From a virus: 58,410 nt of DNA. The stretch covers positions 1-58,410 of IMG/VR virus record IMGVR_UViG_3300045988_065473, one strand, 5' to 3'. The notes under the pieces were generated by a model, which saw only the letters and a program-made list of their open reading frames with translations, made no database searches and had not been told where the DNA came from. How positions within the stretch are numbered: the first letter of the stretch is position 1; every line of letters begins with the position of its first letter. Positions 1 to 58,410 of this stretch are shown here, one piece after another. Position numbers and translations under genes: made by a program.

Positions 1-55
1 CTGCACAAAAATCAATCTCCCCAGCACACGGAATCCGCTTCGTCTGGCCGCTGCC
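1..55. repeat. Terminal direct repeat, identical to 58356-58410 (circularisation overlap)
   Basis: 55/55 nt identity between the window's first and last 55 nt. The minus-strand operon is continuous across the junction. Confidence 0.95.
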
Positions 56-161
56 ATTCAGGTTCTTCGTCTGCTCTGGGTGCGAAGTAGTAGTCATCGG
101 GCGGCTCAACCACGCCACCGAACCTGTCAAAACAACCAGAGCAATCGTACATCTCGTTCAT
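12..161 (-). CDS. Small acidic Cys-containing protein (49 aa)
   Basis: Internal ATG of the 12..350 ORF. It overlaps the upstream stop as ATGA (translational coupling). Confidence 0.5.
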   Translation of the reverse strand: MNEMYDCSGCFDRFGGVVEPPDDYYFAPRADEEPEWQRPDEADSVCWGD

Positions 162-403
162 ACCGTACCTCCAAGTTTCAGGATTTTTGCCTTCATCTCT
201 TCCACAAGGGCTTCCAACTGAGATATGACATATTTCATCTTGCTGAAGCTCCTCGTTACGGACTCCCACTGGTCTAAATCGATTTCGACTGTATTCCACG
301 CATGACCGCAGTTTTCGCACAGTCTCCGTCGGATGATGTTGTCTTCGCATGATGTGCTGCGATAGATTTTAATTTTCTCGCTTCCGCACGTCGGGCACTT
401 CAC
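158..403 (-). CDS. Four-Cys zinc-ribbon protein (NrdR/Ogr-like fold), 81 aa
   Basis: CPTCG...CENCG motifs. GTG start at 403 preceded by GGAGGG. GTGA overlap with the upstream gene. Confidence 0.6.
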   Translation of the reverse strand: MKCPTCGSEKIKIYRSTSCEDNIIRRRLCENCGHAWNTVEIDLDQWESVTRSFSKMKYVISQLEALVEEMKAKILKLGGTV

Positions 404-660
404 TTGGCATCCCTCCACTCGTTTGTGTGATGCGGGATGCGCTTGATTTTCCGGTTCTCTTGCTCCATGTACTCGTTTTCGGCGCTTACGCCAATTGCGG
501 CCAAAATCAGAGCCACAAGAAATACAGCCAGAGCAAGGAACGTGTATCCAAGCATCTCCCATCCGTCCGTCGCGTTCTCAATGGCGTTCCCGCACCCAAG
601 AGCTACGATAGCAAGCGAAATGCTCATACAGCACAGCACCGTGCCTTTAACTGTTTTCAT
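400..660 (-). CDS. Small membrane protein (2 TM)
   Basis: Two hydrophobic segments. Coupled to its neighbours in the operon. Confidence 0.6.
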   Translation of the reverse strand: MKTVKGTVLCCMSISLAIVALGCGNAIENATDGWEMLGYTFLALAVFLVALILAAIGVSAENEYMEQENRKIKRIPHHTNEWRDAK

Positions 661-892
661 CTCTCTTCACCTCTTTCAAAATAATGTCGAATCCGTTCGT
701 CTTTTTCTCGTTGATGACTATTTTTGCATTCAACGCCTTTGCGATTTTTAGAAGCGTATCGACCCGAACGGAACTTTTCTGCTTCTTTCGCTTGCCCAAG
801 ATGCTGTAAATCGTCGGCCTTGATACTCCCGATCTACGGCTAAGGTCGTTGATGTTAAAGTACCTGACCCTCATTGTATCTTCCAGCGTCAT
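647..892 (-). CDS. XRE-family helix-turn-helix protein
   Basis: LSRRSGVSRPTIYSIL HTH motif. Confidence 0.7.
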   Translation of the reverse strand: MTLEDTMRVRYFNINDLSRRSGVSRPTIYSILGKRKKQKSSVRVDTLLKIAKALNAKIVINEKKTNGFDIILKEVKRDENS

Positions 893-1080
893 GCCTTTTT
901 ACCAACACCGAAAATCCAGACGGTTGCCATCAGAGCGCCAGCACCAATGATGTACCATGTCGCCTTAGCTCCGACCAAAAGCTCGATGTGATGCACCAGC
1001 CAGAAGTTCAGCAGAAACGCTACGAGAATCAACGCTAAGACAATGCCCCAAATCAGGACGATTTCCACGAGTGCTTTCAT
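889..1080 (-). CDS. Small membrane protein (2 TM)
   Basis: Hydrophobic 63-aa ORF with a 4-nt overlap to the downstream gene. Confidence 0.55.
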   Translation of the reverse strand: MKALVEIVLIWGIVLALILVAFLLNFWLVHHIELLVGAKATWYIIGAGALMATVWIFGVGKKA

Positions 1081-1157
1081 CTTTATCCTTTCTTCGAATG
1101 TGTTCCAGCCGCTCTTTCTCCCGGCTGTTCCAGCGGATTTCCCGCTGACCGTAATAT

Positions 1158-1559
1158 TTACCGTTCATCGGGCGGCTCCACCTTCCCCTGACTAAGCAAC
1201 ATACTGTAATGCCCATAGTTCATTCCGAGAGACTTTGCCTTGTCGTTTATTTGCTTGATGCTGTATCTAGGCGGAGCCGGTCTTTGCCTTTCTGGCAGCT
1301 TGAATTGATATCTAGCCGGTGCACATGACCTTTCGGCCTTTCTGGCACAATCTTTGTGATACTTCTGATCCGGTGTTTTCTTTACCATCGTCTTACCGCA
1401 CCACGCACAGAGACTTATCACTCGTTCGGCTTTGCCCTTCCGACGTCTCCATTTCGCTTGCTGTTCAAGCTGGACGTTATGTGCACATACGGCACAATAC
1501 TTCTGGTTTGCGTTCGGAGATTCAAGAAGCGCTTTACAGCGGACGCAGAATTTATTCAT
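1158..1559 (-). CDS. Cys-rich zinc-ribbon protein
   Basis: CxxC pairs (CVRC, CAVC, CAWC). Start taken at the internal ATG that overlaps the upstream stop (ATGAATAA). Confidence 0.55.
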   Translation of the reverse strand: MNKFCVRCKALLESPNANQKYCAVCAHNVQLEQQAKWRRRKGKAERVISLCAWCGKTMVKKTPDQKYHKDCARKAERSCAPARYQFKLPERQRPAPPRYSIKQINDKAKSLGMNYGHYSMLLSQGKVEPPDER

Positions 1560-1731
1560 CACGTTCACCGTCTTTCTCTCTGGCTTCCCGATTATGCCGT
1601 TCAAAGCACTGGTTCAGCATCTTTTCCATCCACAGCACCTTGTTGGCTTCGTTCCGGGACACGCCCTCCGCCATCGCAAGCTTCAACCTGCGCTTCCGGC
1701 TCGGTGCTTTGTAAAAATACGTCACCAACAT
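1552..1731 (-). CDS. Hypothetical 59-aa protein (below the ORF-track cutoff)
   Basis: Hand-translated as MLVTYFYKAPSRKRRLKLAMAEGVSRNEANKVLWMEKML... It fills the gap between flanking genes and overlaps both. Confidence 0.45.
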   Translation of the reverse strand: MLVTYFYKAPSRKRRLKLAMAEGVSRNEANKVLWMEKMLNQCFERHNREAREKDGERDE

Positions 1732-2096
1732 TCACCAGCCTTTTTGATGATGAATTTCGGGACTTGCTGACCTGTGGCAATGCACAGCGCAACTAGTTTT
1801 TCGACCCAGATATCACGCAAACCCTCTTCGGTCATATAGCACTGACCAACGCAGAGCTCCTTAAAATCTGCCCAAATCGATAGTCCAACAGCACCATCCG
1901 CGACCGTCCATATCATATTGTAGCCTTCATCGCACAGGCCGCACAAAATGTCTCGTGCTATGCTTTTGGCTTTGTCGATTTCAAAGGCATCCCAGCGCTT
2001 TTTGCTTTCCTCGTAAGCCTTTGTTGCCTCGTCAATGGCGTGGTGCGCTTCGTTCGGGTGTTCAAGGTCTACCTTTAAGGTGATAATCTGCTCCAT
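1722..2096 (-). CDS. Hypothetical protein
   Basis: 124-aa ORF in operon context. Confidence 0.6.
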   Translation of the reverse strand: MEQIITLKVDLEHPNEAHHAIDEATKAYEESKKRWDAFEIDKAKSIARDILCGLCDEGYNMIWTVADGAVGLSIWADFKELCVGQCYMTEEGLRDIWVEKLVALCIATGQQVPKFIIKKAGECW

Positions 2097-2098
2097 GT

Positions 2099-2860
2099 TC
2101 AGTCCTCCGCTTTTCTGCTCTTCTCCGTCTTTAAGAAGAGATTAACGAAATAGACCTGACCGATACCCGTCACCTTCGGGGTCTTATTGATAGAAGTGTG
2201 CCCGTCGGAATGTGCAATGGACGTTTCCTTGATTTCAAACAAGCGAAGTTCCATAGACTTCTGGGTCGGCATATTGTAGTCCGTCCGCTTTCTGTCCTTA
2301 ATCAGGTATCCGTTTTCACGCATCCATGAGAACAAGCGGTTCTGCCCCATCTGGATGCCGTTCTGTGACAGCAGCTTTGCCATTTCACCAACAAGAATGC
2401 TCTGGCTGCTTGCGCTTACTGCGTCAGCAAAAAGTGCTTTCGGCTTCATGGTCTCAATCTGCTTGTCTTTCTCTTCCAGCTCCTCATGCGCTGCGATCAG
2501 TGCAGTTGCGAGAAGTTGCGAGCGGGTAAGCTGCGGTGCGTTGTAGCTTCCAGTCTTGCGAATGGTAGGAAGCACATCGTTTGTGACCCATCTACGGAAC
2601 GGAGCCGCTTCCGGTTTGTCGCTGCGAAGAATGACATGGTACAGGCCGCTTTCGTTGACGATTACCATTTCCTGTTTGCCGCCAAGGGTGTCAATCAGAC
2701 TGACACCCTTTTCGTCATCATCTAATCGGTCAGCAGCCATGCGGTTATTGCTAATACCAAGCACAGCACACACATCTTTCAGAACGAACCACGCTTCCCC
2801 GTCCATATCAACCGTGCGAACTTTGCTGTTCTGATATTCAAAAACTTGAATGTTTGCCAT
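2099..2860 (-). CDS. Phage antirepressor (BRO N-terminal plus KilA-C/Ant C-terminal domains)
   Basis: N-terminus ...VRTVDMDGEAWFVLKDVCAVLG... is BRO-N-like. The C-terminal half resembles KilAC. Confidence 0.85.
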   Translation of the reverse strand: MANIQVFEYQNSKVRTVDMDGEAWFVLKDVCAVLGISNNRMAADRLDDDEKGVSLIDTLGGKQEMVIVNESGLYHVILRSDKPEAAPFRRWVTNDVLPTIRKTGSYNAPQLTRSQLLATALIAAHEELEEKDKQIETMKPKALFADAVSASSQSILVGEMAKLLSQNGIQMGQNRLFSWMRENGYLIKDRKRTDYNMPTQKSMELRLFEIKETSIAHSDGHTSINKTPKVTGIGQVYFVNLFLKTEKSRKAED

Positions 2861-2875
2861 TTTTTCTCTCCCTTC

Positions 2876-3097
2876 TTACACTCCCGAATCCTGAATATTC
2901 AAAATCCGGCAGATGCTTTTCTTGATGCCGGGCGTTTCCAGCTTCCCTGTCTTAACCTTGAAAAGGTAAGAACGGTCAAAATATCGTCCGGTGTCCTCCT
3001 TGACTTTTTCAATCAACCAGTCATTGGTCTTGTCTTTTTGGATAAGAGCAATCTCGATTTGTTTGCCAAAGTCACACAGAGGTTTTTTTTCAGCCAT
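2876..3097 (-). CDS. Cro-like small DNA-binding protein (first gene of the early leftward operon)
   Basis: 73 aa, divergent from the CI-like gene across an operator-rich gap. Confidence 0.55.
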   Translation of the reverse strand: MAEKKPLCDFGKQIEIALIQKDKTNDWLIEKVKEDTGRYFDRSYLFKVKTGKLETPGIKKSICRILNIQDSGV

Positions 3098-3273
3098 TAT
3101 TTCACCTCCGGCTATTGATTTTTACGCATAAGTGTAATATAATGAAGTTGCTAGAAATCATTCATTACGCCTTCGCGGTACGGTCTTAGTATAATACGCT
3201 TTCGCGTAAAATGCAAGGCTTTTTTAAGCGTTCGCGTAATTTCAGCAAACCTTACAATGCGAGGACTGGAATT
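3098..3273. promoter_or_regulatory. Divergent immunity-switch region with three related operator half-palindromes
   Basis: TTACGCcttcGCGGTA (3165-3180), TACGCtttcGCGTA (3195-3208), TAAGCGttcGCGTAA (3225-3239), about 30 bp apart. TATAAT boxes at 3138 and 3190. Confidence 0.6.
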
Positions 3274-3603
3274 ATGGCAAACTTGTACGAAAATATTGAA
3301 AAACTCTGCAAGCAGCGTGGAGTAAATGTGACCACAATGTGCAAGGAATCGGGTGCAAGCCGTGGGTCTTTGACCGATTTGAAAAACGGTAGAAAGCAAA
3401 CCTTGAAATATGAAACGCTCGATAAGATAGCTTCTTATTTTGGAACAAGCGTAGATGCTTTGGTTTCTGGCGAACATAAAGAAAACCCGCCCCAGCAGCC
3501 GCAAAGCGAAGTTGACGCGGATATCAAATGGATTGAGCAGAAGCTAGTAGAGATGCCGAAAGAAAAGCGTGAAGCTTTGATGAAGCTTATCAGAACTATG
3601 TGA
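3274..3603 (+). CDS. CI-like XRE-family repressor
   Basis: HTH CKESGASRGSLTDLKNG. GAGGA RBS before the ATG at 3274. Confidence 0.8.
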   Translation: MANLYENIEKLCKQRGVNVTTMCKESGASRGSLTDLKNGRKQTLKYETLDKIASYFGTSVDALVSGEHKENPPQQPQSEVDADIKWIEQKLVEMPKEKREALMKLIRTM

Positions 3604-3612
3604 GGTGATGAC

Positions 3613-4092
3613 GTGGGCAAAAAGAATTTTAGCAAAGAAGAGCTGCTGAACGACAAAAGTTCTCACATGGGTGATAGGTTTTCATTTGCCTTCGGTGCGC
3701 TTTTCTTGGTTGCTTCATTTATTTTCCTTGTGTATTCTTCAACCGCCTTTTTAATCGTTGCAGCCATTGGGGCTATGATGTTGATAAAAGGTAAACGCGG
3801 ATACGATATGTTTCTTGAAAGAGAAAAGCTCAAAACAAAAATGTACGAAACACCTGTATCCGCAAAGATTGTAGGCTCTGGTGAAAGCAAGAAGGCCGGA
3901 AGCGCCGCACTCCGTTCCGCTGTTGGCGGTTCAATTGCCGGTTTGCCCGGTGCTGTTTACGGTGCAGCATCCGCAAAATCTAAAACCAGCGTCACGTTTT
4001 ATGTGACGTATGAAGATGGGCATCACGGAAGCGAAACTGTAAATTCCGATTCTAGCCGGTTCTTAAAACTGATGAAAGTCTGTAAGGATTGA
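3613..4092 (+). CDS. Membrane protein co-transcribed with the repressor (possible superinfection-exclusion or Abi function)
   Basis: GTG start and two TM segments. The position downstream of cI is typical for exclusion genes. Confidence 0.5.
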   Translation: MGKKNFSKEELLNDKSSHMGDRFSFAFGALFLVASFIFLVYSSTAFLIVAAIGAMMLIKGKRGYDMFLEREKLKTKMYETPVSAKIVGSGESKKAGSAALRSAVGGSIAGLPGAVYGAASAKSKTSVTFYVTYEDGHHGSETVNSDSSRFLKLMKVCKD

Positions 4093-4104
4093 CCCGGTAC
4101 AAAT

Positions 4105-4152
4105 AAAACCCCTTGCGCCGGGCTTTTGGTAGCCTTATGCGCAAGGGGTTTT
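4105..4152. terminator. Bidirectional hairpin terminator
   Basis: AAAACCCCTTGCGC...GCGCAAGGGGTTTT, a 14-bp stem flanked by A and T runs. Confidence 0.7.
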
Positions 4153-4153
4153 G

Positions 4154-4255
4154 TCATGCGTTAGTTATTATTTCTTTAGCTGCCGGAATCTTCTCAGGAT
4201 GTTCCAGCAGCCATGCAATAAATCGGTCAATCTTGGCTCTTTCCTGTTCACTCAT
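4154..4255 (-). CDS. Hypothetical 33-aa peptide
   Basis: Hand-translated as MSEQERAKIDRFIAWLLEHPEKIPAAKEIITNA. GGGAGGA RBS 9 nt upstream. Confidence 0.4.
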   Translation of the reverse strand: MSEQERAKIDRFIAWLLEHPEKIPAAKEIITNA

Positions 4256-4446
4256 TGTGGCATATCCTCCCGATCGGTAAGTGCAGATGTTCATTTGATA
4301 CGATTATACATCTTCTAGTTGTCAAGTCAATGTCTTTTGAACAACTTTGTAAAAATCGAACGTTTTCTTCACATCCATTACTTCACATCAGGGAAGCCAC
4401 GAGTGTTCAAGTCAAAAGGGACAGCGCCTATCCATCTTTCCTCCAA

Positions 4447-4653
4447 TCACAGCTCTACGAGCTGTCCGTCAATGCGTTCGATGTTATCTGCCGGGTCTCG
4501 CCCATCGTCTAATGCGGCTACGGCGCGTTCAAGGATGCCTTTTGCTTCGAGGTAAGCATCTTTATCAGCTTCGTACCCAGAAAGGCTCAGGACAAGCTCC
4601 AGCGTCCGTCTGCGAGCGTATGGGATAATCAGAGCATCTACGGTTCGGTTCAT
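4447..4653 (-). CDS. Hypothetical protein (68 aa)
   Basis: GGGAGGAAAG RBS. TAATG overlap with the upstream small ORF. Confidence 0.55.
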   Translation of the reverse strand: MNRTVDALIIPYARRRTLELVLSLSGYEADKDAYLEAKGILERAVAALDDGRDPADNIERIDGQLVEL

Positions 4654-4763
4654 TAGCTTTCCTCCCACGGTTCAGGTGTGTGCGGCTTCCCATCGGGAAC
4701 ACTGGCAGGCATTCCGTCGATGATCGGCATACGTTCATGGTTCCAGATTACAGTTTCTTTCAT
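4653..4763 (-). CDS. Hypothetical 36-aa peptide
   Basis: Hand-translated as MKETVIWNHERMPIIDGMPASVPDGKPHTPEPWEES. AGAGGAGTGG RBS. Confidence 0.4.
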   Translation of the reverse strand: MKETVIWNHERMPIIDGMPASVPDGKPHTPEPWEES

Positions 4764-4904
4764 TTTTGTTCCACTCCTCTTTGGAATTTTTTGACAATAC
4801 AGTTATATCATAGGCTGCTGTTGGTTCTCCATAGCAGCTTTTTCCATTTTTTGGCTTGTCGAACCCGGCAGTTTTGCCGGATTTTGTTGAAAGGGTGAGA
4901 ATTT

Positions 4905-5498
4905 ATGGATGAATATTTAGTAAGAACAGCCAAAGCATTGGAGATAGCTCGAATGCGTTCCGGCTTGAGCCAGCAGAAGTTAGCGGCAAAAATGGGCGTG
5001 AATCGTGGAACGATAGCAAATTGGGAGCAAGGTCTGGCAGCCATTTCCCTTCCGATGGCTATGCGCTGGTTCACCTGCTGCGGCGTATCGGTGGCTCGAT
5101 ACATGGATGCTTGTATTCATCCGGGGCTACTTGAACACCTTGAGTACGACCTTTCCGATCTGGAGAAACGGCGGATTCTCATAGATGCTATGATGGAGTG
5201 CTCCTCCTATGAGATAGATGCCTTGCTGTACATCCGATACGGAGATCACGGCTCAGACCATATCGGCGTGCTGACAGAGATTTTGGCAAACCTCCACACA
5301 CCGCTGAAGGACAGGGTCGCTGTCTGCCGGATGGTGTCTGGTAGCTATGAGATGGCACAGGCTACCAGAACAGACCCAGACCCGAACGGAACCGCCCCAA
5401 AGATGGAGATTCTTTATCAGGCGCAGGACGCTGGAACGGAAGCTGCTATGAAGTCCAACGATTCCTATACTGTGAATCCCAATAATATAACTGGCTGA
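4905..5498 (+). CDS. XRE-family HTH regulator with a C-terminal extension
   Basis: SGLSQQKLAAKMGVNRGTIANWEQG HTH, followed by a roughly 130-aa unknown domain. Confidence 0.75.
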   Translation: MDEYLVRTAKALEIARMRSGLSQQKLAAKMGVNRGTIANWEQGLAAISLPMAMRWFTCCGVSVARYMDACIHPGLLEHLEYDLSDLEKRRILIDAMMECSSYEIDALLYIRYGDHGSDHIGVLTEILANLHTPLKDRVAVCRMVSGSYEMAQATRTDPDPNGTAPKMEILYQAQDAGTEAAMKSNDSYTVNPNNITG

Positions 5499-5540
5499 TT
5501 GTCGAATTATCGAAGTTTTTGAAGAACATTTTGTCCACGT

Positions 5541-6036
5541 TCATCCACTTTTTGTACACCTATCGGGCAAATTTACCTTGTCAATCCGTCCCCCATAAGC
5601 TGTAAATCGACAACATTCGCGCGGAATAAATAACGAATTATCGTCAATCTATTGCCTGTGATTGGTCGGCTTGTCAATCCGTCCCCCATAGCATTGGCTT
5701 AAAAGTTTTTCATCCACTTTTCGTACACGTTAGGCAAACCTAACCGTTAAGCGTTTCAACCTTTCGGATGTTAAACATCTGTTTATTTGGCGATATTTGC
5801 TTTGTGTTTTCCACTTTTTAAGAGAGAAAGAAAAGATTTTGTGGAAAATTTTCTTCTTCTGCTATTAGTAGAAGTTATTTTATAATCTTGTTAATAGTCT
5901 TGTTTTATATAATGTAAAGAGGTGTACAAAAAATGGATATAGGTGTACAGATTGTGGAAATAGGTGTACGAAATGTGGACAGTTAGGTGTACAAGAAGTG
6001 GAAATAGGTGTACACTTGCTATTGATTTGTACACCT
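5541..6036. repeat. Plasmid-type origin: 21-23-bp iterons (core AGGTGTACA...GTGGA) plus an AT-rich segment
   Basis: Direct copies start at 5920, 5941, 5962, 5985 and 6006. Inverted copies lie at 5541-5563, 5711-5733 and 6029-6036. A 21-bp repeat CTTGTCAATCCGTCCCCCATA occurs at 5577 and 5670. AT-rich stretch at about 5800-5919. Confidence 0.85.
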
Positions 6037-6076
6037 ATCTGTGATATACTCTTATACGAGAGGAGGCGTGATAAGA

Positions 6077-7162
6077 TTGTCTGATATTAAAGGCGGGAAC
6101 TTGGTTGAAAAAAGCAGACAGCTTGTTTGGGCAAAGTTCACTGATTATACAGCAGGAGAACTACGGTTACTTGAAGTGTATCTTAGCCGCATCAATCCGA
6201 GAGACCCTGAAACTTCAACGGTTCAGTTTACGTTACAAGAGTATTGCGAGTTTTTGGGGTTGAAAATCAACTCTAGGAATTTGAAAGCACAGGTCAAGCA
6301 TTTCATCGACAACTCTGTTGAAGTTCCTAGAGGTGACGGTTCAGGCTCGTTTGACCTGTATCCCCTGTTCAGTAGAGCAACTGTAAACTTTGAACCTAGT
6401 TTAATGAATATTACTGTGTCATTGTGTTGCAATCCGCTTCTGCAACCTGTTTTCTTCGACATTGCGGAGCGTGGATATGTCAAGTATCGCTTGCGCTACA
6501 CAGCGAATATGAAATCGCAGTATAGCATTTTGCTGTATTCAATTCTCCGAGAGTTCATCGGACGTGGCGTGAGCCAGCCCGAAATTACGTTGGATAGATT
6601 AAGGGAACAGCTTGGTGCAAGAGAACCTAGCTATCAAGAGTTCAAGCATCTTAGGCGGCGTGTCATTGATATTGCGGTAGCTGAAATAAACGAAGTATCA
6701 GACCTGTGCGTTGAATATGACAAGGTCATGAGAGGTCGCAATGCGGTTGCTGTGAAGTTCAATATAGCTTTCAAGTCTAATGAGCCAGTCATAGACGTGG
6801 AAGCTAACGAGGTTGAAAGCGTAGAGCTAAAAGATGTTCCAAAGAGCCAACGACCTGCCAGAAAGCCCCGCAGCGGCGCATACGAGGATGTGGATTGGGC
6901 ATCTATTGCGCCGGAGATGTCTAAAAGCCAGTGTATCTTGACTGCAAAGCTGGTGGCAAAGAGATTGCCGGAGAAGTATCCGAACATCAAGCCTAACAAG
7001 AAAAAGGAAGCTGTTGTAAACATCGTTGAGAACGCATACAGGATTCTTGTCAGTGAACGGCTTGATAAGATTGAAAAAGACCCCGGCGCTTATATGTACT
7101 CAATTTTGAAAGAAGCAGACCTTGACGATTATGCTACATTTGATGATAGCTTCTTGAAGTAG
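6077..7162 (+). CDS. repB: Rep_3/RepB-family plasmid replication initiator
   Basis: The Rep_3 pattern is visible along the whole length (LVEKSRQLVWAKF...ELRLLEVYLSRI...YSILLYSILREF...). TTG start 10 nt after GGAGG. Iterons lie directly upstream. Confidence 0.85.
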   Translation: MSDIKGGNLVEKSRQLVWAKFTDYTAGELRLLEVYLSRINPRDPETSTVQFTLQEYCEFLGLKINSRNLKAQVKHFIDNSVEVPRGDGSGSFDLYPLFSRATVNFEPSLMNITVSLCCNPLLQPVFFDIAERGYVKYRLRYTANMKSQYSILLYSILREFIGRGVSQPEITLDRLREQLGAREPSYQEFKHLRRRVIDIAVAEINEVSDLCVEYDKVMRGRNAVAVKFNIAFKSNEPVIDVEANEVESVELKDVPKSQRPARKPRSGAYEDVDWASIAPEMSKSQCILTAKLVAKRLPEKYPNIKPNKKKEAVVNIVENAYRILVSERLDKIEKDPGAYMYSILKEADLDDYATFDDSFLK

Positions 7163-7207
7163 TCAGATGTAGCACATTGAGCAGATGATGCAGAAAGGAG
7201 AAAGAGT

Positions 7208-7486
7208 ATGGTTCCAATGTTTCCGAAAGGCTATGACAAGGACAAGTGGTACATGACTAAAGATGTTATGCCGGATAAAAGCCTAGAAGGATGGCCGCGT
7301 GGGCTTTTACTTCGCATCGAAGATGAGAAAACAGGAGAAAAAATCATAGCCGGTGAGTACGATACAATCAGCGGCAAATGGTTTGATTCCGATAGTAATG
7401 AAATCAAAGGAACTGTAGTTGCATGGAACGTCACGCCCGTGTTGTGGGTCGGAGACGAGATAAAAGCAGCATATCCGTTCTACTAA
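7208..7486 (+). CDS. Hypothetical protein (weakly DUF551-like)
   Basis: Strong AAAGGAGAAAG RBS, 92 aa. Confidence 0.6.
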   Translation: MVPMFPKGYDKDKWYMTKDVMPDKSLEGWPRGLLLRIEDEKTGEKIIAGEYDTISGKWFDSDSNEIKGTVVAWNVTPVLWVGDEIKAAYPFY

Positions 7487-7503
7487 AAAGAAAGAGTGAT
7501 AAA

Positions 7504-8274
7504 ATGGCAAAAATCATAGCTGTCGCTAACCAGAAGGGCGGCACAGGAAAGACTACCACAAGCACCTGTCTGGCTGGTGCGTTGCAGTTGCTTGGCAAGA
7601 AAGTTTTACTGGTGGACTGCGATGCCCAGTGCAACGCAACGGACACCTACGGAGCACAGACAGAGGATGTATGCACCCTGTTTGATGTAATGACCCGGCA
7701 AGGCACGGTAGAGGAAGGAATCCAGAACTGTGAAGCTGGTGACATTCTGCCGTCCGACAGCGCATTGAAGGACATTGACGAGCAGCTTGTCAGGGACATG
7801 GGAAAGAACTTCCGGTTGAGAGAAGCCCTTGAAAGCGTATCTGGGCAGTACGATTATATTGTGCTGGACACTCCCCCGCAGTTGGGTTTGATGCTTGTAA
7901 ATGCGCTGATCGCATCGAACAGCGTCATTGTTCCAATGACCCCTGACCGCTACGCTGTGGCTGGTTTAAGCCAGCTTTCGCAGACAATCAATGATGTTAG
8001 GAGATACTTTAATCAAAATCTGAAAATCGAAGGGTTGCTGCTGAATAAGTTTGGGGGTCGGGAAATCCTTTCAAAAGAAGCAATCGAAGCACTACCAGAA
8101 GCCGCAAACCTTATGGGAACCAAAGTGCTTGACACAAAAATCCGAATGTCAATGGGGATTAGAAAGGCGCAATCAGAACGTCATGGTCTGTTTATTGGAA
8201 ATACGGCAAAATGCACTGGCGCAGAGGATTTCAAGGCGTTGGCGCAGATGATTGTAGAGGGGGAAGAAAAATGA
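7504..8274 (+). CDS. parA: ParA/Soj-type partition ATPase
   Basis: Deviant Walker A box: KIIAVANQKGGTGKTTT. Confidence 0.9.
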   Translation: MAKIIAVANQKGGTGKTTTSTCLAGALQLLGKKVLLVDCDAQCNATDTYGAQTEDVCTLFDVMTRQGTVEEGIQNCEAGDILPSDSALKDIDEQLVRDMGKNFRLREALESVSGQYDYIVLDTPPQLGLMLVNALIASNSVIVPMTPDRYAVAGLSQLSQTINDVRRYFNQNLKIEGLLLNKFGGREILSKEAIEALPEAANLMGTKVLDTKIRMSMGIRKAQSERHGLFIGNTAKCTGAEDFKALAQMIVEGEEK

Positions 8275-8666
8275 GCGATTTATACCCACATCTTTTGAAT
8301 GCAACTTGTGTTGATGACACGGAGCAAGTCTACGTTATCAATTTTGGTTTTTCATTTAATGACCTTTCCGATAAAGAGAAAGAAATGGCGTTTCATTCTC
8401 AGTGGTATCTAGCTGAAAAGTATTGCAAAAAGTGGCAGAAAGAGCTTGCAAATAATCAATGGGCGAAATCAGAAGATGAAATGCCAGATGAATTAAACCC
8501 ATATGTTATCGGGTTTAGCAAAGACGAATACGATGTAGAAATTGTAGGCTATGAAGAAGATTTTAAGGAATGGCGGGACAAAAGCGGAAAGCCGCATAAT
8601 ATAACTCACTGGATGCCGTTGCCGACCGTTCCTGACCTTGATGAAGATTGGGAGGAAGATGAATGA
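8271..8666 (+). CDS. DUF551-domain protein
   Basis: C-terminal ...GKPHNITHWMPLPTVP signature. ATGA overlap with parA. Confidence 0.7.
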   Translation: MSDLYPHLLNATCVDDTEQVYVINFGFSFNDLSDKEKEMAFHSQWYLAEKYCKKWQKELANNQWAKSEDEMPDELNPYVIGFSKDEYDVEIVGYEEDFKEWRDKSGKPHNITHWMPLPTVPDLDEDWEEDE

Positions 8667-9235
8667 AGTCAACCAGCAAAAAATCCTCAGGTCTGCTTGG
8701 CGGGTTTGATTTCCAGCCTATTTCTTCGGGGCAGACATTAAGCCGAAGTGAGCCAAAGGAAGAAGAAGTAAGCCAAGCAAAGCCGAACGAAGCCGAACAA
8801 GCACCAATTAAGCCAAGTGAAGCCGCAGACAGCTATACACAGCCTAATGAAGCACAATTAAGCGATATTAAGCCGAAGCAAGCCAAAGACGGCGAAACGC
8901 AGTCGAACAAAGCCGTAGTAAGCGAAAGTAAGCCAAAGAAGCTGAAACAGGCGAAGGAAGTTCAACGTCTTATCGAACAAGGCGATGTTTCCGGCGCACT
9001 AGCTGAAGCTGGTCTGACAAAGAAAAAAATCCCGATGCCGGAATCGCATCAGGGCGTTGCAAGTGGCGATGGCAAGCGTTCAAAGCGCATTACCATCCTT
9101 ATGAGCGAGGAGGAGCGCAAGTACATCAACCGTGAAGCCAGACGGCACGGAATGACGATCGGGCAGTTTGTTTACGCTCTGGCAGTTGCAGCGGCAGAGG
9201 GGAAGATTGAGTTGGAGGATTTCTTGGAGGATTGA
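8663..9235 (+). CDS. Ribbon-helix-helix protein (candidate ParG/ParR-like centromere-binding adaptor) with a 10-aa-repeat linker
   Basis: C-terminal KRITILMSEEERKYINREARRHGMTIGQFVYALA fits an RHH fold. Last gene of the parA operon. Confidence 0.6.
   Translation: MKSTSKKSSGLLGGFDFQPISSGQTLSRSEPKEEEVSQAKPNEAEQAPIKPSEAADSYTQPNEAQLSDIKPKQAKDGETQSNKAVVSESKPKKLKQAKEVQRLIEQGDVSGALAEAGLTKKKIPMPESHQGVASGDGKRSKRITILMSEEERKYINREARRHGMTIGQFVYALAVAAAEGKIELEDFLED
8741..8940 (+). repeat. 10-bp-phased AGCC(A/G)AA motif array (candidate centromere) inside the RHH gene
   Basis: 17 of 20 consecutive 10-mers start with AG and 11 with AGCC. The motif falls in all three codon phases. Confidence 0.8.
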
Positions 9236-9238
9236 CGT

Positions 9239-9736
9239 ATGATTGCTTATAGACCTCATCGTGGTTCTTTGAAAAACGCTCTAAAGGAAACAAGAGTGTT
9301 TGCCAATGAATACGAAATGAAGCAGAGAATTGCAAATGAATGGAACTTAACCTGTGGGAGAAAAGAATTGAACCCAGAAAATATCGTAATTTCACAAGTC
9401 GAATATTCCGATTACAAGAGTGGGTGGCAGAGGGTTCACGATGTTTGCGTCACGAAGATTGGAAACAGGAACCTCGTGGATGAGTTAGGGGTAGCTCAAT
9501 GTATTGGATACTGTTCGTATGACATTTCAAACGCCCCTAAAATTGGGCAGTGGATAAACGTGAAAAACGAGATGCCAGACGAATACAATCCGTATGTTAT
9601 TGGATTTAGCCCAGACGAATTTGATGTTGACATTGTTGGATATGAGCAAGACTTTGGTGAATGGCGAGATAAAAACGGAAAACCTCACAATATTACATAC
9701 TGGATGCCGTTACCTGAACCGCCTGTAAAATATTGA
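9239..9736 (+). CDS. DUF551-domain protein (paralog of 8271..8666)
   Basis: Its C-terminal ~52 aa are about 80% identical to the 8271..8666 product (EMPDEYNPYVIGFSPDEF...NITYWMPLPEPP). Confidence 0.7.
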   Translation: MIAYRPHRGSLKNALKETRVFANEYEMKQRIANEWNLTCGRKELNPENIVISQVEYSDYKSGWQRVHDVCVTKIGNRNLVDELGVAQCIGYCSYDISNAPKIGQWINVKNEMPDEYNPYVIGFSPDEFDVDIVGYEQDFGEWRDKNGKPHNITYWMPLPEPPVKY

Positions 9737-9737
9737 G

Positions 9738-9986
9738 ATGGCAAAGGAGCGATATATGGAAAATTTTTATTGGGTCAAAATCCAGTACGATGATTACGAA
9801 AAGTGCAGGCACTTCCAAGCACCGTTCGTCTTGTTTGCGAACAGCAAAGAGAAAGCAAAAGCAAGAATTGAGCGAGAAGTTCCCGGCAAGTTTTCCATTG
9901 TCAGTGTGGTAGAACTCGACAAGAGCCTTGTAATCACTCCGCAAGATTTGTTTGACATGAGGTCAAAATCAACACTTTGGAAATAA
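9738..9986 (+). CDS. Hypothetical protein
   Basis: 82-aa ORF in operon context. Confidence 0.5.
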   Translation: MAKERYMENFYWVKIQYDDYEKCRHFQAPFVLFANSKEKAKARIEREVPGKFSIVSVVELDKSLVITPQDLFDMRSKSTLWK

Positions 9987-10037
9987 AAATAAACCCCTGT
10001 GTAGCCGCAACGACCGCACAGGGGAGAAAGGAAGAAT

Positions 10038-10484
10038 ATGATGAAAGTAGAACATTCTAGCGAAACAGATTCATTGGCGTATGAAGAATGGGCTAAAGAA
10101 CGGTCGGATGTCACAAATGTCAATTATGTTGAAACTGGATGTATAATTTGGCACTCTATCAAGAAAGAAGGATTCCCACCAGAACAAACTTGCGAAAAAT
10201 ATCTTATTTCCGTTGAAAATTGGCATACAGGGAAAAGCTACGTAAATGCCGCATATTTTATTAGGAAGGGATGGTTCGACAGCGTGTATACGGAAGAAGG
10301 GAAAATAATACCAGAACACGATATTGTAACACACTGGGCGAATTTGCCAAAACCGGCACAACTTCCCAAAAGGCCAAGATTCCCATTGGACAATCAAACG
10401 CCAGAAGAAAGAGAAGCTGAAGCAAAAGAAAAAGCAAAACAACTACAAGAAAAAATAATGAAAGCGTTTGGATATAACGTATAA
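10038..10484 (+). CDS. DUF551-like protein
   Basis: ...HDIVTHWANLPKPA signature. GGAGAAAGGAAG RBS. Confidence 0.6.
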   Translation: MMKVEHSSETDSLAYEEWAKERSDVTNVNYVETGCIIWHSIKKEGFPPEQTCEKYLISVENWHTGKSYVNAAYFIRKGWFDSVYTEEGKIIPEHDIVTHWANLPKPAQLPKRPRFPLDNQTPEEREAEAKEKAKQLQEKIMKAFGYNV

Positions 10485-10491
10485 AAAAATC

Positions 10492-10530
10492 CCCCTGTGT
10501 AGTTTTTAACGGCTACACAGGGGTTCTGTT
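10492..10530. terminator. Bidirectional rho-independent terminator
   Basis: CCCCTGTGTAG...CTACACAGGGG, an 11-bp stem between A- and T-rich runs at convergent gene ends. Confidence 0.8.
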
Positions 10531-11169
10531 TTACTTATCAGCAATGCAATCCCAGTAGAGATATGCCTTGCCATCTGCGGCATCTGCGTCCTCAAGGAAC
10601 GCCTTTGCCATGTCAGCGTAGAAGCCCGGAGTGTCAACGGACTGACGCTTTGCGACCTGACAGTAATCCGAGTACATCATGTTCATGACAGCCCAGAAAT
10701 CGTTCGGGTCACAGGTGATATTGCGCTGTTTCGCAACATCCTGTGTCTGTTCCAGCGTCCAGTGACAGCCCTTCGTACCGTCAGCGTTGACCATGCTATC
10801 ACACCATTCCTCTGCTTCATCGTGGGTGAGGTGCTGGCGTGGCATCTTGATGGAGCGGCTGTCTGCACTGCCATGTTCGTACTGGCCAGACCGTTTATCC
10901 CAGTCGCCGTTCTGCGAGAAGCCGATTTGCGGCATCTTGCGCCCATACTCTACGTCAGGGTAGCGGGGGATAGGGTAGGGGTCGGTGTAACGGTTTTCCT
11001 CCTGCGGATAGTAGGGATAGCGGTCGTTGCCACCTTCCAGCTTGCGCAGACGGCGTTCAATCTCACGCTCCCTGCGGTCACGCTCTTCCTCAAGGCGGTT
11101 ACGTTCCGGCTCACGGTCTTTATCGTGGTCACGGAGCATCATCATGCGGCGAAAATTGTTCTTGCCCAT
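10531..11169 (-). CDS. Accessory-cassette protein 6 (charged R/E-rich N-terminus, conserved-looking C-terminal domain)
   Basis: 212-aa ORF. No family recognised. Confidence 0.6.
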   Translation of the reverse strand: MGKNNFRRMMMLRDHDKDREPERNRLEEERDRREREIERRLRKLEGGNDRYPYYPQEENRYTDPYPIPRYPDVEYGRKMPQIGFSQNGDWDKRSGQYEHGSADSRSIKMPRQHLTHDEAEEWCDSMVNADGTKGCHWTLEQTQDVAKQRNITCDPNDFWAVMNMMYSDYCQVAKRQSVDTPGFYADMAKAFLEDADAADGKAYLYWDCIADK

Positions 11170-11182
11170 AATCTACACCTCC

Positions 11183-11554
11183 TCAAGAAATAGACGCAGG
11201 CGCACCGGCGTGAGAGCAGCAGAAGCAGCCCAGATATTTGAACGTTCCGGTGCCGGTCGCAGACGTTGCCACACGAGTAGCATAACGAGTGCGAGTGTGG
11301 ATGCTCTCAGCGGTTGCCTGAGCGCAGTTGCAGTCGGTCAGAGGGTATGCGGTCGTACCTGCACCGATGGTAATGACCACAGGGGCGTTGATGGTGGTCG
11401 TGTCCGGGATGCTCTGGGCAACCACGATGCAATACTTCTCTCCGTTCTGGTATGCGCCAGCAGGGATGTTAATGGTCAGCGTATCGTTGGCAAACGTGAC
11501 AGACTGGCTCAAGACCAGATGCGGGCAGAGTTTGCAGCTTGTTTTGCAAGCCAT
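11183..11554 (-). CDS. Accessory-cassette protein 5, Cys-rich (MACKTSCKLC...CFCCSH)
   Basis: 123-aa ORF with Cys clusters at both termini. Confidence 0.6.
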   Translation of the reverse strand: MACKTSCKLCPHLVLSQSVTFANDTLTINIPAGAYQNGEKYCIVVAQSIPDTTTINAPVVITIGAGTTAYPLTDCNCAQATAESIHTRTRYATRVATSATGTGTFKYLGCFCCSHAGAPASIS

Positions 11555-11639
11555 AGTGTTTTCCTCCTAAAAAATCAGGGGCAGAGGTGTCTTACCCCTG
11601 CCCCGATAGTTCACCCGGTGTTATCGGGGAGTGTGTTGG

Positions 11640-12512
11640 TTAGTAGCAGCCGCAGCAGTTCACGCCCACGTTGGGATTTGCCACCTGATAAGCGGGAATC
11701 GGACGAGGATTGACCCGGTTCAGGATGGTATCGGTCTGCTGGGACATCACGGTGGTCAGAAGCGCATTCTGCCGATCCTGAGAAGCGGCGAACTTCAGGT
11801 TCTGGTTCTCAGCGGTCAGAGTTGCAATCTTGTCCTGCGTGAAGTAGTCCATCATGCTGCGGAAGTTGGCGTTGCAGTTGTCCACGATGGCGCGGGCGTT
11901 GTCTGCGATAGCCTGACGGGTAGCGCAGTCCTCCGTTGCGATGGTGTACTTCAGGTCGCCGATCAGCTGTTTGTTCTCGCAGCAGCAAGATGCAAGCTGC
12001 GTGGCAAGAGCAGTCTGACCAGCCTGCCGTGCGTTGCCCTCCTGCATGATAGCAAGGCTAATGGCGTTGTCACCGTTGGACACGCTGCGTTCCAGACCGT
12101 TCACGAGCTGTGCGTTCTGGTAGCCAAGCTGACAGATGGCACTGTTCACTCCTGCAAAGCCGTTCGCGATGTTGGTGTTGACGCCGTTCATCTGCGCCAG
12201 CTGGTCATAGCCCAGAGAGCAGATACCGCTCTGGATGCCCGCCAGAGAGCGGGAGGTATCCTGCTGGTAGAAGCCCTCAGACAGAGCCGCGCGGGTGTCG
12301 TTGCCGCCCTGCCCGGTTGCGCCAGTGCCGACCAGATAGGGGATGTAGCTCGCCATACCGTTGTCGCTGCCGTTGCGCCCGTTGCCGTAGTTGCCCCAGC
12401 CGAAGATGATGGCGAGGATGATAACCGCCCACAGACCTTCGTTGCCGAAGAACCCGCCGTTGTTATTGCCGCCGTCCTGCCCAGCCAGATAGCCAGTTGC
12501 AAAATCGTCCAT
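11640..12512 (-). CDS. Accessory-cassette protein 4: Gly/Asn-rich N-terminus, one TM, Q/N-rich body, C-terminal CCGCY
   Basis: 290-aa ORF. GGFFGNEGLWAVIILAIIFGWG resembles YjcZ-type tiny TM peptides. Confidence 0.6.
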   Translation of the reverse strand: MDDFATGYLAGQDGGNNNGGFFGNEGLWAVIILAIIFGWGNYGNGRNGSDNGMASYIPYLVGTGATGQGGNDTRAALSEGFYQQDTSRSLAGIQSGICSLGYDQLAQMNGVNTNIANGFAGVNSAICQLGYQNAQLVNGLERSVSNGDNAISLAIMQEGNARQAGQTALATQLASCCCENKQLIGDLKYTIATEDCATRQAIADNARAIVDNCNANFRSMMDYFTQDKIATLTAENQNLKFAASQDRQNALLTTVMSQQTDTILNRVNPRPIPAYQVANPNVGVNCCGCY

Positions 12513-12652
12513 AACAAAACTCCTTTCAGTTTTGCGTTATGCTATCCCACCGCCGTATGCGATGGGCGAAGCCAAACAAAAGCGGTTTTTGTCAAGTCCG
12601 CAAAACTGAGAAGCGTTTCGCTTAGAGAGATGCTTATTTTAGGGTTGTTAAG

Positions 12653-12814
12653 TCAGCTCGGAGGGTTGTCTTTTTTATCTTTTGAGTCATCCCAATTTTT
12701 GCTGGCAGCACCGAAAATGAAGCCAAGCATTAAAGGAACCCATATTTTGTCATCGCCACACAGATTGTTGATGTCAAAATCTTTTTCGGAATGGCTGTTT
12801 TCAAAATCATCCAT
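12653..12814 (-). CDS. Accessory-cassette protein 3 (53 aa, 1 TM)
   Basis: Hand-translated as MDDFENSHSEKDF...IWVPLMLGFIFGAAS... GAGGAG RBS. Shares the MDDF start with protein 4. Confidence 0.45.
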   Translation of the reverse strand: MDDFENSHSEKDFDINNLCGDDKIWVPLMLGFIFGAASKNWDDSKDKKDNPPS

Positions 12815-12826
12815 CGCAAAGTCTCC

Positions 12827-13078
12827 TCACTTCGGAAGCGTCAAATTCAGGACGCTTGCCAGCTGGTTCAGGTCGATGCCGCGCTCTTTGGCGAGGTTCT
12901 GCGCCATCGTTCGGAGCTGTGCTTCGTTCTTGCCCTGAATCAGGTTCAAGCCCTGCATAATGGGGGCGCTCTGCCCACCCAGCTGCTGGATAAGACCCAT
13001 CGGGTTTTGTCCGGCACGAGCAAGGTTTGCAAGCTGCATGATAGGGCTGTGAGTAATCATATCAAACGGAGAGGGCAT
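12827..13078 (-). CDS. Accessory-cassette protein 2
   Basis: 83-aa Q/L/N-rich ORF. Confidence 0.5.
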   Translation of the reverse strand: MPSPFDMITHSPIMQLANLARAGQNPMGLIQQLGGQSAPIMQGLNLIQGKNEAQLRTMAQNLAKERGIDLNQLASVLNLTLPK

Positions 13079-13081
13079 CGC

Positions 13082-13600
13082 TTATTCTCCTTTCTTAGCG
13101 GTGGCAGCGGGCTTAGAAAAGCTTTTCTGCCACTTTTCCAGTTCGTCCAGCCGATGCACAAGGGCGTTGTACTGTTCAATAGGCACATACTGCTGTGTCG
13201 GTGCAGCGGTTTGCTGTGCCTGTTGTGCTTGCATTTGCCTCCACGCTTCCGGGCTGTAGAACTCCTGCACATAGGATTCGCAGGTGTCCGGATTGAGCCG
13301 CTTGCAGTAGATCACGCCACTGCGCAAGTCCGGGCAGTAGGTCGGTCTGCCGTACAGGTCAGACGGTATCGCCAAAAATTCTTCCCTGCTGGAAACAGGT
13401 CTGCCAAGCAACCAGCCGCCATCTTGTGCCGACTGCTGAACAGGCTGCTGCCCATTCATCGGCTGCGGACGCTGCGGCTGCGCCTGTTGCATCTGCGTGT
13501 TCGGCAGGGGAGTGGCAAGTCCAACTGTGCCCATGCCGCCGTAAGGATTGACAGGCTGTTGCGGAACGTAGGGCGCTCCGGATGCCGGATAATAGCTCAT
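13082..13600 (-). CDS. Accessory-cassette protein 1 (P/Q-rich N-terminus)
   Basis: AAGGAGGG RBS 7 nt before the ATG at 13600. Confidence 0.6.
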   Translation of the reverse strand: MSYYPASGAPYVPQQPVNPYGGMGTVGLATPLPNTQMQQAQPQRPQPMNGQQPVQQSAQDGGWLLGRPVSSREEFLAIPSDLYGRPTYCPDLRSGVIYCKRLNPDTCESYVQEFYSPEAWRQMQAQQAQQTAAPTQQYVPIEQYNALVHRLDELEKWQKSFSKPAATAKKGE

Positions 13601-13734
13601 AATACATCCCTCCTTGTGCAACCAGTGTACTGCATCGGCAGAAACCGAGAGACAACGAACGCACAACGAAGGACAAAAAAGAAAAGCGCCCACACGGAAA
13701 AATCCGCATGAGCGCTTGAAAAATTGTATATAAA

Positions 13735-13776
13735 TAAAAACCCCCGATGCTCCAAACGGAACACCGGGGGTTTTAT
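13735..13776. terminator. Bidirectional terminator between the late operon and the accessory cassette
   Basis: AACCCCCG...CGGGGGTT stem flanked by A5 and T4 runs. Confidence 0.65.
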
Positions 13777-13930
13777 GCCGCCAAAACGGCTAAGTCTAAA
13801 ATCAAGAGCGGAACCGCCCACAGGCAATGCCGCTCTCTACAAAGGCCGCAGCCTTTCAAATATCCACCCTAATGCGCTTCTTCGAGAGGCCGGGTGGATT
13901 TGTTGAGATTATTATACCACAATCCGTGCA

Positions 13931-13969
13931 AAAAGAAAAGCCAGCGGGTAAACGTTCTTCCGCTGGCTT
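13931..13969 (-). terminator. Terminator after the sigma-like gene
   Basis: AAGCCAGCGG...CCGCTGGCTT, a 10-bp stem followed on the minus strand by TTTCTTTTT. Confidence 0.7.
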
Positions 13970-14026
13970 CCTGTACACTATGCCGTCACTGGGTGTACAC
14001 CAGTACGGCCTCGCATACATAGTATA

Positions 14027-14251
14027 TCACACATCCAGAATTTTATCAATAATTTTCAGCCTATTGCCGATTGATGTCCGACAATACGGCACACGCGCTG
14101 CAATATCAACTTGGCATAGCTGGTCAACGTACCGCAACCGGGCGATTTTCCGGTCATACCTCCCAAGCGGCGCACGTTTTATCACAGCTTTTATCTGTTC
14201 TGCATTAAGCCCTTGCAACGCTGGCGGAAAGACTATGCGAGCCGCCGCCAC
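14027..14251 (-). CDS. Sigma-70 region-4-like / DUF1492-like small transcription regulator (possibly the C-terminal part of a longer gene)
   Basis: ARLRYVDQLCQVDIAARVPYCRTSIGNRLKII looks like a region-4 HTH. GTG start without an RBS. Confidence 0.5.
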   Translation of the reverse strand: MAAARIVFPPALQGLNAEQIKAVIKRAPLGRYDRKIARLRYVDQLCQVDIAARVPYCRTSIGNRLKIIDKILDV

Positions 14252-14307
14252 AGGCAGCGCCGAGCCAGAAAGGCTGCGGCAGCTGTCCAGCGTTGCGCAC
14301 CATTACG

Positions 14308-14431
14308 GTGACGTTGCCGAGATGGTATGTTTTCGTGAGGTCACGAAAACGTGCGCAGACCATTTTCGTAAGGTCACGAAATTGTTCTTGTGCGGCGTAC
14401 ATTTTGTTGACGTCACCGAGATGGCGGTATG
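14308..14431. promoter_or_regulatory. Paired palindromes flanked by direct repeats
   Basis: GTTTTCGTGAGGTCACGAAAAC (14329-14350) and ATTTTCGTAAGGTCACGAAAT (14362-14382). Flanked by TGACGTnnCCGAGATGG repeats at 14308 and 14407. Confidence 0.6.
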
Positions 14432-14448
14432 TAGTGCTTGTCATGCTA

Positions 14449-14754
14449 TCACTCCTTATTGTGAACAATGAGATAACGAATTGCGGAAATTTTGACGATA
14501 CAGCTATCGTCCGGGCTGTTTTGCTGCACACCGCTGAGCGCAACGTATTCGCCATTTAGCCACAAAATATTTCCTTCCAACCGCATGAGCCATTTTCCGC
14601 TACCATCGAAATCAGCGGCATGATTATCCAAGTCGATTTCGAGGTAAAAACCATCGTTCTGTTTTGCAAAATATTTTTGCAGAATAGAAGTGATTTCTTT
14701 CGTACTCATGTTTTCGGAATCAGCAATGACTTTGATGTAGTGATAATGAAACAT
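14449..14754 (-). CDS. Hypothetical protein (101 aa)
   Basis: AAGGAGA RBS before the internal ATG at 14754. Confidence 0.6.
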   Translation of the reverse strand: MFHYHYIKVIADSENMSTKEITSILQKYFAKQNDGFYLEIDLDNHAADFDGSGKWLMRLEGNILWLNGEYVALSGVQQNSPDDSCIVKISAIRYLIVHNKE

Positions 14755-14764
14755 TTTTGTCTCC

Positions 14765-14989
14765 TTACTGCGTGATTTCCTCAGCGTTCGCCTTGTCTTT
14801 AGCGTCCAGTGCATCGTAGTACGCTTGCGCAAGGGCTTCCACCTCTGCGATGTCGTCCTCCGTCAGCAGGCCGCTGTCCAGATGGGTGTACGCTTTGTCC
14901 AGCCAGTATGCCACGTCGCGTCCTGCGGCGATTTCCCGCTTGATGGAGCGCAGGGTCAGGTCGTGTCGGGCTTTGCTTTTGATAGCCAT
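14765..14989 (-). CDS. Hypothetical protein
   Basis: 74-aa ORF downstream of the fibre gene. Confidence 0.55.
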   Translation of the reverse strand: MAIKSKARHDLTLRSIKREIAAGRDVAYWLDKAYTHLDSGLLTEDDIAEVEALAQAYYDALDAKDKANAEEITQ

Positions 14990-14999
14990 GTGTCCTCCT

Positions 15000-16574
15000 T
15001 TAGGTCGTTGTCATGGACGCTACTGCGTCCTCAATGCGTTTGATGGCGATGTTTACGTCCCGCTGGTAGTCCAGCTTGACCCCAGCACCGTCACCAGCCT
15101 GCACCACCGTGTCAGGGCCGCACATTGTGAGCGCTTTGTAGGCGGCAATTTCAGCAGGGGTGAGCGGAGTTTCGATGGGATCGTCGAGAATGTAGAATAA
15201 AATGTATTCTCCTTCTTCCGGGTTTTTAGCGCCAATGGGAATAAAAACCTGCGCATTGTTTGTGTCTACATAAAAGTGAATGGTATCGCTAGTAAACGAA
15301 ACGAAATATGGCAATCTATTGCATAGGGCTTTTGCTGTATAATCTTTACCTTTGAGTGGCAACCGAATCGCAAGTCGTTTTGTTGCCGCAAGGTTAGTGG
15401 AACCTGTAATTACACAGGTTGACAAGTCTACAGCGTTCACCCTCTGTACCTTTACACCCCTTTCCAAGTCCACCTCGTCGCACACCCACTGCTGGCCGCT
15501 TTGGTCAGTGTAGTTGCCGCCGGAGGTGACAGGGATGCCGGGCAAGCCGTTGGGAGTGAGCAGCGTGAGAGTTTGCACTTTACCGCCCCCATCACCCAAG
15601 GTCACTGCAATCGTCCCGCCGTCACCAGCGCTCACGATAGGCACAGGGGCATCCGGCGTGGGTGTGCCGTCCTGAGTGCTCTTACCGTACACGGTCAGGC
15701 CGCACAGGGGCGCAGAGAACGCATCGTCAACGCTGAGCGGGTTGCCTGTCTCCGTGCCGATAAGGATGTTCTGCCGGGCCTTGACTGCGCTGATCGCGTC
15801 ACCTGCGGCTTTTGCGTCAGCGGCCTCGCTCTCATGGGTGAGGGTGGTATCCAGCGCTACGGCAGGGCCGGTCTCTCCTTTAGGGCCTTGCGGGCCGGTA
15901 TCACCTTTTTCGCCCTGTGGGCCAGTGTTGCCCGTAGCACCTGTGGGGCCTTGAGGGCCTTGCTCACCCTGCGGGCCGACCGGGCCAATGGGGCCAGTGT
16001 CGCCCTTGTCACCTTTCTCGCCTTTGAAATCGCCGCTTGCGATGCCGTCCTTCAGCTCTTGCAGACTGTCGGCGGCTTCCTGAGCGCTCTGGTCTGCGTT
16101 GCCCGCACTGTCAGCGGCTTGCTGTGCTGCGGTCTGTGCATCGGTCTTGGCTTGCTCTGCGGCGGTGGCATCGGTGTGCACGGCATCCACCAACTGCTGC
16201 CATGCAGGGGTGCCCGGTTCCGGCATGGTGCCGTCCTCTGTGCCGGAGTTGGCACTGACACGATACCGCAGGTCTGCGCTGGTGACGGTCTTAGTGCCGT
16301 CGCTGCCCTCAAAGGTGATGCACCCGCTCCCGGGCTGTGCGGTCACGCTGGCGGGCACGTCCACATAGCCGTCCACCACCAACGAGGATGACGGATCTTT
16401 GCCGTCCGGCACGTGCCAGAAGCAGCGGATAGTCAGCCCTTCCCACTCGCCGGTTGCATCGACGTGCAGGCGGTACACGCCCCGGTTCTTGGTGTAGCCA
16501 AAGCGCACCAGCTGCTCATAGCCCGGCACTTTGACGACGCCATTGGATGCGAGAGATACGCTTTGCTCGATCAT
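15000..16574 (-). CDS. Tail fibre with a collagen-like triple-helix repeat
   Basis: Gly-X-Y run [53 protein letters not shown]. Confidence 0.8.
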
Positions 16575-16577
16575 AAA

Positions 16578-16913
16578 TTACTCCTTGTTGATGGTAGGCT
16601 TCTTGCTTTCCAGTGCCTTTTTCATCATGCTGACAGCCTTTTCGATCACGCTGTCCAGCACTTCATCGGTGATAAAAGGCTTCAGCCAGTCCGGCAGTGC
16701 GCCGCGCAGTGTGGCAAAGACCTGTGCCTTTTTCTTTGCGCCCTGACCGCTGCCCATGATGCTGTCCTCGGCGATGGTCACGAGCTCCAGCGCCCACTGC
16801 TTGACGTACTGCTTGTAACCCAGCCGGATGGCACCAACGGCCAGCGCAGCAAAGCCGATGAACATCAGTACCAGTGCGATGGGTGCGGGGATAAAGTTAA
16901 ACATTGCTTCCAT
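16578..16913 (-). CDS. Holin (LL-H-like: N-terminal TM plus a charged helical tail)
   Basis: TM segment FIPAPIALVLMFIGFAALAVGAI. Adjacent to the lysin. Confidence 0.6.
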   Translation of the reverse strand: MEAMFNFIPAPIALVLMFIGFAALAVGAIRLGYKQYVKQWALELVTIAEDSIMGSGQGAKKKAQVFATLRGALPDWLKPFITDEVLDSVIEKAVSMMKKALESKKPTINKE

Positions 16914-17286
16914 GATTTGTTACTCCTTTCAGCAGGTAGTTGTTAATATCGGATTTACTTTTTTGCATACCTTCGCGGTTATTTCCGGACAGCTGCGAAT
17001 CCAAAAGATTTTGTACGCCAACGAGTACGAGACGCATTTCTTCATCGAGGCCGTCAAAGCGGCGCAGGTCTCTTGCAAGGGCCTGTGCGTGCTGAAGCTG
17101 TCCCTGTTCCAGCACGCCAAGTCTTTTTTCGATCGTATCCATTCGCTTGTTCTGCGCATCGTCTGGGGCCTGTGCCTTTTTGACGTACTTGTGGATGATG
17201 TCCAACACCTTGTCGATGGTGATGGCCGCAGCGCACAGGCTGCCCAAGATGCCCAGCACCCACAGTAAAGCTTCTTTTTCGGTCAT
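16897..17286 (-). CDS. Membrane-anchored coiled-coil protein (XhlA-like lysis accessory or second holin)
   Basis: N-terminal TM plus coiled coil. Overlaps the lysin stop. Confidence 0.45.
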   Translation of the reverse strand: MTEKEALLWVLGILGSLCAAAITIDKVLDIIHKYVKKAQAPDDAQNKRMDTIEKRLGVLEQGQLQHAQALARDLRRFDGLDEEMRLVLVGVQNLLDSQLSGNNREGMQKSKSDINNYLLKGVTNHGSNV

Positions 17287-17972
17287 TTACCCTCCCGGAG
17301 ACGGGTCAGGCCCTTCTTGCTGATGATACCCGCATAGTCCTTATAAGCGTAACTCAGGTCTACGTTGCCGCTCACGCCCGGCATGCTGGCGGTGCTGGTG
17401 TACTGCCACATCCCAAAGGAAAAGTCTGTTTTGGGCTTGTCCTCCGGTTTGGTCTTGCTCTTGTCTCTGGGATATCTTGCCAGCCATACATCGTACTTGC
17501 GCAGCGCCGCGCCACCCATGTACAACTCCGTCTGCGCAAAATTTAGCCCGACATACAGCAGGGCATAAAAGCCCCAGCGCTCCACCGTAGCAAGCGCATA
17601 AGCGGCAAGGTCGGTCAGCGCCTGTGTGGACAGCTTCTTGATTTTGTTGTCCTCCACGTCCACGCTGATGGGCAACTCAAAGGTCTTTCCGGTCAAGGCA
17701 GTCTTGAGCAAGGCAAGCTCTGCGTCTGCCATCTCTTTATCGGTGGCGTAGGTGTAGTAGTATACGCCAACCGGCAGACCAACGCGCTTACATTCGGCAT
17801 AGTTGCGCTCAAAGGTCGGGTCAATGTACAACCCATCCTTGCGCTTGCTCAACTTGCGGTTTGTGGACACGGCTTTAAGCATCACACCGTCGATTTTTCC
17901 GCTGCGCTTCACCGCGTCCCAGTCGATGCGGCCCTGCCAACGGGAGACGTCTAAGATGGTCTTATCAGCCAT
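17283..17972 (-). CDS. Endolysin, GH25 muramidase
   Basis: ILDVSRWQGRIDWDAVK...GVYYY...DVE motifs. GGAGG RBS before the ATG at 17972. Confidence 0.85.
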   Translation of the reverse strand: MADKTILDVSRWQGRIDWDAVKRSGKIDGVMLKAVSTNRKLSKRKDGLYIDPTFERNYAECKRVGLPVGVYYYTYATDKEMADAELALLKTALTGKTFELPISVDVEDNKIKKLSTQALTDLAAYALATVERWGFYALLYVGLNFAQTELYMGGAALRKYDVWLARYPRDKSKTKPEDKPKTDFSFGMWQYTSTASMPGVSGNVDLSYAYKDYAGIISKKGLTRLREGK

Positions 17973-18096
17973 TTTCCTGCGCCTCCTTGTCCAGCTCGGC
18001 CTGTACGCGGGCCCGCCAGCGGGTCGGAACGTCGTCAATGGTGAAGGTGCCGTCAAACCGGTGGAGCTTGATCTGCGTCACGTAAAATTTTACCAT
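17965..18096 (-). CDS. XkdX-like small protein (43 aa)
   Basis: Hand-translated as MVKFYVTQIKLHRFDGTFTIDDVPTRWRARVQAELDKEAQENG. AGGAGGT RBS. Confidence 0.55.
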   Translation of the reverse strand: MVKFYVTQIKLHRFDGTFTIDDVPTRWRARVQAELDKEAQENG

Positions 18097-18097
18097 G

Positions 18098-18376
18098 TCA
18101 TACCTCCTGTGCAGCCAGCTCGATGAGACCGGCTTCCAATGCTGCCAGCCGCTCCTCTGTGGTGGGCAGGGTGCTTGCCGATTCCGGTTCCGGCACCGTT
18201 TCGCCCTCTGTCACCTCGTAGCAGTCGGCCTTATCCTCAATGCCCCACAGCGTGTCGCCCACCGCACAGGCGGCGTTGTGGGCATTCACCGCCTCAGCCA
18301 TGGCGGCGTAAGCGGTGCACTGCTCCTGCGTTTCTACGGGCTTGGCGAGGGTGTAGCCCAAAATGATTTCTTCCAT
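18098..18376 (-). CDS. Hypothetical protein
   Basis: 92-aa ORF in the tail-fibre region. Confidence 0.55.
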   Translation of the reverse strand: MEEIILGYTLAKPVETQEQCTAYAAMAEAVNAHNAACAVGDTLWGIEDKADCYEVTEGETVPEPESASTLPTTEERLAALEAGLIELAAQEV

Positions 18377-18388
18377 GTGTCTTCCTCC

Positions 18389-18844
18389 TTACTTCCAGCG
18401 ACCGATGGCAATACAATCGTGGATAACGCCAGCGTTGGTGGCATATTCTTTGCTGTTATATACTGACACACTTGCGTATGTAGTGGTTTTATCGACGAGG
18501 TTTATCGCAAGAAGATTCGTACCACCTACGTCACCAGTTTGAAGCGACATAATCGCATAATCCGCACTTGAAAAAGGTACTGCGAAAACGAACTTGCTGA
18601 ATGTTGCCGAAATTGGATTCATCTGCCCAAAAGAGATATGGCCCCAGCAAATCTGCGTGCCATCCCCTAGGCGAATGTAGCCAGCGCCGGAGGCGACAAC
18701 GCCGTTGTCTGCCGTCCCGTGCAAATCCAGTTTCCCAGCCAGCGCGTCACCGGTGGCCTTTGCGTCAGCAGGTGCGTTCTCAATGCTCAGGGTTTTGTCG
18801 ATCATATCCACCGTGCTGTTGGTGGTCATAGAACCAATTGCCAT
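18389..18844 (-). CDS. Tail-fibre tip / receptor-binding-like protein
   Basis: ...TQICWGHISF... pattern typical of gp53-like fibre C-terminal domains. Confidence 0.5.
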   Translation of the reverse strand: MAIGSMTTNSTVDMIDKTLSIENAPADAKATGDALAGKLDLHGTADNGVVASGAGYIRLGDGTQICWGHISFGQMNPISATFSKFVFAVPFSSADYAIMSLQTGDVGGTNLLAINLVDKTTTYASVSVYNSKEYATNAGVIHDCIAIGRWK

Positions 18845-19801
18845 TCAGTTCACCTCATTCTTTGCCAGCAGAATCACCACAATGTTGATGTCTACCGCTG
18901 GCCTTTTCTTTGCATAAACGCGGATGTATCCGTCAAAGGTCTCCATCGTTGCGCTCAGGCCCGGAGCGGAGAGCGCTTCGGTGGTGTTTTCCAGTGCGGC
19001 CATACCCATTGGTACTTTTTCAACAGAAGAGTCTTCCAGCGTCAAATCGCATTGCCACTGGTTGACCCCCACAGTGTTTTCTGCCTGTACCCATCCATTG
19101 GCAGGTACCGTCAGGCTGTAGGTGCGGGAGCCTACCGCAAACACCGAGAGAATAAACTTTACATCTTGCTCCGGCGCGTTCACAGCATACAGACGCACGC
19201 TGCCGTCCTTCGTCTCGACGATATTCGCCACCCGCGCCACGAAAGCTGTCATAGCGCTCTCCGGTAAAACCGCCGCAAAGGCGTTCCACTTGGCGGTGCA
19301 GTCTGCGAGGACCACGTCGGCATAATAGCGGTAAATACCGATGGGAGCTTCCAGCACCGCCCACCCGGTCTGCGGGGCCGTCAGAGTAAAAGTGCGGGAG
19401 TACCCGCCGCCGTAGCCTTTGGCGTTCTGCGTCACCACTTGTTTGGCGGCTTCCGAGTAAAGCTTGGAGTTCACTTCGGACGCAGCGGCAGCTTCTTTGC
19501 TGGCAAGAGCGCTGTCTGCGTAGCCTTTGATAAGCTTTGTTGCATCGTTGGCGGCGTTTCCTGCGGCAGCTTCCGCTTTCTTGCGGTCTTCCTCCGACTT
19601 CTTTGCAGCAGCTTCCGCCTGTATACGCGCAACGTCCGCACCTGCAACGTCACTTAAAGTATTCAGCGTCTCCGCGTTCATCGGAGTGCCTTCAACCTCA
19701 GGCTCGTCGTTGCGAACCAGTGTGACAATTTCCGATGTGCCGTCAGACTTTTTCATCGTCCATCTACCCGGATACTTTGCCTTGCGGTCAACAAATACCA
19801 T
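18845..19801 (-). CDS. Tail fibre / host-specificity protein
   Basis: N-terminus MVFVDRKAKYPGRW is typical of Firmicutes phage fibre proteins. GGAGGTGAA RBS. Confidence 0.55.
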   Translation of the reverse strand: MVFVDRKAKYPGRWTMKKSDGTSEIVTLVRNDEPEVEGTPMNAETLNTLSDVAGADVARIQAEAAAKKSEEDRKKAEAAAGNAANDATKLIKGYADSALASKEAAAASEVNSKLYSEAAKQVVTQNAKGYGGGYSRTFTLTAPQTGWAVLEAPIGIYRYYADVVLADCTAKWNAFAAVLPESAMTAFVARVANIVETKDGSVRLYAVNAPEQDVKFILSVFAVGSRTYSLTVPANGWVQAENTVGVNQWQCDLTLEDSSVEKVPMGMAALENTTEALSAPGLSATMETFDGYIRVYAKKRPAVDINIVVILLAKNEVN

Positions 19802-20252
19802 AGTAAGGTTCACCTCCGCATATTGGCTCTGAGCAGTAAAGCAAGTGGTCGTTTGCGATTCGCTCTACTTCGGCCAGAATTGTTTCAATCAGGTTCATCG
19901 TCTGATATGTCAAGTTGTTCATACTTGCCGGTGTGTCGAACAATCCACCGGGGCCGCTGCATTTGGCTCGGATGTTGGAAATGTTCACAAGCCAGCGAGA
20001 AGCGTCCGAGACAGTCAAGTATCCATTTGCATCCCAATCGGTTTTTACCGAAACAGATGCGTTCAAGATAGACGCAATCTCTTGGATTCCACTTTCAATG
20101 CGGTTGTAGTCCGTGTAGCTCAGAGCGCCCTTCATGCCAGCCAACCATTCTGCTTGCTCTTCTTCAGTCCATGTATTCAGTCGGCCTTTCTCGGTCAGCT
20201 CAGCAGCGCGACGGACGTCTTCATTCGTTCTGTCGGTAATCCATGTTGACAT
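19788..20252 (-). CDS. Tail-associated protein
   Basis: 154 aa, between the tail-tip protein and the fibre genes. Confidence 0.45.
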   Translation of the reverse strand: MSTWITDRTNEDVRRAAELTEKGRLNTWTEEEQAEWLAGMKGALSYTDYNRIESGIQEIASILNASVSVKTDWDANGYLTVSDASRWLVNISNIRAKCSGPGGLFDTPASMNNLTYQTMNLIETILAEVERIANDHLLYCSEPICGGEPYYGIC

Positions 20253-20261
20253 ATCTTCACC

Positions 20262-23132
20262 TCAAATCATCAGATTTCCGTTTGCGTCCACTTCCAGATT
20301 TGCAGGAAGGGTAAACGCAGGACGAGCAAATACATCTCCGTTGTTTGCCCAAACGCTTGCACTGGAACCTCGATAAGAGCAACATACAACGCCGTTTTCT
20401 GCTCGCGTAGCATCGTCTCCGCTCAAACCGTCCACAGACCCATCAGTCAAGCGGCTTCTAGTCCAGCAATAGGACGTTTCGCTATTGAGAATCTGTTTGG
20501 CGGTCGGAAGCGCACCGCTGCTATTGTCAGGGTAAGCGTAATAACCTTTGGCGCCGATTCCAAGCTCTTTTGCGGTCAGCAGGAAAACGCTTGTAGAAAC
20601 TTGTGAAGTGAATCCCGATTTCTTTTGCAAAACGGTTTGGCCCATTTGATTTTTCACAGAAGCGCTGAACAGGTTTTTGTAATCCCCATTTAACCAGTTT
20701 GTGATTTCAGCAGGGCCGTCATTATAAGAAGGAACCACGAAATACTTATCCTCATTATATCCCTCTCCGTAATGGTAGTTGTTCCAGAAATCATTATATC
20801 TGCCCCAATAATAAAACCAACGATTCTCCCCGGAATCGGTGTCATACAGCCAATATTTCTGATTGGGGTTTGCATCAACCTTGTTGAAACGTAGCTTTCT
20901 GAACCCATATCTGCGGACGAACAATGTTCGGCCAGCACCGTTATGATCGGAAAGATAATTATGCTGCGCAAGGATGAAATCGACCGCTGCGCCATTCTCC
21001 ACGATTTTAACAATCGTACCATCAGGCAGATTGGAAAGTGCAGAGGATTGGGCGGTAACGTTCAGGCTTACAGATTCTCCAAATGCACTTGCTGTAACTG
21101 TTGCGCTGCCTTTGGAATTCCACCAGATGCGACAAGTAGAAACACCACCGCTGTTGCTGAGAACCTGCAAACGAACAGCGCCGCTACTCGTGCTCCAATT
21201 GATGCTCGGAGCACTTGAAACAGTCGGGTGGAAGGTTGCGGTAACGTCGTTGTACTGACTCCAAGAAAGGTTTGCCGAACTCTGGCTAAGCGTAATATAA
21301 GGCACTTCTGCGGTAACCTGACAAGATGCAGAAGAATTGCCAGCGCTTGCGGTCACAGTAGCGGTTCCTTTATGAGAATACGAAACGCGGCAAGTGGAAA
21401 CGCCGTCAATGTTGGTCAAAACGTCCAAGTGCACAATGTTGGCAGGGGACGCGCTCCAACCAATTGCAGGGGAATCCATAGATGCAGGAGTCAGCCGCGC
21501 GGTTAAAATACGAGAATCAGCATATTGAAGAGAAAACAAGCTTTGGTCAAGAGATACCGAAGCGATGTCTGAAAGCATATAACCTTCCAACGTTCCCTTA
21601 AAACAGCCGTTGAAAGTGTACTTTGCATTTGTGACAAACATTTCCGACGCATAGCCAAAACTGTGATTGAGTTTTACATGGTCAAGCGCGTCAATATGAG
21701 GACTGGCGCGATATTCCAAACTCGCTTTCTTTCGCGTGGAGAGAATGAAGTAGGCTTCCGTCATGGAATTCTTGCCCTTTTCCAAAATGGAGTCATTCAG
21801 CAAAGGATTGCTGATAGACTGTGTAACGCCGTCAACGTTAGAATTGCTCGGATAAAGGCGCGTTGTATTGTTAACACTGCAAGAGACGTCTTTCAATCGA
21901 GGCGAAAAAGTGATTTCGGGCCATTGATAATTGTTCATCGGGTCGATTTCATAGACCTCAGAAGAAGAACCCGCAAAAAACGTAGGCCGTTCGATTCGAA
22001 TTTCACCCTCGCGAGTTTGGTACAAGACCATACCCGCTGCATTTGCAGCCATCTGCAAAATATCCGAGTTCTTGTAGGAGGAGTTGTTCTCTTTGCTGAT
22101 ATCTACGGTGTAATCCTTTAGCTCATCAGAAATAGAATAAGATGCAGTGTTTTTAGGAAGCCGAGAAAGCGCATCAATGCAAATATCGTACAGTGTTCCG
22201 CTTTTTCTGCCAATATATGCAGAGTCCATCAGGAATCCGAGAGCATCGCGAGCAACAAAGGAAGCTTCAATGCCGTTTGCCGGAACACTCCATTCAGACA
22301 TAAAGAATTTGCCGCCGTTAATCCACTCGGTCGTTCCATCAATATCCATTCCGTAGCTAACTGTGACAAGTTGGCGCTCATAAAGGTATCGATACATACC
22401 TTGCGGGTTCAGAGGGTTCCACGTTTGTTGGCTATTATCAAGAGAAAAAGAAATGCTATCTTTGGAAAGCTGACCGGATATTGGGTCACGATTTGACTCA
22501 TGAGTGTAAGAGATCAAGTTGTTTTTTGTATAAGCCAGTCTGAAACCGACCATGAACCATTCAATTCTTGCCCTACGGTCAGGCAAACACCAAGACAAAA
22601 CCTCAAGAGTGATTTTATCGTAGCCGGAGATTTCCCAATCGACTTCGGCTCTAAAACTGTTATTATCGTTGACAGTAATCGTGCTTACTTGCGTGTCTCC
22701 AGAATATGCCGTGAGCTTAAAGCTTTTGGCGTATTCGTTCAACGTCTCAGACCACAAAATCGTAATGCCGGGGATAGGTCTCGTGTGAAGTCTGCTAAAA
22801 GTAAACGTCAGCTTTGGATGGTTCGATTCAGAAACAATATCACGGCTGATGTATCCGGCATCATTGGCAGAAGAACCGGACGCTGGCGGAAGCAAAAATG
22901 TTCCGTCAAGCAAATGAAGATTTGGCTCTCCGGTTGCGTACTTTGCAATCGAACGTTTATCGTTTTCGGATGTAATGCCGGAAACATTGCTGAACAACGT
23001 TTGACTGTCGGCGCTTGCAGAAGCGTCTTTTTGGACGCCCGGCTCTGTACTGTCATAAAAAATCTTGATAAACGTCTCAGGAACAAGTGTTTCGCTGAAC
23101 TTGTTCAGCCATTTTTGAGAAGGGTGTTCCAT
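20262..23132 (-). CDS. Large tail-tip/baseplate protein (Tal-like) with two Ig-like (Big_2-type) repeats
   Basis: Two ~75-aa repeats (...VSTCRVSYSHKGTATVTASA... and ...VSTCRIWWNSKGSATVTASA...). Sits after the tape measure and the Dit-like gene. Confidence 0.7.
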   Translation of the reverse strand: MEHPSQKWLNKFSETLVPETFIKIFYDSTEPGVQKDASASADSQTLFSNVSGITSENDKRSIAKYATGEPNLHLLDGTFLLPPASGSSANDAGYISRDIVSESNHPKLTFTFSRLHTRPIPGITILWSETLNEYAKSFKLTAYSGDTQVSTITVNDNNSFRAEVDWEISGYDKITLEVLSWCLPDRRARIEWFMVGFRLAYTKNNLISYTHESNRDPISGQLSKDSISFSLDNSQQTWNPLNPQGMYRYLYERQLVTVSYGMDIDGTTEWINGGKFFMSEWSVPANGIEASFVARDALGFLMDSAYIGRKSGTLYDICIDALSRLPKNTASYSISDELKDYTVDISKENNSSYKNSDILQMAANAAGMVLYQTREGEIRIERPTFFAGSSSEVYEIDPMNNYQWPEITFSPRLKDVSCSVNNTTRLYPSNSNVDGVTQSISNPLLNDSILEKGKNSMTEAYFILSTRKKASLEYRASPHIDALDHVKLNHSFGYASEMFVTNAKYTFNGCFKGTLEGYMLSDIASVSLDQSLFSLQYADSRILTARLTPASMDSPAIGWSASPANIVHLDVLTNIDGVSTCRVSYSHKGTATVTASAGNSSASCQVTAEVPYITLSQSSANLSWSQYNDVTATFHPTVSSAPSINWSTSSGAVRLQVLSNSGGVSTCRIWWNSKGSATVTASAFGESVSLNVTAQSSALSNLPDGTIVKIVENGAAVDFILAQHNYLSDHNGAGRTLFVRRYGFRKLRFNKVDANPNQKYWLYDTDSGENRWFYYWGRYNDFWNNYHYGEGYNEDKYFVVPSYNDGPAEITNWLNGDYKNLFSASVKNQMGQTVLQKKSGFTSQVSTSVFLLTAKELGIGAKGYYAYPDNSSGALPTAKQILNSETSYCWTRSRLTDGSVDGLSGDDATRAENGVVCCSYRGSSASVWANNGDVFARPAFTLPANLEVDANGNLMI

Positions 23133-23133
23133 C

Positions 23134-23511
23134 TTAGACCTCCACAAGCGCCAGTTTGCATCCAGCCCAGCCCATTACGTTTCCGCTGTTTGGGCTTCGC
23201 CTCCACATACCGGATGTGCGGTCGGACACATACATCTGCCGGGTTTCATAAGTGTTTGTTGCTTGATTCAAGAATCGAACCGAGCAATAAAAGTTTCTTG
23301 TGAACAAACTAAGGACGGTTGCCCACTGGGCTGCGGTCAGGTAGTTCCACGACAGCGATACTTTTGCAACATCGTGTCGCACGACGGCCCCGACCACTTT
23401 TCCTTGAGTATTTCGTCCAGAATCCACAATCGTGCTTGTGGTAGCTTCATAAGAGGACGGTTCAGGCAATGCCGTACCGTTCACTGTGACCAGTGCTGGA
23501 ATATTTGCCAT
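23134..23511 (-). CDS. Putative distal tail protein
   Basis: Immediately downstream of the tape measure gene. Confidence 0.4.
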   Translation of the reverse strand: MANIPALVTVNGTALPEPSSYEATTSTIVDSGRNTQGKVVGAVVRHDVAKVSLSWNYLTAAQWATVLSLFTRNFYCSVRFLNQATNTYETRQMYVSDRTSGMWRRSPNSGNVMGWAGCKLALVEV

Positions 23512-23526
23512 AGAACTGTCGCCTCC

Positions 23527-26500
23527 TTAGTAGCTGTATGCTTCCGTTCCCATCAGGGACATTCCGCGATCGCTCTGACGTTTTTCGACCGCAGAAGTGA
23601 TTTCCTTTCCGTCGAGATAAACCCGAACAGTAAAGTTCCCGTTGTCCGTGTCTCCGAAACCGGATTCCTGCAAGGCGGAAACGAAGCCTTCCTTTACCGC
23701 GTCACGCAGTTCAGACGGGGTAAGCTCTGCCGACCGAGTATAACTGCTAGAAGAATACGAACCGGAGCCAGACGCCTGTTCATATTCGCTGGTTCCCGGA
23801 ACGCTGGAATAATCCAAGTTTCCAGAAGCGAGAGAATCAACGGAAGAGCTGTTTTCACGAGCCGCTGCAATCTTGTCCGCATACTCGAACAGCGGGTTCT
23901 TGATATAATCAATCTGACCGCCCCAGAGCTGTGCAACAAGGTTGTATGCGCCAATCATAATATTTACGCCGTTGATGAAGCCCTGCACAAATGTGCCGAG
24001 CAGACGAACGATTCCTTCAAAAATATAGGACATGAAATCCTTCAAGCCGCCCCACACGGAAGAAATGCCGCCCGCAACATCGCTATTCGTTCCGGCTAGA
24101 TTGAGCAGCGCACCAGCCAGCATTGCAATCAGCGAAACAACAAACAGAATCGGGTTTGCGTCCATTGCAATATTCAATCCGGTCTGTGCCGTCGTAGCCG
24201 CAACGGTCGAAGGAACCAACTGACCGATAAAGCTAGAAGCCATACCGGCAATGTTGTTCCAAACGCCACTCAGGTTGCTTGTCAGCCAAGTAAGGCTGTT
24301 TTCTGCAATAGACTTAATTTGTGCGCGCTGCTCATCATCCATTGCATGATAGAAATAGGAAGCCGCCCACTTACCAAGAGACTGCAAATCGCCCTTCTCG
24401 ATGGCAGTACCGAGCGTCTGCATACTACCCAGAAAATCGTTCTGCAAGCTGGAATCAATCTGCTGCCACTGGGTGTCCAGACCGTTCAAGAACCCGGCAA
24501 CGTAGTTGGTGGCCTGAGCAGAACCGGCGGAAATCAGCGCGTTGCCTTTCTCCTGCACAGCATTTACAACGCTCTGCATAGCAGTGGCGACGTAGGAGAT
24601 AGCCGAAGTGATGCCGTTTGCAAGGCCCTGATCGATGTAACCGCCAATCTCCGCAAACACAGTAGAAGGAGAATGAATGCCTAGAAGCGATTTGAACTTA
24701 TCAACAGCAGAAGTGGCAATACTGGTAACGCTGCTAATGGCTTGTTCCTTCAAATTTTTGATACCGTCGATAAAACCTTGAATCAGGTTTTTGCCAGCAT
24801 TAAAGAACTCATCACGCTTTTTTCTAAATTTGTCGAGAACTCCGTTTACCCATTCCGCAGCAGCTCTTCCCGCATTTGCGGCGCTTTCCTCAATGTCTTT
24901 AACTTTTTGGTCAAACGCTTTTCGAATAGTGCCGAGCGTTTCTTTTAAATCGGCGATGTTTTGTTTTGTTTGCTCAATAAGGCCGTGAATCAGCGAATTG
25001 TTTTCCCAATAGTTCGCTGCGAAATTCTTGAGACTGTCCCAAGATTTGCCAATGTTTTCCTTGAAACCTTCCCACTTCTGGCTCCACCACTCATTGAGAG
25101 CTTCTAGCTTTTCGTTGAATGTGTATCGGAAAATCTCGAACGTAGAATCAATGCCTTGTTCAGCCATATTGATTTCATTGTCAGAAAATCCAAGATTCTT
25201 TAGACGATAATGAATAGCAAGTGTAGTGTAGCCTGCATCTTCATAACGCTTAAGGTAATCTTCAATTTCCTTAATGCGGTCTTTAACGGCAAATGTAACA
25301 CCAACTTGTTCAAGAACGACGCCAATGCCGATTCCAGCAATAAGTGCAGCACCAGCTACAGGGGCAGCAGCGCCAGCTGCGAGGGCAATCGACACGCCAG
25401 CAATGCCTCCTGCTGCGCCAGAAAGGATCGTCAAAATAGCGTCGATATAATCGCCAACTTTGATAGAACCACCTTTCACGCCACTATAAGCCATTCCGAC
25501 AAGGGTAATTAGGCCAGATAACCCAATGGAGATTCCAGCAGCAGCCACGCCACCCATGCCAAGATTGGTAAGGAGTGTGATTCCAGCAATAGAACCAAAC
25601 GTGGTTGTAAGAATGCTCTGAATCCAAACGCTTGCATCGTTAGCATTTGCTTTTCCAGAGGCAAGAGCGTACGTTAAACCGGCGAGGCTCGCGACAAAAG
25701 CAACGCCCATTCCAAGCGTAATACCATCTGCGCCAATAGCTTTCCAAAGAATAAATGAGCCAAATGCGGCGGAAAGAATTTCACCGACCAAATCAATCGG
25801 ATTTCCAGTAGATGCGTAGTCTTTGGAAAAATCAAAGACCAACTTTGCTTCGATCAAAATTGTCGCAATAGATAGCGCTATTTTTTGAAAAAGGCCAAGT
25901 TTTGAAATTGCATTCCCAATATCGGTGAGAAGTTTCGCAATACCAAGAGCAGCAAGCATTGCGCCAATAACCGCAATGATATCCTTCCATTCTTCAAACT
26001 TCTTTTTGATTGCATCAACTGTATTCCCAACATACTCCTTGAACATATCGTAGCCGGACAGGTCTACATCGCCCAAGATGTTACCAGCAGATGCACCGCT
26101 GCCAGAGCCGGAGCTTCCCTGTGTAGGGTCAATGATGTTTAGTTCATCAAAGCCCATCGTGTAGTCCTTGAGAGCTTTGGCGGCTTTCTTTGTCGAATCG
26201 GTTGTGTTATCCATTGCGTCACCGATACCACCAACACTGTCAGCGCTCTTGGTGAAATCAGTGAACACGACCTTCACACCCATCAACTTTGCCACCCATT
26301 CAACAAACTCTCGAATGAGCTGTACGGCGGCAATCAGCGGGGGAAGAATGGATTTCATGGCAGGGTAGAGCAGAGAGCCAACAGACTTTGCAAGCATATC
26401 CAACTGCGCTTTCAGGATCTTAATCTGGTTCGCAGGACTTTGGATGGTCTGTGCAAGGTTGCCCTGCACATTGGCAGTCTGCTTCATAATGGCAATGTAA

Positions 26501-27597
26501 CGCAGAACTGCCTTATCTGCCTGAGACAGACTAGAAACCTGCTTGTTAAAGCCCAAAGCAAGAAGCTCCTGCTGCAACCGCGCCTGAGACAAGTCAATGC
26601 CCAAACGGCGAATAGGCTCAATCTCGCCAGAGATCGCGGAGGACATTGCGGTAAAGGTTTCTGCAACGTCCTTGTTCCAATAGGAACCTTCGTCATAGGC
26701 AAGCTGAGTCAGGTTCTTAGACAGAATGTATGCCTTGTCGCTGGCAAGACCAAACGAAGTACCCAAGCTCTGGATAGTAGCCATGTAAGTCATCGCTTTG
26801 GTCGGGTCAACGCCAAGCAAACCCTGCATCTTGCTAATGAGCGTATCGGCTTCGCCGCTCAGATTGCCCATAGCATTATGAAACAAGTCTGTTGCTTCAT
26901 AGAAGTCGTTAAACTTCGCAACAGCGTTGCCAAGATACTCAGCAATGGCTTTCAGCGAGACCAGCTTTGCCATGTTCCGCATAAAGCCGTTCATCTGATT
27001 GGACAGGCTGAGATAGCTCTTGCGCTGCTTTTCGTTGGCAGCAGTCACACGGTTAGCATGTGTCACAACCTTGCTCAACTGCGGGGGGAGCTTTGCAAAG
27101 GCGTTGCCTACTTTGTCAAGCTGAGATGCAAGGGGAGTGAGCGAGGTGGAGATGCTATCACAAGCAGTCTTGAACTTATTGAGCGTGTCTGCATCCAACT
27201 TATCATTGATAGATGGGATTTTAGCAATGGCGTTCATTGCACTGCCAACCGCTTTCAATCCAGAAGCATCAAGGTTCTGCAAGGGCTGTAATTCGCTTTT
27301 CAACGATTCCAGCTTTGCGCTTAAACCAGTAAAATCAATTCCAGAAACATCAATGTTTGACATCTTTTCGATGTTCTTAAAAATAGAACCAATGCCTTTG
27401 GATGCAGACTTCAGCCCAGCGATAGAACCAGCTAGTTTATCAAGGCTATCGCAGACGGCAGAAACATTGCCCTTAGAACGAAGATTGGCGATAGCGTTAG
27501 CCAATTTATTGATGTTAAGCTCTGCACCCTGCGATTCCGCAGAAATCTCTACGGATAAGCTCGTAATATCAACATCAGCCATCACTACCACCATCAC
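23527..27597 (-). CDS. Tail tape measure protein
   Basis: About 1350 aa with helical repeats and a central Gly/Ala-rich TM cluster, after the G/G-T chaperones. The true start may be the ATG at 27582. Confidence 0.9.
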   Translation of the reverse strand: MMVVVMADVDITSLSVEISAESQGAELNINKLANAIANLRSKGNVSAVCDSLDKLAGSIAGLKSASKGIGSIFKNIEKMSNIDVSGIDFTGLSAKLESLKSELQPLQNLDASGLKAVGSAMNAIAKIPSINDKLDADTLNKFKTACDSISTSLTPLASQLDKVGNAFAKLPPQLSKVVTHANRVTAANEKQRKSYLSLSNQMNGFMRNMAKLVSLKAIAEYLGNAVAKFNDFYEATDLFHNAMGNLSGEADTLISKMQGLLGVDPTKAMTYMATIQSLGTSFGLASDKAYILSKNLTQLAYDEGSYWNKDVAETFTAMSSAISGEIEPIRRLGIDLSQARLQQELLALGFNKQVSSLSQADKAVLRYIAIMKQTANVQGNLAQTIQSPANQIKILKAQLDMLAKSVGSLLYPAMKSILPPLIAAVQLIREFVEWVAKLMGVKVVFTDFTKSADSVGGIGDAMDNTTDSTKKAAKALKDYTMGFDELNIIDPTQGSSGSGSGASAGNILGDVDLSGYDMFKEYVGNTVDAIKKKFEEWKDIIAVIGAMLAALGIAKLLTDIGNAISKLGLFQKIALSIATILIEAKLVFDFSKDYASTGNPIDLVGEILSAAFGSFILWKAIGADGITLGMGVAFVASLAGLTYALASGKANANDASVWIQSILTTTFGSIAGITLLTNLGMGGVAAAGISIGLSGLITLVGMAYSGVKGGSIKVGDYIDAILTILSGAAGGIAGVSIALAAGAAAPVAGAALIAGIGIGVVLEQVGVTFAVKDRIKEIEDYLKRYEDAGYTTLAIHYRLKNLGFSDNEINMAEQGIDSTFEIFRYTFNEKLEALNEWWSQKWEGFKENIGKSWDSLKNFAANYWENNSLIHGLIEQTKQNIADLKETLGTIRKAFDQKVKDIEESAANAGRAAAEWVNGVLDKFRKKRDEFFNAGKNLIQGFIDGIKNLKEQAISSVTSIATSAVDKFKSLLGIHSPSTVFAEIGGYIDQGLANGITSAISYVATAMQSVVNAVQEKGNALISAGSAQATNYVAGFLNGLDTQWQQIDSSLQNDFLGSMQTLGTAIEKGDLQSLGKWAASYFYHAMDDEQRAQIKSIAENSLTWLTSNLSGVWNNIAGMASSFIGQLVPSTVAATTAQTGLNIAMDANPILFVVSLIAMLAGALLNLAGTNSDVAGGISSVWGGLKDFMSYIFEGIVRLLGTFVQGFINGVNIMIGAYNLVAQLWGGQIDYIKNPLFEYADKIAAARENSSSVDSLASGNLDYSSVPGTSEYEQASGSGSYSSSSYTRSAELTPSELRDAVKEGFVSALQESGFGDTDNGNFTVRVYLDGKEITSAVEKRQSDRGMSLMGTEAYSY

Positions 27598-28009
27598 TTT
27601 CCATCATAGAGAACATCATTCTCTTGATTCGCTCCTGCGCCTCAACTGCGCGTTGGTATTCATACTCGTCTTTCTCCTTTTGAGTAAGGGGAATCGGTCT
27701 ATCCATGTACTTGATGGGGCTAGACCCTTTCTTTCGGAACATATTGCCAACCGTAGAGGAAAGCGCAGATGCCATGTAAAAGCCATTTCTCCACGCTTCA
27801 GCATTGGCTCTGCGTTCCCGCAGCTCCTCTGCGTCACGGTAGACCTTCGCCAGCCAGACATCGCCGTGCCAGAACTGGTCGTAGGTCATGCCGATGGAAA
27901 TGTAATAGGCTTCTACATCGTGGAACAGCTTGGAGAAGGAGAATGGCTCCACCTCTCCGTCTGCTTCCTGAGATTGTGCGGTTACACAATCTCCCACGTT
28001 GCGTTTTTT
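27575..28009 (-). CDS. gpT-like -1 frame extension of the tail chaperone (G-T fusion)
   Basis: The -1 frame is open from the slippery site to 27575. No independent RBS. Confidence 0.7.
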   Translation of the reverse strand, partial: KKRNVGDCVTAQSQEADGEVEPFSFSKLFHDVEAYYISIGMTYDQFWHGDVWLAKVYRDAEELRERRANAEAWRNGFYMASALSSTVGNMFRKKGSSPIKYMDRPIPLTQKEKDEYEYQRAVEAQERIKRMMFSMMESDGGSDG

Positions 28010-28329
28010 GCGGTCTTGTCCTCAGTGTCAGTTGCCAGCAGGGACTTGGAAGCGTCCATGAACATCTCAAGCAGAATGCCCATCAGATCTTCCTTCTCCT
28101 CGATGTGCTGGAACATTTCGTCCACGACCTTGCGCTTGATGCCCTTGTTCCGTGCGATGAAAGCGCCGTAGAACAGGGCACGGGAGTTGGACAGCAGATT
28201 GGTCATCTGGGTGTACTGGCCAATCTGAAAACCTGCACGCTCGGTGGCTTCCACGCTGTCACGGGTGAAGGTCAGCTCGTAAGTGTTCTTGCCATCGGGG
28301 GAATGAAAGTTGATAACCTTAGCAGCCAT
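27982..28329 (-). CDS. Tail assembly chaperone (gpG-like)
   Basis: 115 aa, between the major tail protein and the tape measure. Confidence 0.75.
   Translation of the reverse strand: MAAKVINFHSPDGKNTYELTFTRDSVEATERAGFQIGQYTQMTNLLSNSRALFYGAFIARNKGIKRKVVDEMFQHIEEKEDLMGILLEMFMDASKSLLATDTEDKTAKNATWEIV
28003..28009 (-). other. Programmed -1 frameshift slippery heptamer A_AAA_AAC
   Basis: The minus strand reads ACC GCA AAA AAC GCA, 6 codons before the gpG stop. Confidence 0.75.
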
Positions 28330-28413
28330 AATAAATGCTCTCCTTTATAAATAGGGGCAGAACCAAATCCGTTGTTCAGTTCTGCCCGGTTTGATTGATT
28401 CGATTTTTGCGGT

Positions 28414-28851
28414 TTAGCCGCCAGTGACAGTCAGGGTCTCGCTGAACTCAGGCTTCTTGGAGAAGATGCAGTTGATGGTCATTTCCACAACCTCATCCAC
28501 GCCGAAGCCGGACAGGCCAACTTGGTGCATACCCTGCCAAGAGAAGCCGGAACCGTCCTGCATCTTCAGGGCGTAATACTTTACGGCGTTGCTCTCGGAA
28601 GTCTCATCGTAGCCAGCCGCCTTGACTTTCGCATAGTCAGTCTTGTTGTAGTTGGCAGTGAAAGACTTGGTGTCGCTCTGGTTGATGCCAAAGATGTTGA
28701 CCTGCATAGGGTCAGACAAGGTAGTGGCATCCAGAAGGTTCGGCTCGGAGATCAGGTCGGGCACATCCTTGATGTCGCACAGCTTCGTCAGAGCGGTTGC
28801 GCTGTCGCCACAATACAGGGTGGTATTCAGACCGGAGATAGCAGTACTCAT
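28414..28851 (-). CDS. Major tail protein
   Basis: 145 aa, upstream of the chaperone pair. Confidence 0.7.
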   Translation of the reverse strand: MSTAISGLNTTLYCGDSATALTKLCDIKDVPDLISEPNLLDATTLSDPMQVNIFGINQSDTKSFTANYNKTDYAKVKAAGYDETSESNAVKYYALKMQDGSGFSWQGMHQVGLSGFGVDEVVEMTINCIFSKKPEFSETLTVTGG

Positions 28852-28866
28852 AGAATGTTTACCTCC

Positions 28867-29268
28867 TTAGTTTCGGTAAATCATTCCGTCCTCTCCGATT
28901 GTTGCCCCATAGCTGCAATCAATCCGATAGACGGAATTGTTGTACAGCCCATTCAACGGGGCAAACGACTTGCGATAAAAATTAAGCGGTTCAAGAACAG
29001 AATCCACGATGCCAACGATGGAACGTGCTTCTGCAATGCGCCCGGTGTTCTTGTTGGAGTAAACGCGCACACGCAAGGAAACGGCGGCGTATTTGCTGTG
29101 ACCGGCAGAATCAATATGTACAGGAAGATTGCTGTTTTCCTCTATCTGTACACACGGAAACTTTTTGACATTGCTGTCATTGATTTCACCAGTGACGAAA
29201 ATGCCGGGCACTTGCTTTCGCAGTTCTTTAGCAACAGCCGTGAAGATAGAATTGAAATAATCGATCAA
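28867..29268 (-). CDS. Tail terminator / tail completion protein
   Basis: Synteny between the gp10-like gene and the major tail protein. Confidence 0.5.
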   Translation of the reverse strand: MIDYFNSIFTAVAKELRKQVPGIFVTGEINDSNVKKFPCVQIEENSNLPVHIDSAGHSKYAAVSLRVRVYSNKNTGRIAEARSIVGIVDSVLEPLNFYRKSFAPLNGLYNNSVYRIDCSYGATIGEDGMIYRN

Positions 29269-29786
29269 CTATTCCAAACCTCCCTCCACGTTGCTTCGAC
29301 TTGAGAAGCCATTTCCTCAACAGCTCCCCACATAGCCATAGCTGGCTCGTTACCATCGGTGTAATTCAACTGACCTTTGCCATCCACCTGTTTGACAGGC
29401 GTACCGGCATTGCCGGATTCGCCGTAGTAGTACCATCTGCGGTTTGCGCCTTGCCCTTTGCCGTAGGAGCCATGCGCACCAACACCGGGCGGCAACTCAC
29501 CGCTATATCCGTTGTGATGTGCGCCAGTGCCAAACTCGATAAAGGCAACCGCCTTGCCCTCTGCAACGATGGTACAAGTCTTGTCTTTTTGGTTAATATG
29601 GCATTTCACGTCATTGGAGCCAGAATATTTCGCATTGGCAAAACGCACCTTTGCAACTTCAAGCCCCAACCACGAAAGGCGAAAAGCAAGCGCTCTAGCC
29701 TTTCTGTTCAGGGTGGTCTTGTATTTGAGAATATCTTTCTCAGCCTGTTTAAGTCCGGCATCGCTCAACCTCACCTTAATTTTCAC
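29265..29786 (-). CDS. HK97 gp10-like head-tail joining protein
   Basis: N-terminus MKIKVRLSDAGLKQAEKDI... and synteny. Confidence 0.55.
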   Translation of the reverse strand: MKIKVRLSDAGLKQAEKDILKYKTTLNRKARALAFRLSWLGLEVAKVRFANAKYSGSNDVKCHINQKDKTCTIVAEGKAVAFIEFGTGAHHNGYSGELPPGVGAHGSYGKGQGANRRWYYYGESGNAGTPVKQVDGKGQLNYTDGNEPAMAMWGAVEEMASQVEATWREVWNS

Positions 29787-30153
29787 TTGCAGCCACCTCT
29801 TTCAGCGCATATAACGTGTCCGTGATGTGCTTTGCGACCTTGACCACAGTGTAATTGAAGGGCTTTGAAACGTCCGTCTGAAACCAGACGTGCGTACCTT
29901 CATAAAGCGGTGTGTTGCGCTTTTTGCTGGACGAGCTGACAACGTAGCTGTAATCTGTGAACGCTCCAAAAGGGTTTGCTTCCGCAGAACCAGTAGGGGG
30001 GCTGATGTTCAGCATCAGCTTTGCGGGTTCACTCCACGATTTGTATGCGGATTCGCCAGTCTCGTTGCCACATTCGTCTACGACAGGCGTTTTCTCGCCA
30101 ACAGGGTTCGAGTACCACAGCGGACGCTTATCCAGCGGGCTTCCATTGAACAT
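29776..30153 (-). CDS. Head closure / head-tail adaptor
   Basis: Synteny. Confidence 0.5.
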   Translation of the reverse strand: MFNGSPLDKRPLWYSNPVGEKTPVVDECGNETGESAYKSWSEPAKLMLNISPPTGSAEANPFGAFTDYSYVVSSSSKKRNTPLYEGTHVWFQTDVSKPFNYTVVKVAKHITDTLYALKEVAASEN

Positions 30154-30497
30154 CAGCCGATAACACCTACTCTCGGAACCACTTCATTTAACAGGGACTG
30201 CGCCACATCAGAGCTTTCCCAAACACGAGTAATGCCATTGTTGGTGTAGCTCGTCTGTCCATTTGCACCGATGTGGTTGTACAGTTCCGCTGCAATGCGT
30301 ATCTGCAACGACTGATACTGCAAGGGCAACTCGTCCGGTCTGTTGCCGAAAGGATAGCCCTGTGCAAATATCTTGTCTTTGGCGAAATCAAGCAGCAGGT
30401 CGAAGAGTGGGTAGTCCTCGTCCGTGATTTCACGGTCAAGTGCAGGGGCGATGTACTGCCCCAGCTTGACTGCCGCTTCGGAATACTGGTCTCCCAT
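30153..30497 (-). CDS. gp6-like head-tail connector
   Basis: Synteny directly after the capsid gene, 114 aa. Confidence 0.55.
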   Translation of the reverse strand: MGDQYSEAAVKLGQYIAPALDREITDEDYPLFDLLLDFAKDKIFAQGYPFGNRPDELPLQYQSLQIRIAAELYNHIGANGQTSYTNNGITRVWESSDVAQSLLNEVVPRVGVIG

Positions 30498-30517
30498 GCT
30501 GCTTTCCTCCTTTCGCC

Positions 30518-31585
30518 TTAGTAAGCCTTGATGCAGTACACAGCGTCCATCTTCTGGAAGGACGGCAGGACAATTTCGGATGCGATGATGTTGGTGTTTA
30601 CAGGGTGAGGTTCCTTAATGGTGGTGACAGCAACGCCATTGTTCACGATAGAAACAGAAGCATTCGTCAGACCAGCACGAAGGTCTGCTTCTTCGGGAGT
30701 AGTGCCATACCACATCTCGCCAACCTTACCATCGGGAACCAGAACAACATAACCGTCCGGGATGTACTTGACGGAATCACCGCCGCCTTCAGGCTGGTAC
30801 ATCTTGTCAAACAGATGAATCTTGATGTCGGTAGTCTGCTCAACCAGAGCGCGTGCTTCGCTCTGGGTAAGAACAGCAATAGACTTTGCCGTAACCGTCA
30901 TGAAACGGTTTTTCACCTCGTCAGAAGCAATCATCTTGTTCAGAGTGTTGGTGTTCATATAGGCGTGAGTGATGGTTTCGCCAACATTTGCAGCGATTGC
31001 ATCCTTCGCAGTGGCGAAATCGGTAAGGGGAGTAGAAGTGGTAACGTCCCACTTCGCCTTGCCGGTAAGAGCCTTGTAGTTCTTTGCCTGCCAAGTACCA
31101 TCCGGGTCGTAATCGTAGATGTAGTTCACGCCGTTCGCTTTGATGGTAATGCCGGGCTTGCCGTTCTCCGGGCAAAGCAGTTGCCATGCCATACGTTCAG
31201 GAACAATTCGAGCACCAGTAATCAGCTCTGCGGCATCATCGAAAATTCGGCTGATGATTTCCTCTGCAAAAGTGCTGTTGCTGTTCTGAATCTCCATCAA
31301 CATCTGGCGGTCTTTCTCGTCGATGTGGAAGCCCTCACGGAAGAACGGCATCTCGGTTTCAGACATCTTAAAGCCCTTGCGCTCACGGAAGGTCGCCTTC
31401 GTGTCAAATGCACTGGGCATCAGAGAAATACCAACGCCCTTGTGACCGCGAATCCACTTCAGTTCCAGACCGGCCTTCTTGCGCGGAGGAAACAGGGCAT
31501 CAGAGCCGAATGCTTGCGCGTTGGTAACATCATTCGTCCAATACTCAGCAATCGCATCGGAAGTGAAATATTTCTGAAAATTCAT
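30518..31585 (-). CDS. Major capsid protein (lambda gpE-like family)
   Basis: 355 aa. N-terminus ...ALFPPRKKAGLELKWIRG... resembles capsid protein E. Sits after the scaffold and decoration genes. Confidence 0.8.
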   Translation of the reverse strand: MNFQKYFTSDAIAEYWTNDVTNAQAFGSDALFPPRKKAGLELKWIRGHKGVGISLMPSAFDTKATFRERKGFKMSETEMPFFREGFHIDEKDRQMLMEIQNSNSTFAEEIISRIFDDAAELITGARIVPERMAWQLLCPENGKPGITIKANGVNYIYDYDPDGTWQAKNYKALTGKAKWDVTTSTPLTDFATAKDAIAANVGETITHAYMNTNTLNKMIASDEVKNRFMTVTAKSIAVLTQSEARALVEQTTDIKIHLFDKMYQPEGGGDSVKYIPDGYVVLVPDGKVGEMWYGTTPEEADLRAGLTNASVSIVNNGVAVTTIKEPHPVNTNIIASEIVLPSFQKMDAVYCIKAY

Positions 31586-31599
31586 GTTTTTTACCTCCG

Positions 31600-31971
31600 T
31601 TAAGCATTAGTGCCGATGTTGTCGCGGAAAAAGACTGCGGGAACAGCCTTATGCAAAGCGGCAACGTCATCAGCAGTAAAGGAAAAGCCAGAACTTGCCT
31701 TTGCCTTTTTCTGGTCAACAACGCCCTGAATAAGCAGTGCGCCGTTTGGGTTGACGGACGGGTCAACGGTGTGCAGCAGAATGCCAATCGCATCGGTAAC
31801 TGCTGCATCGGAAGTCCCAGTAGTAGCGGTAGCCTTTTTCCCGGTCTTTGCCATGGGATAGCCAGCCTTTACAACATCGGTTTCGGTCACAGTAAAGGGA
31901 ATGGCAACGTAGATATCAGCAGCCAGAATAGTGCTTTCAGGAGCCGATACCGGAGTAGTAGTATACTTCAT
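31600..31971 (-). CDS. Head decoration-like protein
   Basis: 123 aa, between the scaffold and capsid genes. Confidence 0.5.
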   Translation of the reverse strand: MKYTTTPVSAPESTILAADIYVAIPFTVTETDVVKAGYPMAKTGKKATATTGTSDAAVTDAIGILLHTVDPSVNPNGALLIQGVVDQKKAKASSGFSFTADDVAALHKAVPAVFFRDNIGTNA

Positions 31972-31981
31972 GTTTTCCTCC

Positions 31982-32563
31982 TTAATGGAAAGCGTTCATT
32001 GCGTCACTCGATGCCTTACTTGCGGCATTCTTGCTTGCGGCAAGGTTCTTGGCAAATGCCACGCCTTCGCTGTCAGAGACACCCTTACCATCCGCACCCG
32101 GAGGTGTGGGCATATCCTTCAGCAAGGAAGCCTTGTAAGCGGTGTCGTGGGCAGTCATAAACTCCGACTGGAACTTAAACACCTTGTCCATGTCACCGTC
32201 AGCCAGTGCAGATGCAGCCTTACCAGCCAGTTCAGCGTCATAACCCTGTGCAACGAATTTCTCACGGTAAGATGCAAGGGTCTTTTCCTTGACGAGGTTC
32301 TCTTTGTCGGCAGTCAGGGCTTCAATCTGCTTCTGCATTTCTGCCAGCTTGTCAGCCTGTTCCTGTGCGGCATTCTCGTCATCGGTACGCTTTGCCTTGA
32401 GCTGCTTCTTGTACTCAGCAGCTTCGCCGTTGGCTTTCGTCACGGCGTTGCGCAGCTTCTCGACCTCTGCGCTAGGGTCTGCAACCTTTTCAAGCGCAGA
32501 AATGATTTCATCGGCGGTCATGCCATCTTTGTAGGCATCACCAAGCAACGCTTTGTAGTTCAT
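31982..32563 (-). CDS. Scaffolding protein
   Basis: Coiled-coil, charged, after the portal gene. GGAGGAAAT RBS before the ATG at 32563. Confidence 0.7.
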   Translation of the reverse strand: MNYKALLGDAYKDGMTADEIISALEKVADPSAEVEKLRNAVTKANGEAAEYKKQLKAKRTDDENAAQEQADKLAEMQKQIEALTADKENLVKEKTLASYREKFVAQGYDAELAGKAASALADGDMDKVFKFQSEFMTAHDTAYKASLLKDMPTPPGADGKGVSDSEGVAFAKNLAASKNAASKASSDAMNAFH

Positions 32564-32655
32564 ATTGTTAATTTCCTCCTGCGTTTTTTTATCGTTGCTT
32601 CCCTGCAACGCTGCGAAATTTGTATCCCGACTTCCCTGCCGGAATATGCAAAGGG

Positions 32656-34164
32656 CTATTCGCCCTCTGTTTCTTTATTGATGCTGTCAGACTGTTCGTC
32701 CGATGTTTTGTTGGCTTCAACAACTTGTTCAGGCTGTTGTTCCTGCGGTTTCGGAGCTTTGCCGTCCTCGCCCAGCTTGCCAGCGGCAATCAGGAACGGC
32801 TTGCTCATTTCGTAAGCAGCCTGCGGGTCAGGGAACAGACCGGGCGTAGTGAATGCCAGCTGCGGGTCGATGGTCTGCTGCAACATTTGTACGAAAATCT
32901 GAACCTTGCTCTGCTGGTTGTCGTACTGGCGGCGGGGCAGTTTGATGTTGATGTCACTTGCCATCAGATTAGAACCAGCCGTATCACGCAGGATTTTCAG
33001 CATCACAGACAGGCTTTGGCGTTCCGAGAACTTGAACATATTCTCGTACTGCTGTGCCCTTGCTTCGGTGTGATTCCAGCCATTGCGGACGATGACCGCA
33101 CCCACGTTGTCGGATGTTGCGTTCTCACTACCAGTGGCACTAGGCATGGCAGTCAGACTACGGTACACGTTCAACATGGAATCAAGCAGGGTCTGGCTCT
33201 GCTGCTGGTCAAGTTCGTTTGCAATCTGAGAAACAGAAGCGGGCAGACCAGAAGTGGATTTCAAGCACATTGCGCCAAGCTCTTTTACTTGGTCAAGAGC
33301 ATCCTTGTCCACAAGACAGTTGGTAAACACCATGATGGACTGGATGAACTGCGCCACACCGTCCAAACGGTTGCTTTCAAGGTCGTTGATGGCATCCAGC
33401 ACAGGAATAGCCGGTTCAAACAGACCCATTCGCTCCGGGTTCAGCTTGTATTCAACCATCGGCAGCATTCCGAGAGAATGGTTCTCCGATTTCGTAACCT
33501 TGCCGTTGTCGATTTCAAAGTACTGGTTCGGCGTATATACGCAAATCAGGTCGTTCAGGTCATTCTGATAATTGCGTGGGATGTGCAGCACGTTGGCGAT
33601 GGGCTTGTGCCCGATGCCGGAGTTGTAAATCACATACGCCATGTCCGGGTCTGGAACATCCACCAGCAGGGGTGTTTCGTCCGGGTAGTTTCCGTTGTAC
33701 CCCTTGTCAGGAAGAACGATGCGGTATCCCTGTCCGCACTCCAACATCCACTGCCAGAGCCGCCGATCAAGCGCATCCTTGCCCTCATACTGCAAAGCAT
33801 TGGACAAACGGGCGATTTCCTCACCGTCACCAGTTGCCGTTTCAGACCGCACATAAGAGCAAGGAGTGCCGCTCATGTAACCTGTGTAGAAGCCCACGCA
33901 CTCATTGGCGTGGTTCTCTACAATGCGATTGGTGATTTCAGCGTGGTACTCCTTCGTGCGCTGGAGGACAGGCTGGCTACCCAAGTAGTAGTTGTGCAAA
34001 AAGCGAATCTCATTCTTGTTCAGCAGATGAATAGGCTCTGCCTTGCCAGTGACCACTTTCAGCACGTTCGTCTGATTGATTTCCGTCTCCGGCGTTTCAA
34101 TCGGTCTGCGTCCAGTCAGAGGCTCATTCAAAAAGCCGTCAACAACTATCTGATACTTAGCCAT
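32656..34164 (-). CDS. Portal protein
   Basis: 502 aa. Position and size fit an SPP1 gp6-like portal. Confidence 0.8.
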   Translation of the reverse strand: MAKYQIVVDGFLNEPLTGRRPIETPETEINQTNVLKVVTGKAEPIHLLNKNEIRFLHNYYLGSQPVLQRTKEYHAEITNRIVENHANECVGFYTGYMSGTPCSYVRSETATGDGEEIARLSNALQYEGKDALDRRLWQWMLECGQGYRIVLPDKGYNGNYPDETPLLVDVPDPDMAYVIYNSGIGHKPIANVLHIPRNYQNDLNDLICVYTPNQYFEIDNGKVTKSENHSLGMLPMVEYKLNPERMGLFEPAIPVLDAINDLESNRLDGVAQFIQSIMVFTNCLVDKDALDQVKELGAMCLKSTSGLPASVSQIANELDQQQSQTLLDSMLNVYRSLTAMPSATGSENATSDNVGAVIVRNGWNHTEARAQQYENMFKFSERQSLSVMLKILRDTAGSNLMASDINIKLPRRQYDNQQSKVQIFVQMLQQTIDPQLAFTTPGLFPDPQAAYEMSKPFLIAAGKLGEDGKAPKPQEQQPEQVVEANKTSDEQSDSINKETEGE

Positions 34165-34255
34165 GTTGTCCTCCTTTCCGGCAAAATAAAAAGCGCAGCA
34201 AGACAGACCTGTTAAGGTCTATCTCACTGCGCCAAAACTGCGCTTCAAAAGCTAT

Positions 34256-34438
34256 TTACTTTTCCGGTGGATGGATGATTTTCACCCATCCTTCCCTTGT
34301 GTCTCCTTCGATAACGCCCTTGCATCTGTCGCACTTGAAATGGTATCGTCCGTCCACTTCGCCAAGATATCGGTTGCAGCGGACATTCTTATAGATAGGG
34401 TTCTGCCGGATACAAGGGCAACAGATTCTAACTAGCAT
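34256..34438 (-). CDS. Small zinc-ribbon protein
   Basis: CCPC...C...CDRC motifs. AAAGGAG RBS. Confidence 0.6.
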   Translation of the reverse strand: MLVRICCPCIRQNPIYKNVRCNRYLGEVDGRYHFKCDRCKGVIEGDTREGWVKIIHPPEK

Positions 34439-34787
34439 GAGCGCTCCTTTCGCTGGATTTCTGGAAACAGGCTGTTAAGCACAGACCTGTCGGAAGCTAC
34501 CGGGAAACTGTTCGCGCTTCCGGTTACGCTAGTTAGTTGTCGGGACTAACAACGTAGTTTTCCCGCCTAAAAGAAAACCACAAATGGTCACAGATTTCGG
34601 ATTTGCACCAATGCCTACGTCTTTCGACGTGCAGCTGCCTGACCGCTGCAATCTGTGATAAACCCGGATTAATTGAAGCCGTTGCTCTTTGCAATGTGAA
34701 AAATCTAAAGACATTGCATCGAGAGCCGGGAATAACGGAAGAGGTAGTTTCAGGAGAATATCCCATGCAAAGCAAGAGAATCGTTGT

Positions 34788-34871
34788 GCTGCGTGGTGGG
34801 TTTGAACCACCGATTGCTGGCATTGTTAAGCATTGGGGGCACCAGCATTCTCATCCGGTAGAGAACGCAAC
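34788..34871 (-). ncRNA. tRNA-like RNA: canonical acceptor, D and T arms but a 21-nt anticodon loop
   Basis: Hand fold: GTTGCGT/ACGCAGC 7-bp acceptor (one G-U), U8, D loop with GG, GCTGG/CCAGC stem, GGTGG-TTCAAAC-CCACC T arm, discriminator A, no encoded CCA. Confidence 0.6.
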
Positions 34872-34875
34872 TCAT

Positions 34876-34910
34876 AGAAACCTGTGACGAAGAGCGACCG
34901 TCGCCACAGG
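34876..34910 (-). terminator. Hairpin plus U-tract just upstream of the tRNA-like gene
   Basis: The minus strand reads CCTGTG-(GCGAcggTCGC...)-CACAGG TTTCT. Confidence 0.5.
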
Positions 34911-35009
34911 AAAGAAAGGAGTGGTATTCACACAATGAAGGGCCGATGAGCAAAATGACAAAATCTCATCAGAAGAATACCTGACGGAAGTAGCAAGCTT
35001 CCTGCTTAT

Positions 35010-35039
35010 ATTGTAAAGCAAAATATAATCGAAAATCAA
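35010..35039 (-). promoter_or_regulatory. Sigma-70-like promoter downstream of terL
   Basis: The minus strand reads TTGATT, 18 nt, TACAAT. Confidence 0.45.
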
Positions 35040-35077
35040 ATTTTTGCTTCCAAGCACCGCTATATATGACACTTTTC

Positions 35078-36745
35078 TCAAAAAGGCCTCTTGACAGGCT
35101 CGATTTTGATGATTCCGTTATACAGCTCATCGGCAAGCTGCGCCAAACTGTCCGGTGCATCATCGTGCGGAACCTTTCCAAGCTGCGTGAACATCGTGAC
35201 CTGTTCCATGAACGCCTTGTACTCTTTCGACTGGTGTTTTTCGTCAAGGAAATAGAACCGTTTGATGTCTGGCGCATACTGGATGATTCTTGACAGCTTG
35301 CTTTGACCGCTTGGCGCACGCTGGCTACGAACAGAGCAATGATAGCCTTGCTGCCGAAGCTGGCTGTCCACCACGTCACAGTATTCGTCACCGCCGTTGT
35401 TAGCTTCGCCGCGCACCACATTGATTTTGTGCTGGATGATTTTGCCCACGACTTCCGGTCTGGTCACGGTCTTATCGCCATTGTTGAACACAAGGTCAGG
35501 GATGAATACGGCATCTCCGTACACATAGGCGATAGGGCAGGCGGTGAAGTCACCACCACCCCATGCAATATCCATGACCATGAGCTTGCGATCAGGCTCG
35601 CCGTCAGGCAGAACGCCGTTGAAATACCGCAGTTCATCGGCAGGGAATAGCAGGCCTTCACGCACATAGGGCTTACCCATGTACTTTGCCCACCATGTTG
35701 CATCGTCAATGCTGGCTTTCATATCGGCATAGTAGGCATCGTCAAATCCAACGCCATAGTCATAATTGAAGTTGCTGTGTCCGTTTTCGTCCACCGCAGG
35801 AATCACCCGGAATCGGTACTTCGGGTTGTCTGCATACTGGTTCTGGATGCGTCCCAGAGGGTCAAGCACGTTCCATCGGGTGCCGACCATCAGCTCTAAT
35901 GCGCCTTGCTTTTTACGGTCTTTCAGCTGGTTCAAATAGGCATCGTACTTGTTGTTCAGGCGCTCAACATTCAGGCTTTCCTCCAAGTCCTCGATCAAGT
36001 CATCGCTGTACAGAACGCCGCCCTCGCCAATTTCAACAGCACCAGTCAACGTACCGCCGATGGAACGACAGGTCAGGGTGGGGAAACGCTTCTTTCGGTT
36101 CAGATCAACGCTTTCGTCCTTTGCGCTTTTGTCCACAAGCTGAACGTCAGGGAAGATTTTGCCCCAGTTGTAGGTCACGGGGTCGGTGATGATGGACAGC
36201 ACTTCGCCGTAGAAGCCGTTGGTCAGCTTGTCAGAATGTCCGCTCATAACCGATGCAACGTCAGGGCGGTTACCCATCAGCCATGTGATGAAAAATATAC
36301 AAAGAGTTGATTTTCCAGTTCTCGGAGCCATCGAGATTCCCAAGAAATCTACACGATGGAAAAACAAGTCCTCAAGGTCATTGACAAGCGTGTGCAAAAT
36401 GCGCCTGCGCGGCTGATAGAACTTCTTCTCCGGCGCACGATTCCATTCAAGGTAGATGCAATAGCTGTCGAACACATCCTTTGCTTCAAGCAGGTACGTC
36501 CGGCCGATAATGTCATAGACCTTCGCCACGTCCTCGCCTGTTTTCATCTTGCCCATCATGGATGCACAGACGGAACGCAGCTCACCAGAGTATTTGTAGG
36601 CATCGAACCGCTTGTCTTGCGGCAGAGCATCTCTCAGGTTCACCACCGCCTGAAACCAGTCCTCATAGACCTGCGCTTCGGTCGGATTCTGCTTTGCATA
36701 CGCTTTAATACTGTCGATGATGGCGATACACTGTTTTGGCTGCAT
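35078..36745 (-). CDS. terL: Terminase large subunit
   Basis: Walker A-like SMAPRTGKST, DDLIED acidic motif and a C-terminal nuclease-like half. Confidence 0.85.
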   Translation of the reverse strand: MQPKQCIAIIDSIKAYAKQNPTEAQVYEDWFQAVVNLRDALPQDKRFDAYKYSGELRSVCASMMGKMKTGEDVAKVYDIIGRTYLLEAKDVFDSYCIYLEWNRAPEKKFYQPRRRILHTLVNDLEDLFFHRVDFLGISMAPRTGKSTLCIFFITWLMGNRPDVASVMSGHSDKLTNGFYGEVLSIITDPVTYNWGKIFPDVQLVDKSAKDESVDLNRKKRFPTLTCRSIGGTLTGAVEIGEGGVLYSDDLIEDLEESLNVERLNNKYDAYLNQLKDRKKQGALELMVGTRWNVLDPLGRIQNQYADNPKYRFRVIPAVDENGHSNFNYDYGVGFDDAYYADMKASIDDATWWAKYMGKPYVREGLLFPADELRYFNGVLPDGEPDRKLMVMDIAWGGGDFTACPIAYVYGDAVFIPDLVFNNGDKTVTRPEVVGKIIQHKINVVRGEANNGGDEYCDVVDSQLRQQGYHCSVRSQRAPSGQSKLSRIIQYAPDIKRFYFLDEKHQSKEYKAFMEQVTMFTQLGKVPHDDAPDSLAQLADELYNGIIKIEPVKRPF

Positions 36746-36816
36746 AAAAAAATAGGCACCCCCTACCTGAAAATGTAAAGAGTGCCTACAACTGCACAAA
36801 AATCAAATATTCGGTT

Positions 36817-38031
36817 TTATTCTCCAGCTTTGAAATTGTAAATGGGCTTAATATGCTTTACAATATCAACGGTTGGAGAGATTGCGTTGATAATTTCCTG
36901 CGCTGGCTTATATGCCATCGGACATTCATCCAACGTGGATTCATCAGCTGAGGTGGTATAAATGTCGTTCATCTGCTTTTGGTATTCCTCAACGCTAAAC
37001 GCCTTTTTAGCCGCTGTTCTGCTATATAGTCTGCCAGCACCATGCGGAGCAGAGAAATTCCAATCAGGATTGCCCTTACCAACGCAGATAAGACTTCCGT
37101 CTCTCATATTAAGAGGAATAATCAGCTTCTCACCCTCTCTAGCGGATACAGAGCCTTTTCGGATAATATCATCCGATTCATCAATATAGTTATGAACAGT
37201 TTCAAAGAAGGACGCATGGGTCAGCATAGAATTGATTCCAACACCATCTAAAATGGTGTGCATAATTCTTGCTCTGTTCATCCTCGCAAAAGCCTGACAA
37301 ATTCGCATATCATTAAGGTAGGAATCACGTTCTTCGCCTTCAAGATAGCAAAGCTCATTTGGAATATCAGGGAACTGAACATCCAATTCTTTGATTTTTT
37401 GCGAGATTTCTTGTTCACGACCCTGCGCTTTCAGTTCCGCAATCAGACGTTCTGTGGCGTCTTTTCTTTTATTCTTTCCTTTAAGATTTGAAATGGCTAC
37501 GCTTTGATGGTACTCGGCAACCTGCTTTCCGAGATTTCGGCTTCCAGTATGGATAACAAGATACTGGTTCCCCTCTTCGTCCTCGTCCAACTCAATAAAA
37601 TGATTGCCACCGCCCAAAGTACCCATGCTGCGAAGAATCCAGTCAACATTGTGCAAGCTGTCCTTGCAGTCAAGCTGGCTAAGGAAAGAATCCGACATTT
37701 TCTGCGATTCGTGAACATTCATTCCAGCCGGAACTCGTTCTCTGATTACTTTATCTAACTTTTTCGGGTCGATGTGTTCAATTCCAAGTTCAGCGACAAG
37801 CATTCCGCAACCAATGTCCACGCCTACAATATTCGGAATGACTTTCTTGCCCAAGTTTGCAGTAAACCCAATTACGCACCCGGAACCAGCATGAACATCT
37901 GGCATAATGCGAATTTTGCATCCGTCAACAAAGCTCTGATTACAGAGCGTCAGAATTTGCTCAGATGCCTTGTCTTCGATATTGTCTGTGAACACCTTTG
38001 CGGACGCATATTTTCCGTCAATCGTTTTCAA
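36817..38031 (-). CDS. rtcB: RtcB-family 3'-phosphate/5'-OH RNA ligase
   Basis: Motifs MPDVHAG, GVDIGCGM, GGGNHFIE, HTGSRNLG, HNYI and SAPHGAGR are all present. Confidence 0.9.
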   Translation of the reverse strand: MKTIDGKYASAKVFTDNIEDKASEQILTLCNQSFVDGCKIRIMPDVHAGSGCVIGFTANLGKKVIPNIVGVDIGCGMLVAELGIEHIDPKKLDKVIRERVPAGMNVHESQKMSDSFLSQLDCKDSLHNVDWILRSMGTLGGGNHFIELDEDEEGNQYLVIHTGSRNLGKQVAEYHQSVAISNLKGKNKRKDATERLIAELKAQGREQEISQKIKELDVQFPDIPNELCYLEGEERDSYLNDMRICQAFARMNRARIMHTILDGVGINSMLTHASFFETVHNYIDESDDIIRKGSVSAREGEKLIIPLNMRDGSLICVGKGNPDWNFSAPHGAGRLYSRTAAKKAFSVEEYQKQMNDIYTTSADESTLDECPMAYKPAQEIINAISPTVDIVKHIKPIYNFKAGE

Positions 38032-38096
38032 TGAGTTCTCCTTTCCAATTCGGTTTTATAATGCTGTTTTAGAAATTTTCTTTATTGACCTGATTT

Positions 38097-38294
38097 TCAA
38101 ACTCCTTCCGCTGCTTTGATGGCTGCACGAACCAATTTATATACGCAAAACTCTCTGTTTTCCCAAGTGGACTTTCGGCATTCTTCTGCACACTGAATAA
38201 TGTCCAAAAGGCTTCCTCCGTTCATCATTTGAGTCAAAACACGAATGTCTTCTTCGCTCCACCACTCTGGAACTTTCACCACTTTATTGTCCAT
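38097..38294 (-). CDS. Hypothetical protein
   Basis: 65-aa ORF. Confidence 0.5.
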   Translation of the reverse strand: MDNKVVKVPEWWSEEDIRVLTQMMNGGSLLDIIQCAEECRKSTWENREFCVYKLVRAAIKAAEGV

Positions 38295-38314
38295 AAGCTG
38301 CTCCTAATAAAAAA

Positions 38315-38503
38315 TCAATAACCTTCAAGATATTTGTCATCCGGAGCTGAATTGTCCTCTTCACAATGAACCGGAACAAAAAAATCATCCCATTCTACGT
38401 TCTCGTCACGAGCATCATATTGTGCGAAAGTTTCTGCGTCAAGCAAACTATCTGCTTCAACATAAATATAACCGATTCTATGCACTTCAACACGGCATTT
38501 CAT
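38315..38503 (-). CDS. Hypothetical protein
   Basis: 62-aa acidic ORF. Confidence 0.5.
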   Translation of the reverse strand: MKCRVEVHRIGYIYVEADSLLDAETFAQYDARDENVEWDDFFVPVHCEEDNSAPDDKYLEGY

Positions 38504-38704
38504 AATGTTCTCCTTCAGATAAATCTTGCTACCATATTCTTATTTAACTTCTTTTGCAAGCTGATTCAATCTGCGCTTAAACTCGTCCGCATCGTAGTAC
38601 AAGGCGTCTGCGATGGCATTGAGAATATCGGGCTTGTCGGTGTAATCGCACAATGTTTCAATCAGTTTCAAGCTCTGATCTGACAATTTTACGGGTTTCA
38701 TGCT

Positions 38705-39010
38705 TTATTCCTTTCTCTGACTATATAAAGTAGGTTTTGGTTGTTCATCTCCTAGTATCAGCTTATAGCGGAGATACTTTTCGATAATACTGTGTCTTTC
38801 TGCCAGTGTACCGTAAATAAAGACGAGAGCATCTTTAGCAGCATCGTATTCATTCGGGAAAATGACAATTTCCTCGTTTGCAAAGGTAACGGTGCAGTTT
38901 TCCGAATGACAGGCTTCCAAGAACTGCTTGATTTCAAGGAAACCGCCAAAGTCAAGCATAGACCGTAGCGTGATGCTTCCGTTCTTAACAATCAGTTCTT
39001 CTCCCTGCAT
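38705..39010 (-). CDS. Hypothetical protein
   Basis: Start taken at the ATG just after the recombinase stop. Confidence 0.5.
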   Translation of the reverse strand: MQGEELIVKNGSITLRSMLDFGGFLEIKQFLEACHSENCTVTFANEEIVIFPNEYDAAKDALVFIYGTLAERHSIIEKYLRYKLILGDEQPKPTLYSQRKE

Positions 39011-39011
39011 A

Positions 39012-39575
39012 TTATCCAGCCTTTCTCTGTTCAGCAATCCGATACCATGTCTGGCGGGTCACGCCAAGCTGCTTGGCAGCGTCCGTGACCGTGAGAATGC
39101 GCTTCTCCACTTGCTCATGGAGAACGTCAAAGAGGTTGCGGTCATACTCGGTGGGCTTGCGACCTTTATAAACGCCTTTCTGCTTTGCCACTTCGATGCC
39201 CTCTTGCTGGCGATCAAGCATATTCTGTCTTTCAAATTCGTTGATGGCTGCAATCATCGTAAGCATCAGTTTGCCAGTTGGAGTGCCTGTATCTAGGTTC
39301 TCTTTATCACTGGCAAGGTGCACGCCGTTAGCTTGCAGCGTTTCAACCATTTCAAGCAAGTCCTTTGTGCTGCGGGCAAGGCGGCTGAAATCGTGGATAA
39401 ACACGGTATCGCCCGGTTGAACAGATTTAAGCATCTTCTGCAACTCCGGTCTATCCATATTCTTGCCAGAGACCTTCTCGATGAACCAACGGTCAATGTT
39501 ATGCCGCTTCAACGCTTCTACCTGTCGTGCTTCATTCTGTTCAACAGTAGATACACGAACATACGCTACGTTCAT
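39012..39575 (-). CDS. Small serine recombinase (resolvase/invertase family)
   Basis: N-terminal YVRVSTVEQ catalytic-Ser motif, ...SRLARS..., and a C-terminal HTH. 187 aa. Confidence 0.9.
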   Translation of the reverse strand: MNVAYVRVSTVEQNEARQVEALKRHNIDRWFIEKVSGKNMDRPELQKMLKSVQPGDTVFIHDFSRLARSTKDLLEMVETLQANGVHLASDKENLDTGTPTGKLMLTMIAAINEFERQNMLDRQQEGIEVAKQKGVYKGRKPTEYDRNLFDVLHEQVEKRILTVTDAAKQLGVTRQTWYRIAEQRKAG

Positions 39576-39841
39576 TCAGAATCGCCGTCCTTTGCTCTTT
39601 TGGGGTATTCCAAACGGTAAAAATCTTCTTTGTCCTTTTTGATGGTTTTGGGACGAATGATAATTTCGTAGCCAAGTTCATCTGCAAATTGTGCAAATTT
39701 CTCTGCGCTCAGTTCTCCACGATTCAGCCTATCCGTGACGCTCGTTGCTGCTTTATAACCAAGTTTTTTTGCGAGAACCTTGTAAGTTATTTTCGGATGA
39801 GAATTTACAACCATGTCTTTAATAATTTCTGCGGCTCTCAT
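39572..39841 (-). CDS. HTH DNA-binding protein co-transcribed with the recombinase
   Basis: YKVLAKKLGYKAATSVTDRLNRG. ATGA overlap with the recombinase gene. Confidence 0.65.
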   Translation of the reverse strand: MRAAEIIKDMVVNSHPKITYKVLAKKLGYKAATSVTDRLNRGELSAEKFAQFADELGYEIIIRPKTIKKDKEDFYRLEYPKRAKDGDSE

Positions 39842-39873
39842 TTTTTTGCTCCCTCTTTCTTTTTGCTGGCTTC

Positions 39874-39916
39874 AGTATACCACAAACGTATTTATACGTC
39901 AAGCGTAAATTTACGT
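39874..39916 (-). promoter_or_regulatory. Promoter (TTGACG-17-TATACT) with ACGTA-N4-TACGT operators
   Basis: Operator ACGTATTTATACGT (39886-39899) lies in the promoter spacer. GCGTAAATTTACGT (39903-39916) lies just upstream. Confidence 0.6.
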
Positions 39917-39934
39917 TCTATGTATATATAAATA

Positions 39935-39964
39935 TACTATACTCTGTAAATACAGAGTATAGTA
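39935..39964. repeat. 30-bp perfect palindrome TACTATACTCTGTA-AA-TACAGAGTATAGTA (candidate recombinase crossover site)
   Basis: 14-bp perfect arms around a central AA, about 95 bp upstream of the HTH-recombinase operon. Confidence 0.6.
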
Positions 39965-40110
39965 GTATAAGAACGTTAATCATTTTACACGAAAACGTGT
40001 ATACGCTTTATTTTTGAGCAATTCTGAATCTGTAAAGTATATTTTATTCAAATTTCCATATTGACAAGTGTTCAATATCTGGTATATACTATCACCAGCA
40101 ACAAAGCGAG

Positions 40111-40299
40111 GTGATGAAATTGCAGAAAGCAGCAGAGCCATCTAAAAACGAATCTATGCGTATGGTTTCGTTCAGACTTAGCGAAGAGGATATCGAAAAA
40201 ATCACATTTTGCGCTAACGCTCTGGATGGAACCAAGAGTGATGTTGTAAGAATGGGCATTGATCTAATCTTCAACGTTGCAGAACGCATAAAAAAATAA
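40111..40299 (+). CDS. Ribbon-helix-helix (CopG/Arc-like) protein
   Basis: RMVSFRLSEEDIEKITFCANALDGTKSDVVRMGI. TTGACA-18-TATACT promoter at 40061-40090. The exact start is ambiguous (GTG, ATG or TTG). Confidence 0.65.
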   Translation: MMKLQKAAEPSKNESMRMVSFRLSEEDIEKITFCANALDGTKSDVVRMGIDLIFNVAERIKK

Positions 40300-40444
40300 G
40301 CTATCAGCACCCACCTACCAAAGTTTAGCTGATAGCTTATCCGTTACAAAAAGAAGGTACTGCAACCACCAAGGGGGCAGTCTCCCTTTTCGGAATCTAT
40401 TATACCAAAAAGGGCTGCTCTCCGCAAGAGTTAGGAGAAAAAAC

Positions 40445-40603
40445 ATGAACTTTCCAACGAAAACCGAAGAATTTCTGAAAACCCTCGCCCACGGCAAAGA
40501 GCCGACCAGCGAGGACAGAGAGTACGCAGAAGCGCTGGGTAAGCTGTCCGAACTGAACTACCGAGCAGGGTACGAAGCGGGAGCATCCAAAAATAAGGGC
40601 TGA
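40445..40603 (+). CDS. Hypothetical 52-aa protein
   Basis: Hand-translated as MNFPTKTEEFLKTLAHGKEPTSEDREYAEALGKLSELNYRAGYEAGASKNKG. TAGGAGAAAA RBS. Confidence 0.45.
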   Translation: MNFPTKTEEFLKTLAHGKEPTSEDREYAEALGKLSELNYRAGYEAGASKNKG

Positions 40604-40730
40604 GTTTTGTGCAAGCCTACAAATTTTGACGTCAACGCTATCGAGTGCTATATGTAGCACTTCTTTTCTTGACTTAACACAAAATAAGGTTATACTAACA
40701 TCACCAGCAAATGAAAGGAAGTGAATAAAC

Positions 40731-40904
40731 ATGAGTAGCCCTTACGCCGAGCGGTTCAATCGAACGCTGACGATCAGTATGACTGACAAGCAGTTTGAGC
40801 ATTTGCAAGCGTACTGCATCAAGAAGCGCGTATCGTTGTCCTTTGCGCTTCGAGATGCGTTCTTTACGCTGCATCCCATCCCGGAGACCGATGAAAAAGA
40901 ATAA
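40731..40904 (+). CDS. Ribbon-helix-helix-like protein (57 aa)
   Basis: Hand-translated as MSSPYAERFNRTLTISMTDKQFEHLQAYCIKKRVSLSFALRDAF... TTGACT-16-TATACT promoter at 40669-40696. Confidence 0.5.
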   Translation: MSSPYAERFNRTLTISMTDKQFEHLQAYCIKKRVSLSFALRDAFFTLHPIPETDEKE

Positions 40905-41031
40905 GACGCTCGCTAAAGTTTGGCGACCGCAGCGAACGTCTTATGAAACACTCAGAGAGTACAGACCCTCTTTGGGTTATTATACCAGAGATGGCCTACT
41001 CTCGCAAGATAGAAAGGTCAAATTTCTATGA
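40891..41031 (+). CDS. Hypothetical 46-aa basic protein
   Basis: Overlaps the upstream stop and the downstream start (ATGA). Confidence 0.35.
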   Translation: MKKNKTLAKVWRPQRTSYETLREYRPSLGYYTRDGLLSQDRKVKFL

Positions 41032-41855
41032 ATAATAATCTTGAAACCATCCGAATCTTCTCCGAAGATGTTATCCCCGTGTACGACACCGACACTGGCG
41101 AAAAGGTTGTTCTGGGTCGGGAACTGCACGAGCGGCTCAAAATCAAGACCGCATACAAAGACTGGTTTCCTCGTATGTGCGAGTATGGTTTTGTTGACGG
41201 AAAAGACTATGGCTCATTTTTGAGCAATAGGTCTGATGGGCTTGCTGGAAAGCCCAGAACCGACCATATTATCACTCTGGACATGGCAAAGCACATTGCG
41301 ATGATTCAGCGGACACCTGAGGGCATGGAGATTCGCCAGAAGCTGATCGACCTTGAGAAGAACGTATCGCATTATCCGGTCGGACAGCCCAGCAGCTTGC
41401 AGATTTTGAACATGATGGTTCAGGCTGTGAACGAACAGGCTGCACGAAGCGCAGAAACCGAGAAGCGCGTGGATGCCATTGAATCCGGTTTCAACAATAT
41501 GTGCTCGATTATGACCGTCAGCGTCAAGGATGATGCACGGAAGGTCTGTCAGCGCACGTTGAATGCCATTGCAACCAAGCGTGGCGGTGGTACAGCCTAC
41601 GCAGACGTATGGAACGAAGTCTACGATGAAATGAAGGAGAACGGCTTCGATGTGCGCCGCCGTTTGGATAACCGCAAGAAGGATGCCGCGTCTAAGGGCA
41701 TGAGCAAGACTTTTGTGCGGAAAATCAACGCTGTTGACATCATCTTCGACAGCAAAGACAAGAAGATGGAATCTGCGTTCATCAACTCCGTACGCCGTTT
41801 GGCAGCGGCCACAAACGTGAAGTTTGAGGTCAAGGAAGAAAAGCAGTCCGCATAA
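41028..41855 (+). CDS. AntA-type phage antirepressor
   Basis: LHERLKIKTAYKDWFPRMCEYGFVDGKDY matches the AntA/AntB N-terminal pattern. Confidence 0.75.
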   Translation: MNNNLETIRIFSEDVIPVYDTDTGEKVVLGRELHERLKIKTAYKDWFPRMCEYGFVDGKDYGSFLSNRSDGLAGKPRTDHIITLDMAKHIAMIQRTPEGMEIRQKLIDLEKNVSHYPVGQPSSLQILNMMVQAVNEQAARSAETEKRVDAIESGFNNMCSIMTVSVKDDARKVCQRTLNAIATKRGGGTAYADVWNEVYDEMKENGFDVRRRLDNRKKDAASKGMSKTFVRKINAVDIIFDSKDKKMESAFINSVRRLAAATNVKFEVKEEKQSA

Positions 41856-41876
41856 TACATAACAGCCAATAAGAAA

Positions 41877-41917
41877 AGCCAGTGGTTAGAGAACATCTAG
41901 CCGCTGGCTTTTTATTT
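41877..41917. terminator. Bidirectional terminator
   Basis: AGCCAGTGG...CCGCTGGCT, a 9-bp stem with flanking A and T runs between convergent genes. Confidence 0.7.
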
Positions 41918-42626
41918 ACGGAACTATGAATCGGCAATCAGTGAATTTGTTTCCGTCAAAATCACCGACGAATGTAACAGTCTGGCCGGGAAAAAGCCTA
42001 GAAATCTTATCTTTTTCATTTTCTGGGAATCCAGCCATATAAACGGTATAACCAATGCTGTGAGAAGTGACGAAGTTCACACTGAACATAACAGTGTACG
42101 GATTATCTAGCTTAACCATTGCGTCTGATACACTGTTGACTTGATATGTCACCTTATATTGCTTACCAGCGTATTTGTCTTTTGCCTTTACAGCGTTGTC
42201 GGCCGCCTGTTTTGCATAATCATCCAAATCAAGCGTTGGAATATCATCATCTGGGTTATGCGAAGAAGCACTGGATGCCACCCGCTCACTGCTTGCGGGT
42301 TCAGAGCTTATAGGCTGTTCAGATTCGGATGCCGCTTCTTGAGATGCTGGAGTGCTGCTTACTGAGCTTTCGGAAACTTCCTCAATAGAGCTATCATCCA
42401 TTTCCGTTGCCGTAGACTTGGCGGAGGAAGATGTAACGCCGGAGCTTGCCGATTCATCATGTGATGGCTCTGGTGTTACAGCCAAGCATATAACAAGAAC
42501 TGCAAATGATGCAAAGAAAGCAATTAACATCCGATTGTCTTTCTTATGCGTTGCTTTGTTGTAAAGACACAGCGCTCCAAACACAGGCGTTGCAACCAGA
42601 GCAATCATTCCAAATAAGGCGTACAT
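41916..42626 (-). CDS. Membrane-anchored Ser-rich protein with a C-terminal OB-like domain (moron)
   Basis: Two N-terminal TM segments, an S/E-rich linker, and a monocistronic unit with its own RBS (AAAGGGAGGAA). Confidence 0.65.
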   Translation of the reverse strand: MYALFGMIALVATPVFGALCLYNKATHKKDNRMLIAFFASFAVLVICLAVTPEPSHDESASSGVTSSSAKSTATEMDDSSIEEVSESSVSSTPASQEAASESEQPISSEPASSERVASSASSHNPDDDIPTLDLDDYAKQAADNAVKAKDKYAGKQYKVTYQVNSVSDAMVKLDNPYTVMFSVNFVTSHSIGYTVYMAGFPENEKDKISRLFPGQTVTFVGDFDGNKFTDCRFIVP

Positions 42627-43096
42627 TTTTGTAGATTCCTCCCTTTTAAGGCTTGTAAGGCAAGTATAGCACAGAACGCAGACCCTTTGTAGGGGTCTTT
42701 TTTGTTTTTGCGAGAAATTTTTGAGATTGGCGACAGGGGTAGGGCGTTTTGTGCAGAAAAGAGGGGGTGGGTAGGCAGGGAAAACGCCTTTTTTGAATTT
42801 TTTCTACGCGAGGTGTCGACCACCCCACCCCCGGCTCGCCCCATATACCCCAGAGGTGGAGACCCCAGCCCAGCGCACCCGGACAGACTGAACAGCACAG
42901 GCAGCAGGGCAGGCCGTGCCAGATGCAAGGCAGACCACGCTACGCACCGACACACACGCCCAAACGCTGGACACGCTGCACCGGTCTGCTCCCGATACCA
43001 GACAAGCCGCGCCGGGACAATCGGACAGTGTGCGGGGCGCTGGACTGCCTGCGCAACGTGTCCGATAGGGCACGCCCAAACGGACAAAAAATAAAA

Positions 43097-43182
43097 ACGT
43101 ATAAATACGTCATTATGTTGCGTGTGCAACTTGACAAAAACGTAAATATACGTTACAATATAGGCACAACGTAGATATACGT
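43097..43182 (+). promoter_or_regulatory. Promoter TTGACA-17-TACAAT (43131-43159) with three ACGTA-N4-TACGT operators
   Basis: ACGTATAAATACGT (43097-43110), ACGTAAATATACGT (43140-43153, in the spacer) and ACGTAGATATACGT (43169-43182). Confidence 0.7.
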
Positions 43183-43223
43183 TACACCTACCAAATACCG
43201 TTACAAAACAGGAGGACAAAACC

Positions 43224-43562
43224 ATGAAGGCAAAAAGAACCATGCGGGATATTAAATCCCAGTATCCGACCATTATCCAAGTGAGCTATTGCGATGCGCA
43301 AAACATGCTGTGCATGGACGACCCTGCCGCCTATACCGCTGGCGTGTATGGATGGAACGCGGATATTTACCCGATCACCTCAGGCGTTGCAATCTGCACC
43401 GGGTACCGGCCTTTCGGTAACATCAAGCCCGATCGGGAGACGGTCAGCCATTACGAAAAGCGGGCGCGGGAGATGCGCCGAGACTTGTGGAACGCTGAGG
43501 AGCTGGCGGCGCACCTGCACAGCTTGCAAAAGGAATTTGTTCGGGAGGTGTGCAAAGTATGA
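43224..43562 (+). CDS. Hypothetical protein
   Basis: 112-aa ORF. AGGAGGACAAAACC RBS. Confidence 0.65.
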   Translation: MKAKRTMRDIKSQYPTIIQVSYCDAQNMLCMDDPAAYTAGVYGWNADIYPITSGVAICTGYRPFGNIKPDRETVSHYEKRAREMRRDLWNAEELAAHLHSLQKEFVREVCKV

Positions 43563-43654
43563 TTACTCTTGACTTTACCCAGTGGGCCGACCTCTGGTAT
43601 GTGGGCGGCATGGTATCCGGTGCGTTGGTAATGCTGGCGTATCTCAACAGCTAA
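43559..43654 (+). CDS. 31-aa membrane peptide
   Basis: Hand-translated as MITLDFTQWADLWYVGGMVSGALVMLAYLNS. ATGA overlap and a GGAGGTG RBS. Confidence 0.4.
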   Translation: MITLDFTQWADLWYVGGMVSGALVMLAYLNS

Positions 43655-43670
43655 TAAGGAGAGCTAAAAA

Positions 43671-43934
43671 ATGACAGACTTAGAGCAAAAATGCAACGAA
43701 TACCGCGAATATAAGCGGCTGGCAGAGCAGGCGGAGCAGATGCGGGACAGCCTGCGGGATGAAATTATTGCCATGATGCAGGGAGCGCCGGAGGTTATGG
43801 CGGGAGCTTGCAAGGTGATGTATAAGGACGTGCAGAGCGTCCGACTTGATAGCAAGCTTTTACAGGCAGCGCACCCGGATATTTACGCCGAGTGTAGCAA
43901 GCGCACCACATACAAGCGTTTTAGCGTGGTTTAA
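43671..43934 (+). CDS. Hypothetical protein
   Basis: 87-aa ORF with an AAGGAGAG RBS. Confidence 0.6.
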   Translation: MTDLEQKCNEYREYKRLAEQAEQMRDSLRDEIIAMMQGAPEVMAGACKVMYKDVQSVRLDSKLLQAAHPDIYAECSKRTTYKRFSVV

Positions 43935-43948
43935 GGGAGGGTTTAACA

Positions 43949-44215
43949 ATGATTTATCCCGATAAAGTATATATCCCTGTTGTGCGTGGGTGCAGCGTGT
44001 GGAGCGTCTCAGAGATCGACACGGCAAAAGCCAAAAAGACACCCGGCTATATCGCACCCGGTTATATCCAATATAACGGCGGTTTATACAGCGCTGGCAA
44101 CGTCTTTTTGTCCGCCGCTGATGCGTGGGACTGGATCCACCTTTTCCGTGGCTATCGCGGCAAAGTGTACACCGCCGCCGAGATCGGTAGCATCCGGGAG
44201 GTGAGCACAAAATGA
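43949..44215 (+). CDS. Hypothetical protein
   Basis: 88-aa ORF with an AAGGGAGGG RBS. Confidence 0.6.
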   Translation: MIYPDKVYIPVVRGCSVWSVSEIDTAKAKKTPGYIAPGYIQYNGGLYSAGNVFLSAADAWDWIHLFRGYRGKVYTAAEIGSIREVSTK

Positions 44216-44290
44216 TATTATCCTGCATCCTGTTTTTCTTGTGGTTTTTCTCGGCGCTGTTTAAGGCGTCTAAGTAAGGAGGCTTATATT

Positions 44291-44452
44291 ATGACTAGCA
44301 GCAATAAGGGCTTTGATATTATGACCGGGTTGTATACCACTCGATACTATGCACGCAAGGCCTGCCCCGGTGATTGCGTTGTTGTCAAGGTCTGCGGAGG
44401 CTATACAGTCATGGCCGCAGCAGATTATAACATTTGGCGCAATCAGCACTGA
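44291..44452 (+). CDS. Hypothetical 53-aa protein
   Basis: Hand-translated as MTSSNKGFDIMTGLYTTRYYARKACPGDCVVVKVCGGYTVMAAADYNIWRNQH. TAAGGAGG RBS. Confidence 0.55.
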   Translation: MTSSNKGFDIMTGLYTTRYYARKACPGDCVVVKVCGGYTVMAAADYNIWRNQH

Positions 44453-44467
44453 CACAATATTAGATTA

Positions 44468-44499
44468 AGCCCCGCCCACGCTGGCGGGGCTTTTCTTTT
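44468..44499 (+). terminator. Rho-independent terminator
   Basis: AGCCCCGCC-cacgct-GGCGGGGCT followed by TTTTCTTTT. Confidence 0.85.
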
Positions 44500-45056
44500 G
44501 CCTTGCACCTGCTGAGGGCGCAGGGCTTTTATTTTTGCCCTGCGGCAATACAGCCACATACAAGCGTTTACAGCGCGTTTTGTTCCGTTAATGCAGTTAT
44601 ACCACCAAAGCCGCAAAACGGCGCACAGGGCTTTACAGGCGCTTTTCCTGCAATTTGTACCGCTCAGCCGCCGCAGATACCAGACCGACACAAGTAGCTA
44701 TAATACCGTCTGCGACACGTTGGGGCGTATCACAGCGCCGCATTGCCTCCAGCGCATAACCAGAGATACCAGCGCCACGCCGGGACGCTGTACAGGTCAG
44801 CACAGCCGCCCTATTATAATAAGGTATATAAGGGTGCAGCGGCGCGCCCCTGTTATGGATCCATGCCAGCCCGGCGGGGTCTCGATGTTTCCCACGTCCA
44901 GCGGCTTACAATCTAGCACGGGTCAGCGGTCAGCCCAGCACCCTCCACCCGGCGAGGCAGTCCAGCAGCAGGGGCGCGGCGGGCGGCGCGGAACCATTGA
45001 CGGCTGCCGCCGTATCTCTTTTCGGGCTTTCGCCCGATAGCTAATAGAGGTCAGCA

Positions 45057-46093
45057 ATAGTCGTAGCGTTCCGGTTGGAATAGTCGTAGCCAATAGTCGT
45101 AGTTTCTCCGTTAAAATAGTCGTGGAATAGTCGTAAAGTCGTCAGACGACTATCTTTTGAAAGTCCTATATATCGTATATTAACGAATGGTTCGCCGATA
45201 GTCGCAGAGTGATAGTCGTAGCATTTTCTTGCGAACCATTGTCAAATAGTCGTGTATTTTTTGTGTAAAATAGTTGTTCGCCTTTTAGAGAAAGAGAGGA
45301 GCGATAGTCGCTAAGCCATCCAACCACTCCAAAAATCACCTCTCGTTTCAATTTCGTATAATTTATTCTTCCGCTAGTTATACCTATTTCGTATAATAAC
45401 CGTACTTATTATAGTATACAGATATAGTTACTCACGATAATCACTGATTATTTCGTATAATAACTCGTACCATCCGATTCGGTCTGTTCCTGCTCGATTT
45501 AATTCCCAGTAATATACTATGGTATCACAATCAATCCATAGCATTCTACTAGGAATAATCAATGCAACATTTCTACATATTCAACCGACTACAAAATGAA
45601 GCCAATTCTCCATGTGAAATAGTCGTAGACTATCCAACAGTCCGAACCTCACGCCAACTCTCGCCTGCGGTCTGCTCTGCTGGCTAACGGTGTAGTTCTG
45701 GAGATAGAGGGTTGTAGGGGGAAAGAACCTTTGCAAAGCATTTGGTTGTCATTTTTAGTTGTTGCAGTTGTCGCACCATTTTGGCGTGGGGGCCTCAAAC
45801 AATTTATTTGTTTGAGGGGGGAGTTAGGGGGATTATAGGGGGTAATAGGGGTTGTAGGGGAAAGAGGGGGAAGAAAGGGGGGAAGATTTGTATTCCATGA
45901 TACCAACGCATACCATTCGTATCAACTGGTACGATTCGTATCGCTTGGTATGCAATAATCGCATCCATTTCGTCTCATGCACTCTGCTTTCGTCTAATTC
46001 TCCCGTCGATCGAGGCGGATTCTACTCAAAATCAGACCTTGCCGTTTTCTCTCGATAAATAACAGAAGAAAAAAGCATGGAATAGTCGCAGAG
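45057..46093. repeat. Second origin-like region: at least 13 copies of ATAGTCG(T/C), 3x ATTTCGTATAAT, and TTCGT(A/C)T repeats
   Basis: ATAGTCGT at 45057, 45080, 45093, 45116, 45127, 45212, 45246 and 45619. Variants at 45198, 45270, 45304 and 46082. Inverted copy at 45146. ATTTCGTATAAT at 45351, 45386 and 45450. Confidence 0.8.
45816..45882 (+). repeat. Seven G4-G6 tracts at 10-11-bp spacing ((T)AGGGGG repeats)
   Basis: G runs at 45816, 45827, 45838, 45848, 45857, 45866 and 45877. A 10-bp-stem hairpin at 45792-45816 precedes the array. Confidence 0.8.
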
Positions 46094-46162
46094 GGTAGTT
46101 TTACTACCTGACACCATTCCATGCTTTCTGATACGTTTGTTGATTGGAGATTTTAGCGGAGA

Positions 46163-46444
46163 TTAGATTCTACCATCTGCTTGCATCTTGCGCATACGCT
46201 CCGCAGCCGCTTCTTTCTGTTCGTCCGTCATAATTCTTGTGGTAGCAAACCGCACAAGTCGCTTGGGCATCTCATACCACTTGCCGTCCTTGTCCTGCTT
46301 GACCAGCTTGTACGATGCAGGCTCACGTTCGCACAGCTTGTCAAGCTTGCGCATATACACCGGGTCAGCGGTATAAACCGATGCAGTATCTTCCGCTGCA
46401 TTGAAGTTGACGATGGTCTCTTGTTCCAGTCGAGTGATGTTCAT
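46163..46444 (-). CDS. Hypothetical protein (93 aa)
   Basis: GGAGGAAAA RBS before the internal ATG at 46444. Confidence 0.6.
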   Translation of the reverse strand: MNITRLEQETIVNFNAAEDTASVYTADPVYMRKLDKLCEREPASYKLVKQDKDGKWYEMPKRLVRFATTRIMTDEQKEAAAERMRKMQADGRI

Positions 46445-46579
46445 AATCGTTTTCCTCCGTTTGTTGATTGACGAAAAATATTTATGTGATTCAGACGGTA
46501 ACTTTATCGCCCAGACCATGTTATCTGTTTTTCTTGCCCATTCTACTGTGACGATACGAGCGCAGAAGCAATTATAGGC

Positions 46580-46789
46580 TTATATCAGCCATCCAGCATA
46601 GTTAAAATAGCTACAATATTCTACCCTTTCGAGTTTTTGAGCTGTTACAGCATGCTTTTTATTCTCGTCTCGTCGATACAAATTGTGAAACAAGCAGTAG
46701 TCCCCTTGACGGTTCAGGCAAGCATCACACAGACCGTATCTTCCCTTTCCTGCGTGCACGTTGTCTATGAACTTCTCCAGTGTGTCCAT
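46580..46789 (-). CDS. Cys-containing hypothetical protein
   Basis: 69-aa ORF downstream of dnaB. Confidence 0.55.
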   Translation of the reverse strand: MDTLEKFIDNVHAGKGRYGLCDACLNRQGDYCLFHNLYRRDENKKHAVTAQKLERVEYCSYFNYAGWLI

Positions 46790-46804
46790 ATCGTTCTCCT
46801 CTCG

Positions 46805-48028
46805 TTACATCCACACGCATTCTTTGAATTGCTGCGTTTCCATCTGGAACGTGATGTCCAGTAACCCTACGTTGCCCTCTTTGTTCTTCTCAAGCGCAAA
46901 ATGATAATGCTGTTCTGGTCTCTTTTTCGTGGTCACGTTCTGCGCCAGCAGGATGATTGCGTCTGCGTCCTGCTCGATCTGCCCGGATTCTCGCAAGTCT
47001 GCGGCGGTTGGCGGAATACCTGCTCTTGCGGTCTCTCGATTGAGCTGTGCAAGTGCTACCACCAGCGTTCCCGTGGACTGTGCGAACTCATGCAGCGCCA
47101 TGCTGATCTCCGTGACGGCACTGTATCGGTCTTTCGCTCCGGCTTGATGGATAAGCTGCAAATAGTCGATGAACACTACTTTTGCTTGCATCCTGATGGA
47201 CTGCGTTCTAATCCACCCAACGCTTTTGCCAGCGGCAGAGCGGACGAACAGCGGATATTTCTTGATGGCTGCTAGCCTATCAAGTTCGTCAATGCTGACA
47301 GTCTTGTTTTTGACCGTGTGAAGCGGTACGCCTAGCTGGTTTGCGATGATACGAGCGTAGAGCGTGTCCGGGTCAGTCTCTAAGCTGAAATATGCCACCT
47401 TACGTCCGTTCTTGGCTATTTCACAGGCAAGTTGCAGAGACAGAGCAGTCTTGCCAGCAGACGGTCTGCCGCCGATCACAACGAAGTTGCCCGGCACAAG
47501 ATGCAAGTTGTTGTCCAACACTTTAAGCCCTGTGCTAATATATTCCGGCTTATCGTCTAGCTTGCGGATGTAGTTGTCTATACCATCGCACATCGGGATG
47601 AAATCGCTTCTTTCGTTGTGTAGGTTGATAGCTTCGCCTAGCTGCTCATAGATGTCTGTCAGGTCTGCGTATCTGGTTGAGCCATCAACGATTTTGAACG
47701 CAATCTCTCTGGCTCTTGACAATGCTGCCTGTTCCTTGACGATTCCAGCCCATCCAAGCATCATGTCATGGGTGACGTTGCGGATGAACTCTGCACCGAA
47801 GGCATCCAGGCACTCACCCATTGCTTTCTTGCAGTTATCGTACCGCCCCATGACTTCTACCGGGTTCCACTTGTCGTTGTGTTCCCAATAGCCACGAATG
47901 GCAGCGAATGTATCACGCAGTTCAGGGCAGAAATAGTCGATTTTAAGGTCTTGCAGCACATCGGCATACTCCGAAAACGTGAGGACTGCTCCCAGCAGGA
48001 TGTATTGGGTCTGATTTTCAATATTCAC
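46805..48028 (-). CDS. dnaB: DnaB-family replicative DNA helicase
   Basis: Walker A GGRPSAGKTALSL, ...IDYLQLI... and an N-terminal DnaB-like domain. Confidence 0.9.
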   Translation of the reverse strand: MNIENQTQYILLGAVLTFSEYADVLQDLKIDYFCPELRDTFAAIRGYWEHNDKWNPVEVMGRYDNCKKAMGECLDAFGAEFIRNVTHDMMLGWAGIVKEQAALSRAREIAFKIVDGSTRYADLTDIYEQLGEAINLHNERSDFIPMCDGIDNYIRKLDDKPEYISTGLKVLDNNLHLVPGNFVVIGGRPSAGKTALSLQLACEIAKNGRKVAYFSLETDPDTLYARIIANQLGVPLHTVKNKTVSIDELDRLAAIKKYPLFVRSAAGKSVGWIRTQSIRMQAKVVFIDYLQLIHQAGAKDRYSAVTEISMALHEFAQSTGTLVVALAQLNRETARAGIPPTAADLRESGQIEQDADAIILLAQNVTTKKRPEQHYHFALEKNKEGNVGLLDITFQMETQQFKECVWM

Positions 48029-48693
48029 CGCAGAAAGTCTCCCTCGTCAGGCAATTCAACCATTGTCTGCTGGTAGCCACCGTTCCAGTCCTTCACGTTA
48101 CGCATCCAGTTCCGTGCAGCAGCTTTCCAGTCCTTCATAGGCGATTTTCCGACCTTCCAGCCATTTGCCGTGAAGTGGTCAACAAATCGCTCTGCTTCAA
48201 ATTCCATGTAACCCTTCTCTGCAAAGTATTCTCTTGCTTGCTCGACAGTCGGTGCTTTGAAGCGTTTTACTTCGTTGGTATTTTTCTTTTCACATTTTTC
48301 TTTTTTTTCAGAATCAGATACAGAATCAGATACAGATAAGGCATCGTTTGCATTCATTTGCATATTTTGCATGCCAACGTATGCGTTTGCATCATTGGTA
48401 TGCGTTTGTATGCACTTGCATTTTTCATCGTTCCAACGCTTATTTGCACTGCGCCTGTTTTTCTCGATTCGCTCTTGTCTTTTCTGTGCATTCATATCAT
48501 CAAACGCCTTAACGACTTTCCAGATCATCCGCATAGCACGGTCGTTGTCGTATGCTGGCTCAAGTCCAGTCTCAACGTACTGCGCATAGTTGCGGACGAA
48601 TGCTCCGAATTCCTCATCTGTCAGTTCATCCATCGCATGAACGTGTTCCAACAGAAGAATCATTGATGTTCTCGGTTTGTGTTCCTGCTCCAT
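48025..48693 (-). CDS. Replisome organiser / helicase-loader-like protein
   Basis: C-terminal ...FVDHFTANGWKVGKSPMKDWKAAARNW is the conserved phage C-terminal motif. Coupled to dnaB (4-nt overlap). Confidence 0.6.
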   Translation of the reverse strand: MEQEHKPRTSMILLLEHVHAMDELTDEEFGAFVRNYAQYVETGLEPAYDNDRAMRMIWKVVKAFDDMNAQKRQERIEKNRRSANKRWNDEKCKCIQTHTNDANAYVGMQNMQMNANDALSVSDSVSDSEKKEKCEKKNTNEVKRFKAPTVEQAREYFAEKGYMEFEAERFVDHFTANGWKVGKSPMKDWKAAARNWMRNVKDWNGGYQQTMVELPDEGDFLR

Positions 48694-48695
48694 TT

Positions 48696-49136
48696 TCAGT
48701 CCTCTTTGTAGCGTTTGTTCCACGCTTCGATAGCGTCTTTGCGTCCATCGTGGATAATTTCTATCTCCCCACTATCGTTCATTTTGAACTCGATTTGATA
48801 GCATCTATCAGGAATTGTGGCTTTGCATTTAGAGCATCGGATATTAAATTCATACCCTCGCAGAAGGTTGCATGAAGATGCGGTATTAACGGAAAATACA
48901 GCTTTTCCACCGCAAAACGGGCATCTCTTAAGTTCTTCCATCTTTAATCCTCCATTAAACAAGCACTCAGCGTCAGGTTCACGCAGCCAACCTTCGCCCG
49001 GAATGTTGACTATCTCATAATACTGCCGCGCAACGTAGATTGTTTTCTGCCCATCCTCAGCGATCAGACCGACAATCAGATAGTTGCCAGCAGCCATAAA
49101 GAACCAAGGGTTGCTCTTGTAGGTCTCGCCCTTCAT
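48696..49136 (-). CDS. Lar-family restriction-alleviation-like protein with an extra N-terminal domain
   Basis: CPFCGGKAVF...IRCSKCKATIP...DAIEAWNKR matches the Lar pattern. Confidence 0.6.
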   Translation of the reverse strand: MKGETYKSNPWFFMAAGNYLIVGLIAEDGQKTIYVARQYYEIVNIPGEGWLREPDAECLFNGGLKMEELKRCPFCGGKAVFSVNTASSCNLLRGYEFNIRCSKCKATIPDRCYQIEFKMNDSGEIEIIHDGRKDAIEAWNKRYKED

Positions 49137-49235
49137 TCAGTTCTTCATTTTGTTCACGGCTTTTTCAATGTCCTTGTCTGGGCAGTCCGGGTTGTCGAAC
49201 GCAAAGAAATCTTCAGGAAATTTAAGCTTTTTCAT
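49137..49235 (-). CDS. Hypothetical 32-aa peptide
   Basis: Hand-translated as MKKLKFPEDFFAFDNPDCPDKDIEKAVNKMKN. ATGA coupling. Confidence 0.35.
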   Translation of the reverse strand: MKKLKFPEDFFAFDNPDCPDKDIEKAVNKMKN

Positions 49236-49408
49236 TTTCTAAATCCCTCTCTTGTTCTCGTGATTCGCTTATGAGCCTTTACAGGCCTTTCGCCTTTGCC
49301 GTATGCCGGGCGAATATGCCTTGCCTTGATGTACCCACAAGGCGGCTTCGGCCCAAAGTCGAAAAGGCTCAAGTCCATAATGATGATGCCAAACTTCTTG
49401 TTCGTCAT
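49232..49408 (-). CDS. Hypothetical 58-aa basic protein
   Basis: Hand-translated as MTNKKFGIIIMDLSLFDFGPKPPCGYIKARH... AAGGAG RBS. Confidence 0.45.
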   Translation of the reverse strand: MTNKKFGIIIMDLSLFDFGPKPPCGYIKARHIRPAYGKGERPVKAHKRITRTREGFRK

Positions 49409-49420
49409 ATTTACTGCTCC

Positions 49421-49618
49421 TTACGCATACCATTTCGGTGCTTCGCCAAAGATTTCCACGCCTTTTGCAAAGCCCAGCTTTTCTAAGGTTTCACACATGA
49501 TGCCGTCCATCATGCTGTGAACGATTTCTTCATCATCACCGTACTTTTTGTATGCTTCCTGCATTTCTGCCGTGAATGCGTCAACCATATCTTGCGTAAC
49601 AACGATATTGTTTTCCAT
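49421..49618 (-). CDS. Hypothetical protein (65 aa)
   Basis: TAGGAGGG RBS before the ATG at 49618. Confidence 0.55.
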   Translation of the reverse strand: MENNIVVTQDMVDAFTAEMQEAYKKYGDDEEIVHSMMDGIMCETLEKLGFAKGVEIFGEAPKWYA

Positions 49619-49626
49619 AAGCCCTC

Positions 49627-49860
49627 CTATACCATCGGAAACGCCATCCAATGGGTCACTGTCACATCTTTCGGCAATCTCTCGCCTATCTCATCCCAGA
49701 ACTAACCGTTTGCGTAACAGCCAAGAAAGTACGCTGTCGGCGAGATTCCTTGCAACATTTTTCCATCTTTATCACGCCACGTTGTCTTAGTCGCAAGCAA
49801 CAAAGGTTGCGTCCGCTCTCGTGGCGGTTCGCTTGCCGGATGCCAGAGTGTGTTAGCCAT
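49627..49860 (-). pseudogene. DUF551-like gene interrupted by an in-frame TAG
   Basis: MANTLWHPASEPP...FLGCYANG-TAG(49702-49704)-FWDEIGERLPKDVTVTHWMAFPMV. The DUF551 signature lies after the stop. Confidence 0.55.
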
Positions 49861-50008
49861 TGTCTTTCACCTCGATTGTTGGCGCAGTGTCGATGTAATC
49901 AAGCACATCGTCTAACGACAAGCCACCTATTGTTCCATCGTTATACTCCTGAATCCACGCCTCGATGTTTTGACGTAGTTCATTAGCATCAATCGGTCTG
50001 GCTTTCAT
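49853..50008 (-). CDS. Hypothetical 51-aa protein
   Basis: Hand-translated as MKARPIDANELRQNIEAWIQEYNDG... AAGGGAGAA RBS. Confidence 0.45.
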   Translation of the reverse strand: MKARPIDANELRQNIEAWIQEYNDGTIGGLSLDDVLDYIDTAPTIEVKDNG

Positions 50009-50035
50009 TGCACGTTCTCCCTTCAAATCGTGTTA

Positions 50036-50257
50036 TCAACACTTATAACCGTAAACGCTAAAGATGATTGCAAACCCAACGAGAAAGAAAAGAACATTGA
50101 CTGCTACAATCGCAATGGCTTTCAAGATTACGTTGTCTATGTATTTGTCCAAAGTGCTAAAAAATATATATTTTTCGAGCAAATAAATCGGGAAAACGAA
50201 CACAAAACCAATCATTGTCGTCAAAACAAAACCGAGTACAATTTCAAACAAAGACAT
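50036..50257 (-). CDS. Small membrane protein
   Basis: Two or three TM segments. GGGAGAAAG RBS. Confidence 0.55.
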   Translation of the reverse strand: MSLFEIVLGFVLTTMIGFVFVFPIYLLEKYIFFSTLDKYIDNVILKAIAIVAVNVLFFLVGFAIIFSVYGYKC

Positions 50258-50271
50258 TTTTCTTTCTCCCT

Positions 50272-50637
50272 TCAATCTCCATCCCACACACCGTCAGGAC
50301 GCATTTTTGCAAACGCCAGCAGACCGTACAAGGCACGTTTGGCGTTGCCCTCTGTGGCGTTCCAGTAGTCGCTATCGTCCACATCGTCACCTAGTGCAGA
50401 AATAGCCTTTTCAAGCATCTGGATGCTTTCTGCGCCTGTTTTGCCATAGATGGAGCGGATGCCGCCCTCGCCAAACACTTCAGGTCGATAATAGAATTGA
50501 CCGTAATTATATGTGACGTTGAGCCACAATTCTTTTGTACCGCCCATAGCGCGCATACCACCTGCGATAAAATGTGCGCTATCCGCTTTGAGCGGTTCGT
50601 GCGTTACGGGGTCGCACAGTGAAATATCATAGCTCAT
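50272..50637 (-). CDS. Hypothetical protein
   Basis: GGGAGAAG RBS before the ATG at 50637. Confidence 0.55.
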   Translation of the reverse strand: MSYDISLCDPVTHEPLKADSAHFIAGGMRAMGGTKELWLNVTYNYGQFYYRPEVFGEGGIRSIYGKTGAESIQMLEKAISALGDDVDDSDYWNATEGNAKRALYGLLAFAKMRPDGVWDGD

Positions 50638-50860
50638 CTTTCTTCTCCCATTCTTTGCATCCACGTTCGTCCCACACAAAGTCTACAACGTGTTCTGACT
50701 GGTTGTTCACGCATACGCCCTCCGGCTCTGCGTACCATTTGCAAGAGCCACAGGAAGGCTCCGTCCTGTCTTTGCAGTCATGCGCTGTACACCTGACAAC
50801 GCCTTTATGAAAAAGCATCCCTGACATAAAGCAATGTTCGGCGGTGCAATAGAAGTTCAT
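50627..50860 (-). CDS. Cys-rich hypothetical protein
   Basis: Multiple Cys/His residues. ATGA coupling. Confidence 0.5.
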   Translation of the reverse strand: MNFYCTAEHCFMSGMLFHKGVVRCTAHDCKDRTEPSCGSCKWYAEPEGVCVNNQSEHVVDFVWDERGCKEWEKKDEL

Positions 50861-51090
50861 TCCTCTATCTCCTTCCATCCGATAAACTCACACAATCCAA
50901 CGGTGTTATTGGAGCAACGATGGATGAGGACTTTATCGCTTATTTTGAACTTTGCGATAAACCCAATCTTGCTTTCTTCCATTTCGTTTTCAAACATCCA
51001 ATCAACAATGTCTTTGTCGATTCTGACATCGCCTTCGTCCGTCATGGTTGCAAAGCACTGTTTGCATCTGTAAAGAGCGCACTTTTTCAT
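50857..51090 (-). CDS. Zinc-ribbon-like hypothetical protein
   Basis: CKQC...C motifs. ATGA coupling. Confidence 0.5.
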   Translation of the reverse strand: MKKCALYRCKQCFATMTDEGDVRIDKDIVDWMFENEMEESKIGFIAKFKISDKVLIHRCSNNTVGLCEFIGWKEIEE

Positions 51091-51290
51091 CTTCTTTGCC
51101 CTCTCTTTCCCCTGTTGAACCGTCCGATCAATCGCTTATATTCTGCATAGCACTCCGGGCAAAGGTCGCCTGTGTCCCTGCGCCATGCCCAGTCCTTGAA
51201 GTATTCGTCAGGGTTCATCATCCTGCCGCCCAGAACCGCTCCGCAGCGGTCGCATACTCGCTTGTGGTAGATTCCTCTGTCAGTCTGCAT
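51087..51290 (-). CDS. Zinc-ribbon protein
   Basis: CDRCG...CPECY. GGGGAGGA RBS. Confidence 0.55.
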   Translation of the reverse strand: MQTDRGIYHKRVCDRCGAVLGGRMMNPDEYFKDWAWRRDTGDLCPECYAEYKRLIGRFNRGKRGQRR

Positions 51291-51589
51291 TAGTCGTCCT
51301 CCCCATCCAACCTGTTTACGCAATTTTCCTTCTGACATTCATTGCAATTTCCGCAACACTCAAAAGAAAAATGCGTGATTTTTTGTGATTTATATTGACG
51401 GAGTAAATACTTATATTGGTTGTAGCAGTAAGGACAAACAAGCATTCCGTCAACATTTCCCCATCCGGCTGCTTCTTCAAATTTTTCCCAGTGACTAAAT
51501 CCGCCGTCCATATCGCCAGTTTTCAAAAGTTTTACGAAATGCGTCATTCCGCATCTGTCACATTTGCAAAGTTGTCCGTTTGTTCTCAT
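51290..51589 (-). CDS. Zinc-ribbon protein (related to 51087..51290)
   Basis: CDRCG...CPYCY...CGNCNEC. Confidence 0.55.
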   Translation of the reverse strand: MRTNGQLCKCDRCGMTHFVKLLKTGDMDGGFSHWEKFEEAAGWGNVDGMLVCPYCYNQYKYLLRQYKSQKITHFSFECCGNCNECQKENCVNRLDGEDD

Positions 51590-51590
51590 T

Positions 51591-52373
51591 TCATTCGTCC
51601 TCCCCAACATTCTTAAATAGGATTTCCTTGTCGGCTTTCCAGTCTTTGATTTTGCACGGAATGTCCGTGCCGGGCACGGTCTTTTTCAGACCGTCCATCT
51701 GCCAGATATTCCACGAGATGGTGTCTGCAATGCAATCAAGAAACGCAGGCATACAGCTAATTTCAAGCCGTTTTGCATCAAACCGATACCTGAAATTTTC
51801 AATCAATGTTAGAAACAAGTTGCACCGTGCCAGCAAGAGATTGTCCCCCTGCCACTCATAGCCGTATGTCGATGTGTAGGCATCGATTGCCCAGCTCATC
51901 CATGCGTCATAGTCATGGAACCGTTCCGAAAGGACTTTCAGCTTCCTATCCAGCAGACCTATTCTATCCGGCACGGCAATTATCTGCCCTGTGGTGGTGT
52001 CGTATCTGCTTGTAAGAAACGGCGCTTCTCCGCAGGTGACTTCAAGGCAGGTCTTGTTTATGTAGCCCTTCCAATCCTCGCCCTTCAGGTCGTTTTCGGC
52101 AACGTCTGTCATCTTCTTGCAAACACAAGTCGGCGTAAATACCTCTGCTTTCTTGCTGGTACGCTTCTTCTGGTCTGCAAGCCGTTTCTGCACACGAGGG
52201 ACAAGCTGAACCTTATCCAGCTGTTCCAGCGTGATTTCATCTGCAAAGCCAACGCCCAGTTCAGGCGGCGGGTCTGTCGCCCAGATGATGTTTTTGCCTG
52301 TCGTGTGGTCTTGTAAGAGGACAGGCAGAAACGTGCGCAGGCACGGGTCGGAGAAGTCAATCAAAGTTTCCAT
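51591..52373 (-). CDS. Methyltransferase-like protein (Eco57I/TaqI-type N-terminal motifs, no NPPY seen)
   Basis: AEVFTP and LEVTCGEAPFL resemble the FxTP and EPxCGxGxFL motifs. The catalytic (N/D)PP(Y/F) motif is not found. Confidence 0.3.
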   Translation of the reverse strand: METLIDFSDPCLRTFLPVLLQDHTTGKNIIWATDPPPELGVGFADEITLEQLDKVQLVPRVQKRLADQKKRTSKKAEVFTPTCVCKKMTDVAENDLKGEDWKGYINKTCLEVTCGEAPFLTSRYDTTTGQIIAVPDRIGLLDRKLKVLSERFHDYDAWMSWAIDAYTSTYGYEWQGDNLLLARCNLFLTLIENFRYRFDAKRLEISCMPAFLDCIADTISWNIWQMDGLKKTVPGTDIPCKIKDWKADKEILFKNVGEDE

Positions 52374-52555
52374 TGGTCAGCCCTCACCATTATTTTGTTT
52401 TTCTCTTTCAGCCAGTCCTTGACGCAATGAAAGCAATGCTCACGGTTCTGGCAACGCTCCGGGTCACGATGTTTGATAAGCTCGCAGATGCCCCGCGTAA
52501 AGTTTTCTGTAATATCTTCGTCCGTCATGGAGCGGATAAAATCGCCGTTAGTCAT
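52361..52555 (-). CDS. Small Cys/His protein common in Firmicutes phages
   Basis: MTNGDFIRSMTDEDITE...CFHCVKDWLKE. Confidence 0.5.
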   Translation of the reverse strand: MTNGDFIRSMTDEDITENFTRGICELIKHRDPERCQNREHCFHCVKDWLKEKNKIMVRADQWKL

Positions 52556-52556
52556 T

Positions 52557-53315
52557 TTAGACCACCTCTTCTGCCACCTCTTTGTACTCCACATCAATCT
52601 CCTTCGGCAAAGCCGTCTGGTACTTCTGGGCTAATTGCTCTGCGCTCTGAGCATCGCCCAGCGGCTGTTCAGGCGGTGCAACGGTGACTTCCACGTTGTC
52701 ACGCATACCAAAGTAGTTCTTGGCTCGGAAAATCCACTCTGCCGGGTTCTCCTGACCGTACATACCGTTGTATGCCCACATGGACTGCATTTGCAGAATC
52801 AGCTTCAAGATGTACTTCTGCTGCAAGCTGTCGTCACGGCGTTTGCCCGCCATAATCTGCTTCAGGCTCACCCATTCGATGCCTAGCACCAGTGCGATCC
52901 ATTCCACCACAGGGGAGATTCTTGCTTCGATGCAAGCGTCAAAGAAGAAGTCAAGACGTTGCTGCACTTCAATTGGGTTGTTCATGTCCACGCTTGGAAG
53001 GTCGCCAAAATACTTGGCTGCAATCATTCCGATGACCTTCTTGTCCTCTTCATCACCGATTCTTGACTGCAAATCGCCTGTGTTCAGCATCTTAGACCTC
53101 GTGATTGCCAATTCCTGCTGTTCTTTCACCTTTTTACTCACCTGTGAGCGGATAGATTTCCGCTTGTTAAGCATCTGTTGTTTCTTCTTCTCTCGCTCTT
53201 TCTCACGCTTCGCAGCGGCTTCTTCTCTTGCCTTTTGCGCCCGCTTCTCACGCTTTTTCTTTTCCGCTTCGGTCAGCGGCGGTCTGCCACGACCACGCTT
53301 CGGGGGTGTTGCCAA
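52557..53315 (-). CDS. Terminase small subunit-like protein (gp3/GP3_package-like)
   Basis: ...QQRLDFFFDACIEARISPVVEWIALVLGI... and ...NPAEWIFRAKNYFGMRD... match the TerS gp3-type pattern. Basic K/R/E N-terminus. Confidence 0.55.
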   Translation of the reverse strand: MATPPKRGRGRPPLTEAEKKKREKRAQKAREEAAAKREKEREKKKQQMLNKRKSIRSQVSKKVKEQQELAITRSKMLNTGDLQSRIGDEEDKKVIGMIAAKYFGDLPSVDMNNPIEVQQRLDFFFDACIEARISPVVEWIALVLGIEWVSLKQIMAGKRRDDSLQQKYILKLILQMQSMWAYNGMYGQENPAEWIFRAKNYFGMRDNVEVTVAPPEQPLGDAQSAEQLAQKYQTALPKEIDVEYKEVAEEVV

Positions 53316-53321
53316 TAGTTA

Positions 53322-53486
53322 TCACCTCTTCATTTTCGTTTCGATTTTATCTAGCTCGGTTGCAATCCACCAGACGGAACAGCAGTTGTCCAACTGTCGC
53401 CACCAAGCGCACTTTTCTTTCTCGCAGACGCACCGACCGAGCGGATTGCTGGTCATCTTCATCGGACAGTAAAGTTCGTTGTCCAT
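53322..53486 (-). CDS. Cys-rich 54-aa protein
   Basis: Hand-translated as MDNELYCPMKMTSNPLGRCVCEKEKCAWWRQLDNCCSVWW... Confidence 0.45.
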   Translation of the reverse strand: MDNELYCPMKMTSNPLGRCVCEKEKCAWWRQLDNCCSVWWIATELDKIETKMKR

Positions 53487-53497
53487 GATTTTCCTTA

Positions 53498-53716
53498 TCA
53501 TTCCAACTGAAGATGAGCGTTTACCATCTTAACGGGAAAATACTCATCTATCTGCAAAAACTCTCCGCTTTTTAAGCTGACACCGCCAGACAATTTACTT
53601 ACCGAAATGTTCACGTTAGCTTTCATGAGAATTTCGCCGTTCAGCTCAAACACATCTCCATATTCCAGACACTCAAAATTAATTTCTTTTCTCTCAATAT
53701 CACAAATTTTCATCAT
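53498..53716 (-). CDS. Hypothetical protein
   Basis: ATGA coupling to the upstream gene. Confidence 0.5.
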   Translation of the reverse strand: MMKICDIERKEINFECLEYGDVFELNGEILMKANVNISVSKLSGGVSLKSGEFLQIDEYFPVKMVNAHLQLE

Positions 53717-53895
53717 TTCCACCCCATCACAACAGCCGTACAAACGGCCAGACACACGTTGACGAACAGCCAGACGAGCATTGCCTGCCGTTCCTCAAAC
53801 AGGCTGTTCGCCATGTTCTTGATTGTCCGTTCGGACTGAACTACTACCGCCAGTAGGACTAGGCAGACCAGCCAGCGGGTTACAAATTCAAACAT
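53713..53895 (-). CDS. Small membrane protein (2 TM)
   Basis: Hydrophobic. GGTGGAG RBS. Confidence 0.5.
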   Translation of the reverse strand: MFEFVTRWLVCLVLLAVVVQSERTIKNMANSLFEERQAMLVWLFVNVCLAVCTAVVMGWK

Positions 53896-53897
53896 TG

Positions 53898-54221
53898 TTA
53901 GCTCCACCTTTCCCTCAGCTCTTTTTCGACCTGTTCTGACTTTGCGGTGATGTAATCAGCAAACTCGTCAGGGGTCATGTTCTCGTTCTTGAACTGCCCA
54001 ACCATCTCCCAGTATCTGTCGCCAATGCGGATGATTTTCTGCACCTGTTCATCGGTCAGGTCTGCATCGCACCGAAGGTTCTGAATCAGTGCGCCCCATG
54101 TGGAGGCGATGCCATCCAGAGCCATACGAAATCCGTACAACTGGTTCTGTCGTGCGATTTTGCGGAGGTTGGTCGGCTTGACCTGTTTGCCACACAGGGG
54201 GCAGTTTCCGAATTTATTCAT
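53898..54221 (-). CDS. Hypothetical protein with an N-terminal CPLCG zinc knuckle
   Basis: AAAGGAG RBS before the ATG at 54221. Confidence 0.55.
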   Translation of the reverse strand: MNKFGNCPLCGKQVKPTNLRKIARQNQLYGFRMALDGIASTWGALIQNLRCDADLTDEQVQKIIRIGDRYWEMVGQFKNENMTPDEFADYITAKSEQVEKELRERWS

Positions 54222-54543
54222 CTGACTGCTCCTTTGTCCCAAGGCGAGAGAGCCAGCGGGCTTCTTTTTCATCTTCGATTTTGATAACCTTTTCCATGTA
54301 CCTGTTATAAATCAAGATTCCGTCTCTTTCGGCGGACTTGCCAAACATGGTTAGGCAGACAAAAACATCCGCCATTTCTTCTTGTATATTTTCTAAACAT
54401 TCCTCTACGCTCTTCGGTGTCGGGTTCGTGCCATTCAGCGCACGGCGCAGCTTCAACGCAGCCTGTGCCAATTCGGACGCTTCTTCTGCCAACTGTGCCA
54501 AGATTTCCGTCTTGGGCAGGATGTCTGAAACTTTCTTGCTCAC
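54214..54543 (-). CDS. MazG-like nucleotide pyrophosphohydrolase
   Basis: LAEEASELAQAALK...EEMADV motifs. GTG start after AAAGGAGAA. Confidence 0.65.
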   Translation of the reverse strand: MSKKVSDILPKTEILAQLAEEASELAQAALKLRRALNGTNPTPKSVEECLENIQEEMADVFVCLTMFGKSAERDGILIYNRYMEKVIKIEDEKEARWLSRLGTKEQSDE

Positions 54544-54749
54544 TTCTGTTCTCCTTTCAACCAGTCGTTCAGCTTTGCCATGCAAGAGGGGCAAAGAAAC
54601 GGCTCATCATAGCAATCGCAACTCCAGTAGTCCCATGCGTCATGCACGTTCTTGTCAACTAGAATCACGGCATTGGGCTTATGTCTCCCCATCTCATCGG
54701 GAGGTTCAGGATTAAACACTGCTCCGCAGCGGTCACATTTCATGCTCAT
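54540..54749 (-). CDS. Zinc-ribbon protein
   Basis: CDRCG...CPSC. Confidence 0.55.
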   Translation of the reverse strand: MSMKCDRCGAVFNPEPPDEMGRHKPNAVILVDKNVHDAWDYWSCDCYDEPFLCPSCMAKLNDWLKGEQK

Positions 54750-55266
54750 TCTCTTTCTCCAATCTCTTTAGCAGCCCGTCCACGTCATACTGCCAATGGA
54801 CACGTAGCCTTTTTGCTTTGACCTCTATCCCCTCTTGCTCTGCCCACTGCCAAGGGATGCTCTTCCGGCTCTCGTTGTAGCGGAACGCCAGAACCTTGCT
54901 GGCGGGGATTGCAAAGGTGCGGTTGATCGCCCTGTAATTGACTATCACATGGGCGGTCTGACCGCCGTACCCCATTGCGTCCACCATGTCAGTGATGTGC
55001 TTTTCCTTGCGGTACTTGCACTTTTCCTTGTCGTACTTTCCGAACACCTTTTCAAGAGGGATAGAGGGCGTTTCGATGGTTTTCAGTTCAAATAGATGGT
55101 TCATCGGGTATCGGTACACAAGGAAGTCACAGATGTTGTCGATGGAAAAGGACAGGTTCTCGTTGCCGCCGTAGTAGGTGGCGGCACTGTCTTTCAGGCG
55201 GTAGCACCACGCATCGGATGGGACGGATGCTTTGAAGTCTGCTTCAAACTGCTTGCCAGTGTTCAT
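54733..55266 (-). CDS. RecU-like PD-(D/E)xK Holliday-junction resolvase
   Basis: GKQFEADF..., DFLVY...LFELKT (D...E-x-K) arrangement. Confidence 0.6.
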   Translation of the reverse strand: MNTGKQFEADFKASVPSDAWCYRLKDSAATYYGGNENLSFSIDNICDFLVYRYPMNHLFELKTIETPSIPLEKVFGKYDKEKCKYRKEKHITDMVDAMGYGGQTAHVIVNYRAINRTFAIPASKVLAFRYNESRKSIPWQWAEQEGIEVKAKRLRVHWQYDVDGLLKRLEKENEHEM

Positions 55267-55577
55267 GCGCCATACTCCGTATCGTACTCGGCAATCAATT
55301 TCTTGCGCTCATTTTCCGTGTAAGCAAGAGCACCTTTGTAATAACGCAACATTCTTTCGTCACATTCACTGAATCTTCCGTTGTTGCGATACAATTCAAT
55401 TTCTCTGATATTCTTTTTGCATCTTTCAATATAATCGAGCTTGTGGTTTATTTTTTCCAGTTTCTCCCACTTGTCAAACAGCGGTTTAAGGTATTCGTAG
55501 ACAATTTTTGCTTTCTCATTTCCATCAGATGCCTTTTCCGAAACATAATTGAGCACTTTGTCGCTACTAAGTCTCAT
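55263..55577 (-). CDS. Hypothetical protein
   Basis: 104-aa ORF with 4-nt overlaps at both ends. Confidence 0.55.
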   Translation of the reverse strand: MRLSSDKVLNYVSEKASDGNEKAKIVYEYLKPLFDKWEKLEKINHKLDYIERCKKNIREIELYRNNGRFSECDERMLRYYKGALAYTENERKKLIAEYDTEYGA

Positions 55578-55792
55578 CCTCGTTCACCTCTAAATTCACT
55601 TCCGAGAAACCGTTTCTTGCCACGTTCCCGGTGCTTGTCCTCATAATCACGGTGGTACACGCTCTGGCTGTGATTCAGCTCATATACGAATGCCTTGCGT
55701 TCCTCGAAGTCTTTCTTTTCTGCTTTGTACTTCTCGCAAGTGTCGTGGCAAGCTGTGTAACGTGATTTGCAGTTGAGACAACAGGTAATCAT
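55574..55792 (-). CDS. Cys-rich hypothetical protein
   Basis: CCLNC...CHDTC. Confidence 0.5.
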   Translation of the reverse strand: MITCCLNCKSRYTACHDTCEKYKAEKKDFEERKAFVYELNHSQSVYHRDYEDKHRERGKKRFLGSEFRGERG

Positions 55793-55796
55793 TCTA

Positions 55797-56363
55797 TCAC
55801 CCCCATTGTTCGGACATGGCTTGCGAATGTTTTGCTATCCTACAAGCCCATTCAATAAAATCTTCTTTACTCATGTTAGCTTTCCCTCGATTGCATATTT
55901 TGCAACAAGGAACCACATTTTCTGCTGAGTATCCTTTTGAACTGTCTACTCGATCTATTCCATTATGGTCATATCCTTCCTTGCAGTTTTTGGTAACCGT
56001 ATGGTCGCTTTTTTCAGCTCCGCAATAAAAGCAAGGCTTCTGGATAATACTCCTAACCTCTTCATAAGAAAGATTCCACGAAATCCCTCTATCTCTTGCA
56101 TGACGCTTATATTGCAAAATAATGTGGTTTATAACGCCCTTATTGTCAGGCAATCTGTTCATTTGTTTTGGTAAGCAACCACAAGATTTTGTATTACCAG
56201 TTTTCAGGTTATGTCCTAGAACCGTAATAAAATTTCCGCATTCACATTTGCAAAGCCATTTTCTTTCCGTTGTTCCACATGGCTTTTTATGTATTCCATT
56301 TTGCTTAATAACAACAAGCTTGCCAAATTTATCCCCAGACTTTATAGAAGCTTTCATGCTCAC
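55797..56363 (-). CDS. HNH homing-type endonuclease
   Basis: ...HNGIDRVDSSKGYSAENVVPCCKICNRGK... Confidence 0.7.
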   Translation of the reverse strand: MSMKASIKSGDKFGKLVVIKQNGIHKKPCGTTERKWLCKCECGNFITVLGHNLKTGNTKSCGCLPKQMNRLPDNKGVINHIILQYKRHARDRGISWNLSYEEVRSIIQKPCFYCGAEKSDHTVTKNCKEGYDHNGIDRVDSSKGYSAENVVPCCKICNRGKANMSKEDFIEWACRIAKHSQAMSEQWG

Positions 56364-56372
56364 TTTTTTATA

Positions 56373-57023
56373 TCACCCCCAAGTATCTGCCATAGCTTTT
56401 GCCACGCCCGGAAAAGTTTTTGCTCGGTTTTTAGCCCGGTCAGTTGTAAACATCCCTTTATGCTGCTCTCCATGTTTATGAGAATAAGAGCCAGACGGAC
56501 ACCATGTCGCAGTAGGTTCTACGATGTTTGTCGGGTGCAGCGGCGGTACACCGCGCTCCCACAGTAGCGTTTTCTTGCTGTATGGATGCCCATATTCATA
56601 TGGCTGGATTGCCTGCGTAGGCTTCGGATAATCAAAAATCTTGCTGGGAGTAGGATTCTCAATCACTACTTTTTCGCAATCTGCCGCCCACACGGCAAGA
56701 AAAAGCGCCTTGCCGCACAATCCCTCATAATACCGGGAAAGATTGAGCTTTCCTCCCTTGTACAGGTGTCTTGCTCCCGCGTTGCTCGTCTTTGTGCAAG
56801 GGACAAATGCGATAATCATATCCCAGCGGGGCACATCATGTGCGATTCCGTCCATGGTCACGACCTGCCCCCCCTCAATAGCCTTTAGACAGTCACCGAG
56901 AATATGCCATTCCGGATGCCCGCCGGACGGCTCAATCAGGTCGCAGGAATAGGCTTCGTGACCCTTCGCCCGGAATGCTTTGCAGACTTCCTGCGATTCC
57001 TCACAGGCAACTAAAACTTTCAT
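56373..57023 (-). CDS. Short DNA cytosine-5 methyltransferase-like protein
   Basis: FVPCTKTSNAG (PC motif IV-like) and VIENPTP (ENV motif VI-like). Motif I is atypical. Confidence 0.4.
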   Translation of the reverse strand: MKVLVACEESQEVCKAFRAKGHEAYSCDLIEPSGGHPEWHILGDCLKAIEGGQVVTMDGIAHDVPRWDMIIAFVPCTKTSNAGARHLYKGGKLNLSRYYEGLCGKALFLAVWAADCEKVVIENPTPSKIFDYPKPTQAIQPYEYGHPYSKKTLLWERGVPPLHPTNIVEPTATWCPSGSYSHKHGEQHKGMFTTDRAKNRAKTFPGVAKAMADTWG

Positions 57024-57091
57024 CTTTCCAAACGCCCGTCCAGCCAGATAGCGCAGCTCTTATATAAGGTAGGCGGTCAATGCCTTACAGG

Positions 57092-57661
57092 TCAGAATGG
57101 CAGCGAACCATCGTCCTCAATCACAGAGAAGTTATCGTTCCCGCCCTGCGCGTAGCCAGAGCCAGACCCGCCAGCCAGTGTTTTCTTCGGTCTGACCTCA
57201 TAATCGCCGGAACGAATCTTGTCAACGCTGGTAAAGCGGTCAACAACGAGCTTGGTCTTGACGTTGCCATCGTTGCCCATGTACTCCTCCTCACGGAGAA
57301 CCACGCCGACCAGCTTTCCACGCAGGGTCTTTTCATCGTTGTTGAACTTGTAGCCGGGATTAGACTGCTCCACAGCGGTGATGAAGCCCTTGAAGAAGGG
57401 CAGCGCCTTTTCCTTGTAGCTCTTGATGGTCTTGCCGCCCCATGCCCATTCGCCCGGATTCAGCTTGCCACGTTCGATAAGGGAAGCGGTCTGCTCACGC
57501 CAGTAGCCCTTGAACTCTCCCTCTGCGACTTCCCACTCGATGTTCAGACGCTCCTTTGCAGGTTCGTCCGTTGCCTTGCAGATACCGGCAACATAGCCGC
57601 CAACAGGCAGGTCACGGCGCTCAGTGGCTTCCTGCACGTCATTCCAGTTGATGTTCTTCAT
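57092..57661 (-). CDS. DUF669-type ssDNA-binding-like protein with an SSB-like acidic tail
   Basis: C-terminus ...IEDDGSLPF resembles the SSB tail. Adjacent to a Sak4-like ATPase. Confidence 0.55.
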   Translation of the reverse strand: MKNINWNDVQEATERRDLPVGGYVAGICKATDEPAKERLNIEWEVAEGEFKGYWREQTASLIERGKLNPGEWAWGGKTIKSYKEKALPFFKGFITAVEQSNPGYKFNNDEKTLRGKLVGVVLREEEYMGNDGNVKTKLVVDRFTSVDKIRSGDYEVRPKKTLAGGSGSGYAQGGNDNFSVIEDDGSLPF

Positions 57662-57664
57662 CTG

Positions 57665-58297
57665 TTACTCTCCTTTGTTTTCCGGCTGAACCGGGATGTT
57701 GTAATACTCGCGGATGGTCTTGTCTACGGCAGCGAGGTCGTTCTCAATCAGCGCATCGTTGAACATTCCAAGAGGGGTTTTCACGGTGTCCATCCCATCA
57801 TTGCGGGTGCTGAACAGGTATCGCCCATCCTGCACAACGGTTTTCAGAACGATGGTGAAGTACCCTTCCACGCAGACCTTCTCGTCCAGTAGCTTGCCGA
57901 TAGTCTTGAACTTCTCGCCACCATCTCCGTCACGCTCGCTGTGGCCGAAAAAGTAGACCACAACATCGTCCGGCAGCTCCTTCGCCCGCATCAGCAAGGC
58001 GTTGAAGTTGGCTGCCATGTCGGTAAACTTCTGGTATCCAGCGACCTTTGCGTTCCGCATGAACTCGCCAGTCATAAGATAGGTGGCATCGTCAATGACG
58101 ATGGACTTGCGCTTGGTGCTGTGGATTGCGGCATCAATCTTGCCGTAGTCGTTGGTGATATAGGTTTTCATGTTGCTACGGAACGGCAGCGGCTTGCCAA
58201 GCACGTTGATAACCGCAACCTGTTCCGGGTCAAAGTTCCGAAGCGAAGCGGACTTGCCGCTTCCGGAATGACCGTAGACCATTACTAATACTGCCAT
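57665..58297 (-). CDS. Sak4-like / AAA_24 RecA-fold ATPase (recombination)
   Basis: Walker A GHSGSGKS and Walker B IVIDD. AAAGGAAAG RBS before the ATG at 58297. Confidence 0.65.
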   Translation of the reverse strand: MAVLVMVYGHSGSGKSASLRNFDPEQVAVINVLGKPLPFRSNMKTYITNDYGKIDAAIHSTKRKSIVIDDATYLMTGEFMRNAKVAGYQKFTDMAANFNALLMRAKELPDDVVVYFFGHSERDGDGGEKFKTIGKLLDEKVCVEGYFTIVLKTVVQDGRYLFSTRNDGMDTVKTPLGMFNDALIENDLAAVDKTIREYYNIPVQPENKGE

Positions 58298-58310
58298 TTT
58301 CTTTCCTTTC

Positions 58311-58350
58311 TTTGGCTTCATTAGGCTTCATTGTTCTTACTTTGGCTTAA
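58311..58350 (-). repeat. Four 10-bp-phased copies of the AAGCC(A/T)AA motif (inverted relative to 8741-8940)
   Basis: Plus-strand 10-mers are tttggcttca / ttaggcttca / ttgttcttac / tttggcttaa. Confidence 0.6.
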
Positions 58351-58355
58351 TAATG

Positions 58356-58410
58356 CTGCACAAAAATCAATCTCCCCAGCACACGGAATCCGCTTCGTCT
58401 GGCCGCTGCC
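58356..58410. repeat. Terminal direct repeat copy (identical to 1-55)
   Basis: Exact identity read directly. Confidence 0.95.

Follow-up and report, generated by a model that had tools for sequence, protein, structure and literature searches.

A 10-bp repeat array inside a putative ParA-partner gene of a gut phage-plasmid: a candidate intragenic partition site

Introduction

Why would part of a protein-coding gene be built from direct repeats whose length is not a multiple of three? This question is raised by a 190-aa gene in the plasmid-type module of an uncultured phage (IMG/VR record IMGVR_UViG_3300045988_065473), in which unspaced 10-bp units follow each other over 200 bp and pass through all three codon phases. 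The first-pass annotation of this DNA proposed that the repeats form a centromere lying within the coding sequence of the very adaptor that binds it. We analysed the array, the protein that it helps to encode and their relatives. We give a probability of roughly 55% to the reading, which relies on sequence comparison and on analogy with known systems, that the array is bound by the RHH product of its own gene and would serve as a partition site. The broader claim that it is a functional protein-binding array, whatever its reader, appears quite likely to us.

The window analysed here is the whole stretch of 58,410 nucleotides. It is a circular assembly in which bases 1-55 recur at 58356-58410, and it represents a tailed phage with genes for the tape measure, major head, portal and large terminase proteins in addition to the plasmid-type module. 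The phage-plasmid group to which it belongs is very common in the human gut (513 IMG/VR loci and 819 protein clusters). We did not find a cultured or plasmid relative in the databases searched: the queries used gave no matches in PLSDB plasmids, GTDB genomes or JGI metagenomes, and the relatives in GenBank consisted of two unannotated faecal phage contigs only.

Results

Organization of the rep-par operon

The features of the rep-par operon, of the array and of the encoded protein are collected in Table 1. The solved structures closest to the ParA of this operon are those of a ParA family protein (8ray) and of Soj. The 190-aa gene had been described as the last gene of the parA operon. We find instead that it is neither adjacent to parA nor last in this window, because the DUF551 ORF intervenes and three further co-directional ORFs follow before the terminator-like hairpin. 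The accompanying observation that no repeat array is visible upstream of parA holds for AGCC-type arrays in this window. Apart from the intragenic array, the Rep3 iterons were the only repeat array that we found in the rep-par operon.

Four 9-bp CAGA units at 7164-7199 match a motif type described below for a sister clade (P0126); this window presents no cognate reader for them.

Table 1. Coordinates of the rep-par operon, the intragenic array, the parts of the 190-aa protein and the second array (positions in the window unless given as amino acids)
Feature	Position	Strand	Basis or remark
Rep3 iterons, 21 bp, about 5 copies	5916-6040	+	At the operon head
Promoter-like site	6022-6050	+	Also at the operon head
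Rep3 initiator gene	6041-7162	+	PF01051 and PF21205
orf92 (92-aa ORF)	7208-7486		Between Rep3 and parA
parA, small Walker-type, 256 aa, no N-terminal DNA-binding extension	7504..8274	+	Pfam AAA_31 8.9e-55, CbiA 3.7e-26
DUF551 ORF	8271-8666		Between parA and the 190-aa gene
Putative ParA-partner (adaptor) gene, 190 aa	8663..9235	+	Pfam, AF2, Foldseek, family alignment
Conserved basic N-terminal peptide MKSTSKKSSGLLGGFDFQ	8663-8719	+	Invariant columns in the family alignment
Disordered linker	about aa 20-87		Array-encoded; AF2 pLDDT <50
Intragenic repeat array, twenty unspaced 10-bp direct repeats, consensus (A)AGCCRAAGN	8741..8940	+	Periodicity and null models
Two helices	aa 91-115		AF2 model
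RHH-like domain	aa 141-178, about 9083-9196		Pfam, AF2, Foldseek
Terminator-like hairpin closing the rep-par operon	10492..10523	+	
Second, non-coding array, 5 units, same 10-bp register	58299..58348	-	PWM 41.6, phased AAGCC cluster
Units of the second array	58299..58348	-	AAGCCAAAGT AAGAACAATG AAGCCTAATG AAGCCAAAGA AAGGAAAGAA

The encoded protein

Searches of Pfam with the 190-aa protein yielded a NikA-like match (1.8e-5) whose score of 25.2 bits lies below the cut-off of 27, and weaker matches to TacA1 and DUF6290. No ParB-type Pfam domain was detected and a PDB sequence search returned no match. The AF2 model presents a helix-helix unit at aa 149-178 (pLDDT 85-94) that is preceded by a strand-like KRITILM segment. 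The top Foldseek matches of this model were mostly RHH proteins (CopG, TacA1, Arc, CdbA, AtaR, AmrZ and NikA), with TM-scores to the target of 0.45-0.83 overall and 0.73-0.83 for CopG, and with E values above 1, which lack significance for a domain of this small size.

In the alignment of the family, invariant columns are seen in the N-terminal and RHH regions. What distant homologues (31-47% identity) have in common is limited to the N-terminal peptide MKxTSxKxSGLLG and to the RHH region, and their linkers are unalignable. In five related loci (L181-L185) the stop codon of parA overlaps the start codon of the partner gene, which comes directly after it, and in a sixth (L178) the partner gene starts 3 bp past the parA stop. 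Taken together, sequence and model suggest that the protein looks like a ParA partner with the tail-linker-RHH layout of type Ib centromere-binding proteins, its RHH part being sub-threshold.

A 10-bp register that the peptide does not explain

When the array is cut into consecutive 10-mers, 18 of the 20 begin with AG, 16 with AGC and 12 with AGCC. The pattern reported in the first-pass annotation therefore stands, and its exact counts (17 AG and 11 AGCC) are to be replaced by these. All 12 occurrences of AGCC within 8720-9000 are found at register 0 mod 10. As had been claimed, they are read in all three codon phases, with two, six and four cases in phases 0, 1 and 2, respectively. The autocorrelation proposed as a check gave the expected result: base identity within the array was 0.59 at lag 10, 0.53 at lag 20 and 0.58 at lag 30, as against 0.27 at lag 3. 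Because identity at lags 10 and 20 equals that at lag 30, the basic period is 10 bp and not 30 bp, and the possibility that the 10-bp Fourier power is a harmonic of a 30-bp repeat is ruled out. The 10-aa repeat of the linker peptide is indeed looser, as had been noted, with an amino-acid identity at lag 10 of just 0.28. The repeats are direct and non-palindromic.

We then compared the array to null models that preserve the peptide. Recoding the same peptide with the codon usage of the window (20,000 trials) produced a mean of 4.2 and a maximum of 10 in-register AGCC, as compared to the 12 observed, and permuting synonymous codons within the array region reached 12 in 0.01% of cases (once per 10,000). 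The 10-bp register is accounted for neither by the peptide nor by codon usage. Across the 58-kb genome, the array also presents the highest lag-10/20 identity of all 200-bp segments (0.559; genome-wide mean 0.254, sd 0.030).

Two other sources of constraint on this DNA were considered and rejected. No ORF of at least 50 aa overlaps 8741-8940 in the other frames or strands, which excludes an overlapping second gene as the cause of the synonymous constraint reported below. The array RNA is less structured than shuffled sequences (z +2.4) and an Rfam search with the array gave no match, and we rejected an RNA structure or a known RNA family on these grounds. No internal promoter was seen within the array on the + strand.

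Register-linked constraint among close relatives

We compared 75 distinct sequences of the gene (each 573 nt, 86-98% nucleotide identity), which come from relatives that are not independent of each other. In tests of site classes that ignore phylogeny and recombination, diversity within the array was found to track the position in the 10-mer (Kruskal p=0.0016) and not the codon position (p=0.06). The same tests, again with phylogeny ignored, gave the reverse for the rest of the gene, where diversity tracked codon position (p=3e-33) and not a mock register (p=0.91). At third-codon sites, eight of the ten unit positions presented a pi of 0.062 vs 0.180 elsewhere in the gene (Mann-Whitney p=4e-6), which is about 3-fold lower, whereas unit positions 5 and 9 presented a neutral-like pi of 0.222. 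The register-linked reduction was seen separately at two-fold and at four-fold sites.

The same contrast appears when the parts of the gene are compared. Third-position diversity ranges from 0.16 to 0.20 in the N-terminal, middle and RHH parts, where the first two positions range from 0.001 to 0.08; in the array, third-position diversity is halved (0.096) and diversity at first and second positions is raised (0.05). Each of the 75 relatives possesses between 10 and 14 in-register AGCC (mode 13), and in 73 of them AGCC is absent out of register. The best conserved units of the array are those at 8741-8800, 8871-8890 and 8921-8940. This register-linked distribution of diversity indicates that the array is constrained as nucleic acid in a 10-nt register and that the peptide is comparatively free.

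Periodic linkers across the family

We extended the analysis to 13 further members of the family, which belong to six lineages and whose identity goes down to 31-47%, by reading their linkers at the DNA level. A short-linker homologue on a short contig (P0139) was left outside these readings. Periodic linker DNA was found in all 13 members, and in 12 of them it forms out-of-frame arrays of 10 or 20 bp, with z-scores relative to codon shuffles of 3.2-10.3. The motifs differ from lineage to lineage. The P0132 lineage presents AAGTCAGnGG (z 7.8), four members of the P0136 lineage present ACAGCGRAAT with cores in all three phases (z 6.2-10.3), and P0141 presents AAGyC (z 4.1-4.5). Units of 20 bp were found in P0135 (z 3.2) and, as a weaker pattern, in the P0142 lineage (z 3.7-4.9), which resides on a different, integrase-bearing element; one 20-bp linker unit reads CACTTyRnGGCAGAAT. 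Overall, the motif types of the family proteins include AAGCC, ACAGC, GTCAG and CAGAATGA. The cores of the ACAGC lineage are fixed and the encoded residues around them differ.

The P0126 clade carries about 19 units of 9 bp (CAGAATGAR). This array is in frame, and causes at the DNA level and at the peptide level are inseparable there.

The register is thus a trait shared by the family, and it is the motif and the peptide that change. The comparison of homologues suggested at the outset, which asked whether the 10-bp phase is kept while the amino acids drift, thus came out positive: unalignable linkers keep an out-of-frame register of 10 or 20 bp. Together with the register-dependent synonymous constraint, the registers kept by the homologues support the earlier proposal of selection on the array at the DNA level.

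It could be argued that a 10-bp unit was expanded by slippage or unequal recombination in a spacer selected just for being long, hydrophilic and disordered, so that the register has no function. Linkers of the family are indeed all of low complexity and variable in both length and number of units, the 9-bp clade demonstrates the existence of other periods, and the 12-14-mers that the arrays share with the second sites described in the next section suggest a history of duplication. We nevertheless consider this explanation improbable. It does not explain why synonymous diversity is 3-fold lower at eight unit positions and neutral-like at the other two (5 and 9), nor why 73 of the 75 relatives are devoid of out-of-register AGCC. 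It also leaves without explanation the recurrence in five lineages, with different motifs, of a period of 10 or 20 that forbids in-frame indels of single units, as well as the conservation of non-coding copies.

Second arrays with the motif of each lineage

Outside the 190-aa gene, the genome contains a single other phased cluster of AAGCC, at 58299-58348 on the minus strand (Table 1). A single base separates its end from the ATG (58297) of a Sak4-like gene (PHROGs 6.7e-75), and it overlaps the ribosome-binding region. This mini-array is non-coding, as indicated by 1-nt indels among relatives, and it is kept in relatives even where either of the flanking genes has been replaced.

We built a PWM from each linker array and scored it over four consecutive units across the same element. 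For five loci of four lineages, exactly one further strong array was identified per element. In this genome, the second site scored 41.6, as compared to 45.3 for the array itself (43.5 for another part of it) and 11.6 for the next best site. In L174, the second site is intergenic and directly upstream of parA (40.6; own array 43.6, next 9.7), and in L178 it is likewise upstream of parA (23.5; own 44.5, next 10.8). The second sites of L181 (46.0; own 45.3, next 12.8) and L182 (40.9; own 44.4, next 16.2) were found in the low-complexity start of another gene. The arrays and the second sites share 12-14-mers.

The presence of a lineage's own motif both in the linker and in a classical operator or centromere position is what would be predicted for a lineage-specific DNA-binding protein. 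Judging from the sequences, the RHH-like domain is the sole lineage-specific DNA-binding candidate that always travels with the array. The residues of its predicted beta strand may vary with the motif, since RVSV was found with CAGAAT-type, RITI with AGC-type and RM[AC] with AAGyC-type arrays; in this small and non-independent sample, the pairing is only suggestive.

All five second sites are in the sense orientation of local transcription, and three of them lie just before start codons. This leaves room for an RNA-level or mutational explanation, for instance that the array acts as an unstructured, purine-rich mRNA platform for a factor or for translation, to which the unusually low structure of the array RNA would also conform. 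We regard an element of this sort as very improbable. The 10-nt period fits the helical repeat of B-DNA and has no known rationale in single-stranded RNA, and Rfam does not recognize the array. Moreover, the only domain with sequence-specific binding to nucleic acids that accompanies the array is RHH-like, and RHH domains bind duplex DNA. The sense orientation itself would also be expected from the purine-rich bias of coding strands.

The second sites bear equally on the possibility that the array is bound by protein, either the RHH product or another regulator, but acts mainly as an operator or roadblock in the rep-par operon, with a second operator before the Sak4-like gene and the true centromere elsewhere or absent. 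The location of the second site immediately before a gene start, over the ribosome-binding region, is consistent with such a role, as is the location of the L174 and L178 arrays just upstream of parA, the usual place of a type Ib operator. RHH proteins are in addition very often repressors, as exemplified by CopG, Arc and AmrZ among the Foldseek matches. We still find a mainly regulatory role unlikely. Twenty contiguous units are far above the number in typical operators, a role in partition is suggested by the conserved location close to parA and by the N-terminal peptide, and our search of the operon yielded no alternative candidate for a centromere. Furthermore, the operator and the centromere of type Ib systems are commonly made of the same kind of repeat and bound by the same protein (PMC7308502, PMC9499535).

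Exchange of linker and RHH domain in a sister clade

Sister phages of the P0126 clade keep parA (75-81% nucleotide identity) and the first 57 nt of the partner gene (86%). The remainder of their gene consists of an unrelated linker and of an RHH domain that is 53-57% identical to that of the window. Comparison of these sequences indicates that, in this clade, the linker has been exchanged jointly with the RHH domain, as a single cassette.

The second site of these phages does not follow the same pattern. Two loci (L170 and L171) still possess a truncated RHH copy of the AAGCC type downstream, and two others (L172 and L173) possess a remnant of 10 aa only, with no RHH gene of the AAGCC type in the 16-20 kb read. 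In all four, the AAGCC mini-array is retained before the Sak4-like gene or its replacement. As a test of our hypothesis, we looked in the P0126 clade for a switch of the mini-array motif that accompanies the switch of RHH type; none was found, and this outcome lends no support to the hypothesis. The persistence of the mini-array in L170-L173 means that the second site does not strictly track the reader; it either counts against a simple picture of one reader and one site or else reflects a recent swap. Overall, the link between the array and the RHH adaptor is supported indirectly, through the recurrence of motifs, the exchange of cassettes and the tail-linker-RHH layout deduced from the sequences.

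Discussion

Comparison with known partition systems

In type II systems such as those of R1 and pSK41, RHH dimers of ParR bind the 10 to 11-bp direct repeats of parC, roughly one per helical turn, and form a superhelical complex. The parC site of R1 contains ten repeats in two blocks and is intergenic, upstream of parM. These systems differ from the present one in their motor, which is the actin-like ParM there and a Walker ParA here. Among type Ib proteins, the flexible tails of ParG and omega measure a few dozen residues, compared to about 120 in the 190-aa protein, and pSM19035 carries several parS sites per replicon.

The first-pass annotation likened the array, with one motif per helical turn, to the sites of ParR, ParG and omega. 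The analogy is apt for ParR/parC and fails for the other two, because ParG of TP228 (ParF/ParG/parH) binds tetramer boxes with AT-rich spacers (PMC3130281) and omega of pSM19035 (delta/omega/parS) binds 7-bp heptads (PMC9499535). A closer counterpart is the RHH ParB of the Leifsonia plasmid pCXC100, which binds cooperatively to nine unspaced, weakly conserved, non-palindromic 9-bp direct repeats (AGNTGGAAA), with one dimer per repeat (PMC3074162). By analogy, the pCXC100 ParB repeats and ParR/parC thus appear to be better analogues of the array. The likeness to pCXC100 comprises a Walker ParA, a small partner that is RHH-like in our case, and unspaced, non-palindromic direct repeats of weak conservation, with binding predicted in our case. 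The numbers differ: pCXC100 has nine 9-bp units, whereas the array has 20 units of 10 bp that encode the linker in three frames, and the sister clade has about 19 units of 9 bp. The centromere of pCXC100 has also not been reported to lie inside the ParB gene, whereas the array lies within the reading frame of the partner.

TP228 and pSM19035 possess arrays of short repeats and an RHH adaptor whose flexible N-terminal tail stimulates the ParA ATPase, to which the layout predicted here is similar, and their protein doubles as a repressor. The tails of ParG stimulate the ATPase of ParF (PMC7308502), and at least four contiguous repeats are needed for the RHH ParB of pSM19035 to activate ParA (PMC9499535). 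In contrast to the intragenic direct repeats analysed here, the sites of both systems are intergenic promoter regions, and the omega heptads are in mixed orientation.

Of the features that characterize type Ib systems, we found the small Walker ParA and, in relatives, a partner gene immediately downstream of parA (the DUF551 ORF lies between them here). A further feature, a repeat site upstream of parA, is absent from this window as far as AGCC-type arrays are concerned and present in L174 and L178 in addition to their intragenic array. Type Ia systems are more distant: they rely on an HTH ParB with an N-terminal CTPase domain and on a 16-bp palindromic parS, as opposed to direct non-palindromic repeats and a protein that presents no ParB-type domain.

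Sites within the gene of their own binder have a few parallels. Lin and Grossman reportedly described, in 1998, a parS inside spo0J of Bacillus subtilis, that is, a site within the gene of the protein that binds it. The spo0J parS is a single 16-bp palindrome, located in the region of a conserved domain and bound by an HTH ParB CTPase; it differs from the array in that no out-of-frame repeats form a linker. In RepA_N replicons such as pAD1, protein-bound repeats are located in the poorly conserved centre of the initiator's own gene. There the repeats form an origin and the protein is an initiator, whereas the present genome has a Rep3 initiator with upstream 21-bp iterons and carries the array in the gene of the ParA partner. 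Our search of the literature, whose coverage is incomplete and which is therefore weak evidence, found no report of an RHH adaptor gene that contains its own centromere. On these comparisons, the best reading is that the system would work like type Ib partition and that its novelty would reside in the layout, with a centromere-like array within the adaptor gene.

A proposed mechanism

Under the reading that we favour, the binding array of the gene's own product is probably both centromere and operator. We infer RHH binding, centromere activity, stimulation of ParA and autoregulation from the evidence above. In this scheme, dimers of the C-terminal RHH domain would occupy one repeat after another in a cooperative manner, at roughly one dimer per helical turn, and the coated array would constitute the partition complex of the extrachromosomal phage-plasmid. 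Through the long flexible linkers, the conserved basic N-terminal peptides would reach ParA-ATP on the nucleoid, whose ATPase they would stimulate, leading to segregation. Occupancy of the array within the operon would probably also throttle read-through and thereby ensure autoregulation, and the five-unit copy before the Sak4-like gene may serve as another binding site, with a regulatory role or as an auxiliary centromere. Since reader and site would be contained in one gene, they would move together as a specificity cassette.

Implications

It is possible, and we propose this more tentatively than the reading of the single array, that the whole family of ParA partners from gut phage-plasmids and related elements encode their own centromeres. 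The linker DNA would then consist of 10-bp sites read by the RHH domain, one gene would form an exchangeable cassette of partition and incompatibility, and the linker peptide would largely be a by-product of selection at the DNA level.

If our reading is true, this gene is a natural case of dual coding, in which a binding array dictates a disordered segment of the protein that binds the same DNA, and it represents a new layout of partition systems, in which the adaptor gene houses the centromere. The specificity of partition, and hence incompatibility, would be swappable by exchanging part of a single gene. An out-of-frame 10-bp periodicity beside parA would further constitute a signature with which to search for centromeres in uncultured plasmids and phage-plasmids. 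Finally, because this group is so common among the phages of the human gut, the mechanism would be relevant to the persistence of abundant gut phages as plasmids.

Genome form and gene content

The first and last 55 bases of the window (1-55 and 58356-58410) are the same. This is a k-mer overlap, and the assembly is circular, with a length of ~58,355 bp. The rep gene is preceded by direct and inverted copies of the Rep3 iterons, and the rep-par operon contains three DUF551 paralogues interspersed among the partition genes (see table). The positions of these paralogues are occupied in relatives by different small ORFs, or are empty. The runner-up in genome periodicity (~15830-16100, minus strand, inside the ORF at 15000-16574) is the ordinary in-frame 9-bp period of a collagen-like G-X-Y repeat. 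An RtcB-like RNA ligase gene (36817-38031, minus strand; PHROG 4e-134) adjoins the large terminase gene.

Repeats and repeat-related features in the window and in relatives
Feature	Location	Notes
Rep3 iterons	window 5540-6040 region, just 5' of rep	~5 direct repeats of 21 bp; core AGGTGTACA
Inverted iteron copies	window 5540-5559 and 5709-5728	
Exact 21-nt repeat	window 5577 and 5670	CTTGTCAATCCGTCCCCCATA
Phased 9-bp units, four	window 7164-7199	CAGATGTAG CACATTGAG CAGATGATG CAGAAAGGA; between the rep stop codon and orf92
DUF551 paralogues, three	window 8271-8666, 9239-9736, 10038-10484	
Truncated AAGCC-type gene copy	L170 10862-11215; L171 10832-11185	middle helices and RHH; 92% aa identity
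Second ACAGC 10-bp array	L181 5602-5646 (minus strand); L182 5327-5371 (minus strand)	

Array types in sister phages and other relatives

The four 9-bp units that precede orf92, the 92-aa ORF between rep and parA, agree with the motif seen in the linkers of the P0126 sister clade, an adaptor protein lineage whose own array is built of in-frame CAGAATGAR units. The four units occur with identical sequence in L173, a member of that clade (motif match z ~4.8 there), and the present genome has no cognate RHH for them. Conversely, two members of the clade (L170 and L171) present a P0126-type adaptor gene followed on its 3' side by a shortened copy of the AAGCC-type gene, which is devoid of the N-terminal peptide and of most of the array. 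Only a 10-aa remnant of the AAGCC-type gene is left in L172 and L173.

Two loci of the ACAGC-type lineage (L181 and L182) possess a second array in a gene of 171-174 aa on the opposite strand, where it falls in the low-complexity N-terminus. The encoded peptide (QPNTAQYS) resembles the adaptor linker of these phages; the window's homologue of this gene lacks an AAGCC array.

Distribution of the ParA-adaptor pair

At L186, ACAAGTAT-type repeats (470-520) lie directly 3' of the terminator of the 98-aa short-linker homologue P0139, with the contig end close by, and may form an external array. At L184 (798-4767), the ParA-adaptor pair of the P0142 lineage has a tyrosine integrase and an HTH_36 protein as neighbours in place of Rep3, which indicates that the pair is not limited to this phage group.

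Follow-up and report, generated by a model that had tools for sequence, protein, structure and literature searches.

The six minus-strand genes at positions 10531 to 13600 of the window, that is, of the entire 58,410-nucleotide stretch of viral DNA analyzed here (IMG/VR record IMGVR_UViG_3300045988_065473), are one copy, designated type A, of a conserved five-slot module that is found in very many phages of gut Clostridia. We propose that the module encodes a phage-regulated, late-expressed assembly on the cytoplasmic membrane, a tentative reading to which we assign a probability of roughly 0.35. When gene neighborhoods were compared among the 72 loci from phages and prophages of gut Clostridia that had enough flanking DNA on both sides, the slots were found in the same order in every locus (g1, g2 or g2b, g4, g5 or f3, and g6 or f1), and this order was kept down to approximately 25-35% identity in g4. 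Homologs of g4 form more than 7,300 clusters at 90% identity, and those of g5 and g6 form 1,544 and 222, respectively; at 50% identity the g5 family comprises 371 clusters. All contexts in which the module was found were phages or prophages of gut Clostridia, and no cultured phage carrying it was found. The initial annotation had suggested a candidate lysogenic-conversion or novel accessory system; instead of an idiosyncratic island, the cassette is a copy of a widespread module, and a cassette of some type is present in those close relatives that have enough downstream DNA.

All six open reading frames lie where they had originally been placed, tightly packed between strong terminators. Slot 1 is occupied by g1 (13082-13600, 172 aa, with an ATG at 13600 and the ribosome-binding site AAGGAGGG), which is P/Q/Y-rich and was found in 67 of the 72 loci; the longest open reading frame for g1 has 203 aa and a GTG start. 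Slot 2 contains g2 (12827-13078, 83 aa), a small, helical Q-rich protein (Q/N/M/P-rich in composition), or, in other cassettes, g2b, an unrelated-looking protein of about 71 aa. Slot 3 is the universal core, g4 (11640-12512, 290 aa). Slot 4 contains g5 (11183-11554, 123 aa) or f3, both Cys-rich beta proteins, and slot 5 contains g6 (10531-11169, 212 aa; DUF7841) or f1, both R/G/Y-rich. No similarity was detected between the two alternative families within slots 2, 4 and 5, while the g6 and f1 families have an NGR[YF]AP / RDSxGRY motif in common. Furthermore, g6 was never found without g5 (16 of 16 g6 loci). The remaining gene, g3 (12653-12814, 53 aa), first listed as a transmembrane peptide, proved to be facultative rather than a core member: it encodes a weakly hydrophobic helix, sits in a 192-bp insertion that is the GC outlier of the cassette (39.5% GC), and is present in the window and in locus L098 and absent from L001 and L007. 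The two MDDF N-termini that had been pointed out are those of g3 and g4. Ribosome-binding sites are of the GGAGG type for g3, g5 and g6, and AAAGGAG for g4. The module also has an optional member, f7, which is a Cys-His-Asp protein.

The enrichment of the products in Cys, Q/N and G that was first noticed by eye is real, as judged from residue composition, and Cys accounts for 3.0% of cassette residues, whereas late genes have 0.9% and the genes of the plasmid module 1.5%. The cassette has 56.2% GC and a GC3 of 0.68. It is indeed GC-richer, as had been claimed, than the plasmid module (44.9%) and the sampled late genes overall (50.5%), but not than the neighboring holin, endolysin, p74 and collagen-fiber genes (55-59% GC, GC3 0.66-0.73).

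In g1, a disordered P/Q/Y-rich N-terminus precedes a small conserved alpha/beta core (motif V.S.EEA...G.V..FPD....IY.K..N..G) and a C-terminal helix. The g4 protein has an acidic G/N-rich N-terminal tail followed by a transmembrane helix (approximately residues 26-40) and long helices at 73-145 and 152-267, which would make up a helical rod of about 200 residues; the structural model, of low confidence (pLDDT 53.5), consists of the transmembrane helix and two long helices. The GGNNNGGFFGNEG stretch, previously placed in the tail of the protein, is at the g4 N-terminus. A CCC motif (residues 176-178) is present in 126 of 127 g4 family members and two to five Cys are found among the last 12 residues in 124 of 127. 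Further features of g4 are C98 and C196, the motif P.PAY.VPNPN and a G/Y/N tail rich in CxC. The N-side of the transmembrane helix is acidic and the C-side has more K+R, a weak charge bias that weakly favors a cytoplasmic location of the C-terminal rod. The g5 protein (7.3% Cys) is predicted to be an eight-strand beta-sandwich (pLDDT 70.6, a moderate confidence) with a disordered N-terminal CxxxCxxC extension and a C-terminal CC motif; it does not end at CFCCSH, as first read, but continues to ...CFCCSHAGAPASIS. Its model resembles the knob ends of phage fibers and a 294-aa protein annotated as DUF7841-containing. The N-terminal half of g6 is disordered and R/E/D/Y-rich and is followed by the helical DUF7841 domain. 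Hydrophobic helices were found in g4 and g3 only; g1, g2, g5 and g6 have no hydrophobic segment and, with their N-termini read by eye, no signal peptide, which, together with the weak charge bias in g4, leaves the secreted or surface assembly suggested earlier unsupported.

Pfam (one DUF aside), PHROGs, NCBIfam, PADLOC, the PDB and the literature yielded no function for the products. The statement that they have no recognizable family holds in that none has a characterized relative, but not for g6, which matches Pfam DUF7841 (E 9e-26). Families of unknown function in PHROGs were matched by g1 (phrog_21718), g4 (phrog_16490) and, weakly, g5 (36614, E 6e-4), and g1 had no match in Pfam or the PDB. 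Database searches bore out the observation that the products do not resemble known virion, replication or defense families. The likeness to YjcZ, spore-coat or exosporium proteins turned out to be compositional only, with no such match in NCBIfam or Pfam. Likewise, an Ena-like identity was negative in both the PDB profile search and the fold search, a spanin identity found no support, and a defense system was not supported, as no PADLOC model matched.

The cassette is a discrete unit insulated by terminators, as had been proposed. The terminator downstream of g6 (10492-10523) is flanked by T and A runs, and is therefore bidirectional and common to the cassette and the convergent plasmid-module gene at 10038-10484. 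Both this terminator and the one at 13774-13737 were recovered. That at 13969-13931, which follows the sig74 gene on the minus strand, is plain in the sequence (AGCCAGCGG...CCGCTGGCT and then a T-run) and is kept in the relatives L121 and L126; the terminator scan missed it because its loop has 12 nt. Two further minus-strand terminators were absent from the original list. One, a hairpin with a T-run at 13717-13684 found by the terminator scan and by upstream comparison, forms the 5' edge of the conserved cassette block: in nearly all of 25 distinct type-A upstream sequences the block starts at this hairpin, which has diverged in a few, and beyond it all upstream sequence differs. The other is an internal terminator-like hairpin between g4 and g5 (11604-11578; 11-bp stem with 8 GC pairs, T-run), which may set the product ratio by transcription attenuation.

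The control region (13622-13670, minus strand) contains direct repeats, TTCGTTGT-N3-TTCGTTGT (13670-13653), which are the sole exact match in the window, a conserved GATGCAGTACACTGG, and a -10-like TACACT (13629-13624); it has no -35 hexamer, and a consensus sigma-A promoter is missing from the sequence directly upstream of g1. The repeat also precedes the type B and type C cassettes of the same phage lineage. In 36 of the 72 loci a terminator-like hairpin was found in the 250 nt that precede g1, compared with 11 of 62 control windows, and in other lineages the arms of the upstream hairpin vary between loci yet stay complementary and are followed by a -10-like element without a -35. The final gene of the late/lysis block, sig74 (14027-14251, minus strand), encodes a small HTH protein resembling sigma region 4, as identified from the open reading frame list and family matches, and is a candidate activator of the cassette. 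Relatives of this family match Sigma70_r4 (E 1.9e-4) and PHROG sigma-factor/regulator families, and its three sequence sub-families were joined by hhalign at 90-94% probability. A member is located no more than four open reading frames upstream of g4 in 25 of the 72 loci and in all close relatives. Because two sig74 alleles, about 95% and about 62% identical to that in the window, precede the same promoter, the pairing of sig74 with this promoter is a candidate only. A near-consensus sigma-A promoter (TTGATA-17-TATACT with TG; 14021-14049, minus strand) in the 3' end of sig74 faces the cassette. Downstream of it, the region 13737-13919 (minus strand) comprises an extended -10 promoter, TGGTATAAT (13919-13911), and approximately 170 nt of hairpins ending in the strong terminator at 13774-13737. 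The previously reported hairpin ATCCACCC...GGGTGGAT is present here at 13899-13862, and the gap at 13777-13930, given as 290 bp, measures 154 bp. The folding of the 315-nt leader was much more stable than that of shuffled sequences (z = -11.4). The region is partly conserved in L126, L104, L110 and the L092 type, matched no Rfam family, and could be a leader or a small RNA. Since the candidate promoter has no -35 and lies directly behind a terminator, with a sigma-region-4-like gene upstream, we infer that expression may be phage-controlled, and probably late, rather than constitutive in lysogens.

The module is usually located directly after the holin and endolysin genes, for instance in L007, Vescimonas fastidiosa MM35 and Bajarodcaudo virus 5, and endolysin and holin domains dominated the nearest upstream genes in the diverse loci surveyed. 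However, this linkage is not obligatory: the module lies between a MuF-like gene and the major capsid gene in Dulem virus 35, 17 kb from the lysin, follows a capsid gene in L004, and adjoins att in L002 and L003. It was co-oriented with late genes at every locus where this could be checked. Among the 71 loci whose lysin is related to that of the window, all those with sufficient downstream DNA carry a type A, B, C or L143-type cassette, except L095, in which a remnant of a largely deleted cassette was found, and the TTCGTT-N5-TTCGTTG repeat is kept in all that bear a cassette. At least three very different allelic types thus stand behind the same lineage-specific control region, and divergent types follow near-identical lysins. 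Unrelated cargo inserts upstream of the terminator and promoter without displacing the cassette, and a separate insertion hot spot lies immediately upstream of it. Cassette type does not follow the tail-fiber allele, as the tf322 of L096, a type A locus, shares 91-97% identity with that of L097 and L101, both of type B. Natural variants with deletions or fusions, though rare, show that loss of the cassette is possible, at least while the phage is a plasmid or prophage. Metagenomes contain in-frame fusions between the N-terminal part of the neighboring collagen-like fiber protein and the C-terminal half of g4, with three different junctions (P0054, P0067, P0070); these are weak evidence for a virion association because roughly a third of deletions preserve the frame by chance.

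In the proposed assembly, the products would be made in the cytoplasm, where g4 would be inserted into the membrane with its rod on the cytoplasmic side and its short acidic N-terminal tail exposed outside. Metal or disulfide bonds could join the Cys-rich tip and CCC motif of g4 to the Cys-rich N-terminal arm of g5, the putative knob protein, and the low-complexity g1, g2 and g6 might bind as matrix or adaptors; g5 and g6 probably interact directly. The operon would be silent until a phage regulator, most likely the upstream sigma-region-4-like protein from the end of the late/lysis block, activates the promoter behind the terminators, and with a regulator from this block the assembly would appear late in the lytic cycle. 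The strong ribosome-binding sites and a GC3 like that of the lysis genes are consistent with this model. Most likely, the assembly would act at the cytoplasmic membrane or the envelope, in a step accompanying lysis and the release of virions, since the module is usually encoded after holin and endolysin and since phages exchange it like a specificity cassette. Support for this specific role is weaker than for the assembly model, and we know of no need for a third lysis function in monoderm hosts, which counts against the role.

Alternatively, the cassette could be a multi-gene moron for lysogenic conversion or superinfection exclusion, expressed from the prophage or phage-plasmid, with a membrane-anchored complex that stops incoming phages at DNA entry or during development, or that changes the lysogen in some other way. 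This is possible though somewhat unlikely. The site between the lysis genes and att/early genes, with terminators and an own promoter, is classic for morons, Sie proteins are typically single-pass membrane proteins, as g4 is predicted to be, very divergent cassettes are swapped behind near-identical lysins as at a specificity or immunity locus, and rare deletion variants survive. However, the module is kept in nearly all close relatives rather than patchily, with a separate hot spot upstream, it occurs in phage and prophage contexts only, and no PADLOC model matched. Known Sie genes are single genes, whereas five slots are conserved here, three of them of low complexity; no consensus sigma-A promoter is found directly upstream of g1, and the strong ribosome-binding sites and GC3 are like those of late genes.

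It is doubtful that the products are virion-associated (head or tail fibers, decoration or ejected internal proteins), with g4 as a fibrous rod, g5 or f3 as the knob and the others as chaperones or adaptors. A transmembrane helix conserved in all g4 proteins would be odd for a fiber, structural genes do not usually have terminators of their own and a separately regulated promoter such as the candidate here, cassette type does not track the tf322 allele, and PHROG holds no structural annotation for the products. These points weigh against the likeness of the g5 model to C-terminal knobs of tail-fiber and collagen-like phage proteins, the long helical rod predicted for g4, the location inside the head module in two phages, and the co-orientation with late genes and retention in nearly all close relatives; the collagen-like fiber-g4 fusions at three junctions would also fit, subject to the chance of one in three noted above. 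Still more unlikely is a sporulation module. Its products would be synthesized in the cytoplasm of the mother cell and would form or cover an outer layer of the spore, in the manner of coat, exosporium nap or appendages, which would favor the lysogen or the carriage of the phage in spores. The hosts are Clostridia, coat and exosporium proteins are similar in composition to these Cys-, Q/N-, Y- and G-rich products, which lack signal peptides by eye, the small beta-sandwich subunit with its N-terminal Cys arm recalls Ena and BclA, and the optional f7 could be a transglutaminase-like cross-linker. In contrast, no sequence or fold match to Ena/DUF3992, BclA_C, CotY/Z, GerQ or YjcZ was obtained, no convincing sigma-E or sigma-K promoter was recognized by eye, and the module lies in late operons, including head modules, and occurs in Vescimonas fastidiosa, which has been described as non-spore-forming. 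Finally, the idea that unrelated accessory or decaying genes lie together by chance, for which the facultative 53-aa gene and the dissimilar alternative families of slots 2, 4 and 5 might speak, is contradicted by a slot order that is the same in all 72 loci, even where g4 identity is only about 25-35%, and further by the tight packing, the strong ribosome-binding sites, and large families with conserved residues, including invariant Cys, and is therefore highly improbable.

The preferred reading, a late assembly on the cytoplasmic membrane, has partial counterparts among known systems. The C-terminal half of g6 is a clear member of DUF7841 (PF25223), but no function is known for this family, so that membership explains nothing. 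The g5 model aligns with phage tail- and collagen-like fiber knobs in BFVD (query TM-score 0.45-0.56, E 1e-3 to 1e-1), a weak likeness obtained with a model of moderate confidence, and unlike such knobs, g5 stands alone as a protein of about 125 aa in almost all of the 371 clusters of its family. Ena1A/B, Ena3A and BclA share with g5 a small eight-stranded beta-sandwich, a flexible N-terminal Cys arm and C-terminal cysteines, and with the cassette the lack of a signal peptide and a fibrous stalk with a knob; in contrast, the cassette has no Pfam DUF3992 or BclA_C, PDB profile or Foldseek PDB match, lies in phage late regions, and has no recognized sporulation promoter. The i-spanin Rz has a transmembrane helix, a coiled coil and intermolecular disulfides, and XhlA of PBSX has a coiled coil and a membrane anchor. 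Similarly, g4 is predicted to cross the membrane once and to combine a long coiled-coil region with conserved cysteines, and the g4 gene is usually downstream of the holin and endolysin genes, but the protein has neither sequence similarity to these proteins nor a lipoprotein partner, its hosts are monoderm Clostridia, its predicted orientation is opposite to that of Rz (rod in the cytoplasm), and the module is sometimes far from lysis genes. Morons are autonomous promoter-gene-terminator units of temperate phages that often follow lysis genes. Whereas morons have one or two genes and are sporadic, the cassette has five conserved slots, is present in nearly all close relatives, lacks a consensus sigma-A promoter, and adjoins a separate cargo hot spot. 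Like morons and lysogenic-conversion cassettes, however, it lies between intrinsic terminators, has a control region of its own, is usually located between the lysis genes and att/early genes, and is exchanged as a unit.

All six minus-strand open reading frames named in the initial annotation were found in the window, in the transcriptional order g1 (13082-13600, 172 aa), g2 (12827-13078, 83 aa), g3 (12653-12814, 53 aa), g4 (11640-12512, 290 aa), g5 (11183-11554, 123 aa) and g6 (10531-11169, 212 aa). The genes are tightly packed, with ribosome-binding sites of the GGAGG type for g3, g5 and g6 and AAAGGAG for g4, and g1 is read here from the ATG at 13600, with the ribosome-binding site AAGGAGGG 5' of it, in preference to a 203-aa GTG-initiated frame that we regard as an over-extension. 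A strong bidirectional terminator at 10492-10523, common to a convergent gene at 10038-10484, closes the cassette at its 3' end, three intrinsic terminators lie 5' of it on the minus strand (13969-13931, 13774-13737 and 13717-13684), and a terminator-like hairpin between g4 and g5 (11604-11578, minus strand; 11-bp stem with 8 GC pairs, and a T-run) could make expression of g5 and g6 lower than that of g1-g4. The cassette (56.2% GC, GC3 0.68) had been described as more GC-rich than its surroundings, which holds against the plasmid module (44.9%) and the sampled late genes as a whole (50.5%) but not against the adjoining holin, endolysin, p74 and collagen-like fibre genes, whose 55-59% is as high as the value of the cassette. 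Cysteine makes up 3.0% of the cassette residues, versus 0.9% in late genes and 1.5% in plasmid-module genes. The outlier in composition is g3 (39.5% GC), which lies within a 192-bp insertion (window 12630-12825) that some type-A cassettes have and others do not, as was seen by comparing L098 with L001 and L007. Thus g3 is facultative and no core member of the gene set; with its MDDF start and a W...FG hydrophobic stretch, the peptide mimics the membrane segment at the N-terminus of g4. In other cassettes, a small hydrophobic coiled-coil protein of about 74 aa (fam14) is optional 3' of g4.

The cassette lies beyond the 3' end of the late operon on the same strand, in which tail-fibre genes are followed by a GH25 endolysin (17283-18056), a 129-aa membrane protein, a holin (Phage_holin_6_1, 16578-16913), a collagen-repeat fibre protein (15000-16574), two small open reading frames and, as the last gene, a 74-aa protein (sig74, 14027-14251) whose family has weak matches to sigma-70 region 4 and to phage sigma-factor and regulator families. 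The collagen-repeat fibre gene and the small downstream open reading frame p74 are mobile within the lineage, being located 3' of the holin in the window, L099 and L106 and 5' of the lysin in L123, and they were not detected in many relatives. Rep3 and ParA genes are located beyond the cassette in close relatives such as L007, and therefore the element is a phage-plasmid. DNA similarity to it was found only in uncultured human-gut phages.

Iterative profile searches and clustering of neighbouring open reading frames defined the families of a five-slot module, of which the cassette in the window is the type-A copy, and the slots follow one order in 72 of 72 loci with enough flank. Slot 1 holds g1 (67 loci), slot 2 holds g2 (41 loci) or g2b (20 loci), slot 3 holds g4, slot 4 holds g5 (29 loci) or f3 (41 loci), the latter another Cys-rich beta protein, about 143 aa long and distinct from g5, and slot 5 holds g6 (16 loci) or f1 (54 loci), which is about 185 aa long and has an R/G/Y-rich centre between helical ends. 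In all 16 loci with g6 it is accompanied by g5. Profile similarity was not found between the alternative families of slots 2, 4 and 5, including f3 and g5 as well as f1 and g6, nor was co-variation between the C-terminal tail of g4 and the family in slot 4; an NGR[YF]AP / RDSxGRY motif is common to f1 and g6. Three further genes are optional: f5 (25 of 72 loci, for example L033:10104-10427), which is about 107 aa long, carries an HExxH motif and gives weak SprT/M78-like matches; f7 (19 of 72 loci, for example L084:3175-3561), a protein of about 128 aa belonging to phrog_3754; and the sigma-region-4-like gene, located at most four open reading frames upstream (25 of 72 loci). f7 is without a Pfam or PDB match; its invariant Asp-Cys, His and Asp residues suggest a papain- or transglutaminase-like triad. 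Both f5 and f7 are enzyme-like and are found at the edges of many cassettes, and they hint at proteolytic maturation or cross-linking of the Q-rich partners. Every PHROG match of the module members is annotated as 'unknown function'.

The module is widespread. Homologues of g4 fall into more than 7,300 clusters at 90% identity, all of them unnamed and without a Pfam domain, and individual clusters contain thousands of metagenome sequences. The g5 family comprises 1,544 clusters at 90% and 371 at 50% identity, the members of the latter being nearly all free-standing proteins of about 125 aa, and the relatives of g6 are all labelled 'DUF7841'. When one genome per species was scanned, relatives of g4 were encoded at 221 places, the best 80 of which are mostly in Oscillospiraceae, Acutalibacteraceae, Lachnospiraceae, Ruminococcaceae and unclassified Clostridia. 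Prophages with the module are present in the cultured strains Anaerotruncus colihominis DSM 17241, Vescimonas fastidiosa MM35, Muriventricola aceti H5_61 and Lachnospira intestinalis CLA-AA-H89B. Its carriers in INPHARED and PLSDB were limited to metagenomic phages and a single prophage, located on a Vescimonas replicon, all annotated as 'hypothetical', and INPHARED contained no cultured phage with the module.

No copy of the module was found outside a phage or prophage context, and its orientation is that of the late genes wherever this could be checked. In a survey of diverse genome loci, the two open reading frames of at least 100 aa that are closest upstream were dominated by endolysin and holin domains, with matches to Amidase_2 (10), CHAP (4), PG_binding_1 (4), SH3_3 (4) and holin families (three) as well as to GH25, Amidase_3, M23 and M15_3. 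The typical order is tail, holin, endolysin, module and then the prophage end or early genes, as in L007, L010, the Vescimonas prophage and Bajarodcaudo virus 5. Other placements were also found: Dulem virus 35, whose temperate genome is complete, has the module 17 kb from the lysin, with a MuF-like minor capsid gene on one side and the genes for scaffold and major capsid on the other; in L004 it is located 3' of the major capsid gene; and in L002 and L003 it adjoins the attachment site.

Within the lineage of the window, 71 viral contigs have a GH25 lysin related to that of the window (most 50-96% identical), and a cassette was present on every one of them that reaches far enough past the sigma-like gene. 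The cassettes are of type A, the type of the window (more than 90% identical), type B (in the order g2b, g4, g6) or type C (in the order f7, g1, g2b, g4, f3, f1), with a further variant in L143. The g4 proteins of types B and C have 25-39% identity to that of the window, and the neighbouring lysins 80-96%. In nine phages (L093, L097, L101, L107, L114, L117, L136, L143 and L159) g4 is 25-39% and the GH25 lysin 63-96% identical to those of the window, and a TTCGTT-N5-TTCGTTG repeat is kept upstream of the cassette in all nine. Since this repeat is kept despite the divergence of the cassettes, the recombination boundary lies just 3' of the control region. In L095 a deletion has left fragments of g1 and g5 together with g6. 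In several relatives, insertions of unrelated DNA, up to 4.4 kb long, separate the sigma-like gene from the cassette; the flexible hot spot is therefore located 5' of the cassette and does not take its place. Retention combined with the exchange of very divergent alleles is the pattern of lysis, immunity and receptor-binding modules, and the behaviour of the cassette is unlike that of sporadic cargo.

Among 25 distinct type-A upstream sequences, everything 5' of the hairpin at 13717-13684 is mosaic, and a conserved block starts at this hairpin and its T-run in nearly all of them. The direct repeats TTCGTTGT-N3-TTCGTTGT (13670-13653, minus strand) are located 3' of the hairpin, followed by a conserved GATGCAGTACACTGG with a -10-like TACACT (13629-13624) and then by the ribosome-binding site. 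No -35 hexamer at a proper spacing to TACACT was recognised on reading the sequence, and if TACACT is the -10 element, the repeats would be located at about -35 to -53, the binding position of class II activators. The TTCGTTGT repeat is also found 5' of the type B, type C and L143 cassettes of the same phage lineage and has no second occurrence in the window; therefore, the control region appears to belong to the phage backbone and to survive cassette replacement. The promoter motif of the cassette was not found elsewhere in the window, for instance in the late operon. In other lineages, 36 of 72 loci have a terminator-like hairpin in the 250 nt that precede g1, versus 11 of 62 control windows. 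Five unrelated loci (L060:6914-6960, L067:1639-1690, L083:6888-6935, L085:2327-2375 and L086:3514-3560) have a hairpin with a conserved GAAC loop (GACC in L086) about 45 nt upstream of g1, the arms of which vary among the loci with their complementarity kept; it has a conserved (A/T)ACTTTT on its 5' side and, on its 3' side, a T-run and then a -10-like TACAAT or TATAAA without a -35 element.

Upstream of this region in the window, a near-consensus sigma-A promoter (14049-14021, minus strand) is located at the 3' end of the sigma-like gene and an extended -10 element TGGTATAAT at 13919-13911, and transcripts from either would meet two or three terminators before g1. The 315 nt that precede g1 have a fold far more stable than that of shuffled sequence (z = -11.4), and the stable hairpin that the initial annotation had cited was located at 13899-13862; a search of Rfam for a structured leader gave no match at the gathering score and only weak, sub-threshold, terminator-like ones. 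The arrangement at 13684-14049 (minus strand), in which a sigma-region-4-like gene, a promoter, a terminator, TGGTATAAT, about 170 nt of hairpins and two terminators precede g1, recalls the Q/PR'/tR' region of phage lambda, and the RNA of about 170 nt from 13910 to 13737 could function as a small RNA or as a leader for antitermination. We propose that the operon would be silent through its insulation and that a phage factor would switch it on by activation or antitermination, for which the upstream sigma-region-4-like protein is the obvious candidate. Two sigma-like alleles, about 95% and about 62% identical to that of the window, are found upstream of the same promoter, so that the pairing of regulator and promoter is putative.

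The protein of slot 3, g4, has a short, acidic, G/N-rich N-terminal tail and one hydrophobic helix (mean maximal Kyte-Doolittle value over 15 residues of 2.1 among 127 family members). Among these 127 members, the 25 residues before the helix contain on average 0.48 K+R and 2.8 D+E and the 25 residues after it 0.87 K+R, and these flank charges weakly favour an N-out/C-in topology. An AlphaFold2 model built from 47 sequences, which is of low confidence (pLDDT 53.5), has a transmembrane helix at residues 26-36 and two very long helices at 73-145 and 152-267, which together form a predicted rod that probably needs to oligomerise. Neither sequence profile nor fold gave a PDB match for g4, a Foldseek search with such a low-confidence model being meaningless. 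Conserved features are an invariant CCC at 176-178 (126 of 127 members), C98, C196, a heptad-like DKIATLxAENQxLKFAASQ, P.PAY.VPNPN, and a G/Y/N-rich tail, typically PNPNCCY...GCGC, with two to five Cys in the last 12 residues (124 of 127 members). A type IV pilin-like signal (G|FFGNE) was considered and rejected, because its Glu is not conserved across the family. Metagenomes also contain variants of g4 in which the N-terminal part of the collagen-like fibre (15000-16574) is fused in frame to the C-terminal half of g4 (P0054, P0067 and P0070), at three different junctions near AQTAA/QAGQTA-like sequences, as a result of multi-kb deletions that lose sig74, g1 and g2; others are in-frame internal deletions (P0048 type) or frameshifted copies (P0055 and P0084).

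The model of g5 (pLDDT 70.6, of moderate quality) is an eight-strand beta-sandwich with a disordered N-terminal MACKxxCKLC arm, in which C3, C7 and C10 are conserved, as are C42, C77 and a C-terminal CC in the rest of the protein. Against BFVD, the model matches members of its own family and, more weakly, the C-terminal knobs of tail-fibre or collagen-like phage proteins (E of 1e-3 to 1e-1, query TM-score of 0.45-0.56), and it also aligns with a 294-aa protein of a crAss-like virus annotated as DUF7841-containing. DUF7841 (PF25223) was detected in g6 at residues 109-202 (90.8 bits versus a cut-off of 25.2), after an R/E/D/Y-rich disordered half, and the homologues of g6 also carry PF25223; the BFVD match to the 294-aa protein together with the occurrence of g6 only with g5 suggests that g5 and g6 are partners. 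Informative domain fusions of g5 were not found, the few long matches being chimeras with lysin, integrase, terminase or kinase fragments. In g1, which is without a match in Pfam or PDB, the N-terminus is disordered and P/Q/Y-rich and is followed by a small alpha/beta core, which is conserved, and by a C-terminal helix; g2 is helical and Q/N/M/P-rich. No hydrophobic segment is present in g1, g2, g5 or g6, and no signal peptide was seen at their N-termini.

These features support a self-contained multi-protein assembly that would be produced in the cytoplasm, with g4 as its membrane tether, and in which the Cys clusters (CCC motif and CxC tail of g4, Cys arm of g5) would likely provide links through metal or disulfide bonds and the low-complexity proteins would act as matrix or adaptors. 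Our preferred reading, to which we give a probability of roughly 35%, is a function in the phage life cycle that would be turned on late, with its site of action at the membrane or envelope and its timing close to lysis and release. It is based on the insulated promoter without a -35 element, the position at the end of the late/lysis block, a GC3 as in the lysis genes, strong ribosome-binding sites, the restriction to phage and prophage contexts, and retention through cassette swapping. The link to lysis is the weakest part of this reading, because the module can be far from the lysin. The position of the cassette, its membrane protein and the allelic replacement would fit a cassette for exclusion or lysogenic conversion; this is possible, if on the doubtful side, and its retention by almost the whole lineage, the conservation of five slots and the promoter fit it poorly. 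A more far-reaching reading, which we consider unlikely, is that the module represents an unrecognised but widespread stage in the life cycle of gut-Clostridia phages, with a new envelope function carried out by a phage-timed, cross-linked membrane fibre. Such a fibre would consist of the g4 rod, a g5 or f3 knob and a low-complexity matrix, cross-linked by metal or disulfide bonds; it might provide a 'third step' of exit from monoderm hosts or couple virions or genomes to membranes, debris or spores, with a specificity that would depend on which of the interchangeable families fill the slots.

A virion fibre, decoration or ejection module could instead be indicated by the resemblance of the g5 fold to knobs, the rod shape of g4, the copies located in head modules and the three natural in-frame fusions of the N-terminus of the collagen fibre to the C-terminal half of g4. 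We regard this as quite unlikely, because the transmembrane helix of g4 is conserved, regulation is dedicated, and there is no co-variation with tail-fibre alleles. A BclA/C1q-like identity of f3, suspected from its C-terminal '...NANLIVERVA', was rejected on the basis of no match in Pfam or PDB. Less probable still is a spore-surface module: the likeness to YjcZ and spore-coat proteins that had been suggested is compositional only, the tests of membership by sequence failed, NCBIfam at E <= 1 gave no match for any of the six proteins, the YjcZ family (TIGR01732) included, and neither NCBIfam nor Pfam gave a match to YjcZ-like or spore-coat families. YjcZ peptides are about 30-50 aa long with a G-rich N-terminus and one transmembrane helix, and g4, with 290 aa, is alike in composition only in its first 40 residues.

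The late life-cycle function, if correct, would extend the standard model of how Gram-positive phages develop or lyse their hosts by a new step. Should the module serve exclusion or conversion, a major factor in how gut phages interact with each other and with their hosts would so far have gone unseen. Few viruses of the human gut are as abundant, or as poorly understood, as the phages of Lachnospiraceae, Oscillospiraceae and Ruminococcaceae, and very many of these carry this module, which is kept through repeated cassette swapping and has no component with a characterised relative. Its abundance among gut phages and its presence in prophages of cultured strains make the module an attractive and tractable target.

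Several known systems were compared with the module. Ena/DUF3992 subunits have a jelly-roll core and an N-terminal Cys connector by which they are cross-linked into a fibre. For g5 as such an appendage subunit, there was no PF13157 match in Pfam at E <= 1, a profile of 24 g5 homologues had no match among all PDB sequences at E <= 10, and Foldseek of the g5 model, which is of moderate quality, against PDB gave none at E <= 0.001 and no Ena among the 50 matches listed; for g5, Ena serves only as an analogy. Profile searches of PDB gave nothing significant for g4, g1, f7 or f3. Neither g3 nor g4 matched a holin in Pfam or PHROG, and the phage already has one at 16578-16913. Spanins (Rz/Rz1) combine an i-spanin, with an N-in/C-out transmembrane segment and a periplasmic coiled coil, with an outer-membrane lipoprotein o-spanin partner in a diderm host; in contrast, the hosts of the module belong to Oscillospiraceae, Lachnospiraceae and other Clostridia, the sequences of the cassette proteins showed neither a lipobox nor a signal peptide, and the charge bias of g4 weakly favours a cytoplasmic rod. 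In PADLOC-DB, g1-g6, sig74 and f3 were without a match at E <= 0.1, and f7 had only a spurious one (E = 0.004). Literature on DUF7841, phrog_16490, Cys-rich or coiled-coil prophage proteins and Oscillospiraceae phage-plasmids yielded nothing relevant. The one family to which a component was assigned is DUF7841, which has no known function. We therefore rate the module as lying outside every described kind of system, a rating that rests on the absence of matches and not on a demonstrated mechanism. The closest known systems are analogies and not relatives. Morons share its architecture, in that the cassette has a 3' terminator and its own control region (13622-13670), but not their sporadic presence, as the relatives with enough downstream DNA all carry a cassette, one partial deletion excepted. 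Rz and XhlA resemble it as membrane-anchored coiled coils adjoining lysis genes, Ena and BclA as a Cys-armed beta-sandwich with a stalk, and fibre knobs in their fold.

Follow-up and report, generated by a model that had tools for sequence, protein, structure and literature searches.

What lies between terL and the portal gene of a phage in which the intervening stretch holds a single conserved small ORF? The question arises from IMG/VR record IMGVR_UViG_3300045988_065473, whose whole stretch of 58,410 nucleotides is referred to here as the window. An earlier reading, made from the letters of the sequence alone, put the gap at about 900 bp and proposed that it encodes one or more structured noncoding RNAs. 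The gap measures 913 bp (terL end 35078, portal start 34164), and the core proposal of that sequence-only reading is borne out by comparative evidence in the form of covarying helices. The gap carries an autonomous noncoding unit of ~565 nt on the minus strand, ~1% of the genome, which is conserved throughout a very common human-gut siphophage lineage. It consists of RNA modules strung together, each folding independently, and their structure is kept despite fast sequence change. In minus-strand order, the locus comprises a promoter, a 5' domain, tRNA-like element 1, a linker, a pseudoknot domain, a tRNA slot, the hairpins E1/E2, a leader, the small ORF, and a terminator.

Lineage and Coding Potential of the Locus

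The lineage is represented by at least 592 contigs in IMG/VR and by more than 100 from metagenomes. The relatives are human-gut phage contigs of ~55–60 kb, of which ~250 are distinct among the matches listed; the variant sets drawn from these matches contain 153 IMG/VR and 98 metagenome sequences, and 210 full-length variants were used for the helix scan. In the window phage, terL is of the standard sort, including an RNase-H-like nuclease domain, and the portal is of the SPP1 type. The more distant relatives that were checked have terL, a small ORF, and the portal gene, and the folded RNA unit is absent from them. A scan of genome contigs for host or prophage copies of the unit returned chance matches only, without homology.

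The 60-aa ORF (34438..34256, minus strand), the one ORF that the sequence-only reading placed in the gap, is the sole conserved ORF there, and no other ORF conserved in frame or length was found in 79 related loci. The description of the remainder as ORF-free holds insofar as no ORF is conserved there, but chance ORFs of up to 96 aa do occur (34823..34533). A decayed gene is ruled out by the lack of a conserved ORF across the 79 loci, and a recoded gene by the presence of all three stop codon types in six of six frames of the gap. An intact homologous gene, the case regarded beforehand as speaking against a structured RNA, is found at this position in none of the relatives listed.

In the window, an accessory gene for the RNA-repair ligase RtcB adjoins terL. 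Among the matches listed, it is present in 17 of 73 informative relatives and missing from 56, and RtcB was therefore rejected as an obligate partner of the unit.

Folding and Conservation of the Whole Unit

The 567-nt RNA has a minimum free energy (MFE) of -183.7 kcal/mol, compared with -160.0 ± 6.6 kcal/mol for shuffled sequences (z = -3.58), and the sub-domains fold with z values of -3.1 to -3.3. The concern that folding might be no better than in shuffled controls thus does not apply to the whole RNA. The individual hairpins listed from the sequence are each present at their positions and are not chance stems, since their helices covary in relatives; compensatory changes back the helices in four independent alignments. 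Frequent G-U pairs assign the structure to the minus-strand transcript.

Sequence turnover within the unit is far faster than in the flanking genes, which are ~93% conserved, while the helices are kept and the length of the unit stays at 560–601 nt in 210 variants. The modules reassort, occurring in different combinations among relatives. An unbiased helix scan of the 210 full-length variants recovered every local helix and no long-range helix of comparable strength, the underlying alignment being sequence-based and blind to tertiary contacts. Long-range helices joining the modules were sought as candidates, none of which was convincing.

Predicted Promoter and Terminator

The promoter-like element pointed out by the sequence-only reading is present as a predicted sigma-70-type promoter at 35010..35039 on the minus strand, with the -35 hexamer TTGATT (35039-35034), an 18-nt spacer, and the -10 hexamer TACAAT (35015-35010). 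Such a match is by itself at chance level (2 found versus 1.6 expected); it carries weight because its position is fixed in 153 of 153 distinct relatives among the matches listed, and this position is held even where the neighbouring sequence differs. The -10 hexamer of these 153 reads TATAAT in 129, TACAAT in 14, and TAAAAT in 10, with its end exactly 5 nt upstream of the initial hairpin motif, while the -35 hexamer reads TTGATT in 144 and TTGACT in 9, with a spacer of 18 or 17 nt. Transcription would start at ~35004-35002. At the other end of the locus, a strong intrinsic terminator is predicted at 34192..34233 (minus strand), in which a 19-bp stem is followed by UUUUUAUUUUG and directly thereafter by the ribosome-binding site of the portal gene. 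The terminator shows 91–99% identity in relatives.

The 5' Domain

A small RNA of ~130 nt had been suggested for the start of the unit, and covariance model R1 of the 5' domain matches the window at 35004-34874, exactly 131 nt (38.4 bits, E = 1e-7). The model gave one match per source in 100 sources. The domain (34874..35004, minus strand; alignment A5) contains three hairpins. P1 pairs GGAAG with CTTCC (35002-34998 / 34990-34986). P2/P3 is a long irregular hairpin with outer strands GGTATTC/GAATACC (34981-34975 / 34929-34923), inner strands GATGAG/CTCATC (34970-34965 / 34950-34945), and the conserved apical loop UUUUGUCAUUUU. P4 is formed by 34910-34901 / 34890-34881. Across A5, paired cells make up 96.2% of the total, compared with 41–49% in controls with slid partners, and both sides have changed in 25 of 35 pairs; for P4, the paired fraction is 99.9%, and 7 of its 10 pairs covary. 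The domain folds with z = -3.31, and its five sequence types share one architecture when folded.

P4 had been described as terminator-like. The hairpin itself (34910-34881) is present, and its stem is strong and covarying, with a loop of 10–16 nt, but the U-tract is weak and interrupted, and the hairpin lies 9 nt upstream of the tRNA-like element. It was not called by the terminator scan. Its tail is UUUCUAUG in the window and CUUUAUAU in most relatives; P4 followed by UUUCUAU could end some transcripts.

Between P2 and P4, the single-stranded motif CUCCUUUC (34914..34921, minus strand) occurs as one of only two copies on the minus strand of the 58-kb window. All five types of the 5' domain retain it, and four single-base variants occur among 153 sequences. 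The motif resembles what we take to be the anti-Shine-Dalgarno 3' tail of 16S rRNA, assuming a tail of the Firmicutes type. It is also complementary to the Shine-Dalgarno (SD) sequence of the small ORF, GAAAGGAG at 34451-34444, and the two are paired in the MFE fold of the whole RNA. This pairing lies beyond the reach of covariation because both sides are invariant.

Two tRNA-Shaped Elements

Both tRNA-shaped elements of the window fold as cloverleaves in which a 7-bp acceptor and a D arm are accompanied by a T arm of 5 bp with a 7-nt loop. Neither has the canonical 5-bp anticodon stem with a 7-nt anticodon loop, and neither can decode. ARAGORN at its default setting finds no tRNA in the window, and RF00005 has no match there even at E <= 10. 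The relaxed ARAGORN setting gave 23 matches in the window, namely both elements and 21 others, mostly inside ORFs, and was dropped as unspecific; tRNA-likeness consequently rests on alignment and covariation.

Element 1 (34786..34871, minus strand) is the tRNA-like RNA of the sequence-only reading, and it proved to be a covarying cloverleaf, supported by its MFE fold (z = -3.12) and alignment A1. Its acceptor GUUGCGU/ACGCAGC is followed by discriminator A and then CAAC, without CCA. The D stem has 4 bp, the T arm reads GGUGG-UUCAAAC-CCACC, and the arm at the anticodon position consists of 6 bp and a 19-nt loop with CCCCC, this loop measuring 10–22 nt in relatives. The element occurs in all relatives among the matches listed. 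The paired share of cells in A1 is 92%, versus 36–45% for slid partners, with two-sided changes in 12 of 23 pairs; neither the acceptor stem nor the trailer varies. ARAGORN at default and Rfam never called element 1 as a tRNA, either in the relatives or in the window. An intron-bearing tRNA was rejected, given an ARAGORN intron search that was empty at the default threshold and loops of 10–22 nt without a splice motif.

In element 2 (34585..34657, minus strand), features that had been listed as separate hairpins are united: TGCAGC/GCTGCA, the hairpin with the GAAA loop, and the stems flanking them belong to one further tRNA-shaped element, every column of which aligns with genuine tRNAs of the same slot (alignment A6). 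Its acceptor CACAGAU/AUCUGUG is followed by ACCA, its D arm is GCAGC/GCUGC, and ACGUC-GAAA-GACGU (34630-34617) stands in place of the anticodon arm. The T arm, AUUGG-UGCAAAU-CCGAA, contains an A-A mismatch in its stem. In A6, the acceptor is paired in 99% of cells, the D stem in 100%, and the cloverleaf in 92.7% versus 28–43% when slid; 17 of 21 pairs change on both sides.

Among the matches listed, slot 2 holds tRNA-Met(CAT) in 132 of 153 IMG/VR and 82 of 98 metagenome variants and a TAT anticodon in three variants, so that a normal tRNA-Met/Ile(CAU/UAU) is present in ~85% of relatives. These normal tRNAs score 53–58 bits against RF00005. The normal anticodon loop is lost from slot 2 in at least four ways: a GAAA tetraloop, a UUA/UUG triloop, an extended arm, and a 6-nt loop. 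The triloop form still scores 51 bits against the Rfam tRNA model, and relative L257 shows a compensatory U-A to C-G change in the stem of the GAAA hairpin.

Linker and Pseudoknot Domain

Element 1 is followed by a pyrimidine-rich linker of variable sequence ending in ACCUC(U/C) (34739..34785, minus strand; alignment A2), in which neither the alignment nor the helix scan found a conserved helix. The adjoining domain (34663..34738, minus strand; A2) is an H-type pseudoknot. Helix A pairs CCGUU (34738-34734) with AACGG (34683-34679), helix B pairs CCCGGC (34730-34725) with UCCGGG (34668-34663), and hairpin H (34723-34712 / 34696-34685) contains a conserved tandem GA/AA internal loop. The hairpin nested inside CCCGG/CCGGG that had been noted from the sequence is present (34723-34685 inside CCCGGC/TCCGGG), but it belongs to the pseudoknot. 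In A2, 90.6% of cells are paired compared with 26–43% when slid. Helices A and B are each 97.9% paired; three of six pairs covary in helix A, and a C-G pair of helix B becomes U-A in two sequences. The register of hairpin H is fixed by one variant in which Watson-Crick pairs replace the GA/AA loop.

Leader and Small ORF

The region between slot 2 and the leader forms the variable hairpins E1 (34582-34553) and E2 (34553-34536) in MFE folds (34536..34582, minus strand), and counterparts of different sequence exist in other types. The unbiased helix scan detected E1 as a run of nine column pairs, four of them covarying. The leader of the small ORF (34439..34530, minus strand) is highly conserved, with a column identity of 91–99% across all types. 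Its overlapping helices are ACCGG/CCGGU (34524-34520 / 34503-34499) and CGGAAGC/GCUUCCG (34522-34516 / 34497-34491), followed by a hairpin at 34491-34485 / 34472-34466. A change from CUGG/CCAG to CCGG/CCGG is seen in the first helix; the second is partly supported, and GGUAG variants break its pairing.

The 60-aa zinc-ribbon-like ORF (34256..34438, minus strand) occurs as two alleles of ~31% identity, to which C7, C21, RYLGEV-G, C36-x2-C39, GD, and W are common. The protein matches no Pfam or PHROG family even at E <= 10, and no homologues were found outside the phage lineage. Its AlphaFold model is all-beta (pLDDT 72) and has no PDB match. A resemblance to Mu Com was seen by eye only and was discarded as unsupported.

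Proposed Biogenesis and Competing Explanations

We propose, with evenly balanced confidence, that the unit is a processed, tRNA-punctuated noncoding RNA operon, the biogenesis of which we infer as follows. One primary transcript of ~810 nt would run from ~35003 to the terminator at 34192, and both tRNA-shaped elements would act as built-in processing signals, with RNase P cutting their 5' sides. Element 1, which lacks CCA, would be cleaved by RNase Z behind its discriminator, whereas the CCA of element 2 is encoded. The expected products would be a ~130-nt 5' RNA exposing the anti-SD-like motif CUCCUUUC, a tRNA mimic of 85 nt whose loop is C-rich, a ~125-nt pseudoknot RNA, a tRNA (in the window, a second mimic), and the small-ORF mRNA. 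The structural needs of RNase P are kept in both elements, where the 7-bp acceptor stacks upon a T stem of 5 bp that carries a 7-nt loop. However, RNase P has no sequence need, and processing alone thus fails to explain the invariant acceptor stem and trailer of element 1.

Also against this proposal, most relatives have a normal tRNA in slot 2, the plainest reading of which is a phage tRNA gene; the anticodon-less forms are perhaps recent losses. Regarding function, our leading guess for the unit as a whole is translational control via the exposed CU-rich and C-rich motifs, together with a decoding-independent role of the tRNA shape. A bolder proposal, which we consider unlikely, is that the anticodon-less tRNA-shaped RNAs and the 5' RNA resembling the 16S 3' tail are trans-acting phage effectors, i.e., CCA-tailed mimics and an anti-SD mimic. 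These might obstruct or redirect translation initiation, host enzymes that act on tRNA, or immune nucleases that target it.

Several alternatives to the processed operon need to be weighed. A cis-acting leader, in which CUCCUUUC sequesters the SD of the zinc-ribbon ORF and/or terminator read-through is controlled by processive antitermination (cf. HK022 put RNA), is unlikely. The unit does sit between the promoter and the ORF with its terminator, the portal ribosome-binding site directly after that terminator implies that portal expression needs read-through, the most conserved stretch (34530-34439, 91–99%) contains the overlapping alternative helices, and the MFE fold pairs CUCCUUUC with the SD. 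Nevertheless, two tRNA-shaped elements or a functional tRNA gene are not obviously needed by a leader, and the modules upstream of it reassort freely. Moreover, the checked distant relatives lack such an RNA between terL and portal, so portal expression there is independent of it. It is likewise doubtful that the mimics (in relatives, spare tRNAs) are counter-defence decoys or replacements directed against host tRNA-targeting nucleases, with the turnover reflecting an arms race. Known anticodon nucleases recognise the anticodon loop, which is absent from the mimics, and the 5' domain and pseudoknot would be left unexplained, although the tRNA shape without an anticodon has appeared in at least four independent forms and the extreme sequence turnover stands beside ~93% conserved flanks. 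The position of RtcB beside terL can be read in favour of counter-defence, and RtcB is somewhat commoner with an anticodon-less slot-2 tRNA (5/10 versus 12/63 others; p = 0.046, kinship ignored), but the 56 of 73 relatives without it weigh against.

A single large ornate RNA of the GOLLD/ROOL kind, folded into one possibly multimeric particle with embedded tRNAs, is improbable. It would suit a phage-encoded RNA of ~565 nt with tRNA(-like) elements, a pseudoknot, and no known protein partner, as GOLLD and ROOL occur near tRNAs and GOLLD may have a tRNA-bearing linker (PMC12286853, PMC5737381). Such a particle is hard to reconcile with the lack of any Rfam match even at E <= 10, a single pseudoknot with multistem junctions limited to cloverleaves, the absence of long-range helices in the 210-variant scan, and module reassortment, which sits poorly with a co-adapted fold. 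Decay of a tRNA cluster into tRNA-like pseudogenes and functionless spacer is very improbable: strong covariation extends to helices outside the tRNAs, element 1 is present with covarying arms in every relative listed, the unit length is steady, and the anticodon arm has been rebuilt as a stable GAAA hairpin with a compensatory change instead of being eroded. This holds even though slot 2 is a normal tRNA in ~85% of relatives and the T arm of the window is weakened (A-A mismatch, UGCAAAU loop) and fails the Rfam tRNA model. A ribozyme of the hammerhead or HDV-like/theta kind, intact or as a remnant, is hardly credible, and so is a packaging RNA like that of phi29. In their favour, CUGAUGAG is found at 34972-34965, the strand order of the pseudoknot is that of HDV P1-P2-P3, theta ribozymes lie beside phage tRNA-Met genes (PMC10879173), and the unit is placed between terL and portal. 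Yet the Rfam ribozyme and pRNA models are unmatched, neither GAAA nor a stem III follows CUGAUGAG, no C is invariant in the junction preceding helix B, a loose HDV descriptor matches at no consistent place and leaves the 3' ends of both tRNA-like elements without a match, and the terL is an ordinary nuclease-bearing one beside an SPP1-type portal.

Implications

The lineage is among the commonly assembled human-gut phages, and ~1% of its genome is spent on this RNA unit. Since non-decoding tRNA mimics arose repeatedly and were maintained, the tRNA shape would be useful in infection beyond translation. For the 5' domain, element 1, and the pseudoknot domain, natural variation is sufficient for structure determination and mutant design. 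Were the pieces to act on translation or host defences in trans, the unit would offer a tractable case of RNA-based host manipulation by gut phages. If the trans-effector reading is true, these RNAs would be phage weapons of a new class, evolving in an arms race, and the extreme sequence turnover with fixed structure would thereby be explained.

Comparison with Known RNA Families and Systems

Comparison with Rfam, proposed in the sequence-only reading, gave no match in the window at gathering thresholds and none in the region at E <= 10. Rfam offers no match for the 5' domain, element 1, or the pseudoknot domain; in six diverse relatives, searched at a permissive E-value, ordinary tRNAs were the sole matches. 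The literature on phage tRNA mimics or decoys provided nothing specific. The ribozyme-remnant and packaging-RNA options of the sequence-only reading find no support, as Rfam matches to ribozymes or pRNA and the HDV and hammerhead features are absent. The hammerhead was rejected since CUGAUGAG at 34972-34965 precedes a plain hairpin without GAAA and no Rfam match exists; phi29-type pRNA since Rfam Phage_pRNA is unmatched, terL is nuclease-bearing, and the portal is of the SPP1 type. A bacterial Y RNA (YrlA) was also rejected, given no Rfam match, a normal tRNA topology that ends in an acceptor stem, and the accessory nature of RtcB.

Theta ribozymes flank phage tRNA-Met genes (PMC10879173). The unit resembles these HDV-like ribozymes in being a structured RNA beside a tRNA-Met gene of a gut phage with a P1-P2-P3-like strand order; however, its pseudoknot lies upstream of the tRNA and not at the tRNA 3' end, the counterpart of P3 is a 12-bp hairpin, and P1.1/P4 and a conserved catalytic C are missing. 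An HDV-like/theta ribozyme was rejected on the basis of a loose descriptor without a consistent match, no invariant C before helix B, and no Rfam HDV match. The phage RNAs GOLLD and ROOL (RF01998, RF03087) occur close to tRNAs, and the linker of GOLLD sometimes contains tRNAs (PMC12286853, PMC5737381). Their covariance models found no match in the window or six diverse relatives at gathering or E <= 10. The unit is like them in being several hundred nucleotides long, phage-encoded, tRNA-associated, and endowed with a pseudoknot. Unlike GOLLD and ROOL, which have many multistem junctions, it appears to be arranged as modular beads on a string with reassorting modules; one pseudoknot was found and no multistem junction apart from the cloverleaves.

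The tRNA cluster of phage T4 is co-transcribed with two stable RNAs (species 1 and 2), and the transcript is processed by RNase P. Similarly, tRNA(-like) units and non-tRNA structured RNAs are joined here in one noncoding phage block, in which the tRNA shape would supply RNase P sites for cutting the block. In contrast to the T4 region, no unit can decode in the window, one tRNA-shaped unit is non-canonical in every relative, and the block is located within the packaging/head module, its end being the leader of a small ORF. Non-decoding use of a cloverleaf-like fold with a non-functional anticodon arm is characteristic of MALAT1 mascRNA and of the tRNA-like structures of the TYMV/TMV type, in the latter of which, as here, a pseudoknot domain adjoins the tRNA-like element. 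Whereas those RNAs belong to eukaryotic nuclear transcripts and RNA-virus genomes, the unit is predicted to be a DNA-phage transcript without sequence relationship to them, and one of its elements derives from a phage tRNA-Met/Ile gene.

Structured RNA in the terL–portal gap

The RNA unit between terL and portal (about 35004-34439 on the minus strand) is a conserved noncoding stretch, preceded by a promoter and ended by a terminator, that consists of independently folding modules, and we hold it very probable that it is a genuine structured ncRNA locus. Every hairpin and element listed in the sequence-only reading lies at its given position, and the proposal of one or more structured ncRNAs, including an RNA of about 130 nt and a tRNA-like RNA, was borne out by covarying helices and by a covariance-model match at 34874-35004. 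The RNA (35005-34439) also folds better than shuffled controls, at −183.7 kcal/mol vs −160.0 ± 6.6 (z = −3.58), with z values of −3.3, −3.1, −3.1, −1.8, and −2.0 for sub-domains. The description of the region as ORF-free is literally inexact, since chance ORFs of up to 96 aa occur in it; however, none except a 60–62-aa ORF is conserved across 79 related loci, so that no other protein-coding gene was found in the homologues, and all three kinds of stop codon are present in all six frames. Searched at gathering thresholds, the whole window gave no Rfam match, and at E ≤ 10 the region yielded nothing meaningful; ARAGORN called zero tRNAs in the window.

Genes around the unit, from ORF and Pfam/PHROG calls for this part of the window, are all on the minus strand. 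The 913-bp gap between terL (36799..35078) and an SPP1-type portal gene (34164..32656) holds the 60-aa ORF (34438..34256), and scaffold, major head, and tail genes, including that of a 1356-aa tape measure protein, follow the portal on the same strand; the structural module is siphovirus-type. An RtcB RNA ligase gene (36817-38031, −; Pfam, 1.9e-63; PHROG 'tRNA splicing ligase', 4e-134) lies directly upstream of terL and is accessory. Upstream of the packaging module, a serine-recombinase/DNA-invertase gene (39012-39575, −) and an anti-repressor (Ant) gene (41028-41855, +) hint that the phage may be temperate or phase-variable, although a search of representative genomes yielded no prophage copy. 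Elsewhere, an ORF-poor gap of about 900 bp (45906-46805) adjoins a DnaB-like helicase gene and contains the sole relaxed-ARAGORN match surviving at 90% of threshold, a 91-nt 'tRNA-Lys ctt' at 46354-46444 (+); either an origin region or another noncoding island could lie here.

Distribution and diversity

Relatives were gathered by terL, by the DNA pattern of tRNA-like element 1, and by the pattern of the pseudoknot. The terL search returned at least 592 IMG/VR contigs, and the 80 relatives fetched, mostly 55–60 kb long, share 97–99% amino-acid identity in terL. Among the matches listed, the element-1 pattern gave more than 120 further viral contigs and the pseudoknot pattern more than 119 metagenome contigs, nearly all from the human gut; two GenBank fragments from human faeces match too. 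Representative bacterial genomes contained no copy of the unit, their seven pattern matches being due to chance, without homology. The nearest cultured relative is Clostridium phage Maintenon of [Clostridium] innocuum (terL 52% identity), and in both Maintenon and another relative (terL 51%) terL, a small ORF, and portal are contiguous without the RNA island, which is thus specific to this lineage. Maintenon carries a noncoding or tiny-ORF stretch (1630-4280) with tRNAs (Trp, Gln, and Met by ARAGORN) ahead of terL, which it separates from terS, instead of behind it; related phages therefore place tRNA islands at differing points of the packaging module.

The RNA region is a fast-evolving sequence with a fixed shape. 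About 93% of positions are conserved relative to the window in the terminal 900 nt of terL and the initial 900 nt of portal (35078-35977; 33265-34164), whereas the 566-nt RNA region (34439-35004) is a sharp diversity hotspot with a median of 32% identical alignable positions. It forms a mosaic of blocks that reassort in different combinations among relatives, while its length stays within 560–601 nt across 210 distinct full-length variants.

Promoter and 5′ domain

The promoter-like TTGATT-18-TACAAT (35039-35010, −) is at chance level as a single match (2 promoter-type matches found vs 1.6 expected), but its position is fixed: the −10 hexamer ends exactly 5 nt ahead of the first hairpin in 153 of 153 distinct relatives (TATAAT in 129, TACAAT in 14, TAAAAT in 10), and the −35 element is TTGATT or TTGACT at 18- or 17-nt spacing even in variants with different surrounding sequence.

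The 5′ domain (35004-34874, −) comprises a P1 hairpin, a long irregular P2/P3 hairpin with the conserved apical loop UUUUGUCAUUUU, the single-stranded CUCCUUUC, and a P4 hairpin, an architecture that emerged from the folds of five sequence types. A covariance model built on eight sequences of a single type found exactly one match in each of 100 sources, that in the window (34874-35004) scoring 38.4 bits (E = 1e-7). In the alignment, which is model-fitted and hence biased toward pairing, though with a large margin, 96.2% of cells are paired vs 41–49% with slid partners, and two-sided changes are seen at 25 of 35 pairs; P4 reaches 99.9% pairing, and 7 of its 10 pairs covary. The P4 hairpin had been read as terminator-like; it is indeed present, but with its tail UUUCUAUG it makes a weak terminator at best. 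Across the entire minus strand of the window, CUCCUUUC has only two copies. All five types retain it, four single-base variants being seen; it is complementary to the small-ORF Shine-Dalgarno sequence GAAAGGAG and agrees with the anti-SD tail of 16S rRNA of the Firmicutes type.

tRNA-shaped elements and pseudoknot

Both tRNA-shaped modules are unable to decode in the window. The minimum free energy fold of element 1 (34871-34786, −) is a clean cloverleaf, and across 17 diverse variants pairing reaches 92% of cells vs 36–45% when slid, with 12 of 23 pairs changing on both sides. Its D, 'anticodon', and T arms covary around an invariant acceptor stem (GUUGCGU/ACGCAGC), discriminator A, and trailer CAAC; it lacks CCA, its 'anticodon' loop of 10–22 nt nearly always has a C run, and it was never called a tRNA in any relative. 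Since its acceptor stem shares 12/14 positions with that of the most frequent slot-2 tRNA, element 1 is probably an old paralogue.

A pyrimidine-rich linker (34785-34739, −) leads to the pseudoknot domain (34738-34663, −), in which helix A (CCGUU/AACGG) is interleaved with helix B (CCCGGC/UCCGGG), a hairpin of 12 bp lying between them. Here, 90.6% of cells are paired vs 26–43% slid; three pairs of helix A covary, and helix B shows a single change from C-G to U-A. In place of the conserved tandem GA/AA internal loop of the hairpin, one variant has Watson-Crick pairs, and this establishes the register.

Element 2 (34657-34585, −), whose position is termed slot 2, aligns column for column with the slot-2 tRNAs of relatives and ends in ACCA; the acceptor is 99% paired, the D stem 100%, and the whole cloverleaf 92.7% vs 28–43% slid. 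The slot holds a normal tRNA(CAU) in 132 of 153 IMG/VR and 82 of 98 metagenome variants, and three variants with UAU suggest that at least one backbone is tRNA-Ile2. In one relative (IMG/VR contig 3300045988_077737), an extra tRNA-Trp(CCA) directly follows the slot-2 tRNA-Met; the slot can thus gain tRNAs. About 15% of relatives carry a non-decoding slot 2 in at least four different forms, namely a GAAA tetraloop, a UUA/UUG triloop on a body that the Rfam tRNA model still scores at 51 bits, an extended arm, and a loop of 6 nt. The anticodon arm in the window is ACGUC-GAAA-GACGU, and one window-type relative shows a compensatory U-A to C-G change in this stem; the slot-2 shape looks maintained, not decaying.

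Small ORF and terminator

Folds and the helix scan place two variable hairpins (−) after the tRNA slot, followed by a small-ORF leader that is 91–99% conserved and contains overlapping alternative helices. The small ORF (34256-34438, −) has two alleles of 60 and 62 aa with about 31% identity, which share a zinc-ribbon pattern (C7, C21, RYLGEV-G, CxxC, GD, W) and are swapped between otherwise near-identical phages; searches gave it no family and no structural neighbour. A strong, conserved intrinsic terminator with a 19-bp stem and a U-run (34192-34233, −) directly abuts the portal RBS, so that expression of portal and the downstream head genes seems to require read-through or antitermination.

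Proposed mechanism and alternative explanations

Conserved G-U pairs are frequent (U2-G71 in element 1; U-G in 7/17 at one D-stem pair; G-U in 59/97 at one P4 pair) and would be mismatches on the opposite strand, which argues that the selected structure is the minus-strand transcript and not a DNA element. In an unbiased scan of the 210 full-length variants for runs of paired, covarying columns, the local helices described above were the longest and most covarying, and no long-range helix of comparable length or support appeared in this sequence-based alignment, which is blind to tertiary contacts. Together with the reassortment of modules, this favours a beads-on-a-string organisation over a single globular fold. 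A single primary transcript may be cut at the tRNA-shaped elements: RNase P would cleave on the 5′ side of each, since both keep the acceptor/T-arm stack that it recognises, and at the CCA-less element 1 RNase Z would cleave behind the discriminator. The products would be the small-ORF mRNA, the mimics, and two further RNAs, one of about 130 nt from the 5′ end and one with the pseudoknot. We give this processing model an even chance. More speculatively, exposed CU-rich and C-rich motifs might target Shine-Dalgarno sequences, whether in cis or in trans, while a decoding-independent target might exist for the tRNA shape.

The position of the unit and the conserved leader agree with a role as cis-acting leader or in antitermination, which leaves the tRNA shapes unexplained. 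A counter-defence decoy is consistent with the turnover, with the mimics, and with the RtcB gene next to terL. That gene, however, occurs in just 17 of 73 informative close relatives, and its enrichment at loci with an anticodon-less slot 2 is weak (5 of 10 vs 12 of 63 others; p = 0.046, uncorrected for phylogeny). The size and context agree with a single GOLLD/ROOL-like particle, but the family model gave no match and the apparent architecture is a poor fit. Pseudogene decay is contradicted by the covariation, and the ribozyme remnant and packaging-associated RNA (pRNA) suggested by the sequence-only reading failed all tests run.

Comparison with known systems

Parts of the locus may already be present, uninterpreted, in a large IMG/VR-derived catalogue of candidate structured RNAs (PMC10690425). 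Phage noncoding blocks mixing tRNAs with other stable RNAs are known, and large phage RNAs close to tRNAs have been described too. The new features are three motifs without an Rfam family; a non-decoding tRNA mimic that is universally conserved and whose acceptor stem is invariant; a phage tRNA that has been converted repeatedly to anticodon-less mimics; and the placement of the unit within the packaging/head module in a gut phage lineage that is very prevalent. The proposed arrangement has a parallel in the T4 tRNA cluster, which carries stable RNAs alongside its tRNAs.
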